The notes under the pieces are model-generated. The model ran no database searches and was not told the origin of the DNA. It saw only the letters and a program-made list of their open reading frames with translations. Position numbers and translations under genes: made by a program. A DNA stretch of 64,000 nucleotides. Origin: Fimbriosthenelais zetlandica (lineage: Eukaryota). The first letter of the stretch is position 1, and each line of letters opens with the position of its first letter. The stretch lies in NCBI GenBank assembly GCA_977030845.1, contig OZ365109.1, positions 52,080,001 to 52,144,000 on the forward strand. Direction: 5' to 3'. Positions 1 through 64,000 of the stretch are shown here, piece after piece.

Positions 1-2096
1 TGTAATGAGAAGCTCAACGAGTCGCTGACACAGACCAGGCGGCGAGCAGCTCCGCTCCGAGGTGCCGGGTCGACAAATTGGGCGTCGGTCGGTGTGCTAG
101 TGGTATGCAAACACTCACAACTTTCAAGGGGGCAACACTTCACCCTCCCTATGTCCGATACACTTATCCCACCACACACAAACCTCTACCTATAAGCCTA
201 CCTTCCTCCGTCTTCTGTTGATTAGTTCTTTTACCCTTTCCCTGATTACTTTCCTTTCTTTCTGAATGTTTTTACTGCCCTTCCCTCTAGTACCTCTGTT
301 CTTGTAATTCCTGCTATCTACAGGATGGAGGACTGGCCTGGAGAGTATAGGGATAAGATGAGTGAGTTTTCTCTCACACTGAAGTAAATTATGAGGAGGC
401 GGGTGGAAAATGAGGTCTGACATGGACATAATATCCATCTGCTTCTAGTGTGGAGGAAAAAGTGGAACAGCGTGTATCGTTTTTGAAGGTTAATGTAATT
501 GTCGGAGACTTGCTAAAGGCAAACTTAGAATTTTTAAATTATGGCATGTGAGGTCTTTGAGGCGTGTTTCTTTTAAATTAACTATAACAAAGCCCTCCGG
601 AGATTATTTTCATCCCATTTTATCTATGACTAATAGTTAATAATTTACAAGTATTAGTAAAATACCAGGAAACTAACAGGAGGGAAGAAAATTTGGATTT
701 ATAAATAGTCTATACACCATTTCTCAATTTAGGCACAGATGTTTTTCTAAAGAGTTGTAAAGTTTAAAATAGGATTTAAAGGGGTGTTTATTGTGCCCCA
801 GAGAGGTTCTGGTCAGAGGGCGTAACCATGGTGACAGTTTTCACACATATGCTGTCAAAATCCCCTTCTTGGTCTCTGAACCAGTGACCATGACACGCAA
901 AGATTCTGATTTACAAAGATTCCACCTCGTCACCTTAAATATAATTAACGGGAGGGACAATATCTATTGCTGGCTCGGTCCAAGGGGGAGGTAAATGACA
1001 GTTTGCGATAGTCCTCGGGGCAACAAATAGGAAGGACAGAATTCAAAGCTCTCTTCTTCACACTCACATTTTCTCAGATCGACAGCGCTTGCGCAATGAC
1101 AACGTGGGGGAATGACGTCAATCATTGTCAAACGACATTTAACCGTCCAGAGGGGCCGGACCACAGCTAAAGTCCTAATTTAGGCGAAATTTTCTTGTGT
1201 AATCTGACAGATACAATTGAGAGCTGAGGGCTGAAGGGCTCCCCTCCTCTTGTTGACTTTATTTAATGGGATTTCATTTTGAATTCAGTTTGAGAAATAC
1301 ACCCAGAGCCTATACAAGTTTCCACTAGCTTTCTCAATAATGAAGATGTGGATTTTGACATGAGAAATGCCTGAGGCTTGTAATAATGTACCTGTAATTG
1401 GTAATTTCATAGATAACTAAAATCCATGGTAATCTCAGGTTATTTTTGTTAGTTTCATTAACATGAGGGGATTGCATTTACTCTGGTATGGTATTTTACT
1501 ATCCAAAAAACCATCAATCAGTGTTCAGTATAAAAGCCATTAAAGACCAACGACAGGCATTATGTGAAAAATGTCTACTTATTAAGGTTAAACTCAAACC
1601 AAGAAAGCAAGTACGCCGAACTACAATTCAAGGACTAAATTGTATAAATGAAATACGAAGCTCGATCATAAACAGTTTGCATTATATGCTGTCATGGTCA
1701 GACATCCCAGGAAAACATCCGTAAGTATCGTGCTGATGCATCCCCAAACCTAGACGCTGGTTTATAAATATCTCCACTTTAATTTGGCTAATATTAGAAG
1801 TCCTAAGCTTTTGCTTACTCACCAAGTCCTGATAAACAATGTGGCACTAGAAGCAGAACCAATAGTGGCGTACAATAGGGTTTCTCTAAAATAATTTGCC
1901 CTCACAAATATTGCGCACGCAAAGGTAAATAGGGCCTATTTTAAAGGGGAGTTTCAATTTCCCATTCTGTATGAGCGTTTATGGTCCAATGACAAAGGGA
2001 ACAATTAGAAATTGAGAACATAAAAGACCCTGATGGACAAGGTTACATCAGTGTTTTTATAGGTGAGCTGCCGTACATGAAAGGCTTGGAGTAAGT

Positions 2097-2210
2097 CTAT
2101 TTAAAGCGTGGTGAGTAGTGGCAAATTAAAGCAGCTTCATGTTTATATTCAGTGTAGTAAGCCTTGAATGTCTTCATCAGGGCACACACCTGCAGATGTG
2201 AAGAATTCAT
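2097..2210 (-). mobile_element. Degenerate pogo-like DDE_1 fragment
   Basis: NSSHLQVCALMKTFKAYY resembles SHxLQPLDxGVxKxFKAYY. Same strand as, and downstream of, the 4840-5103 fragment. Confidence 0.35.
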
Positions 2211-3121
2211 TAAAAATAGAAACGGTTACGAGTTAAAGGTCTTTTTGATAATCCTTTGTAATATAAACCTCAACATCAATACAAGTCTATATTTTGCAGT
2301 TAGGATGCGATATGGTATGTCCTGAAAGCAATGAATGAAATAAATTATATTCGTTGGTTTATATTTGCTCACACTTAATGAGCCCTCTGTTACTTATAAA
2401 GCAATGTTTCAAATAGCTGTCAGGAAAACATGGGGATATGATCCTGATGATCTGATCATCCTAAAACCTGAGAAACTTTCAGTGCCAGAGGTCTAACTTT
2501 TAGGGAGCCATGGCATGATGGCCGAGGAAGCGCCAGCACCTGTACGCCATCTACCGGATATTGGCCGAACTAATTCAGTAGTGCTCTTTCAGTCAGGAAG
2601 GAAGGACCCGACTAGATAAACGTTTGGACGTTCGTAACGTTGTTCAAGAACCAAAACCCAAAACTGACATATCTCAGCCATGTCTCTTAAATATAATTTA
2701 ATCTTCAATAAGGAAGGACTAATTCTATGTAAACCTGATGTAACAACCGGTATGTTTTGCACTGGTTCACAGACCCTGGGACATCAACGTGGAGAATATT
2801 ACCATCTAGGCCTACTGAGTAGGCTAGTTCAGGACAGTATAGAAATAATAGGCGTCAATTTTAATAAAAATATTTTCAAAACAAAGGTGTCAAAAAGCAG
2901 ACAGCACAGAAAGGCTGACAACAAAACGACGTTTTGATTGACAAATACCCTGCCCCGGGGTATAATTTTCATCACGCCTTTCACGGCAGCACTATAATTT
3001 CATACCGACATATCTTCTAACATATGTCCTTGCCCTTGGAGATCTGCATTTACCAAGACAGAAAAATGACCAAAAATTGGCCACTGACAGATTTACAAAA
3101 ATCTGGAAATGGTGAATTGCT

Positions 3122-3139
3122 TCGATCGCGAGGGGTTAA
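3122..3139. mobile_element. Possible piggyBac-type terminus
   Basis: ...CGATCGCGAGGGG-TTAA (AGGG end followed by the TTAA target). No matching left end found. Confidence 0.25.
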
Positions 3140-3616
3140 TTAAGTAGGGGGAGGGAGAAGAGATGTGTGGAGAGGGGTGGAATGACTGGGTCCTGAGTGA
3201 TATGTGGTAGGCAGGTGTAGAGGGGTGGTAGAGGTCAGAGAAAGGTGTGAAACGGGTGGTATTTACTCACCTGGGTGCGTGATGTGGGCAGGGTCAGGGG
3301 AAGGATGTAGGGGGTGGAAAGAAACAGGGAAAACTCAAGCCCCAGGCAAGGTTTGTGGGACCTAGGTTTCCGGGCCTTCTCTTGTTGTCCTTGGAGTTGG
3401 GCGGTTTTTAGAAGGTGGGAGGCTGGGGTAAAATGAGACATATACCCCATCACTAGACAAACCTGATCAACCTAGAGAAAGGGTAAGGTTTCATTGGGGT
3501 CCCAAACCCAGACACCACTGCTAAACACAGTCCATAAAACCCCGTTGTTGTTAATTGGTTAAAACCTAAATTCCCTAATCACTCCTAAACTAACATAGGT
3601 CTTTAAATACTAATTC

Positions 3617-3690
3617 TACAGTAAAAGCCGAGTTAAAGACCTCAAATTCCACTAGTGTATATCCTTTGAAATCAGCAATCTTTTACTGTA
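3617..3690. mobile_element. Short pogo/Tigger-type MITE remnant
   Basis: TA-CAGTAAAAG ... CTTTTACTG-TA (9-bp perfect inverted ends, 70-bp element). Confidence 0.35.
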
Positions 3691-4839
3691 CATGTATTAA
3701 TAACAAAAAGTTATATCCGACAGATGTACCCAGTAATTAAAGGTAATACAACTGTACATTTTATTTTCGTATTTATCGTATATGTAACGATTTCATGTAA
3801 AACTTGTACTGTAAATCAACCCATGACCAGATTCTCCTCTTAGTTATATGTCCGGATAGTAAATATAAATGAACTCTGTTCACTGGACATCTGTCTGATG
3901 AAATCTTTCAGCACATAGCAATCTGTACCTGATATGATCTTGCTGGATTAACTAACCAATAAATACAAAGCAACCGAGAGTACATTTTGTCAGGTAGTAA
4001 CTCGAGCAACAATTTAATATTAAAATTTGATGAAGCAGGATGGTTGCGCGCTTTAAAATCATATATATATATATATAAATTGTCATTATCATTAGGGTGA
4101 TCTATGATGATGACATTGTGAATTTATATTATGAATGTATTCAGGGATTAAGGGACAAATATTTCACACACATGCAGATCACTAATGAAAATCAAGGTAA
4201 AGGTGTAAAGAGGCAAAGGTGGATTGACACTTCCACAAAGGATCATTTTCTGGTCCGGGACAGGAGGTATTTTTGTATGGGAGCCTGGAAACACCAGACA
4301 TGCATGAAGCATACGGCACTGAGGAGATGAATAGAATGTGGTGAATGCTAGCTCTGATAGATCACTCCCATTCAACATGGAAAATGTCATGGCTCTCACA
4401 CTGATAGAGTCCCATACAAGATACGTGGGACTGAAATGTCGATCTGAATAGGATCGGACTGGATCTGATGAGCCTGATTAGAGAATTGTTTGAAGCATTG
4501 CATTGGCAATGAATCCAGAAAATAAACCACATATGTTTTAAAACTGCCCTTCCATGCTTATGGATTTGTGCGTTTTATGACATATATCTTAACATAGGCC
4601 TATATATCTACGCCATATGGAAATTTTAACTATATGATCGTTTCATGATGTATGGAAGGGAAATTGGGATCGCTTTTATTCCTAATTGTAGATTTATGGA
4701 AATCCGACCAATGTGTAGAGTGATTTGTGGTGGACTTTCAGCGAACTGATCTTATTGATGCATGAGCGAATTGAGAGCGTTTAGCAATTCCGCACGCACA
4801 TTCCTTCTCACATGAATAACGCAATTATCATTATTCCAA

Positions 4840-5103
4840 TCAATACATTAAAAGCGTGGAGAATATGGAATTTATCAATTTGGGAGTTAAGTTTGCCTTG
4901 CTAAGTATCAGATCGATATGAAATACATGTAAAAATGAACAAGGTAAAAAATTGTGGTTACAGCCATTACGACTACCGCAAAGTTTCCAGCTTGAGCCAT
5001 CACGACAACCGTCAATCGGCAATGGGCAACCTTTTGCTTTAATGTATAGATCCCTAGCAGGCTGCATTAAGTGCCTATCAATCACTTCCAATCGATCGGC
5101 CAC
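4840..5103 (-). mobile_element. Degenerate pogo/Tigger-like transposase fragment (CENP-B HTH to start of DDE region)
   Basis: ARDLYIKAKG...GSSWKLCGSRNG and ANLTPKLINSIFSTLLMY resemble the recalled pogo patterns GWLxxFxxRHG and NLxPxxIYNxDETGL. Weak. Confidence 0.3.
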
Positions 5104-8100
5104 TTTTCCACTCTTAAATGAGCCAAGGGGCGTTCCCAGAGACAGGGAAAAAGGGGGAGCAGTAGTGCGATGAGTGGGGGATTAATGTAAAAAAACATTT
5201 CGGCCATTTAAATTTAATTAGTACCGTTAGGATATGTATAGTTTCGTACTACAGATTCAGGGGCGTGTACTATTGTAAATACCAAAACACATTCTCCCCT
5301 TTCGTTTCAAGAAAACACAATGACAAATTTAATATCCCCTAACGTTTCCTCACCAGGGCAGACTGTGTGAGAGGGTACAAATGACTAGGCCATGAGGGCA
5401 TTTGATACGTACCTCACTTAGCCAGTATAATACACGGATTCCATGTGAACGCATGCCCCTCCAACATACGAGCCAAGTACAAGAGGTGGATTTCAACGTT
5501 ATGGTAATGCCCACCCCGACACATTGGGCATCAAATTAAGGGGAGGTATGTTTGGACAAGAGTCAGAAGTGTCATTGGTCACTGGCCTTAACAGTGATAA
5601 GATTTCCACGTTTTTGAGAGTAATATACATGTACTGTACTGATTGCCATTTCTTTTGCTAATCATTTAGCACTTTTTTTAGGGCTGCCTTGAATGGTTTT
5701 TATTAGGCTTATACCTAATTTACATTCTGAAAGTCAATTCAAGATAGATCCAATCCCCTTAATTGCAGTATACCTCAGAGTCCTCTATTAGACTTTAAAG
5801 ACTGAAACAAAATATTCAAGTAACGAGTCTCACTAGTGAGAGTGTTAGGCTGAATTGATATTCGAACGCAGGGTGTCGGATAAGTCACAACTGAGATGGA
5901 TTTGGATGGCTTTGAGTCAGTGAACCGTGAAATTGACCAGTGAATGTGGGGAACTACTGAGCTCCCACACGATCATATAGAGGCCCACTCACCAGGATAA
6001 CATATCGTTCAATGCCTTGAGGCGTTTTGATCCTACACTTTAATATTAAAAACCCATGAGTTATATCCCTATTAATTCCTCTTGGGTGTGGATCGAGGAG
6101 TGTGTGCCATACCAGTGGGTCATTACATAATCGTATCAAGATCAAGACAAGTAAAAGGTGTTGGTGGATTGGGATTGAAGGCAGAAGCTTATTTTTTTAT
6201 GAACTGTTTTGGCTTCTCACCAAAACTGCATGACTCCTCTCTCTTGCCTACCAACACATAGCTCTACCTGGCATTAGTACGTGTAAATGACATCTGTACA
6301 TAAAAGGTGGTGGTGACCCAACCTCAATTTTTGACACTCAAAATCTGTTCTCCAGTCTATAAAAACAGTACAATTTATCAAAAGTTGAAGGGTAGATATG
6401 TATTGGTAGTAACCATGGGAGTATGTTCCTGTCTGTTATATGTCAGTATGTGGTTTGCATTCAGGTACATTTGAGAGCAGATTGTAATAGTGAGGTATAT
6501 GCTTACCGGGAGGCTGGGGCTTGTTCTACCGTCCACATCGCCCCTCTACTGTATCTCAAGGCGGTAAACCTTATCCCCCAGCTGTTCTAACTGCCATGAG
6601 AACACCCAGTACATCCAAACACAGTCAAATCATGACTAAATCCAGTCAATAACTAACAGCTATAATCCATATTCAGGTAAACCACCTCTCATGCACTTAT
6701 AGGTGCTCACATCTCTGCAGTGTTAATCCAGTATAGGAGATGTGTTATGGTAGAAGTATGTATGAGAGGGGCACATGAAGGTGTGTTAAAGGTGAGGTGT
6801 TTGACACCTTTAGTTAGGCCGGAACACCTGCACGTACTACCCGGCCCGCGGCTTCACAGGGAATGAAGACCCGGCGTGGTAACTCGTGGTTGAAACGGAG
6901 AGAGGAATGGAGCGTCCAGCCCCCCCGTCGGGCCTTATACAGAGCCCTTCCACTCCCCGACCTACCCACCTCCTCCTTCCTCTCCCCCCATAATACACGC
7001 TTTTGTGCAGGGTCTTTTTGTTATTGGACTCATTAAAAAGTGGACAAACATGGCCCTCCACCGTTTGTATCCAAGGGAGGCCGATAGTGGGCGCTGTGGA
7101 ATGGAGAAATGATGCCAATGGCGCCTGCTGAAAGGGCAGGGATCGGAAGGCAAACAAGAGCCCTAGGCTGAGGGCTTAATGTAAAGCCCTTCATCAAAGC
7201 CCTTTTCCTCACCTGGAGGAAGGTCCAACTGGATGTTCAAACAAGCTTTTGTCATGTCCACTTGTATGAGGACTTCTGGTGCTCTGTACTAGAGCGGTGC
7301 CAGTCTAAAGCTCCCCTCTTGGCCACTATTTACCTGGGATAAACATATGCATGTATGGCTATAATGGAAAGCTAAGTTTGGCCAACCACTGTGCGAACAC
7401 CATTACACCTCTTATTTTCTTGCTCTCTTGAGATATTGGTCCTTGGTCTTATATTTACACATTCTCGTGTATATCACACCTCAAATATCATGTCCTCTCC
7501 ATAACCCATAACTGGAATTATTTATTCATTTTTTTTTCTTTTTATGAATCAAAGCAAAACATCCAAAACGCCCCTGAAAACTTTTGGCACCACATTTTTC
7601 TGAGCGTCTAAAGACAGAATACAAATCGGAAATATCAGGTGCTCGTATAAAATGTGATTTATTTGTAAATTTATATAGAAATGGCATATTTATTGCAGTA
7701 TAATTACCTTGTATTCAAAAGGTTGGATTTTGTTCTCAATCACTCAGATACACGTTATACAGGAGTGTTTTGATCAATATCTGCCGACACAAAAACAGGA
7801 ACATAACTCTCTCTTTATATTTGACACCTACAGCTTTAATTTTCTTTTCAATACCATTCGCCCCCACCTCGTTGAACCACCTACCTCCCCCAACAGTGAT
7901 TAATTGTTTCCATACACGTTACACACAAATGAGACCATACCACCCTCAGACTCTAGGTGATGAAGGCTCGACCCTTGCCCGGGCTTCTAACTGTTACAAT
8001 TCTTTTTTTTATTAAATTTATTTTTTGTTTTATTTTATTCAACCAGATATGTGCGCCACCGTGTGGCGACTGCCAGAGTGACATGTGGCCTGTTGAAATG

Positions 8101-8903
8101 GATCGGCTTACCACAGCTTTGTCCCAGGCCGAGTAGCGACACCTCTTGGAGAATAACCCACACCTTTGGATTGGCCATCTCACCTGTAATTGGCAGGTGT
8201 TCAAAATTTCTGCCCCCTCCCACTCCTCGTCATTGCAATCAGAATGGAGTTAATATCCCTTCTCCGTTACAGATGCACGTTCAAGCATACCAGTGATAGG
8301 CCCCAAATCGGAGCAGCCATCAGATTATGAGGGGTGATTGGTCGTGAATTTGCTTACAGGTGGAAGGGCACTTTGAGACTTTTTGTCATACTGGTGTGAT
8401 TTTAATGACATTTGAATTGGAAAGGGCGGCTGTTTGGTAGTTGATACATATATTATACAAGGACCACACATACTGTTTTATTGCTGTCTCACTTGTTACA
8501 ATTTACAAATAGGTCATGATATTATGCCATCCAGAATATTAAATACGAAATATGAATAACATTATTGTGACAAAACACACAAAATGTATATTGAGAAACC
8601 TTTGTTTTCAGAGGGATATAATTCTGTAATGCATTGTACGGTTTCTACAGTAAAACGGATGTGAATAGCATATGGTGTGATTTCCCTATGCTCATTCCTA
8701 TTATGGACATTCTGAGGCTAACATACCTAGAGCTGAAACTTCACTCTCCAGCCTGAAAATATGTTACCATTTGATACATCACCAAGTCTGAGAGCAGCAG
8801 GGGCATCTTAAAGCTAAAAAACATCCATCATTATACCATCAACAGTCTGTGCATTGATTACACCTCACGGGATCCAACTTCACCTCCACCACCCCCTCAG
8901 CCT

Positions 8904-8923
8904 CCCCCCCCCCCCCCCCCCCC
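8904..8923. repeat. Poly-C homopolymer (20 nt)
   Basis: Directly visible. Confidence 0.9.
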
Positions 8924-10459
8924 ACCGCCCCCATCTTTCTCTCCACAAGTCTCCCACTTCATGCTCTATTGATCAAAGCAACGTTGGAAACGAAAATAAT
9001 GAAAAAGGGTCTTTTATCAACTCCAGGTTTCTAAATTTGTGAGTTGTATGTTGGTGTATACATGTGTTTGTAGATGGAGGAGTAGGCATATATATAGGCT
9101 ATACCAGGTAGGATGTGTGAGACAGAGTTGAATGAGTACTGGGTCTGTTGAGGAGCCACGCTCACTGGGCAACAGTCAAAGGTAACCTGAAGGAGAACCA
9201 GGTAGAGACCGGGCCAACAACGACTGGACCCCCCTCGGATCAGCGTTTAGGAAAAGTCCCTGAAGCAAACAATTGCTGGAAGGTGTAAGAAGGACCTATG
9301 AGGACTGCCCTCCCCAAGGGCCCCTTCTATAGAGGAGGCCCTTATGTAGTCAGCCAAGCGGCCACGTGCGCCGTGGGGGGCGGCAGATTTTCACACGACC
9401 CTCTGGATATGGTGGGGGCAGAGGAAAAGTCCTTTTCTGTAAGGATCAGAGACATCATTGTCCTCCAAAGCTCTCACAACTTCTTCTTGAATCCTTACTT
9501 GCTCTAAATGTGTTCAAAAGACATTATGTTGAAATGTTTCCAATCCTAGCTGCTAATTTAAAAGCCATTTTTTTCTCTCACTAGTGCAGGCCTAAGCCTA
9601 TCTTGTATCTTTTTTCTATTGAAAATGTGACGATTTATCCAATTTTCCTTATATTATCAATAATCCACAAAAACATTCATGATACTGGCATCTCCTATCT
9701 GGTAGCCTAAAGTGCTTTCTTGGCTCTCATTCCCATTCTTTAAGCACATGCGCGGCACGAGCAGTACTAATGTGGTTCTGGTTGGCTGGTTTGAGGCTAT
9801 CACAGCGACCCCAACGAGGGTGAAGAGAAGCATTAAGATGACGTGACTGATAAGCGTCTCAGGTGCCAAGACATATGTCGCCTTGACACCCCTGTCTCCT
9901 TAACAACACTATCAACTGATCTAGATCTTTCTGCCTGACGCCGATTTTCAACCACAAAGTTTGGCCTCACTACAAAGAGCACGTGGGGAACTACTTCTTA
10001 ATATGGGATCAATGATGAGTATAAACAAGCTTCAGACCAAAATAAGCCTACAGCTGAGCTAAATTGTCCCAAGGATCCCAAGATCGAAAAAGATAATAAA
10101 TATTTATGCCTGTTGTCTGCCATGATTAGGCCTATTTCAAGTTCTTTCATATCTTATCTGATAGAAAACCTCGCCTCGATTTAAATAATAGGCCTATGGT
10201 ATAGAGCAGCGAATCTTTATGGCCCTGAGTCGGGTCTATGGAGTATGGGGGGAATCGCCTGATTCAAACATATATTGTTATACTACTTACCTAAAACAAA
10301 TCTCATTTGGCCCTCACATTACACGTACCGTTTCCCTGATTAGCCCAGGGAATCACTTCCAGTCATTGACACTTCTCTGGCCCGGCGGTGTGAGGAGAAG
10401 AACCGGGCAAATTATATGAGTTACACCTTTACCCCCAAAACGAGGCAGAGACCGGTCCA

Positions 10460-10545
10460 TCATGGCGGCTAGTTTTCTCGCGAGAACGAGTTTTCTCGCG
10501 AGAACGAGACTGGGCGCGGTGGCTGACGGGAAGTGATGGCGGCAG
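10460..10545. promoter_or_regulatory. Housekeeping-type (CpG-rich) promoter: 2x TCTCGCGAGA (BANP/ZBTB33-type), ETS-like GGAAGT, 2x YY1-like ATGGCGGC
   Basis: The 18-bp tandem AGTTTTCTCGCGAGAACG (10471-10488, 10489-10506) contains the palindrome at 10476-10485 and 10494-10503. GGGAAGTG at 10528-10535. ATGGCGGC at 10462 and 10536. Splice donors flank the site on both strands (plus 10554, minus about 10290). Confidence 0.7.
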
Positions 10546-10759
10546 CTGTCAGGGTGAGGAGGATGTTTCTACTTGTAGTTGGTGGCACGCGTAGTTGCCG
10601 ACAACTAATTACTTCCCACCTCAGGTTTATAACAGCTGTCCTGCTCCATATTCGTCAGCAATACTATCTTCTCTACCCCCATACTCAGTGCTCCCCGAAG
10701 CCCATATTTTCTTATTGGGGTGGGGCACACTTCATAGTAGAAAGTTATATAGCCTATAG
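10536..10759 (+). other. Candidate short spliced ORF or first exons of an unidentified (possibly decayed) gene
   Basis: ATG GCG GCA GCT GTC AGG|GTGAGG, then a 71-nt intron (10554-10624) with CTAAT branch point and cccacctcag acceptor. The spliced product is MAAAVRVYNSCPAPYSSAILSSLPPYSVLPEAHIFLLGWGTLHSRKLYSL*. No family recognised. Confidence 0.3.
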
Positions 10760-13011
10760 GCTATACTATAGGATTATAGGCCTACTGGTAATTAAAGTCT
10801 TTTTTGTTTCTACAATTAGCCTATGCCCCGGCCTATGTAAAAGTAGAATTCCACTTTTGTTGGCCTATTTGCATTATATATAGATTTAATTCTAAGTCGG
10901 ATTAATAATGTAGATGTAATAATTTCTAAACTTTACTTCAATAGGCCTAATATATTTCCCTTGCTGATACAAAGCACCCTTCTCAGGGCCCTGCAGGAGG
11001 TCTCTCCTCTCTATAGCTCCTCTCACATCCCTATTATCGCCCAAACTGCATTCCAACCAAGCTTTGACAGGCCAAGCAAGACATAGCATTTCGTTACACA
11101 TGTCTACCTTCATAACCCAGCTCCCACCAACTATATTCCCTTCTCCGCCTCCTTCTTGATGGAGAAGAGACAAGAGGAACATTGCAAATTATGGGAAGCA
11201 GGAAGCAGAACTGATCAAAAGTGTCTAAACTGAAGCTTTCTGTGTTCTTTACGTGTTTGCATCCAAGGAAACAATCTCATTTATAGTACTTGGTCAAAAG
11301 GCATGTTTCGAAAGAGCTGCCAAGCAGAATAATAGAAGGGAAAGAGTGTTGCTTTAGCTGCTGAAGTGTTGATTTTTATGTGCATCAGATGTCTATCTGA
11401 CTACTAGGACCTCCTAAAGGTCTATTGTTGAAAAATCAGACAAAGCACGTGGGTCGTCAATATGAATAGACATTGTATTTCGCTTGGACTTTCAATGAAG
11501 ACATAATTACATTATAATAAATCATTGCAAGTTTAACTATTTTTTAGATAAAGTAGACCTCTTTTAATGACACTGACATCCCTCTAACATATTTTTCACA
11601 TTAAAACCTCCAGGCATATATCATGGGAATTCCTGATTGTGAAGTACGTAACGGGAAAACCTTTTCATCACATCGGTTCATCATCGTCCGTTCCCTGTAT
11701 TCCCTGGTTTAGAGCCCTGCTTGAAACCAGTTGATGATCATCCAAACCTAATCAAGATGAAGGGGATAAGAGACACAATACTCCATGAAGTACAGACAAT
11801 AAGCTTGCCCTTGTGGCCCGTGTGCACTCTGTTACATCGAGGGAAATGCACATTCACCCCACCGGAAGGACGGCCATATTGCTGTGGGACATATCGGACG
11901 GGACTGACTTTCAGCAGAAATGCTCATTTCGCCAGATGATTATTATGGACAATTAGGCAAGAGACTCGGTTATAATGGGCCCTAATATTGGATTTAAGTT
12001 CTAACAACTGGAGGCTATAAATAATTCAGGTAAGTTGACAGTTCTAAACATCCATATATTTGTAGTTTTTTAACATCAATCTTGTTAATGTGCAAATTTC
12101 AGATGGGAAACTGAGGGGAAGATTAGTGCCCCCTCTTTGTTCACGACAATATCAATATCATGACCCTTTGACCTGCTCTCTGGTACCCCTTGCCCAGAGT
12201 GGATTATTACCCCATATTGGATGATTTTCTGTCATCAGTGCTTATCTCTGCTCGTCCTAAACAACCCGATACTAATCCACTACGTCCAGGGTCAAGGCCG
12301 TTTGGGGTCACTGAATTTCCACTGTCATGGAAACGAGAGCCCTTTTTTAATTAAATATATTGCTGTCATGGTAACAGATCTGTCCTCATGACACCAAATG
12401 TTGGACTGTCCCTTCTAGCTCATGCACATGATCTCTGGAAGGTTTGAAACCTACAATAGCTTGAGGTAAATCTCGTCTTGACCCCATCTGGATTTGCTTT
12501 TAGATAGGACGTAACTAACCGTCCAATGTGTGTTGACAAGGCCACCGCTAGGGGTCGAATGTTCGTTGTTGGGGTCGGGCTTTCGCATGGGCACAGCGGT
12601 CATCCCTCGGGAACTCTACCCCACCCTTGTCTACTACTCGATAAGTGATAAATGCCAGCATTGTTTGTTGCCAAGGTCTATCTTTACAATTCTCTGCTGT
12701 AATCTACACTAGGCTTTTGTTTTGTTTCTTGATCCCTCAGCTGTTAATCGTAAGTTTAAAGAACAAAGTATATGACATTGTGATATCTTCAAATATATAC
12801 TTTTTGCAATTCTATTTCAAGCCCATTTTTATTCAAGATCTGTGAGCAAACTAGCTACGGAAAATGAGTGGACCAAGCCCGTACTGTTTAGTCAGTATGA
12901 AGATTAAAGTTAGCCTTGCTGACAGTATATTTATTGTAACTTATGTAAGTGATTTTCAGAGAATAATATTACATGTATATCCGGCCCAAAACTCAGACAG
13001 AGCACACAGTA

Positions 13012-13140
13012 CGACTTTCATGTCTTTCAGGAATCTCACTCCTGGGGCCTAATTTTCCATGCTCACTCACGCTGTGGTGTGAGATGTGTACCTCATTATC
13101 CTTACTTACATACAATACTCAGGGGCGTAATGATACATAT
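13012..13140 (+). mobile_element. L1/Tx1-like APE endonuclease relic
   Basis: DFHVFQESHSWGLIFHAHSRCGV followed (frameshifted) by NTQGRND resembles xxLQETH...W.G.xFxSH...RGV...DxxGR. Confidence 0.35.
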
Positions 13141-27900: not shown

Positions 27901-28982
27901 CTGAACAATTAGTGCTTTATTTTTTAAGCATTTTGCCTAAGACATGGAAATGATATTGACCAATGGCAATGCACAAGCATGCAACATTGATGTATTCTAA
28001 ATAGGAAAAATATAGTATATCGTACCTCTTGTTATATTCATTAGAATTAAGCCAATAAATAACATGAGATATTAGAGATGTTCCAGCATAGGCCTATACT
28101 GGGCCTAACCGTAGCTTCCCCACTTCAGCCAAGTTCGACCAATGATATGAGAATTTTATATACTACCCTCAATTCTGTCCAGCTGACAAGCTTTCATTAC
28201 ACGCTTATTGCACATTGAGAATGCCAGGATATCAGGAATATAACAAGGTATAACCGATGATGACAAACTACTTTCTAAGACAGCTGCCCCGTCCATAGCT
28301 CGCGGCCAATTCTTCATCACACACCCACCAACACCAACTCAAGACTAATTGACCCATAAATCGGACCAATCAAGGCTCAGGAGCAGGAAATAATGACCTC
28401 TGGCATCTCAGGCCTAATTCCTTGAAGTGTCTATACATTTCTTTAGGCTGGAGAAGTATTCCTTTGTCGGTAGGACCTTTATATATGAGCCACACGTGGG
28501 CCACCTGTGGGCTTTTTGTCCTTGCTAAAGGGTCTTTCATCATCAAAATGCCCTCAGGTAGAGGAAGCCCATGAGGGACAGGTTACAGAATGATTCAGTG
28601 GGGACCCAATGGTGGCACATTGACCCCCTGGATTAGCATCAATTAGCATAACATGAATGGATGTATCTCCAAGGGGTTTTTGCCATCCATTCATTGCACA
28701 AATCGTTAATTAATTGCCACCTCTGATGAATAATTGACATCTGACCATTACTCACACCTGGAAATCAAAGTCCAACTTATTACAAAACAATAGAGATAGT
28801 CCAAGCTGCGACATTTAGTCAATTCTTCTCCCATTTTGGCGAGGAAAAAGATCAACTCTTGATTTAGATTTTCAAACCTTCTGTCTTTGACTAAAATTAA
28901 GTCTAAGTGAAGAAAGAGGCAAACAAAGCTAATTTTGAAAAAAGTAACTTGTGAAAGAAACAAATAGATGCCATGGATCTTT

Positions 28983-29008
28983 GGGGGGGGGGGGGGGGGG
29001 GGGGGGGG
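28983..29008. repeat. Poly-G homopolymer (26 nt)
   Basis: Directly visible; the length may be unreliable in the assembly. Confidence 0.9.
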
Positions 29009-30869
29009 TTTAGGTTACATACCACGAAATTTACGTAAGTACTAAAAACTTAATATTTCTAGTTCGCGTCCATCTGTTGCCTTGTCGAACACCTAGCTCT
29101 TGGCAAACAAACTAATTGATCATAGCTTGGTGTGGGAAGGGATTAAGAGAACAGCTGTAGTCCTGACACCTTCAAATAACTCACCTTCCTATATATATGT
29201 TAGACAAACATTTCTACATTTAAGGCTGCCATGTTTCCCTCTGCCTTCTCAACCAGCATGCATCATTATGTACTTAGGTACATATTTGAAGTTGATACGA
29301 TAAAATAAAAAGGACATTGAAAATAATAATTATTACAATATATTCGGATGATTCATATAAATTATTTGGGAAAGTGAAATCAGACATTCGGTGGGAATTT
29401 GTCTGGTGTTGGAGAAGCTCATATTGGGCCTACAACCATGAACGGCCTAGCAATGATTGATGACAATAAATTCATGCATGGCCCAAGGCAAAACCTGGGG
29501 GCAAACCAGCCCATCACTCAAATGGTCTATTTTTTATTATTTCTAATTCAGTTCACAATGATATCAGCAACAACATGCATGTATAGTCAATGAGAATGAC
29601 TCTCCTCATGAACATTTTAAAAGTGCCAAAAGTTTGAGCGTAGAGATATAAAATTGGTATGATGGCATCTTCCCACTTGGTAAACAGTACATGGAAAGAG
29701 GAACAATAGACTGAAATGTTCAGGTACAAGCCTTATACTAAGACTCTTAATGTATACTCCCCTCCAACCTAAACATAAATCCACTTAATCCTACAACATT
29801 CACAACCATTCCATAAGGGTGAAGTGGCTGAGTCTGAGTCTTGGAGGCCTTGAGGCACAATAATGGAAATAGAAGTACAAGTTTGTTCAGTAGAAATCTG
29901 TCAAATACTACCACACGTACAAAAGTGCTTCAGCCTAACGGACGTCCCTTGAAATCTCAGTAAAGTAAATATGTATTGTGTAGTGTCCTTCTAGATTTTT
30001 CCTTTTTAGAGGGCAATTTCTGAGAGGTATAATCATAGATTTCTAGATGGACGACAAACTGTGAAATTTAGAATCGGAATGTTACGAAAAAGTAAATCAT
30101 GTACCGAATTAATGGAGGCTTGAGACGTTTTGGAAATAGTGGCTGGTCACTGCAGGGAGGCACTTTCCAACAGTGAATACTTGGGCATTAAAAGGGCTGT
30201 AGTAACCATGGTTACAGGTGAAAAGTTCAGGTCTCACAACAGTTAATATTTGAATTTATCGACAATCCTTCATACTGGGGATTCTGAGCTATATACCAAC
30301 ACAGTAAAAGGTCGTTCTTTATGAGGAATATCGGTGTAATACGAGCAGTGCCTACAGATCTTTTTACCACACTGAATACTTATGTACACTTGGGTTTCAA
30401 AAAGTGGTAGAGTCACAGAAAAAATAAGGTGGGAAGAACCTAATGTTGAACATTAATGCATCAGAGAAATAAGAAAAAAGTGTAGGCCTGTCGGTTGATC
30501 GTGATTAACGGGAATATGTCAAACATATTTTTGTTACTGTCAAGGCTTATGTTTTGGTGCCAATCAATGAGTCACTGATGAAAGTGGAATTAAACCCTGT
30601 TATAACGAAGCAACCCCTACCCCAATCTAACGACGCTAAATCACTGCTGGCATTTTGCTTGCGACTCTACTGCGACTAATATTATGCTAATTGTGTCGCA
30701 ATAAAATGATAAATTGTGGTCGAAGTTCGAAGGGTCCGAGCCCGTTCTCCACTCACTTACATTTTTCAGTGCGACACAAGCATCACCTTTAATTGTCGCA
30801 GGAGCGTCGCAAGTAAAATCGCAAGAGTGGATCCAAGTGCTGCAGGGTCAAAATGTTTGCTACACCATT

Positions 30870-31300
30870 TTGATATAGGCCTAAGAGTATAAGGAAGTAG
30901 CCCACCTGTCAATAAAACAATGTCCATTATATCGGTTGATGTGCATGTAGAACTGGGGGCAGCCATTTATGAAGTCATCCATCAAAACCTGGGAAGAAAT
31001 ACCAAGAAAGACATATTAGCAATGATACAATAAAGCTCTATAACGAAGACAGGTTTGGAGCTGCTTTTAAGGAAAGCCCAGTAAAAGCTGAAAGCACACA
31101 TTCCTAATTACTCAACGCTTACATGATATGTAGGCAAAGTAGGTGCAGCATATTTACCAAGTTACCAAACACACCTGGTAGACTGGAATTCATCAGGTAT
31201 TGTTTATTTTGTACACAGTCCGGCGTCAAAGTAAATGTTTGGTATATCAGACGGTTGAGCATGCCTGCCTTCTTCTATATCCAGCCTTTCCTTCGCTGTT
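30870..31300 (-). mobile_element. DIRS-like reverse transcriptase relic
   Basis: FLGISSQVLMDDFI (MDDF at 30971-30982) then, after a 1-nt frameshift, MAAPSSTC...LLTGGLLP. Upstream RLDIE...IYFD. Multiple stops. Confidence 0.3.
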
Positions 31301-34300
31301 CAAATACATTCTTTGACCATTTTAAATGCGCACCGAGGTCTCCCTACATTACAATACAATGTCATAGGTCCTCAAGAAGGCCTTCTTCAAAAAGGCCTTT
31401 TTCAAATCACATATATGTTGGAACTCATAAATAGGACACACGCACCTCGTTCGGCAGAGATTTCTCAACTGCCTCATTGGATAATATTTGTCCTATTGAA
31501 AACAAGGTTACCCCTGACTGGACGCCTCAAATTAGTAGCCAATCAAAGGCACCTTGAACAAACATTCCAATGCCGTTTCAATTGCCAATTCACCTGCACC
31601 ATCAATGTTTCACCATTTCAAGCAATGAAACACAAGGGCTGGGAGGCTAGCTCGACTATTGAAGCATGCACTTACAAAGGAAACCCATTTCAAGATGCAA
31701 GACTAACGACTGGAAAGCCCTTAACGAGCGAAGAAGCCCTTTTAAAGTGACCAACCTAGGTCATAGCTCAGCTTTTTATGTGTTCCACAAGATTCTGTGG
31801 CCTTTTCACTGGAAGTTCTCTGGCGTGGAGAGAAGCCATCTATTTGGAGAAGAGGGCGCCACAGGTGGGCTTTTCTTTCTCACCTGTGGCTTGATGGGGT
31901 CTGGATGGCAGCGCACCATCACTCTCCTGTCTCCCCCATTGTCCCACAAGATGGTACCCCCTCAAGAGCGCTCCCTGCTCGAGAAGTTGGTGGAAAAGAC
32001 TCGGTGGGACATAAATCCACTCTTGACAATGGGATCATGGTGTAAGGTATAAAAGGAGACCAGGTAATTTGTGACCATAGTTCTTTTGATCCGTGAAAGA
32101 AGTCAATAAAAGAAGAAATATGAAAGACACAAATGATTAAAAGCTCGGTTTAATTTGTTTTCTATCCATTAATCTTTTGAGCATGATGATAAAACATCTG
32201 AGATGGAATACTTAGTCTTTCTTTTAAAACTTCAATACAAATTCGAAACTTCGAATCTCCTCTGGCATATAATTGTGGTTTGCTTTATCAGAATTCATCC
32301 GATCGTTTTCTCATCCATATCAATTATATTTGCATGCATTTCTACTCTATAGGTTTATATACGATAGGCCATTTGGGAATTTTGATAGACGGGCATTCCC
32401 CTTCACTTCGGTTTTTCTTGATTGTGTATAATGGGCATTCAGAAAGCAAGAATATGAAAGAATTCAAATTCCTGAGGTGTTACTGCTGTACAAATAAACA
32501 CTTATTATTCGATCATGACTTTAGAATGAGAGCAATAATTTGTAGATTAAAGTGAACGTTAAAATTCCATTCAAAGTGCGTTCAAATTCCGTGATCAAGA
32601 ATACCGGATTTTATCCTGGAGTTTGATATTATTATCTCAAACTTTAATACACTTCAATCCTCTTTTCTAGCATTATCCATAATATATGAATACCATATAA
32701 TTATGTACCTTCATTCAAAATATGTTCTAACACTTAAGAAATATGACTATGGAGTACATAACCGCAAAATGTGGGCAGGCACGCACACAAATATATATGA
32801 GGGTCTGGATTTTCCTTAATTGCCTTTTTTCAAAAACGGATCATCAAAGCCTGAATTAGCAATGAGGTCCTGCTGTGAGTCAGTGATGTATGAATGGTGG
32901 GCTCACTGAGCCATTCTCTACCCCCACCTCTCCATCACTCACTACTGTCACCTCCTACCGGCCAGGATGAATACTATTGTTAACTGCCCTCATCCAATAA
33001 CCACTGGCCGGAACGTCATCCTCTTCATAAATCCCCACTCAAAATGGAGGAGGAAATTTTGAAAAGGGGAGCTCCTTTGGGAGCTTTTGTATCCATCAGT
33101 CTCTATGGATCCGAGTGGAGACTGGATTATGCCAAATACTTCTAATGCCCCAGAACGACTATATCTTCTGTTGATAAATATATTGACAATTTTTATGTGT
33201 AGCATATATAATATGGACAGATGCTTACAAATAATCTGTAAAATTCAAATATTTGTAGCCTAAATCGTATAGGATAAAAGGAAATGGATGAATCCCCTCA
33301 TATATGATGGATGAGTGAAAGGAATCTCACAGTGGGACAGGGGTTTAAGGGACGATGATGATCTGAAGTATCTTCACCTTCCCTCATCCTCTGGATCTTT
33401 GAGTGCATGTGGAAGTTATTTTCCCAAGCTCACACCAAGTGATCAACCTCTGTAGATTCTGGGTCATAAACAACCGATGTATTGTCATAGGGGCATAAAG
33501 AAACAGCCCACTGTGCCTACTGTCCACAGAACCCATTAATACCATCTAAACATTCCCTCAACCGCTGCACTGGAATGTCTTTTCCCAATGTTGACAGAGA
33601 TTTGCACCTCTGCCTATGATATGGGGGAGGATTTGAGCCAGGCTTTTCTGGTCTGGTAACAAAGAGGGTGTCATATTGTGGGGATATATGTTGGACCGGT
33701 GCTCCACACTTTAATTGGAAAAAATTCTTGATGTTTGTCCACAAACTTGGATATAATCTCGATTTCCTGTGGGTGCAATATAAAAGGAATATTATGGCTC
33801 AACCTTGCGGTTAACAATGATCTGGATATTTTAATTGGACCACCTGGAAGGTGTCCATATATTATGTTGTTGATATTGAGCAAAAACCAAAGTTCTTATA
33901 TTTAATATTCCTGGTGAAGGTCATGAGAAGTTTCTAAAACTAGGACTCCTACAATACAGGAGAGATTACTGAAATAATGAATTAATTAAAAACACAAAAA
34001 CTAAAATGCACATGGGGAGCAAACACCATTCAAAGATCAGTAAATATATCAAGGTGTTTAGAATTTGTCCCTTTGATATATGAAAGCACTTCATCATTTC
34101 ATCCCATCACAAGACCACACACCCCACGACATACCAACAAATCTTGTTTGGCCCAAAGAAAATTTTCATCCCACACAAAAGACAAGCATCATTTTTCCAC
34201 AGGCAGCTCCCATATTTTCAAACATTGACTGATACAGTTTTTGGCACGCTGCAGAACGTCTTGTTTCTGGTGGATAAATAGTGTTGAGAGGTTTCTTTGT

Positions 34301-37189
34301 TTAGCAGACAAATACTTAGTTGTAAAAGAGTTGACATGGTACCTGGGCGCATATATACTCCTGATTGCTGAGCACAGGGTAGAACATGCTCTTCACACAG
34401 TCTGGACGTGCCTCTCACGTCTTCCATTGGATCTACCTTTAAGAAGTATGTGTCCCTGAATAAACCCATCTGGATTTTTTCCTCTTCACAAATATTTTTG
34501 AAACAATGAAGTTCCCAGAGGGGACAGCCGTCCTCAGATGTGTAGGAGTAAAGCGTTTTAATGATATGGCTTTATATGAATACAATGCACATGTATTGGC
34601 AGCATTTCCATTTCGAAATTCTGTCATGAGTCCTTTGAAGTGGAAGCTGAAATGTGAAACCATTTCAGAACCACATTTTTCACAGAACTAGAAAAATGTT
34701 TGCTCATATAATTCTTTATTCAGTTCAGAGATGTGTTATCTGTAATCAACCGTTTAGATTACGAAATAAATCGCTAGACTGACCAAGTTGTGATAAGACG
34801 CTTCAGCAGAATATCCAGTTGAGGCCAAAGGCATCATTACTGGCATTCAGAAATGAGCCAAATGCCTGCTGTAAATGCGATGCAGTGCTCCAGGACCATC
34901 GGAGGAGATTTGGGTGGTGAGGCTGACTCCTAACATGAACTTGATCCCTTCTGGTCATCAGACATCAGAGAAAACCGGATCGGGAACTGTTGCTGAAATG
35001 GAACCAATTTTGGGTTTCCTTATGTTTTCAGTGATCAAAGATCTATGCCATTTAAAAAGACCTTGCTCAAATTGTCCGTTGCTCTTTTGGCTCATGTGGC
35101 TTAAAAAGGAGCTCCGGCTTTGGATCTGTGTGCATGGACACGCCATAAAATAAAAGGAAAAAGCAGGGCTCATGGCCAAAGTGAATCTCCGATTGACAAT
35201 CATTAGTAACCATTGGCATATACTGCACATAGTTCTACTCAGACAAGGTTCTAAATCAGATAAAATAATTACTGATTCAACATGAACCCTCCCAGCACGG
35301 TGACAAGGTCCCCTTTGATCTGAGCTTCGCGTTTTAAACGGTCGAAAGTTTCTCCCTGAAGAGTCACTCGGGAGTAACTCCATTTGAACCTATATAATAT
35401 ACATCCCCCTACATGTACATGCAAATTGCAGTTCTTATTCATAAAGGAAGTACCAGTTTTATCTGATTTGATCATTTTAACAGATACATGGGAACATGTT
35501 TGCTATTTACCAAGTCAAGTTTCATGGCACAAAGATGGATATTCAGGAACAAACTCTTTTTTGTCCAATTTAGGAATAAGAATAAAAGGACAGAGAGTGG
35601 CCCTCCTTCAGTCCTCTTTGTCATGACAGTGATGGGGGGATTCAGCATTTACCCATGTCAGACTATCTCAGTGACCAGTGAGTGTCCGTCTGCCTTTATC
35701 AACTGACCACCACTGACCACCTGTGTCCGGCCCGTCAGAAAAGCCCCTAAGGCCAAGTGCGTGACATGAATTCCCGTTAACCTTTGCCCATTGTGATCCA
35801 TTTTAAAGAGACAAATTTTTCTCCTCGACTCTCAGATCTGAAATCTGTTGCAGGACATTTGTCCTGGCTTGAGTTCATTTTTTATTCCTATACCGGACTA
35901 CATTATGACGTAATCCGCATGATGTAATCTATGTCTGAATGTAGTTCAACAAAGCCCATTATTAAATAACATAATTTTTCCAATATTGGTAAGTAAATTC
36001 CAATAGGCCTACACAGAGCAGTTTGGGTGATGATAGCAACATGAAATTGGGTAAAAATTGAGAGACCCCTTTGTGAATAACTCTCAAACTAAAATGGAAA
36101 ATGTCTGAGCGAGAAAACTTTTTATGTAGATTGACCTTCACATCCAAGAACACATTCTCGTCCATCACTTTAAAGCTAAAAGCAATCAATATCGCAAGTC
36201 TCGTGAGATTTCCTGAATGTCTTGGATAGTCTCGGCCGGTCTGATGGAAGATCTCGAGAATTCACCAGTATACTCATCTCATAGTCCTATATATGCAGCC
36301 ATTGATTCAGAAATGCATAGTTTCTTATAATCAGAGCTATGCCATTCATACAGGGTGCGTATCTGTTGACACTTCCTGTAAATATTTATAGGGATTGTAT
36401 ATATTTTATAATATATAATATGTGATAATATATGTCTTTGGTTATGGAGGGGCTACATGGTCCCTTTCCCTGCTATCGCTGGTTGCACTTCTGGGAGCCT
36501 TTTAGAACCTTCTATATGACTCAGACCCTCCTTCCCAAAACATGAAAAATCACACATTTTTCAGCATATCAATTACAAATAAAATACAATAATTATCTCA
36601 GGGGTATTGTTGAGTCTGTCATAATGAGATAATTAATCAGAAACCTAAGATGGGTGCGGGTCAAATAGGGCAGGGGCGCAGCACAACTGAGAGATCAGCT
36701 GCCGCTTAGCTATTGAATTCGCCTCCCCATTAATATTCATTTTACCTCTGAAACGCTATGAGTCGTCTGCCGATATTGGTTATAAATGAGTCTTTTAACA
36801 GCATGGTTTCTCCAAAGCACTAGAACAAAGGGAGTGAGTGGACAATAATTCTATACTTGGATTTTTTTTACTAGGCCTAAATGAAAAAAATCAGCGCTAT
36901 ATAATTACATAGAATATTATGTGTTTGGGTTCCATTTGGAAGTCTTTCCTTTTACACATATAATTTCGCCTAGTCAAAGTTATGGAATTCAAAATCCATG
37001 TCAGAATCAACGTTTTCATCTATATTCACTCATAGATATGAAGATATCTCTATTGGTTCAATGGGAAATTCCACGGTCGCGTCAAGGGGATTAACAAGGC
37101 CTTACCTGGCTTAACTAAGCATGGCAGGTATTTATTCCTAATAAATTAGATGGTAAACAGGAGTTACTGACAGTTCTAGGCATGTTCAT

Positions 37190-37280
37190 CCCTTATCATC
37201 GGCATACATGTGACGGGGTGGGCTGGTAGGGTGTTGCAGAAGGCACGTGTAGACAGCGTCCATGTTCAGGGGCACTCTGC
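37190..37280 (-). mobile_element. Non-LTR (RTE-like) reverse transcriptase relic
   Basis: LNMDAVYTCLLQHPTSPPRHMYADD; YADD at 37194-37205. Confidence 0.3.
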
Positions 37281-40200
37281 GGCTACCAGGTTACTCCAAT
37301 GCTTCCAAATCACAAGAAACTGAATTGATTATTTGAATTGAAAAAATACTTATTTTTTTGAATATGGGGATTGAAGGCCATACTATGGAGTATGGTAAGT
37401 AATTACTGGAAAATTGGGAATGGAAGAGGTGAAATAGACCTAGTGAAAATGGCATTTTTAAGACCTTTAAAACGAATTACTTGTGAATCAGTGCCCTGCC
37501 CCACGAACGCTGTCACTCACACCTGTTCCACACATTACCAGTCAGACCGCCGAAAGAAGCATATGAAAATAAACTCTTCATTTTTGCCTATCATCCTGTG
37601 CAAAGACATATATTCTTTAACAGATGATACATCAAAGGTCTTGGATGTCTTGCTGAAAAGAAGAGTCAAATAAAGTGATGTCAGGATTATAATACATGGC
37701 GGGAGCAACGCCTTAAAATTGGCAAGAATGCCAAGCAGCGGGTTTTTCTGTCTCGATCCCTCCCTCAAACACGGAAACAGAAGATGTAATGCACAGTTTT
37801 TTCCACCGAATGTGAACGATCCATGAGAGAAAATAATCGGGAAATTTAGAAGCTGAATCCGCAGGAAATTTGTAGGCCTATGTCAGAAAAATAATTGCAT
37901 TGATTGACAAGATATTGCATGCATTTCAAGCACCATATTTTCTTTTCTTTGTCACTTAATTGCTCTATCAGGTATCAGAAACACTTCATCTTTATTTGCT
38001 GAAACCATCGGTCAGTTGCGCAGTCCATCCATACTGCTACCTTTGACCCACCATTCGGCCACTTGAGGCCCACACAGGAAGTGGGTGTACACCTGAAACT
38101 CATCATATCTCACCCCGCCACAGGAAGTGCCAGGAAGGTCGGCATGTTTCGCGCATGCTTGCGTTATGTTTCACATGGGCAGGAAGTATCACTGAGACGG
38201 GTGTTCTCTGCCTCATATTGAAGTATGTCTTATATTAGAAACAATATGAAAAAAAAACACTATTGCCTTTAAAGAGATTGGGCATTTTCTCAAAGAAAGG
38301 CAATGCAACAGATCAAGGAAGGCAGCTGAGATTAGAAGCAGTGGGTATTTTTGTTTTTTTCTATGATATTGGACACTTACTTTCACTTGTTGCCACAAGA
38401 CTATTCCGACTGAACATTCCCAACTTTCCATAATAACTTTATGGTATTCACTTTAAACAATTCAAATGGTTTAAATATATTTCAAATTTATCTAGTTGTG
38501 AGTTAACCTGTAGTAATCTGCCCCACCTTCCATTCCATTCCAAATGCTGGCATTGGGGAGTGAAGTATAAAGGTGAAGAAGGGAAATCGACGATCTGAGA
38601 TATACCGTACCACATTATGTTAAATTATCAGTATCATATTCAGTACATCCATCATAGATCTGAACCTACCTCGAGACATCAATGCTGATTCATCACGCCA
38701 AATATTCCATAGTAATCACCTTGATAAAATACCGGTAGTCAAAACGCAACCTTCCTGCAATGTCATTTAGGTCAAAAGATATTCTTTTTATCAATTCAAT
38801 ATCTTCTCTCTTTTTAGTGTTACCATTCAAGTATTTTTTATAGCAATTATCTAAAATGTAGGCCTATTGTGACAGATAATTTATTATTTGTACGACATAA
38901 AATATATGTGCCATACAAATTATGATATGATATAGCCCTTACTAACCATAAAACTTGCCATAAAACTGGTCCTACAAAATGTTCAAAATAACATTAAAAA
39001 AGTGCCATAATGTAATTGGTCGTGAAGGGAAAGTAGAGCAACACAATAAAAATGACAATTGGTGGAACAAGAGCGAGGGACAATCTTCCATTAGATATAA
39101 AAGGAATTCCAGGTTGAGCTCCTCCAGGGGGCAATAAACACATTGGCATTAAAACAAAGCTTCAGGAATGGGCTTCATCAGTGAGAAAGGATGGAGGCTG
39201 TCAGAGGCGAGATGGATGGCTCGATGTACAAAGATTATCCCTCCATTTCGCTCCACGAACTTCATAATAGTTACACAACAAATACCCCCTCCTTCCCTCC
39301 ATCAGCATTTTCTATGGAGGAGGGCTTTGGTGCGATTTTGAGTGGCAGACAGATTTTCGGGAACATCGATATTTACTGTAAGGTCATAATATTAAGGGAG
39401 AATGATGGAGGACAGTTTGTTCTAAGTGTTATTTCGCTTTGCATTGCAATACTTTTATATGAACGATTTGAAGGGATAACACTTTATATTGGCCTTGTTA
39501 AATTATATAGCCCTTTACATAATTATTTAACGTTATACATGTATACAGTTTAAAATCTATCTATTGAGAGATCTATTTATTGAAATCTATTCGGGTCTAT
39601 TTGATACATAAACTTGTATACATGTATATGGGAATGGTTGATAATGATCCATCCCATAATAAAACTGTCCTTTCAGTTTCTGTTTGACGTCTTGTCAAGG
39701 AAGGTCGATCCTCCCTCCATTGGGATCAATTCCAGGATCAATATTAATATAAGCACCAAGATTTTCCATTATAGTGATCAGAGGAGTGAATGCAGTGAGT
39801 AGAAAATCAACCAGGGTCGATCTGAAGTGGATCCTGCAAGTTGAATGATGAAGATGGTGACTGAGAATGGGGATTCCTGGTGACATCTCATTCTACCGGA
39901 ATAATACAGCGCCATGATCAGAGGCGAGAAGTGATTGATTATGCCAGTGGGGATCAGCAGTGTATTTCTACAATAGTCACCGAAAAGACTCATTTGGCCA
40001 TAAAAGCATCCTTGACTTCCCCCATCACATGTGACAGAGAGAGCCCCTGAAATGATGGCACATTAATTCTGTCAATTTTGACTTAAAAGAAAGCTACAGG
40101 AAAACTTACATGGGAACCTCTTAACTCTTGAAATATCACTTATTTCGTCAGTGGATAGACACCGGACGAATGAAGCCTAGGAGGTGTACTATGCTGGTAA

Positions 40201-42317
40201 TAAATTCGAGACGAATAAGGTCTCCAAACTCTATCCACTTTAGTACACGTCAGTGACTTTTCAGTGCATGGAATATGAAGCATTGTTATCTAGACAACCA
40301 CCCAACCCGTATACTAATATTGTTCTGAATATATAGTTGAATGATTGTGTTTACTAGACTTAGACCTACATGTTATTCGTGTAATAGTCCAAGTGGATTA
40401 TTGAATGATTTCACTTAGGCCTAGTTTGGTGTTTCGAAATATTGTAGCCGAATTTATCAGGTACGAATATCTTTCCTTTCAAGTAATGATCAAATTCCAT
40501 TTTAATACATTTCAAATGTCAAGTTATATTAAGTACAACCAATCAGGAGAAATCACGCCTCACGTCTTCACGCTCCTATGTGGAAACATTGACTGATAAA
40601 TGGAAAAGGAATGTTCAAATGATTCTGGCAAGGTCAAGTCCGCGTTTCAGGAGGCACCACAAGGTCATATATGAGGCGAGGAGGCCAGTTCAAGGTCAGA
40701 AAGGTCAGATGACCGCTGATGTCCAGATTCTGAATCTCGACGTTGAAGGGATTACCACGGTGCACGGATCATAGTCAGGATATTACATATACACGTATAT
40801 AAATAGGTTTTTCAATATCCTACTGAGCCTTGAATAGCCTAAATGTGGTACCGTACTGAGATTTTTGGAATTTTTAATATTATGAGAATACTTAAATTTA
40901 TACCTCATTGTCTAAGGATGATTATTTCCAATTCACGTTTGTATTTTGAGTTAACTTCTAATTTTTCGTTTTGAAGAACGAAGATCTATGATAACTCATT
41001 ATTGTGAACTTTCCACATGCCTCATGTTAGATCAAAGGCCATCCCATGTGGGCACATGTGTATCTATTACTTCAGGCAGCTCCCTATGACGTTCCTAGCA
41101 ACTATAGTGATCTCCTAGGTAACGAACTGGTTAACTACCTGTGGATGGGTGGAGGGATATGATTCATGGCATGTATCCGGGTGATGGGAAAGGACAGAGG
41201 GCAGAAAATATGTCCAATCGAATACACCACCATATTTCATGTTGGTGTAGACCACCGCTATTAACACAATGTAAAGAATAGGCATATACTACCAAATTAG
41301 ACGAATATATCTATATCCAGTTGCCTACAGTCTATACCTTCCAGGGGAGGATCCAGAATTGGGTGAGGATGTGCGTGGGGTGGTGGTGGTGGTAGGGGGG
41401 GGGGGGGGTTGGAATGGTCAGAGCCCTCCTCTATTGGACATGATTATTTTAAAAGGTATTTTGGGGGGACCTCTAATTTCAAGAATAAAACGATGGCTAT
41501 TTTTATATTACTTATAGGCCTCTGAACTGAACCTATAAATCAAATTTTAAATATCACAGTTGCATAGAGATATAATATAAAATATCAATTTGATTGAGAC
41601 CTATTGTGTTTAGGAAAACATAAGAATAGAGCTTACAGCTCTATATAAATGTCTATCATTCATGGTTTGTGAATTCTATTCTCACTCTCATCGATCATTT
41701 CATTCAAACCACAACAACACACCTGCCTTCACGGACGCGGTCATCTAGTTCATTCACCAACTAAAACATTAATAACTTCTCAGTCCCATAAAAAATGGCC
41801 CAATGAAAAAGGTGTGAAGTTTAATTTTGCTCCAACAATGGCGCCATTTTTTTCAGATTTCGACATCGCAATGGGCCAAATGACGCCAATGCATGACACG
41901 AATTCATGAGGCAGAATGGAATGATTCGGAACAAGGGTATTATTTGGCAGCGGTTGGCAGGGCCTTAAATGGACTCATTCAAGCATTTTAATATGTTTTG
42001 GTGTATGAAATCAGAGGTGTTAAAGCGTGGCTGACTATCCGAATATCAGGGGTTTTTTAACACGGCGATCTGGTGCAGTTTGTAGGCCTAGATCCACTCA
42101 AAATCCAATCCATAGATCAGGTTGCCAGGTTTCCGAAACTAAAATTGTGAAAACGGGGGACTAAATTTTGGCAGAAACACTCTCAGTATCCATCCCACTC
42201 ATTCTCCATTCAGGACCGCTTGCATATAATTAGCCTACCCCCATCTATTCTATCCTACTTCCACTCACCCCAATTCAGTTAAATTATCGATATGTCAAAA
42301 AAAATAATCTCAACATT

Positions 42318-42512
42318 TCAACCCGATGCATTGACTGAACCTTGTTTAGCCGGCATGTAATTACTTGAAGTCCGACTAATTAGACTTAAGCCTAGCTCAT
42401 AACCAATTTGACACCCTCTTGACAGTGGAGAGTTTCCTACATCAATTTCGCAATTAACCCAAGACTCAGTCAAAAAGACTGACAGTTTCATTCTAGTAGA
42501 ATAGCCATGCAT
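42318..42512 (-). mobile_element. CR1/L2-like APE endonuclease relic
   Basis: VFLTESWVNCEID...IGYEL...SRTSS...KQGSV resembles LTETWLNxxI...GYxxxRxDR...GGGV. Confidence 0.35.
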
Positions 42513-43503
42513 CTAAATTAATTGGGTGGAGCCAATGCAAAGGTCTTTAAGACTCAATGCCTTTAAGAACTTGCTTAGACTAGAGGCAAATGTGATAAGT
42601 TCATTATATCACGCTCTCAACAAAATGATGCATAACTGTTACTCCAAGCAAAAATATGTCACGCTCTCAGATTGACCATGGAATAAAAGACGAGAATTGC
42701 AGCACGCGCCTCTATGGCTCCATTATCACCCTCGCCTGACCCCTAGCGGATGACGCGCCCACTATTCTTTCCTTCAACCTGTCACAGAGTGGGCCCATTA
42801 TCAGGGAAAATTGAATGAGATGTAGTTGAGGGTATAGCACGGTGCACAATGGAAATAGACTTCCCTTCTTATGATTGAAAAACAGTGCTTATCTATAATA
42901 GAATCTGTCTTTTTGACATATATATTAAAACAATAAGATTATGGATGGGTATACAGCCGCTTGTAATATTAATTTGAAAATTGTTTAAATAACCATGCAG
43001 ATCCACGCGGGCAACAAGCTTTGGTCAATCGGAATCATTTCAGAAGAACGAATTATAAAATAATATCTCGGGGTATTAAAAAGTGAAATTAAAAACAAAC
43101 TGAAATTGGTAATGTATGCCAACTGCTTATATATTTTTAGCTATTATTTAGGAATGACATACGTTTGAGATTCTTGGAGAGATTTCAAGCCAGACTTCTT
43201 ATGGATAGATGGATTGATTGGATGAGTTGGGGACCGGGCAGTTGTGCCACCTCGTGATTCAAAGCCGTACTACAAATAGTGCAGTCAAAATGTTGTGGTT
43301 GAGAAAGACGAGAATGATATAGACTTAGTACACGGCTTTGGTGGTTACCGTTAACTACTGCTTCAAGGAACGCTAGATTATTGGAACCATAATTCAGTGC
43401 CATAAAGTAGGTCCACTAAACAGACTGAAGACTCAATCCAAAATGTTAGACCTTTAGGTACCAACAAAAAATCTCATGATCTACCTGCTTTGAAATACAT
43501 GTA

Positions 43504-43509
43504 TTTATT
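43504..43509 (-). terminator. Candidate polyadenylation signal for VPS33B
   Basis: AATAAA on the minus strand about 245 nt after the stop codon. Confidence 0.4.
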
Positions 43510-43752
43510 TTCTTGGTTACTATGGAGAGGCATATGAGAAGTAAACACAAACTACATGTACATTCGACTCATGTAGACATAATATTGCACATTTCCAAAA
43601 CAAACTGGGACTATTGTGTAGGGAAAATGATTCATAGATTTAATACATAGTTCTAACTATGTAACTTTCAGATATTACTGGTAGACAAGCACGACTTCGG
43701 ACAACTAGTTGACATATTCTAGAATTCTTCTAGAATTCACAGAATAAACTCC

Positions 43753-46700
43753 TCATTTGTCAATTTTATCTGATACCAAATCTATCAATTCTGCGCCCTT
43801 TACAATGTTTGTGGTCGCAATGAGGAACTTATACCCTGAAACAATAAGAGAAAATATTTAATACAAGGAATATCCAAGTTTTTTGGACAATTCATGCTAT
43901 GTAACTACATGTATTAAAATACTTTAGGAAAGTCATTAAACATGTGTGTTGAGTCGGTTTGATATAGGTACAAGAAGAATTAGTATTTCCTTTGTGTTCG
44001 TTTTCTTTTGTTGTGGAGGGAGGAGGGGAGGTGGAGGAGGGTGGGCGTAGCTTACGTACCTTTCAGTTTTCCAAGGAAACGAAGAGCTACAATTTCAGAG
44101 AAGGTGCAGCCTCCCAGGAAGAAAACAAGGACAACATGTGACGAGGCTGGAGCCGAGCCCCCGGAGGTCCTTCCTATTATTAAAAAAATTGATTTTATAT
44201 TTGTTCACAAAATATGGATAGGAAGGCAGGAATTAAACATAGAGGTTATTACTGGTAGATGAAGTGGGACGAAGCAATGCTCCTAGGGCACAGAATAAAA
44301 AAGATACAGGTTATTATATTCAGTAAGTTATAACTGCCACAACTTCCAAACAGCTTGTTGATATTGGGAGGATAGGTTCATACTGAAAATACCATGATAT
44401 AACTGGATAAAATAAACATTCCAATCTGACAAACTTTTACAATAGAAGAAAATGATAAACATTGAAATATAACACATTATGCAAAAATAACATATTCTGA
44501 ATACATGTAGGTGATTCTTATCGCTCTTATTCAATATATTTCCTTGATAAGTTCGGTAAGGTTTGTGTGTAAAAAAATATCTTTATTCTGGGGTAAAAAC
44601 AATGGCCTATATAAATTTACGTGTGTCATATAATTATTATGTGTGGTAGAGGTAACTTTTTGCAGTTTTGTAGTAGGAAAGTGGACGTGGGATATTGATA
44701 TTAATTTAATATTAATGTCAGCCTAATATTAACTTTATAGTTGCGTTAGACCAACCTTCTGGTGAGTCATTTTGAACCATGCCTGGCAAAAGACAAGCGT
44801 GTGAGTCTTGAGTATACATATATATCATAAACAAGCTATCCATTAGGTATTAGTTCAATATTAGTCCGACTGAAAGGAAAGTTGGGATAACACGAGTTTC
44901 CTTCTATTGTTTAGATATTCATGAACATGCTGTTAGATAGGAATAAAGGGCTCAACATGTTTTATTATCTCTATATATATCTATAGATCTAAGGCTCTAA
45001 ATAATCTATCAAAAATGCAGAAATGAGAACCATGGAAAAACAAATGCGTTTAGTCCTGTTAATACTGTTATAATATACAATAATGAATATTATGTATGAT
45101 ATGGACAGAAAATGACTAATGTATAGTACTGATAAATATGCATAGCCTCCCATAAAAGATGCTTTGATTATGGGCTGATGTTTCATGAAAGCAAATGAAT
45201 TAGATGTGCTATGAAAATGAAAAGAAATCTTACCACTAGACCCTGATTTCCTAGAGTCTGCTTACAAATATGATTGAACAAAAAGAATTTATAAAGAAAA
45301 CTGCCAATAAAACAACTCAGGAAAGAGGATGGTAAGCGGATGAAGAATTGAAATGTACAAATATATTACTAACCTTTCATTGACTTTGGCTGAATTTCAC
45401 AGAAGTTCTGGCCTGCCAGATTTTTTATCACATCTTCCATACCTACAAAGCCCTCTTTAGCCAAGACCTACGAGACAATAAATTATATTAAGTAAAGTTA
45501 ATGATTTTAAGTAACTTCACTATTATTTAAATAAGCACTATTAACTATTACACAATGTTGTGAATCTATATTTATTTACCTGCTCGACTATCCGGCACAG
45601 CATTGGGGTGTAGGCACCACTAAATACGTATGACATGTCGGTTGGATTTTTCAAATCTATGACATCGGCTGACTTAGGAATCTGAAGAAATATTATATTA
45701 TTATTAGTTAAATCTAAACTTTAAAAAATAGCCTGTCTTATTGGGTTCAGAGTACAGTAAAAGTTGCTCTCACTAGGTTGAGTTTCTTGGCCACCGCTCG
45801 GAACTGACTGGACCGGGGAAGTTGTGTGATGGCCGCAACCTTGCCCAGGTGTTTACCGGTGGCTGGCGCTTCTTTTTCCTCTAACAATCCAAGTTTCCTC
45901 AAATTGTGGAATGTTAAAATATGTTCAAATCCATGAGACTGAAAGAAAATAAAATGAGCATATAGCACGTTTATATATCAACGACAACCAACAGCATAAA
46001 ATTTTAAGTTGTTTTTCATACATCTTATCCAATATCATGTTCAAACTTAAAGAAATACCTGCATGAAGTGTGTTTTTAGAAACTTGTATTGGTCCGGTGA
46101 AAGTCCATCCTTTGTCTTGGATAAGAGACACATTAATCTCAATATTAACTTGGGATTCATCTACAAAAATTTAAAGAGATTATTATAAAACATTAGCCCC
46201 TTTATTCTTTATGTACCAAGGTACACATCATTGGCAATAACTTATCTTTTTAAAGTGATTAATAATTATTTTTAAATAGAAATAATGATTATTTATAAAT
46301 ATTACCTGACAATAATATAATTATTTTTCATTCATTTAATTACAATTCTTACTTGTTTGTTCATCATTTCTTCGATATAACTTATGCTTTCCTTCGTGTC
46401 TATGCCCTCCAGCAAACCTGTAAAATAGGTTAAGTGCATATATGATATATGAACAACTCTAATTTGAATCGAAAACATGAACACAATGAATACAATGATA
46501 CAAAAATGTCTCTTACTGTGTTCTGTCCTTAGCTGCTCCTCAAAATCGCCTCTTGTCTTCTGATTGAGTATAACTTCACATGCACCAATATCTGTTGCAA
46601 TAATGTAAAAGAAGTCATATCACATATAGACACTGTTTGTTAAACTGCCATACACTCCGCAAAGCATTCATATCAAAGAGCTGGTTAGTTGGAATATTCA

Positions 46701-49700
46701 TGTTTTACTGACGTAATGTGAGAGATTTGTGCTGCTGTTTAAGTCCCTTCAGGTCATTAGCCACGAAATTCTTCATTTCAGAGACGGATGTCATTCCATG
46801 TCTTTTCTGTAATGCGAGAATGTAATATATAAATTACATGTATGGAAAAGTAAACGTTAAAGATAATCTAAATCCATTATCTAAATAATTACGGTACATG
46901 TACTTACATCGTATCCTGCTTGCAACTCCTTGGCTTTTGCACTAAGGAACCCAAAGACATTTGAAAAATGACGATTTCTTATATCTTCAAATATCTGGAA
47001 AAAAATTATGAAAGTTTAACGTTGAAAATACATAATTACAGGAAAAAAATATTTAGATAAAAATTGTTAGAAGAGCTTTAAAAATGTCTGTCTATAAAAC
47101 TCTTGCTGACTTTAAATAATACTTACTGTATCTGAACTTGTCAGAAGTAGTTTCATAGTCTGATCTCTCCCAGTGATGTCAGGACCAAATTCAATAAACC
47201 CTGAAAAGAGTTTTCAATATCCAAATTACAGTCTGTTCACTCTAAGTTGATCCGAAACCACAGTACATATATATGGTGGTTTCGGATCAACTTAGAGTGA
47301 ACAGACTGTAGGTAAATCAAATTACAATACATGTATTTGATACTTTGTCCATCTATCATAAATGAAGGCTAATTTCATGTACAGATTGAATGTTAACGCG
47401 TCATAATATAAACATACCGCTTGATATCCCAAATGTATCGTCAAGAAGTCCCTCGTATGTGACTTGTGAGCAGAGAGGTGTTACATAATCAACATCTGAA
47501 AGGTGGATATAAGACTCAGCTTAAAACATTTTATATTCGGCACAGAAATATTTAAACATGAACATATAATAATATCATACGCTTAATTTCTATAGTCTAT
47601 AGTAATCACATTTCCTTTTAAAATATCATTTACCGGCATGCATGTTTTTGATAATTTACTTAGTAGCATCTCACCTCTGTCAAATATGAAACAGTGACCG
47701 ATCTCAGATGTTAGCTGGTTGGGTTTACCAACATGTTCAAACATGAGCTTCATCATGCTATGGACCATCTACAAATAAAATAAGTAAATTAAATGTTTGA
47801 AGGCGTCCACGAGTCCTAGTGTGAAGGATTTTTACCAGTAATGGTGGAGCATGATATGGGATGGAAATATAAGAACTTGCCTTGGCGTATCGTCCTAGAC
47901 CATACACATTAGGTATTAGTCCAAACAGCTGCTGAATATTCACTAAAGCTTGGGCGGCTGTATGACACCAGGATGCGTCATTATCCTGAAGTGGAAAAAG
48001 AAATTTTAAATTTCGAAAAATTATTATTTACACAAAGAATATGCAACATATTTAACTTATCTATCCAATAGCCATACTTTATTCTTGGATTTTTCAATAT
48101 TTCCATTAAAATGGAAATATTTTATATTCACAAATCAAATTTAGATTTGAAATGCAGATGGTCTATGACCAGAACAGATTTCACATACCAGGAATGTGGT
48201 TCGGAAGAAGTCTGGTAATTCTAATGAGAGTATATCCGTATCCAGCGGTACAAGGTCCAGGTTGTATTCATCAAGACTTACATTACCATGAACTCCTTCT
48301 TGCTCCAGAATCAACTCGCACGTGTGTAGCTAAAAGAAAGATCAAAATCATTTTAATATTATTTTAAATCAAATAAATAGTGCATAACATTTTCAAAAAT
48401 AATCAAACCGGCCATAGGAAACCCAAATCGGGGATTAAATGCGGGTACATTGATCAAGGATCTAAGAATTCCCTCACCTTTCGCGGGACAAACAGTATCT
48501 TGTAGGTTCTTCTTATGTTCTGATTTTTGTCAGCATTAATCTGACCAGCGATGGTGCTAACCAACGACAACTGAGGTCGGATCATATAAATTCTCCTGAA
48601 ATAGAATCGGTGATGTTATCTATTACATACAATATAACCTCCAGTTGCTGATTAGGCTACATTTAAGATGTTATCTTATAGTTATGGTACCGGCGAATCA
48701 TTAATTACCGGTAGATCTACTTCTTCTCTCCATTGATATTAAAATCATAATCAATAATTAATTTTCAATCTATATTAAATTATCAACCCGAATACAATGG
48801 GATTTTTGAAAATTAATCCAAGTGACAGTGTAATACCGGTATTATTAAAATAAACTCACTGCGATGAACCTTGCGGGGCATTGGCAGCTTCCAGCTTAAA
48901 GATTTTGTCCACTCCATGTTCCTAAACGAGGAAAGAGAAAATTAAATATAATTGTATAAATCAGTCTAATTAGCTGCCATGGACATTTAGTGATTATTTT
49001 TCTACATTAAAGCTGGAACCTGTCGAGGTAGCAGGCAGGCTATCACTAAATTAGGACCAATATATTATTATACATATAAATGTCTACGGTACCTTCAATA
49101 AAGACGCCCCGGCAATACGATCAAGAGGTCGCATTAACTGTGTATCAAGCACTAAATCTTTTGTCCCTGGAACCTGAAAGGAAAAAAAATATTAAAATTA
49201 CTGGTATCGGTAGCTAGGTAGTTCCTACGGTAACATGGTAGCCTACCACCACATGTGACATGGCAGGCCTACAGGAAGAAAGTGTATGTGGACCACCTTG
49301 ACCTGTGACCTAGTCAGACTATACCCTGCGGTAGGCCTAAAATGCACTAATTTGTTATGTAGGCCTAGGCCTATACAGTATACTATAGTATAGGCTCAAA
49401 CTCATAGACAATCACATAGTCTGCCCTTCTAGTTCTACTCTCGGGCTGGCTACAGATCCACTTCATCTAGCTTGAAAATTGTCTTGACAGGATTGTCACA
49501 ATTATCGAACAGCGGAGAAGACAAGAAGGCATGCTGTTGCAAATATAGAAACTAAAGATAGGGGTATCGGTTCCACTTCAGCAAATATTACATCATATTA
49601 AGGCCTATAAAACCCATTCGTCTCTAGATCCACCAACCAGCCAGGGGGGAAAGACACGCCCCTTCCGCCTCACGGTTCAAAACATTGGGCCATTTTGTGG

Positions 49701-49871
49701 GTTTGCATAGCGTCAGTTGCATGATATAAGGTTATTCTACTATGTATCTTTTCCAGAAGATTCATTTATCGCAAGACATACCGATTCCAGGTGTAAAACA
49801 AGCTGATCGCGAGCGATTTGTCGTAAAACTAGTGTGTTAGGAAGAGGGATGCCAGCCATCGGGGACGCCAT
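43753..49871 (-). CDS. VPS33B: Vacuolar protein sorting-associated protein 33B (Sec1/Munc18 family), 20 exons, about 615 aa
   Basis: Minus-strand exons: 49871-49782, 49173-49093, 48921-48860, 48595-48478, 48329-48189, 47985-47881, 47768-47675, 47495-47418, 47200-47127, 46994-46908, 46806-46713, 46591-46517, 46417-46353, 46160-46059, 45938-45774, 45681-45580, 45467-45374, 45257-45234 (micro-exon), 44173-44060, 43835-43753. Total 1848 nt, phases consistent, GT-AG throughout except one GC-AG. The translation carries VPS33B motifs: [89 protein letters not shown]. Confidence 0.95.
47227..47310. mobile_element. 80-bp hairpin MITE (Tc1/mariner/pogo-type, TA TSD), copy 1, in VPS33B intron 8
   Basis: TA + CAGTCTGTTCACTCTAAGTTGATCCGAAACCAC (47229-47261), 14-nt spacer, perfect 33-bp inverse (47276-47308) + TA. 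Confidence 0.85.
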
Positions 49872-50085
49872 CTTGATTACCTAGGGCAAGTGCGCGATTG
49901 TATAAAAGTCTACACAACTCGTGGAGAAATTCAAAGTAGCTACGATTTACTTCTGTATAACTCTGTATAATAGCCCAAAACAATATAGTATATCTATTCA
50001 TGTTTACAGTTCCATTAATGCCTGGGTTTTCAGTGTGGAGAGAAACTAGTCCAACTTCCGGTGACTGAAGCACCGGGAAGTGGTG
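49866..50085 (-). promoter_or_regulatory. VPS33B proximal promoter/5' region
   Basis: YY1-like CAAGATGGCG overlaps the start codon (49866-49875). ETS site CCGGAAGT on the minus strand at 50054-50061, and a second GGAAGT near 50076. Confidence 0.55.
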
Positions 50086-50541
50086 CCCTGAACAGCAAAG
50101 CGGCCAGTAGACGAACTAGACTAGAGTACCGGTAGGGGGAGGCTCTTTCTTTTTGCTTCTCCAGGGCAGCTTATCAGGTTTGGGGATGATCGTACGGGGG
50201 CGTTTGAGGGATTTTAAGCCGTCCTTAGAAATTCTAAAATGAGAAAAACTAAAGAATTTTTTTAAAACAACAGAGAGGCCTAGCATAAAGCATAAAATTA
50301 GCCTATAGCATATAACTGTTCCTCTCCTCATAGTCATAGACCGTGAACTATGCTCAACGCTTGTCGAAGGTGCTGCCACGCCAGATGAACGGCGAACCAT
50401 GGAACTAAAAATGGACCGGGCATAGGCATAGGCCTAGGCCTACCGGTAGCGTTACGGTATAATTATGGCCTAATGAAAATAGGCTAATACCTGTAGGGGC
50501 CTAGTAACGTTACACAATGATGGACACAAGGATTAATTTTC

Positions 50542-50547
50542 TTTATT
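50542..50547 (-). terminator. Candidate polyadenylation signal for the TMEM53-like gene
   Basis: AATAAA on the minus strand about 640 nt after the stop codon. Confidence 0.3.
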
Positions 50548-51185
50548 TGATAGGTAGATCACAAATTAACAAACAAGAGGGCCTAGCCTACTAGGCATAC
50601 TAATACTAGGCTACCGGTATGTAAAATTTAATAGCCCTAGGCCTAGCCTTTACTTATAGGCTAATTTGCTGTTACCAGGCCTACGGTAAATAATTAGGCA
50701 ACGACGGTGCATTATACACGTTTTATAAAGTAGGCTTAATATTATTTATAGCAGTAGGCCTCGGCCTATCCAGAAAAAGGCCTAAATGTTAGAACCAACA
50801 GTAGGCCTAATCAAAATTCCTAATAATATATCACCATTAGCCATTAGGACATGATGAAGCATATCACATAACATTCATTTGACTCTTTTAAACTCAATGG
50901 AAGACACATGCCACTTTATGAAGGAAAGGCATTTCTAAGCCACACATTTTAAACAGAAATATTTAGCCGCTCATTTAGTGTTCTAAAATATACATTACAA
51001 CAATGGCACTTCGTGCTAGACACAACATACGCATACTTATAAAATTTAGCTATTAGGCCTAATGCTCTGGTTCAGAAAGGTTAGGCCTACACATCATAAT
51101 AAATTAAATTCATCCAATGTCTCTCTTTATGGGGAATCACGTAGGCCTACGGTACGGTATACATACTTACTATAGGCCTATAGAA

Positions 51186-52482
51186 TTATTCGGTTTTCTT
51201 ATCGACACCAATTTTGCGTAAGAATGTGTCGAGGGTGGTCACATACTCAGCTGGGTTTTGTCGGAGGTGGCCGGCATGAGGAGAGGACAGCCAGCTTTTA
51301 CCCATGATTTCAGCTGTACCACTATTAGTCCAGTTGTCTATCAAATCTCTGATGGCTACTGGATCACTCATAGGGTCATCTTCTGAGTACAGAAAGAGCG
51401 AGCTACACTTCATGGGATTCTCCATGAACGTCGCCACAGCAAGATTGTAAAATTCCACCGTGTGTCTCCTTGTCATTCTCAGGTACACCTTGACTGAGGC
51501 CATGATCACAGACTGAAAGAAGGATCGACCAGACAGAGTGGTTGCTATGCCAACTCCCATCTTCTCCAGCCCTCCAATAACGATACTGTCAAAAACTTGA
51601 CCTTGAATTCTGGATTTCAGTTTCTCGTGTAGTTTTGGTCTTTTTTGGAGTTCCATCAAAAGGACAGTGTAAATATAAGCGCCTATAGACATGCCATGTA
51701 TGATGATTGGTCGTTTCATATGGCTTTCATTGTGAGTGAGGTACGTTATGATTTCTTGGGCCATGGCTATAGCCTGCGGGGGCCACATAAAATGTTTCAT
51801 CTTGCCTTGGACAGTCAGGACATCCCAACCTTTTTGATGATAGATATCGCAGTATCTATTCACGGGTTTGGTCGGTGCCATGACCCATGGGAAGAAGAGA
51901 ACCAGAGGTTTGGGGACACCACTTCCTTCTCCATCTTCCCCTTCAATAGTATTAGGTTCCACTTCTCTCAGGCAGAGGTGAGGTGTTATGCTGGTCTTTC
52001 GGACTGGTCTCAGTTCATTGGCATTTAATATTCCATCTTCTTTCTCACTGTTGGAATTGCATAGGTAGACCTGTGTAGAAATAAATATATATTCTTCCGA
52101 TTAGATCAAAAGTAAAATTTCAAGTTAACCAAAGGGATGTAATATCTAGCTGATAAAACAGGCCTTTACAGGGCGTTCTTTTCATTTGGTAGGAAATTAT
52201 TATAGCCTAGAGTCTAGACGTATCCGCCCCAAAAATAGCCATTGTGCTATTGTAAAGGCACTCCTTCCACACAATCTGGGCATCCTCTGTCTAACAAGGT
52301 ACAGCTGTCCAGGACGTTTCGAATGCCATCTTTTTTCGTCTTCTCCCCTCCCCACCCATACTTTCTCTCAATCTCACCCTGTACATTTCCTTAGGGAGTC
52401 TCATCTGCCACAATCAACGACCCTTTATCCTTGGACACAACACCCAATGCCACAAAATTATTTTCACTATACAACTCACCAT
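51186..52482 (-). CDS. TMEM53/DUF829-family alpha/beta-hydrolase-like protein (about 295 aa)
   Basis: The main exon 52070-51186 is open from the acceptor ttctacacag (phase 0) to TAA. Motifs PLVLFFPW, IHGMSIG, FDS, LFLYSEDDPM and SPHAGHLRQNPAEY are typical of DUF829/TMEM53. The likely ATG is the last codon of a 15-nt exon at 52494-52480 (ttttacag|TTTGAACTTATAATG|GTGAGT). The 5' end is less certain than the body. Confidence 0.8.
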
Positions 52483-52747
52483 TATAAGTTCAAACTGTAA
52501 AAGCCCGCTACAAGAAAACACGGTTTTTCACGCAACCGGAAACACCTACATATTCAGGTCTCCATGCACAAAATCATTCTACTAGCGATGTCAATAAGTT
52601 TGTGTCCCACTCAGAGCTTCAAACCCTCCATTTCTTCTTTCCAAATAGTTTACTAGGAGTAGAAATACCTGGAGAATTGATTTCTGGCATCAGAATCGGG
52701 GTTTTCTGTACATAAAGCGTAGTAATTGCCGGAAATGCGCGGCTATC

Positions 52748-52783
52748 TCAGAGTGACAGAGGCCCAATGGGCGCCGCCATTTG
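52748..52783 (-). promoter_or_regulatory. YY1-like motif and 10-codon uORF in the putative 5' UTR exon of the TMEM53-like gene
   Basis: CAAATGGCGGC on the minus strand (52773-52783). ATG 52780 to TGA 52748 (MAAPIGPLSL*). Downstream donor CAG|GTATTT at 52669/52668. Confidence 0.4.
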
Positions 52784-53948
52784 CATTTTGCACCTCCGCA
52801 GAAATAGCTCTCATAGGGTTAAATACCAGCCAATCAGCATGAAACTTGGCCATTCAGTGCAGAACAGTACAAACTTCCGTGCCGGACCCAAAACAGCAGA
52901 TAGGGTACGCCCAAACGACGGGTGTTTATATTTTGATTGCATCTTTCACTAACTTATATTGTCATAACACTGTAATGTTACAATAATCTCTTCAATAATA
53001 GATATGCTGTCAAAGCAAGGCGACACAGCATATCGCCTCTCCTTTTCCTTGCGCCTGCCTTGACAAGGTGATAACCGTTTACGAAAATCGTCAATTTATT
53101 GCAATGTGTCTTGTCACAAAGACCCTATATTATGGTACGGTAGTCACTAAAAGGAAAAAGTAAGGATTAATTTCAAACTTGTTACGGCTACTGAAAACGT
53201 ATTTCACCGCCAAGACATTTTTAAACATTGTTCTTTCACCTTAACATACTTGTTTCACTATTTCCTAATATTTAGTCTTTTATTTTATAGGCCTACCATA
53301 GGCTACATTTATTGTATGCTACTCTACCACCTAATATAGGCTACATGTCATAGAAAAAGCATCTAGCATGGGCTATTTCCCTGGACCTAATATATCTAAG
53401 AATAATAAGAAAACTTAACGTCACACAAACCGCTATGTGTAAGTAGGCCTATGCGGAGCGAAAGAAACCTCTGATGTATGGGCATAATTTAGATTAATTC
53501 CATACTCATATTTAAAGATAAAGATATCATTTAGCTTGCCATAGGCCATATGCTGAAGGTATGACACAGCTGGCTCGTAAAACTAAAACTCAATTATTGA
53601 AACTTGAATTATTTTATGGATACAACCTTCTTTTCAATTTGTTGAATGTATCCACTACAGAATGATGGTAACACTGTATAGAACTCATGCAACATGGAAA
53701 AATACGTCTTATTCGCAGCATAGTGAAGTGATGCATACGACCTTCCATAGCCTCGGTCGCTGGCTCGGTCATAACCCACGTTTAGGATAGGGACTAACTT
53801 CCATATTTCAGTGCAACGAGCTCCTGGTTGGAGCAAAGTAGGCCTACACAGAATCCTCAATGAACTGTACATCATGGGCTGTTGCTATTAAATCCTTTTT
53901 TCAAAATGCACCCAAAATACTACTCCCTGACTTCCAATATAGGCCTAA

Positions 53949-53978
53949 CCGGAATCAACTTCCTATACAACCGGAAGT
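53949..53978. promoter_or_regulatory. ETS-motif cluster (candidate upstream promoter)
   Basis: CCGGAA 53949-54, ACTTCC 53958-63 and CCGGAAGT 53971-78, about 75-100 nt upstream of a minus-strand ATG at 53875. Confidence 0.4.
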
Positions 53979-56900
53979 TACGCCATGTGGAGAAATAACG
54001 AACTAACAACGAACGAAATTTCCCGCCCCTGCTACATCAAATGTAGGCCTACACGTATCCCTACCAAACGTTTAGACAGTTTTCCATTCATAGGTCTATG
54101 GCATAAACGGTCTAAACTTTTGGTAGGGATGTGTATATATAGGCAACATTTACTAGGAACGTAGGCATATAGGCCTATTTTCTTGACTTTCTTTTCGGTA
54201 GTGATAAAGGCTACTCACACAAAGACGGTATATAATCCAGACGAAAGTAATCATGATTTTCCCAATAATACGGAAGAATTTTACAACCACACTTCCTGCA
54301 GATACAGCATCATTTCCCGAAACAGTCTGATCTGGAATCAAAGAGGGACAATAGGTTTAATAACATTCCGGAGTCCGGACATCATAATAGCCTACATTGC
54401 AATAGACCTACTCAGGCCTGTAAGCCTATAGGCTCACGCAGTGTATCATTGCAAAGTTTAAAATTGGCGTATATTAGGCCTATGTTTAGCCCTATTAGGC
54501 ATAATAATTTTGCATTGCCTGGTAGGCTATTGTCAATTGCCTTTATGGAAATAATATGGCCTAATAGATCTCCTACCAACGTTGTGTAGTATATCTATGA
54601 GGCCCACAGTATGAGAATTAGACTAGAAATTCGACCTATCCAAGAAAAAAAGTCACCAAAACTATAAAACACAAAATTTCATCTCATCACAGAAATACAT
54701 TTTGTTTCGGACAAGTACAAAAATATATAGGGTAACAATATTCCTATAAATCAATAATAATAATTATTATTAATTAGGCCTACCATTATTTGAATCCATT
54801 TCTCCGGTTATTTTCTGTCGTACTGAACAGCTTTTCTTCATCCCGAAATTGCTTTCGGTCTATGATTATTCACTATCCCCGGCGTTGTCCTGACAAAGCT
54901 ATAGTCAGGACATCTCTCTCGCCACTGAAACTGCCAGTGCTGCTACTGCTGTTGTTGGTTCAATGGCTGCTGCGTCTGCTGCTGCTGCATTTCCTGCATC
55001 TCAGCCAAAATCCAAAGCCAGACATGTTTGTGCCAGATCATTCCTTCCTATTCCAGACCATTATGCATGTATATCGGTCCTATATTTCTCTGTGTGTCTA
55101 TACATGACGTGTTGCCCAGAAATGGATGGTCATTATCTTAATCACTCTGCAAATATATCCCCGAGTTTTGCACCCCATGGCATGTAATATTATGTTGGTA
55201 TGCCAATGTTGGTGCATATTATGGCTCGCTCATTCACTACTCCTGCTTTTCTCTAGTGTCGTCGTGTCCCACCCTCCTTTCATAAAACCCTGGTCTAAAT
55301 CATAGTCATAATAGTAAAATGTGGGTAAGCCTAACTAAAGCGATTGTACCTGGAGTAGGTAGGCTCGTCTTATAAGTATTCCATAGTACCGAGTACTTGT
55401 AAACCAGTCCTGGTTTTTGTTGAAGATGAGGTTTTCTGCTCGAGGGACAGTGAGCTACTCTGGATGGTTGCTATTACTCATTCTGTACTACTACCCTCCT
55501 CCTTACAAAACATTCGATAGGGCGCGCTAGGAGATCTCTGCTGACTTTCCCACATTTCGGCCTATATATATGGGCCGTGAGAAATCCGTTTAACCCTACT
55601 GGGAGTCTAGTCCTACATAATTATGCAGTTTTAAATAATGTTCAGATTTTACAATAAAATGTAGGCCTATTCATTAATTTGTTAATCTATTTGTCTACTC
55701 TCAACTACTACTTACACAGTCATGTGCTATATATTACCTCCACCACACTTCTGACTTTCTCCACAATGCACCTTTCACACTATAGGCCTACCTATATGGA
55801 ATGGAAATATATAGGCCTAAAATAATAACATCGTAAGAATGACCTTAGAACCATAACCGTTCACCCCTAGCCTCGATCTCTGGTCAAGCCGTACTGAGAG
55901 ATGCCGGTAGGCAGGTGCTGCCACCTACATTGGCAACAATGTATCCTCTCAAGTCTCATTGAGTAAAAAATGACGAAACCGTACCGTAATGCTTTTATTT
56001 ATATGTTCCCTCAATAACAAATTAATTCTTTTCGTACCGAGATCGAATGGCTTGCAGGAAGTGTAGGTCGAGGGTCGGGACCAGTAGCGGTCACATTGGA
56101 GTTCCCAATATTAATCATGAATGTGTTTTTTTAATTGTTCATACATTTATTCGATCTCATTTATGACTGTTTTTTCTGAATCGATTCCATATTCAATCTA
56201 TTCCATCATAATTATCTCTGCACATTTATAATTATACGAAGGTCAGAAATAGACGCAATGAATAGTTATGAACCACTGAAATGAATTATGTTAGTCAATC
56301 ATGTTATTTTAAGACACTGGTATGATGGAAACCTTTATTTACATAAGGCCAAACAGAATAGGGAAAGGTGTTTCAGTTTAACCCCACCCCCTTTACCTAG
56401 AAAATCCTAACTCCAACCTAGTTTTAGCTGGAATGAACCTGAACCACGCCTTTAATTGATTTCGCCTAATTGTACAGTTGTAGGCCTATATATTGTGATA
56501 CTTGTGATAGCTTAATTAGGACACGGGCGTGAGTGAGGTCATAAAGGAAGGATTCCGACTAATGGACAAGTGATGAGCAAGTTGACATTAATTAGAGAAA
56601 TAACAGATATTTATGACTGAGCAATTAATATATGTGCATGTATTATAGTGGTCCATTCAACTAGGAAACTTTAATCCTTCGAGGAACTTAATCCAGATAG
56701 GACCTATATATTGGTTGGATGACCGAAATGTAACAAAAATACGGAAGTAAAATGCCGCCACTGCCCCCAACGTGTGTAAAGTAATCGGACGTGAGGAAAA
56801 GTTATATTTGGGCACATTATATTTGATTACATATGATTAAATGTATTTATACTTATATTTTATGACATTGCCTTGGGGTTTATTTCTTGTAGAGGAATGA

Positions 56901-57454
56901 TTTGTATAGTTAAATGGGATTCTATTCGAGGTAGGATAATCATTATTGCTCACATGGGTCATGGGTTTCTCTCTTCGAAAATACCATGGAGATCTGAATG
57001 GTTATTGAACTATATTGTCGGCAATGAAAATAGAAGTACAGGGTCGGATTCCGGGGTTGAGTTCTGTGGTTTGTAACCCTCCTTAATTAGTTCTAAATCT
57101 TCAAAAAGTGGCTGTGCATTGTAATTTATTCCTTTACGCTAATATTCGTCTAAAACTGACTAGCTTATATTACATGAATACACATGTGTGTAAATAAAAA
57201 TATATTAATAAACAATTAATTAATAAATAATGATAACTTTATCCAATGTAATGGCTAAAGCCTGCAAAGTTAAATCACCAAGGCCATAACGCTTGTCCTT
57301 TCCCCTAACATGATGTCCATTTGTCTGTACCTCGACCTCTACTACATCTCAGTTTTCATATTACCATCAATGGTCAAATACTGACCACAACTGAAGATTT
57401 ATAAGAAAGCATACCTTGATCTTTTGATTTACGTTTCTTTCTCTCAGGCTACAG

Positions 57455-60400
57455 ATGTCAACCAAAATGATAACTAGAATACTTCTTACTGCAATTTGTA
57501 AGTATGATGATGATTTGTATATAATTCAATTGCAATGTTACATATATAGCTGTATAGGTGTTCCAAGAAAAGGGTAGAAAACTAGCCCTGACTCAGAGGG
57601 ACCCTGGTTCGATTTCCGGTATATGTATAATGCATTAACGCATTTCCGCATTACACGGTGTTTTTTATACAATATTTTCTGATAATTATTCTCGAATTAC
57701 TTGTAGGCGGATGTATAAATTATTTGATACGACGTAACGAAGTCTTTTGTTATTGTGTCTTGATAGCTTTTGATTGTACATTAATGTTTTCTTAAGGACA
57801 TTTATCAAATAATACCATTTCCACTGTTTCGGGGTTTTACAGGCTGTCCTGAACATGTCATGCCTAGGCCCTATATACAATTTTATATATTATATTGACA
57901 TATTTCTTGTTTACATAATGCTCTAATTACAGTTTAGGACTCGTCTGATTGAAAGATAAAATTCTAGTTAAAATTGCACATCAATTGTAAATAAAATAAA
58001 AATATAATAATTAAATAATTTTACAACTGAATACAAATGAACAGACCTACATTGCATGAATCTTAGAAGGAAAGGTGAATGTGCAGATCATTGTATAGCC
58101 TAGGTGTCTGTGAAATAGACAACTCTCACTCAGACGTATTGTTTTTATGATCATCAAATCATGACCATAGGCTATAAATTATACAAGACCTTAATTGAGT
58201 CTGCAAATGTATTACTCTAAAGAATTATATCGCCAATATGTACCGTTCACATTCTTTTGATCATCGCATTTGTGAATTGTTATTGTAATATCGATGTAAT
58301 ATCGATGTGACCTCATTTGCATAATATATAGAAAGAGTATTTAAATCGTTTTTGATTAATTATCAAAAATATTTCCTCTTGTCACATACTGAGAATCAAC
58401 TGGATGATTACTAGAATATTAGATGTGCAATGACTGGAGCAAATTAATATTGAAAAATATCTACATCTAATATTATTACGGTACCGTTTGAAAAGTAAAA
58501 TAGATCTTTTCCTGATTATAATGTATAGTATCATCATAAATAAAGTATCATAAATAAGTTTTATTATAAATTTGATATTTGATCCTTTTTCTATTAATAC
58601 ATGTAAGTTGTAACACGTATAATATATCAATTTGGTTCATGAAAGCGATTGACCGCAGGCAATATATAGACTACTTTACGGGTTTACCAATAACAATGTA
58701 AAGCACTAAAAGCTGCAGATGCACAGAGCCCAAGATACGGTTAATGGCAATATCATGTCAGCCATGACGTTTTAATTTATATACGGATACAGAGATGCTT
58801 TCAAGCTTTCATGCCTATATACATTATATTGCTCCCTGGAGCATAAAGGAACATGGATAAATGTATAGGTAAAACATGAACAGCTTAAAAAATAGAGCAA
58901 GGTCCCTATAGCTCATTGCGATCGTATCTGATCCTTCTTAATCGCGGCACTTCCTGCAAACCTGTATTATTTTTTTAACATGTCAATTCGATGTTTTCTT
59001 TACTTCTTATTTCCTTCTTATTTCTTCCAGTTATAATCCAAATATATATATCAGAGATGAAAAGTGTTCACAGAAACGAGAGCCAGGCATTATGGCCATC
59101 TGCCAAACATCAAAAGAACTTGAGAAATAAACTTCCAATATCAGCTTCAACAGAGGTAAAAACTACGAGTTACCGTAAACCAGAGGGAAAGGATTTTGGT
59201 TTTGGGAATGGGTTTGGGAATGGATTCGGGCACGGGCATGGACACGGCCATGGTCATGGACATAGCCAAGGATACCACTTCAATGCCAATGGTAATTTTC
59301 AATATTTAGATTCCTTATGCCATAGACCTTAAGTAGAATGAATTCAAGATGAATTTATTATAATAGACTTAAGAGATGACATTTTCTTTCTTTCTGTTAA
59401 GGATGTAGGAAGCCTGGTCAGATAGTGTGTGATGTTGATGCAGCCTCTGATTTGGACCGTCTTTGTCAGTATGCGGTTTGTGTATATTCATCTGAGACTC
59501 CTAACCTTTGGTGGCAGGCTGATTTTGAGGTAGTTCGTATGGTGTGTCCAGACGATACAGGGGTGCCATCTGATTTTGCTGCCCTTTGCGAGAGTGGCGT
59601 GAACCTATACGGAATTATACAGGCTATCCATCAGAGTCGACATTCAGGGTATGGAGGAGGACATGGAGGTGGTCATAACAGAAAACATTCCAAGTACAAT
59701 TATATGGATGAAACTCCATGTGTTGTGTCCAGAACGGCCTGTGAGTGATTATAATTACACTATTTCCCACCCTAGAATCAGAGAGATATCCTAGTTATAA
59801 ATTATTCAAAAAATAATTTACTAATTAATTTCCATATTAAAAACCATAGACGATCGCTCCATAATCGGGTAGAAATCGGGGAAATGCATTGTAACCATCA
59901 CAATTCGTGTTTCGGGTATATTCTTCTATATATGGTGCATGGCTTTTACCTAATTTTCTACATAATAAATACCTTTGACGAATACAAATTGGAGTTTAGT
60001 ATGTTAAAGTAATATCTATTTTATGAACACAAATATATTTTAAAAAAATTAAAAAGGAATGAAAGAAATATTCAAAGAGTTCACATGATTGTAGGTGATG
60101 CTGATCTGGATGACAATGATGATGCCCCAGCTGTAGTCCCTGTACCAGATCCAACACAAGGTCCACCCGAATCTGTCCCGGAGACACCTACACCTGCACA
60201 AGTTCCACCACAGGCCCTTCCAACGGAGACTTTACCTCCAGTCGGTCGAACTCTAAGCAATGTCAACCCATTCACTCGGCCCCCTGCCGTCACCCATTTT
60301 CGGACAACAGCTTCTCCAATACAGCCAATCCCTGACTCGGGTAAGAATTCCTTATAAAAATCGTTTGATACGTTTAGTTAGGTATAGAATTCGTTTAGTT

Positions 60401-63400
60401 ACTTCTAGAAAAAGCACCCCATGTATATATAGCCTAATATTGTTCGTAGTACAATGTAATGGTTGTACCTGGGTAAAAATTGACCCAGCGACACGGCCCT
60501 AAATAAAGGGTGACATTCTGACACAGACTGTTTAACGTGTCACACACAGAGCTGACAAAAACTGACACACGTGACACATGAGACATTTTTATCGTGTGAT
60601 ATTCTGACTCAGGCATAAAAAAGGGAACCCATGTACACCCCTAATGTATAACTATCAGTAATAAATGCATCGCTAACATTTGTTAGGAGGGAAAGAGAAG
60701 AATCGAGCGGGGTGGGGGGAGTGTATACTATATTATATTAGGCTACGTAAATTTAACCTCTGAATTATTAGCAATATATAAGCCAGTTATAAATATTTTT
60801 AGGATGTCCTGGACCATTTCTAAAGTTCCCTGGTTACCATAGTGAGGGTGGCGTGCTTTCTCCTTCCATTGATACAGAGGAATCATGTAAAGCTTTCTGC
60901 CTCGGTCATAGTCATTGTAGGTGAGTGTTTTAACTTTATAATCATCATTCATATATATTATAGGGAAAAGGAAACTTTTCTAACTATATGAAGTGTACAT
61001 AATTTAAGTTGAAGCAGCCTTATATATATACATGTTACATGTGGTAAGCTCATTTAGAATGACTGGAATTAAGAACATTTTCAGGGCGATCGACTTCTCG
61101 GGTCAAAACTGTTATTATTTTGACGAATCTCGGCAAACGAAAATTGAAAAGGACGTGTGGACAAATCACCTAATGATAACGACTTGCCATGGTGATGCAG
61201 GTAACAACCAATTTCCAATGAAGGAACTTTTTTCTAATCTAAGGTTGGTCTATGTTAATAGTGCATTCTAATCTCAGTTCAATCTCTGCTTTAAGGCGCT
61301 GATAAATGGTTTGATTCATGTTCACCTGGATACCATGTGAATGGGGCTTCTACCTATAAGGAACATATACCTTCAATCACCACATGCCAACAAATGTGCA
61401 ACCACGATGATGAATGTTATGTAAGTTTAACAGTCTGATATTCTGAATCTGCTGAAAGTGAAAAGGGCAGTGATCCAACCCACCAAGCGGTTCCTATACA
61501 AATTAAAACTTATATATTTTCTTTACAGGGAATTGATTACGATTTTCAAGAACATGTTTGTTGGCTACATAAGAGTTACTCAGTATGTGGGACCTACATA
61601 CCCTCTGAGAAAAGCACTCATTGCAGAAAAAAAGATTGTGGTAAGTTTAGGCCTATAGGCCCAAAATTAGTACATATTTGTAATATGTTTTTATTTATAT
61701 AACCTAATGTGACACCTACAGTCTGTTCACTCTAAGTTGATCCGAAACCACAGTACATATGTATGGTAGTTTCAACTTAGAGTGAACAGACTGTAGTGTT
61801 CTACAGTCACTAGACAGTGAATTAGTCCGATTTGCCAAACAGGCAGTGTATCCTATGAGAGTGGTGCATATTCAAACACTTGCCGAATTGTAACCATTAT
61901 CAATAGAGGTACCAAAATTATGATGACCGTTTATAATTGAATAAAGTCCATATATTCAAAGTTTCAATTATATTCACTGTCGGAATGGGATATAATCGAG
62001 CAATAATTAACAACTTCAGATTGATTCTTCAGTAGTGAAGTGGGTTTCAGTCCATGGTAACCAATATCACTCAGGGGGGTCACATGACCATCAGGTTGGG
62101 TTTGCTAGTTTACCAACAGTATAAGGGCACTGACAATTGACAGGATAAAGAAAGCTAAATAGTATTGAGGAAACCATCAGGACATGAAGCAGGTCACAGC
62201 CTCATCATGTTATTTGGCTATTTAGGAGTTTTCTGTTACGGTACCAAATAATGATATTTATGTGCAATATATGTAATTATAAGGTTGCATTCCGAGAATG
62301 AAAAGCTATAGTTTAATTATTTAAACACATTTTGCAGTTAGTAATATAGCTTTCAGACCCTATTTAGACACTTTTGATTATTTACATTTAAAACCCCATC
62401 CTATGACTGGGCACCGACCTGCCTTCAAGTCGTGTGATCTTCCTTAATCCCCCTGTTATCTCTTTTTCTGACAATTGTCAGTGCCCTTATAGTGTTGATA
62501 AACAAGCAAAACAAACCTGATGGTCATTTGACCCCCCTGAGTGATATGGCTGACCTCTGACTGAAAGCCACTTCACTACTGAAGAATCAATCTGAGGTTG
62601 TTAATTAGTGCTCGATTATATCCCATTGCTATGGCGAATATAATTGAAACTTAGAATATAAGGACTTAATATGCTTATGAATAACCACCATAATTTTGGT
62701 ACCTCTATTGTAAATGGTTACAATTCGGCAAGTGTTTGAAAATGCACCACTCTCATAGGATACACTGCCTGTTTGGCAAATCGGACTAATTCACTGTCTA
62801 GTGACTGTACATAAGGGGTCATTGTCTTTATGCCTGGGGAGACGTCAAATTTTCACATACTACTATTTTCCTCTAGAATGATAATGTACATGTACACGAG
62901 TGGCCAGTATGAATTCTGATGAAGTCGCTATAATACCTCAATAATATTTTAATGTATAACTTTGATCCAGGGTTGACAAAGCCCGGTCATCCACGTGGCT
63001 ATTCAGTGGTTAGTGTTGGGTATCAACAGAAAGGTGGAGTTTTCCTCACTGGTACACGGTCCAGGTCCGTCTGTATACAAACATGTGATGCCAACCCAAA
63101 CTGTGGAGTAAGTCTATCATTTTATGAAGGAGTATTGGGGTGCGACAGTATGGAAATGTCGTTTAGGGGAAAAAGCTCTTGACCTTTGGCTATCCATCCG
63201 CATCACTTCAAAAGCTGCTCATCAATTAATGGGTTTCCCTCAGATCTGTAAGGGGTAGAAAACACCAGTACAAAATTAAATGCAGTACATATAATGTAGG
63301 GTTTTAAAAATTAAAAAACTTAACAATTATCCTGTTATTCAGCTATTTAGTGAATAATTTGCTACATTTTGGTTCAGAAGTGATTAGATCTATGTTTTCA

Positions 63401-63576
63401 TGAAAACCTATAGGTCATCGAAAGAAAAAATGTTATATAAACTTCATTTTCAGGCTGTAGATTACAAAGTTGATGATGGAACTTGCTGGCACATCCCTGA
63501 GAAATACGCTTGTGGAGCTTTCAAACGAGTAGACACCATTACCAATTACAGAAAGGCATCCACACATTGTATTTAG
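57455..63576 (+). CDS. Secreted modular protein: signal peptide, Gly/His-rich tract, CBM14 (peritrophin-A)-like domain, Pro/Thr linker, 3 PAN/apple domains (539 aa)
   Basis: Exons 57455-57497, 59031-59291, 59402-59740, 60095-60340, 60803-60920, 61085-61200, 61296-61420, 61529-61640, 62971-63107, 63454-63576. Total 1620 nt, all GT-AG, frame-consistent. N-terminus MSTKMITRILLTAIFIIQIYISE. CBM14-like motif CQYAVC...RMVCPDDTGVP. Three repeats of the form C-x3-C-x5-C-x-[AG]-[IV]-D-[FY]...C-[WY]. Confidence 0.85.
57555..57620 (+). pseudogene. Degenerate tRNA-derived sequence (SINE head or tRNA pseudogene)
   Basis: B-box-like GGTTCGATTTCC at 57606-57617 with an upstream GGTAG A-box-like remnant. 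The acceptor stem does not pair. Confidence 0.3.
61717..61795. mobile_element. Hairpin MITE, copy 2 (same family as 47227-47310)
   Basis: Left arm identical to copy 1. The right arm has a 5-nt deletion and one substitution. Flanked by TA on both sides. Confidence 0.85.
61802..62809. mobile_element. About 1.0-kb non-autonomous DNA transposon with about 340-bp terminal inverted repeats (TA TSD, CAGT ends)
   Basis: TA-CAGTCACTAGACAGTGAATTAGTCCGATTTGCCAAACAGGCAGTGTATCCTATGAGAGTGGTGC... is matched by its reverse complement ending ...GTCTAGTGACTG-TA. The arms (about 61804-62150 and about 62455-62807) remain alignable by eye with scattered mismatches. No transposase ORF inside. Confidence 0.9.
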
Positions 63577-64000
63577 TTGAGATTCAAATATTACATAATT
63601 ATATCAAAATATGGTCGTCAGGATTACTATAGCGGGCCTGAGGTTCTATAATCTTATTTTTTAGTATACATTTACCTTATTAATTATGTTTGGTTGAATA
63701 AATTTATTGTATAATTTATTGATATGTTTCCTCATATAGATCTATAGCCTACAATGTCATGTATATGCAACGGGCTTTCACTAAAATTTAATGAGTCCAA
63801 AGTGGCAAAAATGGATTTTGAGTTAGTTGCAGATTCTTAGTTGGATAAGATTATGAGCGTTACATTGATATGTGTGTAGCACATGGAGATGTGGTCACGA
63901 CTAGGCGAGACAAAATATGAAAGTTGCTAAGGCCATCTGATCATCAACAGACCAAATACTAAAATAGGTAAGCATTATATATACCTTGTTTTTGTACACA

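Follow-up and report, generated by a model that had tools for sequence, protein, structure and literature searches.

A tandem gene pair of Fimbriosthenelais zetlandica predicted to encode secreted proteins with three PAN/apple domains and an orphan eight-cysteine module

Which kind of protein is encoded by a gene that joins a short Gly/His tract, a cysteine-rich module and three C-terminal repeats, and does its sequence justify a role in a hardened, chitin-bound structure? This question arises from a locus in a 64,000-nucleotide stretch of Fimbriosthenelais zetlandica contig OZ365109.1 (the window, to which all positions refer), for which an earlier note had proposed a 539-aa secreted protein with exactly such a role. 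Enumerating all GT/AG boundaries of the ten exons within +/-4 nt left a 10-exon, 539-aa ORF on the plus strand as the sole open-frame solution, and thereby the coordinates and the exon model of the note were reproduced as the unique open GT-AG arrangement. The features of the gene model are the following:

56773-57454, plus strand: upstream region common to both gene copies, probably the promoter (aligned to 580 bp upstream of the paralogue)
57400-57405, plus strand: TATA-like TATAAG (consensus match only)
57455-57497, plus strand: exon 1, start codon and first 14 residues of the signal-peptide-like N-terminus, phase-1 donor GTAAGT
59031-59291, plus strand: exon 2, remainder of the hydrophobic leader, basic segment (pI 10.5) and Gly/Phe/His tract
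59195-59263, plus strand: low-complexity tract FGFGNGFGNGF(GH)6, 23 residues, read from sequence
59402-59740, plus strand: exon 3, phase 1-1, filled by the Cys-rich orphan module
60095-60340, plus strand: exon 4, phase 1-1, acidic stretch followed by the Pro/Thr-rich stalk
60803-60920, plus strand: exon 5, first part of PAN/apple domain 1
61085-61200, plus strand: exon 6, second part of PAN/apple domain 1 (intron 5 lies between exons 5 and 6)
61296-61420, plus strand: exon 7, first part of PAN/apple domain 2
61529-61640, plus strand: exon 8, second part of PAN/apple domain 2
62971-63107, plus strand: exon 9, first part of PAN/apple domain 3
63454-63576, plus strand: exon 10, second part of PAN/apple domain 3, stop included
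63574-63576, plus strand: stop codon TAG
63697-63702, plus strand: candidate polyadenylation signal AATAAA, 121 nt past the stop codon (pattern match only)

Several properties of the locus argue that this gene model is more than chance: the GC content differs between exons (45%) and introns (33%), a paralogue keeps the exons and splice sites, and the PAN domains are completed by joining exons, as each of the three spans two exons that have to be paired. Besides, all module boundaries are of phase 1 and mutually compatible, and the region upstream of the exon-1 ATG contains an in-frame stop and no earlier start codon. Junctions 1/2, 2/3, 3/4, 4/5, 6/7 and 8/9 are predicted from the reading frame and from conservation in the paralogue. 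Judged from these sequence features, the locus is a real protein-coding gene, and the view that it forms one compact unit holds, with the whole exon set kept collinear in the second copy.

This paralogue lies in tandem ~7.3 kb downstream and retains 10/10 exons, 18/18 splice dinucleotides and the reading frame; its spliced product has 522 aa. The duplication unit extends from ~680 bp 5' of the ATG to ~100 bp 3' of the stop codon, and the upstream regions of the two copies share 89.5% identity over 523 columns of a local alignment. Nucleotide identity amounts to 92-99% in exons versus 83-93% in introns. From exon 1 to exon 10, the lengths differ by 6, 27, 15, 0, 0, 0, 0, 0, 0 and 3 nt. Each of these values is divisible by three, as against 39 of 143 intron indels. 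Synonymous changes are in excess between the copies (binomial p = 3e-4), with a dS of 0.12 and an overall dN/dS of 0.46; by region, dN/dS is 0.35 for the PAN domains, 0.31 for the exon-3 module and ~1.1 for the linker, the last value being in keeping with a disordered segment. The N-terminal half and the linker show a dN of 0.065-0.10 versus 0.028 for the PAN region, and each mature protein contains 28 Cys. The two copies are a recent tandem pair, which within the genome is confined to this one locus, and at the level of sequence their comparison demonstrates a gene structure conserved under purifying selection.

For the C-terminal part of the predicted protein, we used a local PAN profile of 74 positions, derived from 27 segments of the same genome that pass the curated cut-off of Pfam PAN_1. 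This profile is matched three times by the spliced protein (aa 305-370, aa 385-453 and aa 470-534), with its positions 4-72 of 74 covered; within the protein, both copies yield three full-length matches of 29-40 bits. As cut-outs, the domains compare with their Cys-fixed shuffles as follows:

60803-61200, plus strand: PAN/apple domain 1, six Cys, classic apple pattern; 35.0 bits, shuffle maximum 14.2
61296-61640, plus strand: PAN/apple domain 2, eight Cys; 46.4 bits, shuffle maximum 17.7
62971-63576, plus strand: PAN/apple domain 3, six Cys; 42.1 bits, shuffle maximum 18.8

In the control searches, reversed sequences scored ~0 bits and CBM14 domains at most 5.9 bits. Even single exons that encode half a domain produce Pfam matches that fall in the appropriate half of the model, namely exon 7 with PAN_1 (PF00024; E 0.012, 15.9 bits, positions 7-37 of 76; cut-off 21.4) and exon 9 with PAN_4 (PF14295; E 0.014, 15.9 bits; cut-off 27). 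A PDB profile search with the half-PAN alignments returned non-significant rows only (factor XIa heavy chain, E 8.1; Kelch domain-containing entries, E 8.4). The cysteines are located at positions 1, 28, 32, 38, 48 and 73 of PAN1, at 6, 28, 32, 38, 50, 59, 71 and 76 of PAN2 and at 29, 33, 39, 51, 60 and 79 of PAN3. A four-Cys core (C-x3-C-x5-C ... C) is present in 3/3 domains and an N-terminal outer Cys in PAN1 and PAN2, not in PAN3; the disulfide pairing is presumed. The full-length profile matches at 35-46 bits against at most 19 bits for Cys-fixed shuffles confirm the PAN identity of the three C-terminal repeats.

Towards the N-terminus, the secretory-type start, the basic segment and the acidic-to-Pro/Thr-rich transition described in the note are all found again. 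The predicted leader places a 13-residue hydrophobic core after basic residues; around the probable cleavage site, agreement with the -3/-1 rule is poor. The 539-aa sequence contains no further hydrophobic segment and no C-terminal anchor, and we infer a secreted protein without membrane anchor, with a predicted mass of ~56 kDa before glycosylation. Exon 4 encodes an acidic stretch with five Asp among ten residues and then a stalk, whose 71 aa include 19 Pro and 10 Thr and which by its likeness to the PTS region of LET-653 is probably O-glycosylated (PMC4970718).

Exon 3 deserves separate consideration. Its module of ~113 aa comprises i) an acidic 6-Cys core, ii) a variable Gly/His/Tyr loop and iii) a pair of Cys at the C-terminus, with the codon of Cys number eight split between exons 3 and 4; the former count of six has to be corrected to eight conserved cysteines. 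An exhaustive phmmer search among 1.84 billion representative proteins retrieved a single homologue, the fragment P0001, and a profile search of 5.8 billion clusters with the module again gave P0001 only. This environmental fragment stems from a contig of 725 bp (ENA ERZ23498367), and, judged from its protein sequence, it may correspond to one homologous exon whose frame continues into the adjoining introns. In the alignment of the module with P0001, 36 columns are invariant, 7 Cys among them. No relatives beyond P0001 were present in JGI metagenomes, in a PDB profile search or in a profile search of the own genome; feature searches of the ESM Atlas, queried with the module as well as P0001, yielded no further relative, and neither Pfam nor PDB contained a match to the module. 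AlphaFold2 models of the module reached a pLDDT of 38.4 from the single sequence and 44.5 with a 3-row alignment, and a Foldseek comparison of the low-confidence model with the PDB found nothing at E <= 0.001. By these searches the module is an orphan.

Two candidates for a relationship were discarded: SH2 domains, ranked by a second look with VIA-align at a Z of about 4, are noise, and kinship between the module and the PAN domains was rejected with an hhalign probability of 0.1%. As a candidate family, the exon-3 module is so far represented by the two gene copies and a single fragment of environmental origin.

The orphan status bears directly on the reading from which we started, according to which the protein is a structural matrix component in a chitinous hard part, be it chaetae, jaw, tube or peritrophic membrane, with a divergent CBM14 fold as chitin anchor, Gly/His-based metal or catechol hardening and a PAN binding head. 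There is indeed some resemblance to CBM14/peritrophin-A (PF01607), as the module is likewise a small, disulfide-rich extracellular unit on a single phase 1-1 exon. Its core is loosely CBM14-like (C-x11-C-Q-Y-x2-C, then C-P-x3-G-V-x3-F-x3-C; in general form C-x-Y-x2-C ... C-P ... F ... C) and its aromatic residues are conserved, several Tyr, Trp and Phe being invariant between the module and P0001. Counted from the second Cys, however, the spacings are 11, 4, 21, 13 and 43 versus 12, 5, 9, 12 and 7 in the CBM14 consensus of the same genome: of the first four, all but the third nearly agree, the third is twice as long, and no sixth Cys lies at the expected distance, the next one following only 43 residues on. 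Furthermore, the module has eight Cys in ~113 residues instead of six in ~53, together with the inserted Gly/His/Tyr loop, and it fails all sequence-profile tests. Pfam CBM_14 (curated cut-off 22.1 bits) gave no match at E <= 10 on the module, the module of the paralogue or P0001, and exon 3 is not among the 97 genome-wide CBM_14 domain matches. With a profile built from 30 of these 97 domains, the module obtains 0.0 bits, a score equalled or exceeded by 267 of 494 Cys-fixed shuffles, and hhalign assigns a probability of 5.4% over 8 aligned columns. Chains of the CBM14 protein Avr4 do occupy Foldseek ranks 1, 3, 5, 15 and 18, but at a non-significant E of 2.6-6 and TM 0.2-0.35 with a query model of pLDDT 44, and the second look with VIA-align did not retain these rows. 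Of the two sorts of profile hits on which the note had made its reading depend, those to PAN were thus found and those to CBM14 were not. Without support for a CBM14 identity, the pivot of the chitin-anchor model is likewise unsupported. The second pillar of this model, the Gly/His tract, is present in exon 2 as described, and its mixed codons (GGG/GGA/GGC/GGT and CAC/CAT) argue against a pure DNA microsatellite; Pfam matches of exon 2 are low-complexity noise below cut-off. On chemical grounds, (GH)6 would chelate Zn, Cu or Ni, and the nereid jaw proteins Nvjp-1 and Nai11527 are comparable in that they are secreted and that alternating Gly/His could coordinate Zn or Cu (PMC13120676). In contrast to the three-PAN protein, which has one 23-residue tract and otherwise folded Cys-rich domains, these jaw proteins are Cys-poor and largely disordered, with 16% His or more across hundreds of residues (Nai11527: 16% His, 29% Gly), and at least 8 His per 20 residues define a His-rich region (PMC13120676). 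In the mature protein, His makes up 5.6% and Gly 9.7% of the residues, and no 20-aa window contains more than 7 His. In the paralogue, exon 2 is 27 nt shorter owing to a gap within the tract, which leaves ~15 residues, 4.6% His and at most 5 His per window, so that neither copy attains the composition of the jaw proteins, be it in overall His/Gly content or in local His density. Sequence similarity to Nvjp-1 or Nai11527 was not found, and the proposed likeness to His-rich jaw and beak proteins is weak. Taken together, we regard a structural role in a chitinous hard part as distinctly unlikely. Similarly low is the probability we assign to the speculation that the exon-3 module founds a new extracellular domain family of a narrow invertebrate lineage and, together with the (GH)n tract, would act as a metal-sensitive anchor linking chitin, collagen or mucin as structural polymer with the ligand bound by the triple-PAN head, in other words a new type of matrix cross-linker.

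A possible, if unlikely, explanation of another kind is a lectin-like factor of body fluid or gland that would stay soluble instead of being incorporated into a matrix, such as an agglutinin, a pattern-recognition protein or a secretion that binds the collagen or glycans of other organisms; its duplication and fast N-terminal half would reflect an arms race. Gly/His-rich peptides are a known antimicrobial class. Restriction to one lineage, recent duplication and a higher rate of change in the N-terminal half and the linker than in the PAN region would suit such a factor, and PAN/apple domains bind varied proteins and glycans, with LAPP as an example of a secreted collagen binder (PMC7191736). 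However, the raised dN/dS is confined to the linker, a low-complexity segment in which such a value needs no arms race to explain it; moreover, no immune-type domain accompanies the PAN domains, and the sequence offers no dibasic processing sites to free a Gly/His peptide. Very improbable, finally, is the notion that the locus does not produce one functional transcript, either because exons 1-4 and the PAN exons 5-10 are separate or because it is silent or decaying. Neither copy was found in a 15-billion-protein collection, so no public annotation backing the model was found. Against this stand the phase-1 boundaries of all modules, the duplication unit that keeps the set collinear, and the fact that at a dS of 0.12 both copies still preserve frame, splice sites and 28 Cys. 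In addition, the PAN part has no start codon and leader of its own and would need exon 1 for secretion.

The reading we prefer, with about even chances of being right, is that of a lineage-restricted, secreted and modular glycoprotein of an extracellular matrix or surface coat, which would bind via its PAN domains and belongs, by its sequence, to a real gene of a recent tandem pair. From the N- to the C-terminus, the predicted protein would consist of leader, basic segment, Gly/Phe/His tract, orphan 8-Cys module, Pro/Thr-rich mucin-like stalk and three PAN/apple domains. The latter may form a multivalent head for a protein or glycan partner in the matrix or coat, with cuticle collagen, mucus or a tube lining as candidates. 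The stalk would serve as glycosylated spacer. The orphan module and the short His tract could provide a second attachment or self-association site, with the net effect that components of the matrix would be tethered or cross-linked by the three-PAN protein. The ligand and the glycosylation of the protein, like the transcription and the tissue of the gene pair, are inferred here, and the matrix role is plausible on general grounds only. As PAN domains are functionally promiscuous, a matrix tether is one of several compatible roles.

Precedents for such a role exist. In C. elegans, LET-653 is attached through its PAN domains to a fibrillar matrix in the lumen and carries an O-glycosylated Pro/Thr/Ser linker (PMC4970718). 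The two proteins have in common a signal peptide, PAN/apple domains in tandem and a probably O-glycosylated stalk rich in Pro/Thr(/Ser); this likeness is one of architecture, not of established sequence orthology. The order is reversed, with three C-terminal PAN domains instead of two, and LET-653 has no counterpart of the orphan module or the Gly/His tract. Its functional core is a ZP domain, whereas none was detected in the three-PAN protein: Pfam at E <= 10 on all exon translations reports PAN only, barring the noise in exon 2, and the protein ends 5 residues past the PAN3 match, which argues against a C-terminal ZP domain. LAPP, the second precedent, is small and differs from the three-PAN protein in having one PAN domain; it is made in the salivary gland of a blood feeder. 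This leech (annelid) protein from Haementeria officinalis binds collagens I, III and IV (PMC7191736). It resembles our predicted protein as a secreted annelid-type protein with binding activity in the PAN domain.

For biomaterials, the message of this locus is mainly negative, as the combination of a chitin anchor with a His cross-linker finds no backing in the sequence. The orphan Cys-rich domain, on the other hand, is cleanly delimited (one exon, phase 1-1, eight conserved Cys, one distant homologue) and could be produced alone for structure determination and ligand screening. The earlier impression that the architecture corresponds to no named gene is upheld, and, if expressed, the gene pair would represent a new architecture within the PAN/apple-plus-mucin class of invertebrate extracellular proteins.

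When we read the window from 57000 to 64000 and enumerated all GT/AG boundaries within ±4 nt of ten candidate exons, a single combination gave an uninterrupted frame: gene A, with 10 exons and 539 aa at 57455-63576 (+). This unique solution reproduces the coordinates and length proposed in an earlier note on this DNA. GC content is 45% in the exons and 33% in the introns, every boundary that separates modules (1/2, 2/3, 3/4, 4/5, 6/7 and 8/9) is in phase 1, and each PAN repeat carries one internal intron at a position that is the same to within one nucleotide. The product combines a secretory-type N-terminus with a Cys-rich modular layout and three C-terminal PAN domains, and a membrane anchor is absent. 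Exon 3 as query against the organism's own genome retrieved one further copy, the tandem paralogue gene B, 7.3 kb downstream and just beyond the window; no third one came up when the 447-Mb genome was searched with exons 2, 3 and 9. The located features are as follows.

50 nt 5' of the gene A ATG: TATAAG, a consensus match only
59195-59263 (+): FGFGNGFGNGF(GH)6 tract in exon 2 of gene A
121 nt 3' of the gene A stop: AATAAA, a consensus match only
L003:2864-7053 (downstream stretch) = G000:C1:52145864-52150053 (same contig): gene B, starting 1.9 kb past the window end; open 522-aa model with all ten exons of gene A in unchanged order

The proteins of genes A and B share 89% identity, with a dS of 0.118 and an overall dN/dS of 0.46; by region, dN/dS is 0.31 for the Cys-rich module of exon 3, 0.35 for the PAN region and about 1.1 for the Pro/Thr linker. 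The duplicated unit extends from ~680 bp 5' of the ATG to ~100 bp 3' of the stop, and nucleotide identity is 92-99% in exons and 83-93% in introns. All 18 of the 18 splice dinucleotides are kept, synonymous changes are in excess (binomial p = 3e-4), and 28 Cys are retained in both mature proteins. The length differences of exons 1 to 10 (6, 27, 15, 0, 0, 0, 0, 0, 0 and 3 nt) are all multiples of three, which holds for only 39 of the 143 intron indels. Taken together, this conservation of frame, splice sites, indel lengths, dN/dS and Cys between the copies is good evidence that both have been maintained as coding genes. In gene B the Gly/His tract is shorter, and the exon 3/4 junction has been rebuilt, yet the eighth Cys of the module is retained.

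The introns differ more strongly. Intron 1 (window 57498-59030) measures 1533 nt in gene A versus 522 nt in gene B, a large copy-specific insertion, and intron 7 of gene B (L003:5526-6073) carries a 416-nt insertion absent from gene A. Intron 8 of gene A harbours a 1-kb foldback element (window 61802-62809) with two 347-nt arms, 89% complementary and 314 nt apart. At least 40 scored copies of one arm, among 733 first-look candidates in the genome, are 99-100% identical, which points to a very young, high-copy transposon family of the MITE or foldback type. Since the element is missing from intron 8 of gene B (292 nt versus 1330 nt), it was probably inserted after the duplication, the alternative being its loss from gene B. 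Upstream of gene A, on the opposite strand, lies an unrelated neighbour, a single 258-aa open frame (51186-51962) with a full-length Pfam DUF829 (TMEM53-like) match (E 1.9e-28).

For the PAN domains, Pfam was run on single exons and thus saw only half domains: exon 7 matched PAN_1 at E 0.012 (positions 7-37 of the 76 in the model) and exon 9 matched PAN_4 at E 0.014, both below the cut-off. We therefore ran a local profile, built from 27 of the genome's PF00024 matches, on the spliced proteins; it matched gene A at aa 305-370, 385-453 and 470-534 (29-40 bits each, profile positions 4-72 of 74) and gene B likewise three times. As every match crosses an intron, junctions 5/6, 7/8 and 9/10 are supported too. 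Cut out, PAN1, PAN2 and PAN3 scored 35.0, 46.4 and 42.1 bits versus maxima of 14-19 bits for Cys-fixed shuffles, about 0 for reversed sequences and at most 5.9 for 30 CBM14 domains, which bears out the three PAN/apple domains claimed before. PAN1 has six Cys in the apple pattern, PAN2 eight and PAN3 six; all three are ordinary family members.

The exon 3 module (59402-59740) is about 113 residues long, and eight Cys are conserved in it. Six of them lie in an acidic core and two form a C-terminal pair; a Gly/His/Tyr loop differs between the genes. The earlier note had called it CBM14-like, an impression whose visible basis is the string C-x11-C-Q-Y-x2-C ... C-P-x3-G-V-x3-F-x3-C and its spacings. 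These are 11, 4, 21 and 13, versus 12, 5, 9 and 12 in the CBM14 consensus of this genome, so that the third is twice as long and no sixth Cys stands at the expected distance. Pfam returned nothing at E <= 10 for the module of gene A, gene B or its sole outside homologue P0001, and neither copy is among the at least 97 CBM14 domains of the genome-wide PF01607 scan (the PF00024 scan gave at least 52 PAN_1 matches above the curated cut-off). Against a profile of 30 of these domains the module scored 0.0 bits, equalled or beaten by 267 of 494 Cys-fixed shuffles, and when the module alignment was compared with the CBM14 alignment by hhalign, the probability was 5.4%, from 8 columns centred on a common 'CP'. 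With all four comparisons failing, membership in CBM14 was rejected. AlphaFold2 models of the module reached a pLDDT of 38 and 44; with such a low-pLDDT model, Foldseek against the PDB placed the CBM14 lectin Avr4 at ranks 1, 3, 5, 15 and 18 (E 2.6-6, TM 0.2-0.35), and re-examination with VIA-align dropped these rows. A remote fold relationship to CBM14 has, in our estimate, a low probability. Elsewhere in the genome, CBM14 repeats stand in tandem in two long open frames: at least 17 in one of 1478 aa at and around locus L062 (G000:C11:19612294-19616559), many scoring identically (36.2 bits), and at least 12 in one of 925 aa on C37 (near 19.67 Mb). Both are putative chitin-binding genes of giant size, of the peritrophin or mucin-like kind.

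When 1.84 billion representative proteins were searched exhaustively with phmmer, the module had one match, P0001 (193 aa, 35% identity, E 3.4e-8). P0001 was also the sole match of a profile among 5.8 billion clusters; two JGI metagenome scans, PDB and ESM Atlas yielded nothing usable. Across genes A, B and P0001, 36 columns are invariant, seven Cys among them, with the eighth equally spaced. P0001 derives from a 725-bp ENA contig (analysis ERZ23498367). Its flanks are unrelated to the gene A protein and, judged from the protein sequence only, resemble a translated polypyrimidine/AG acceptor ('FLPSG' start) and a GTGAGT donor ('C-EYELS' end); it is therefore probably the same phase 1-1 exon from another, unsampled animal, translated into the flanking introns. 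Neither gene A nor gene B turned up in a 15-billion-protein collection, so no public annotation of either was found. On sequence comparison, the module is an orphan.

A link to the His-rich proteins of jaws and beak had also been suggested. The Gly/His tract is indeed present, and its mixed codons set it apart from a simple DNA microsatellite, but it is short (exon 2 of gene B is 27 nt shorter, the gap lying within the tract). In the mature protein, His makes up 5.6% and Gly 9.7% of the residues, and no 20-residue window contains more than 7 His, versus at least 8 per 20 residues for a His-rich region in a nereid jaw protein study and 16% His and 29% Gly in the Zn-binding jaw protein Nai11527 (PMC13120676). 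The product fails this compositional definition and is not a His-rich structural protein, though on chemical grounds the tract could chelate metal.

What might the protein do? Of 71 residues in its stalk, 19 are Pro and 10 are Thr, and the stalk evolves near-neutrally. The PAN domains of C. elegans LET-653 bind to a fibrillar matrix in the lumen, and an O-glycosylated Pro/Thr/Ser stretch connects them with the remainder of that protein (PMC4970718); LAPP, a PAN protein from leech, has collagens I, III and IV as ligands (PMC7191736). Following these precedents, the gene A product would be secreted, its stalk would be O-glycosylated, and the triple PAN head may bind a matrix protein or glycan, acting as an extracellular tether. 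We give such a role in a matrix or surface coat roughly even chances. A soluble lectin-like factor is an alternative that seems unlikely. For the chitin-anchored, metal-hardened matrix protein proposed earlier, possible chelation speaks in favour, and the failed CBM14 comparisons and low His content leave it doubtful. That the model is not one functional transcript is highly improbable given the conservation between the copies.

The annelid cuticle is collagenous; under the tether reading, and provided that the animal is a worm, collagen would thus be a candidate for the bound partner. No named family was found for the whole protein, and literature searches gave no described protein with this architecture, which the earlier note had not recognised as a named gene either; Pfam on every exon gave no family besides PAN, so the product is not of the LET-653 type. 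Invertebrate genomes commonly contain domain combinations restricted to one lineage. We class the gene A product as a putative secreted protein of the PAN/apple-plus-mucin kind, here with an orphan N-terminal module.
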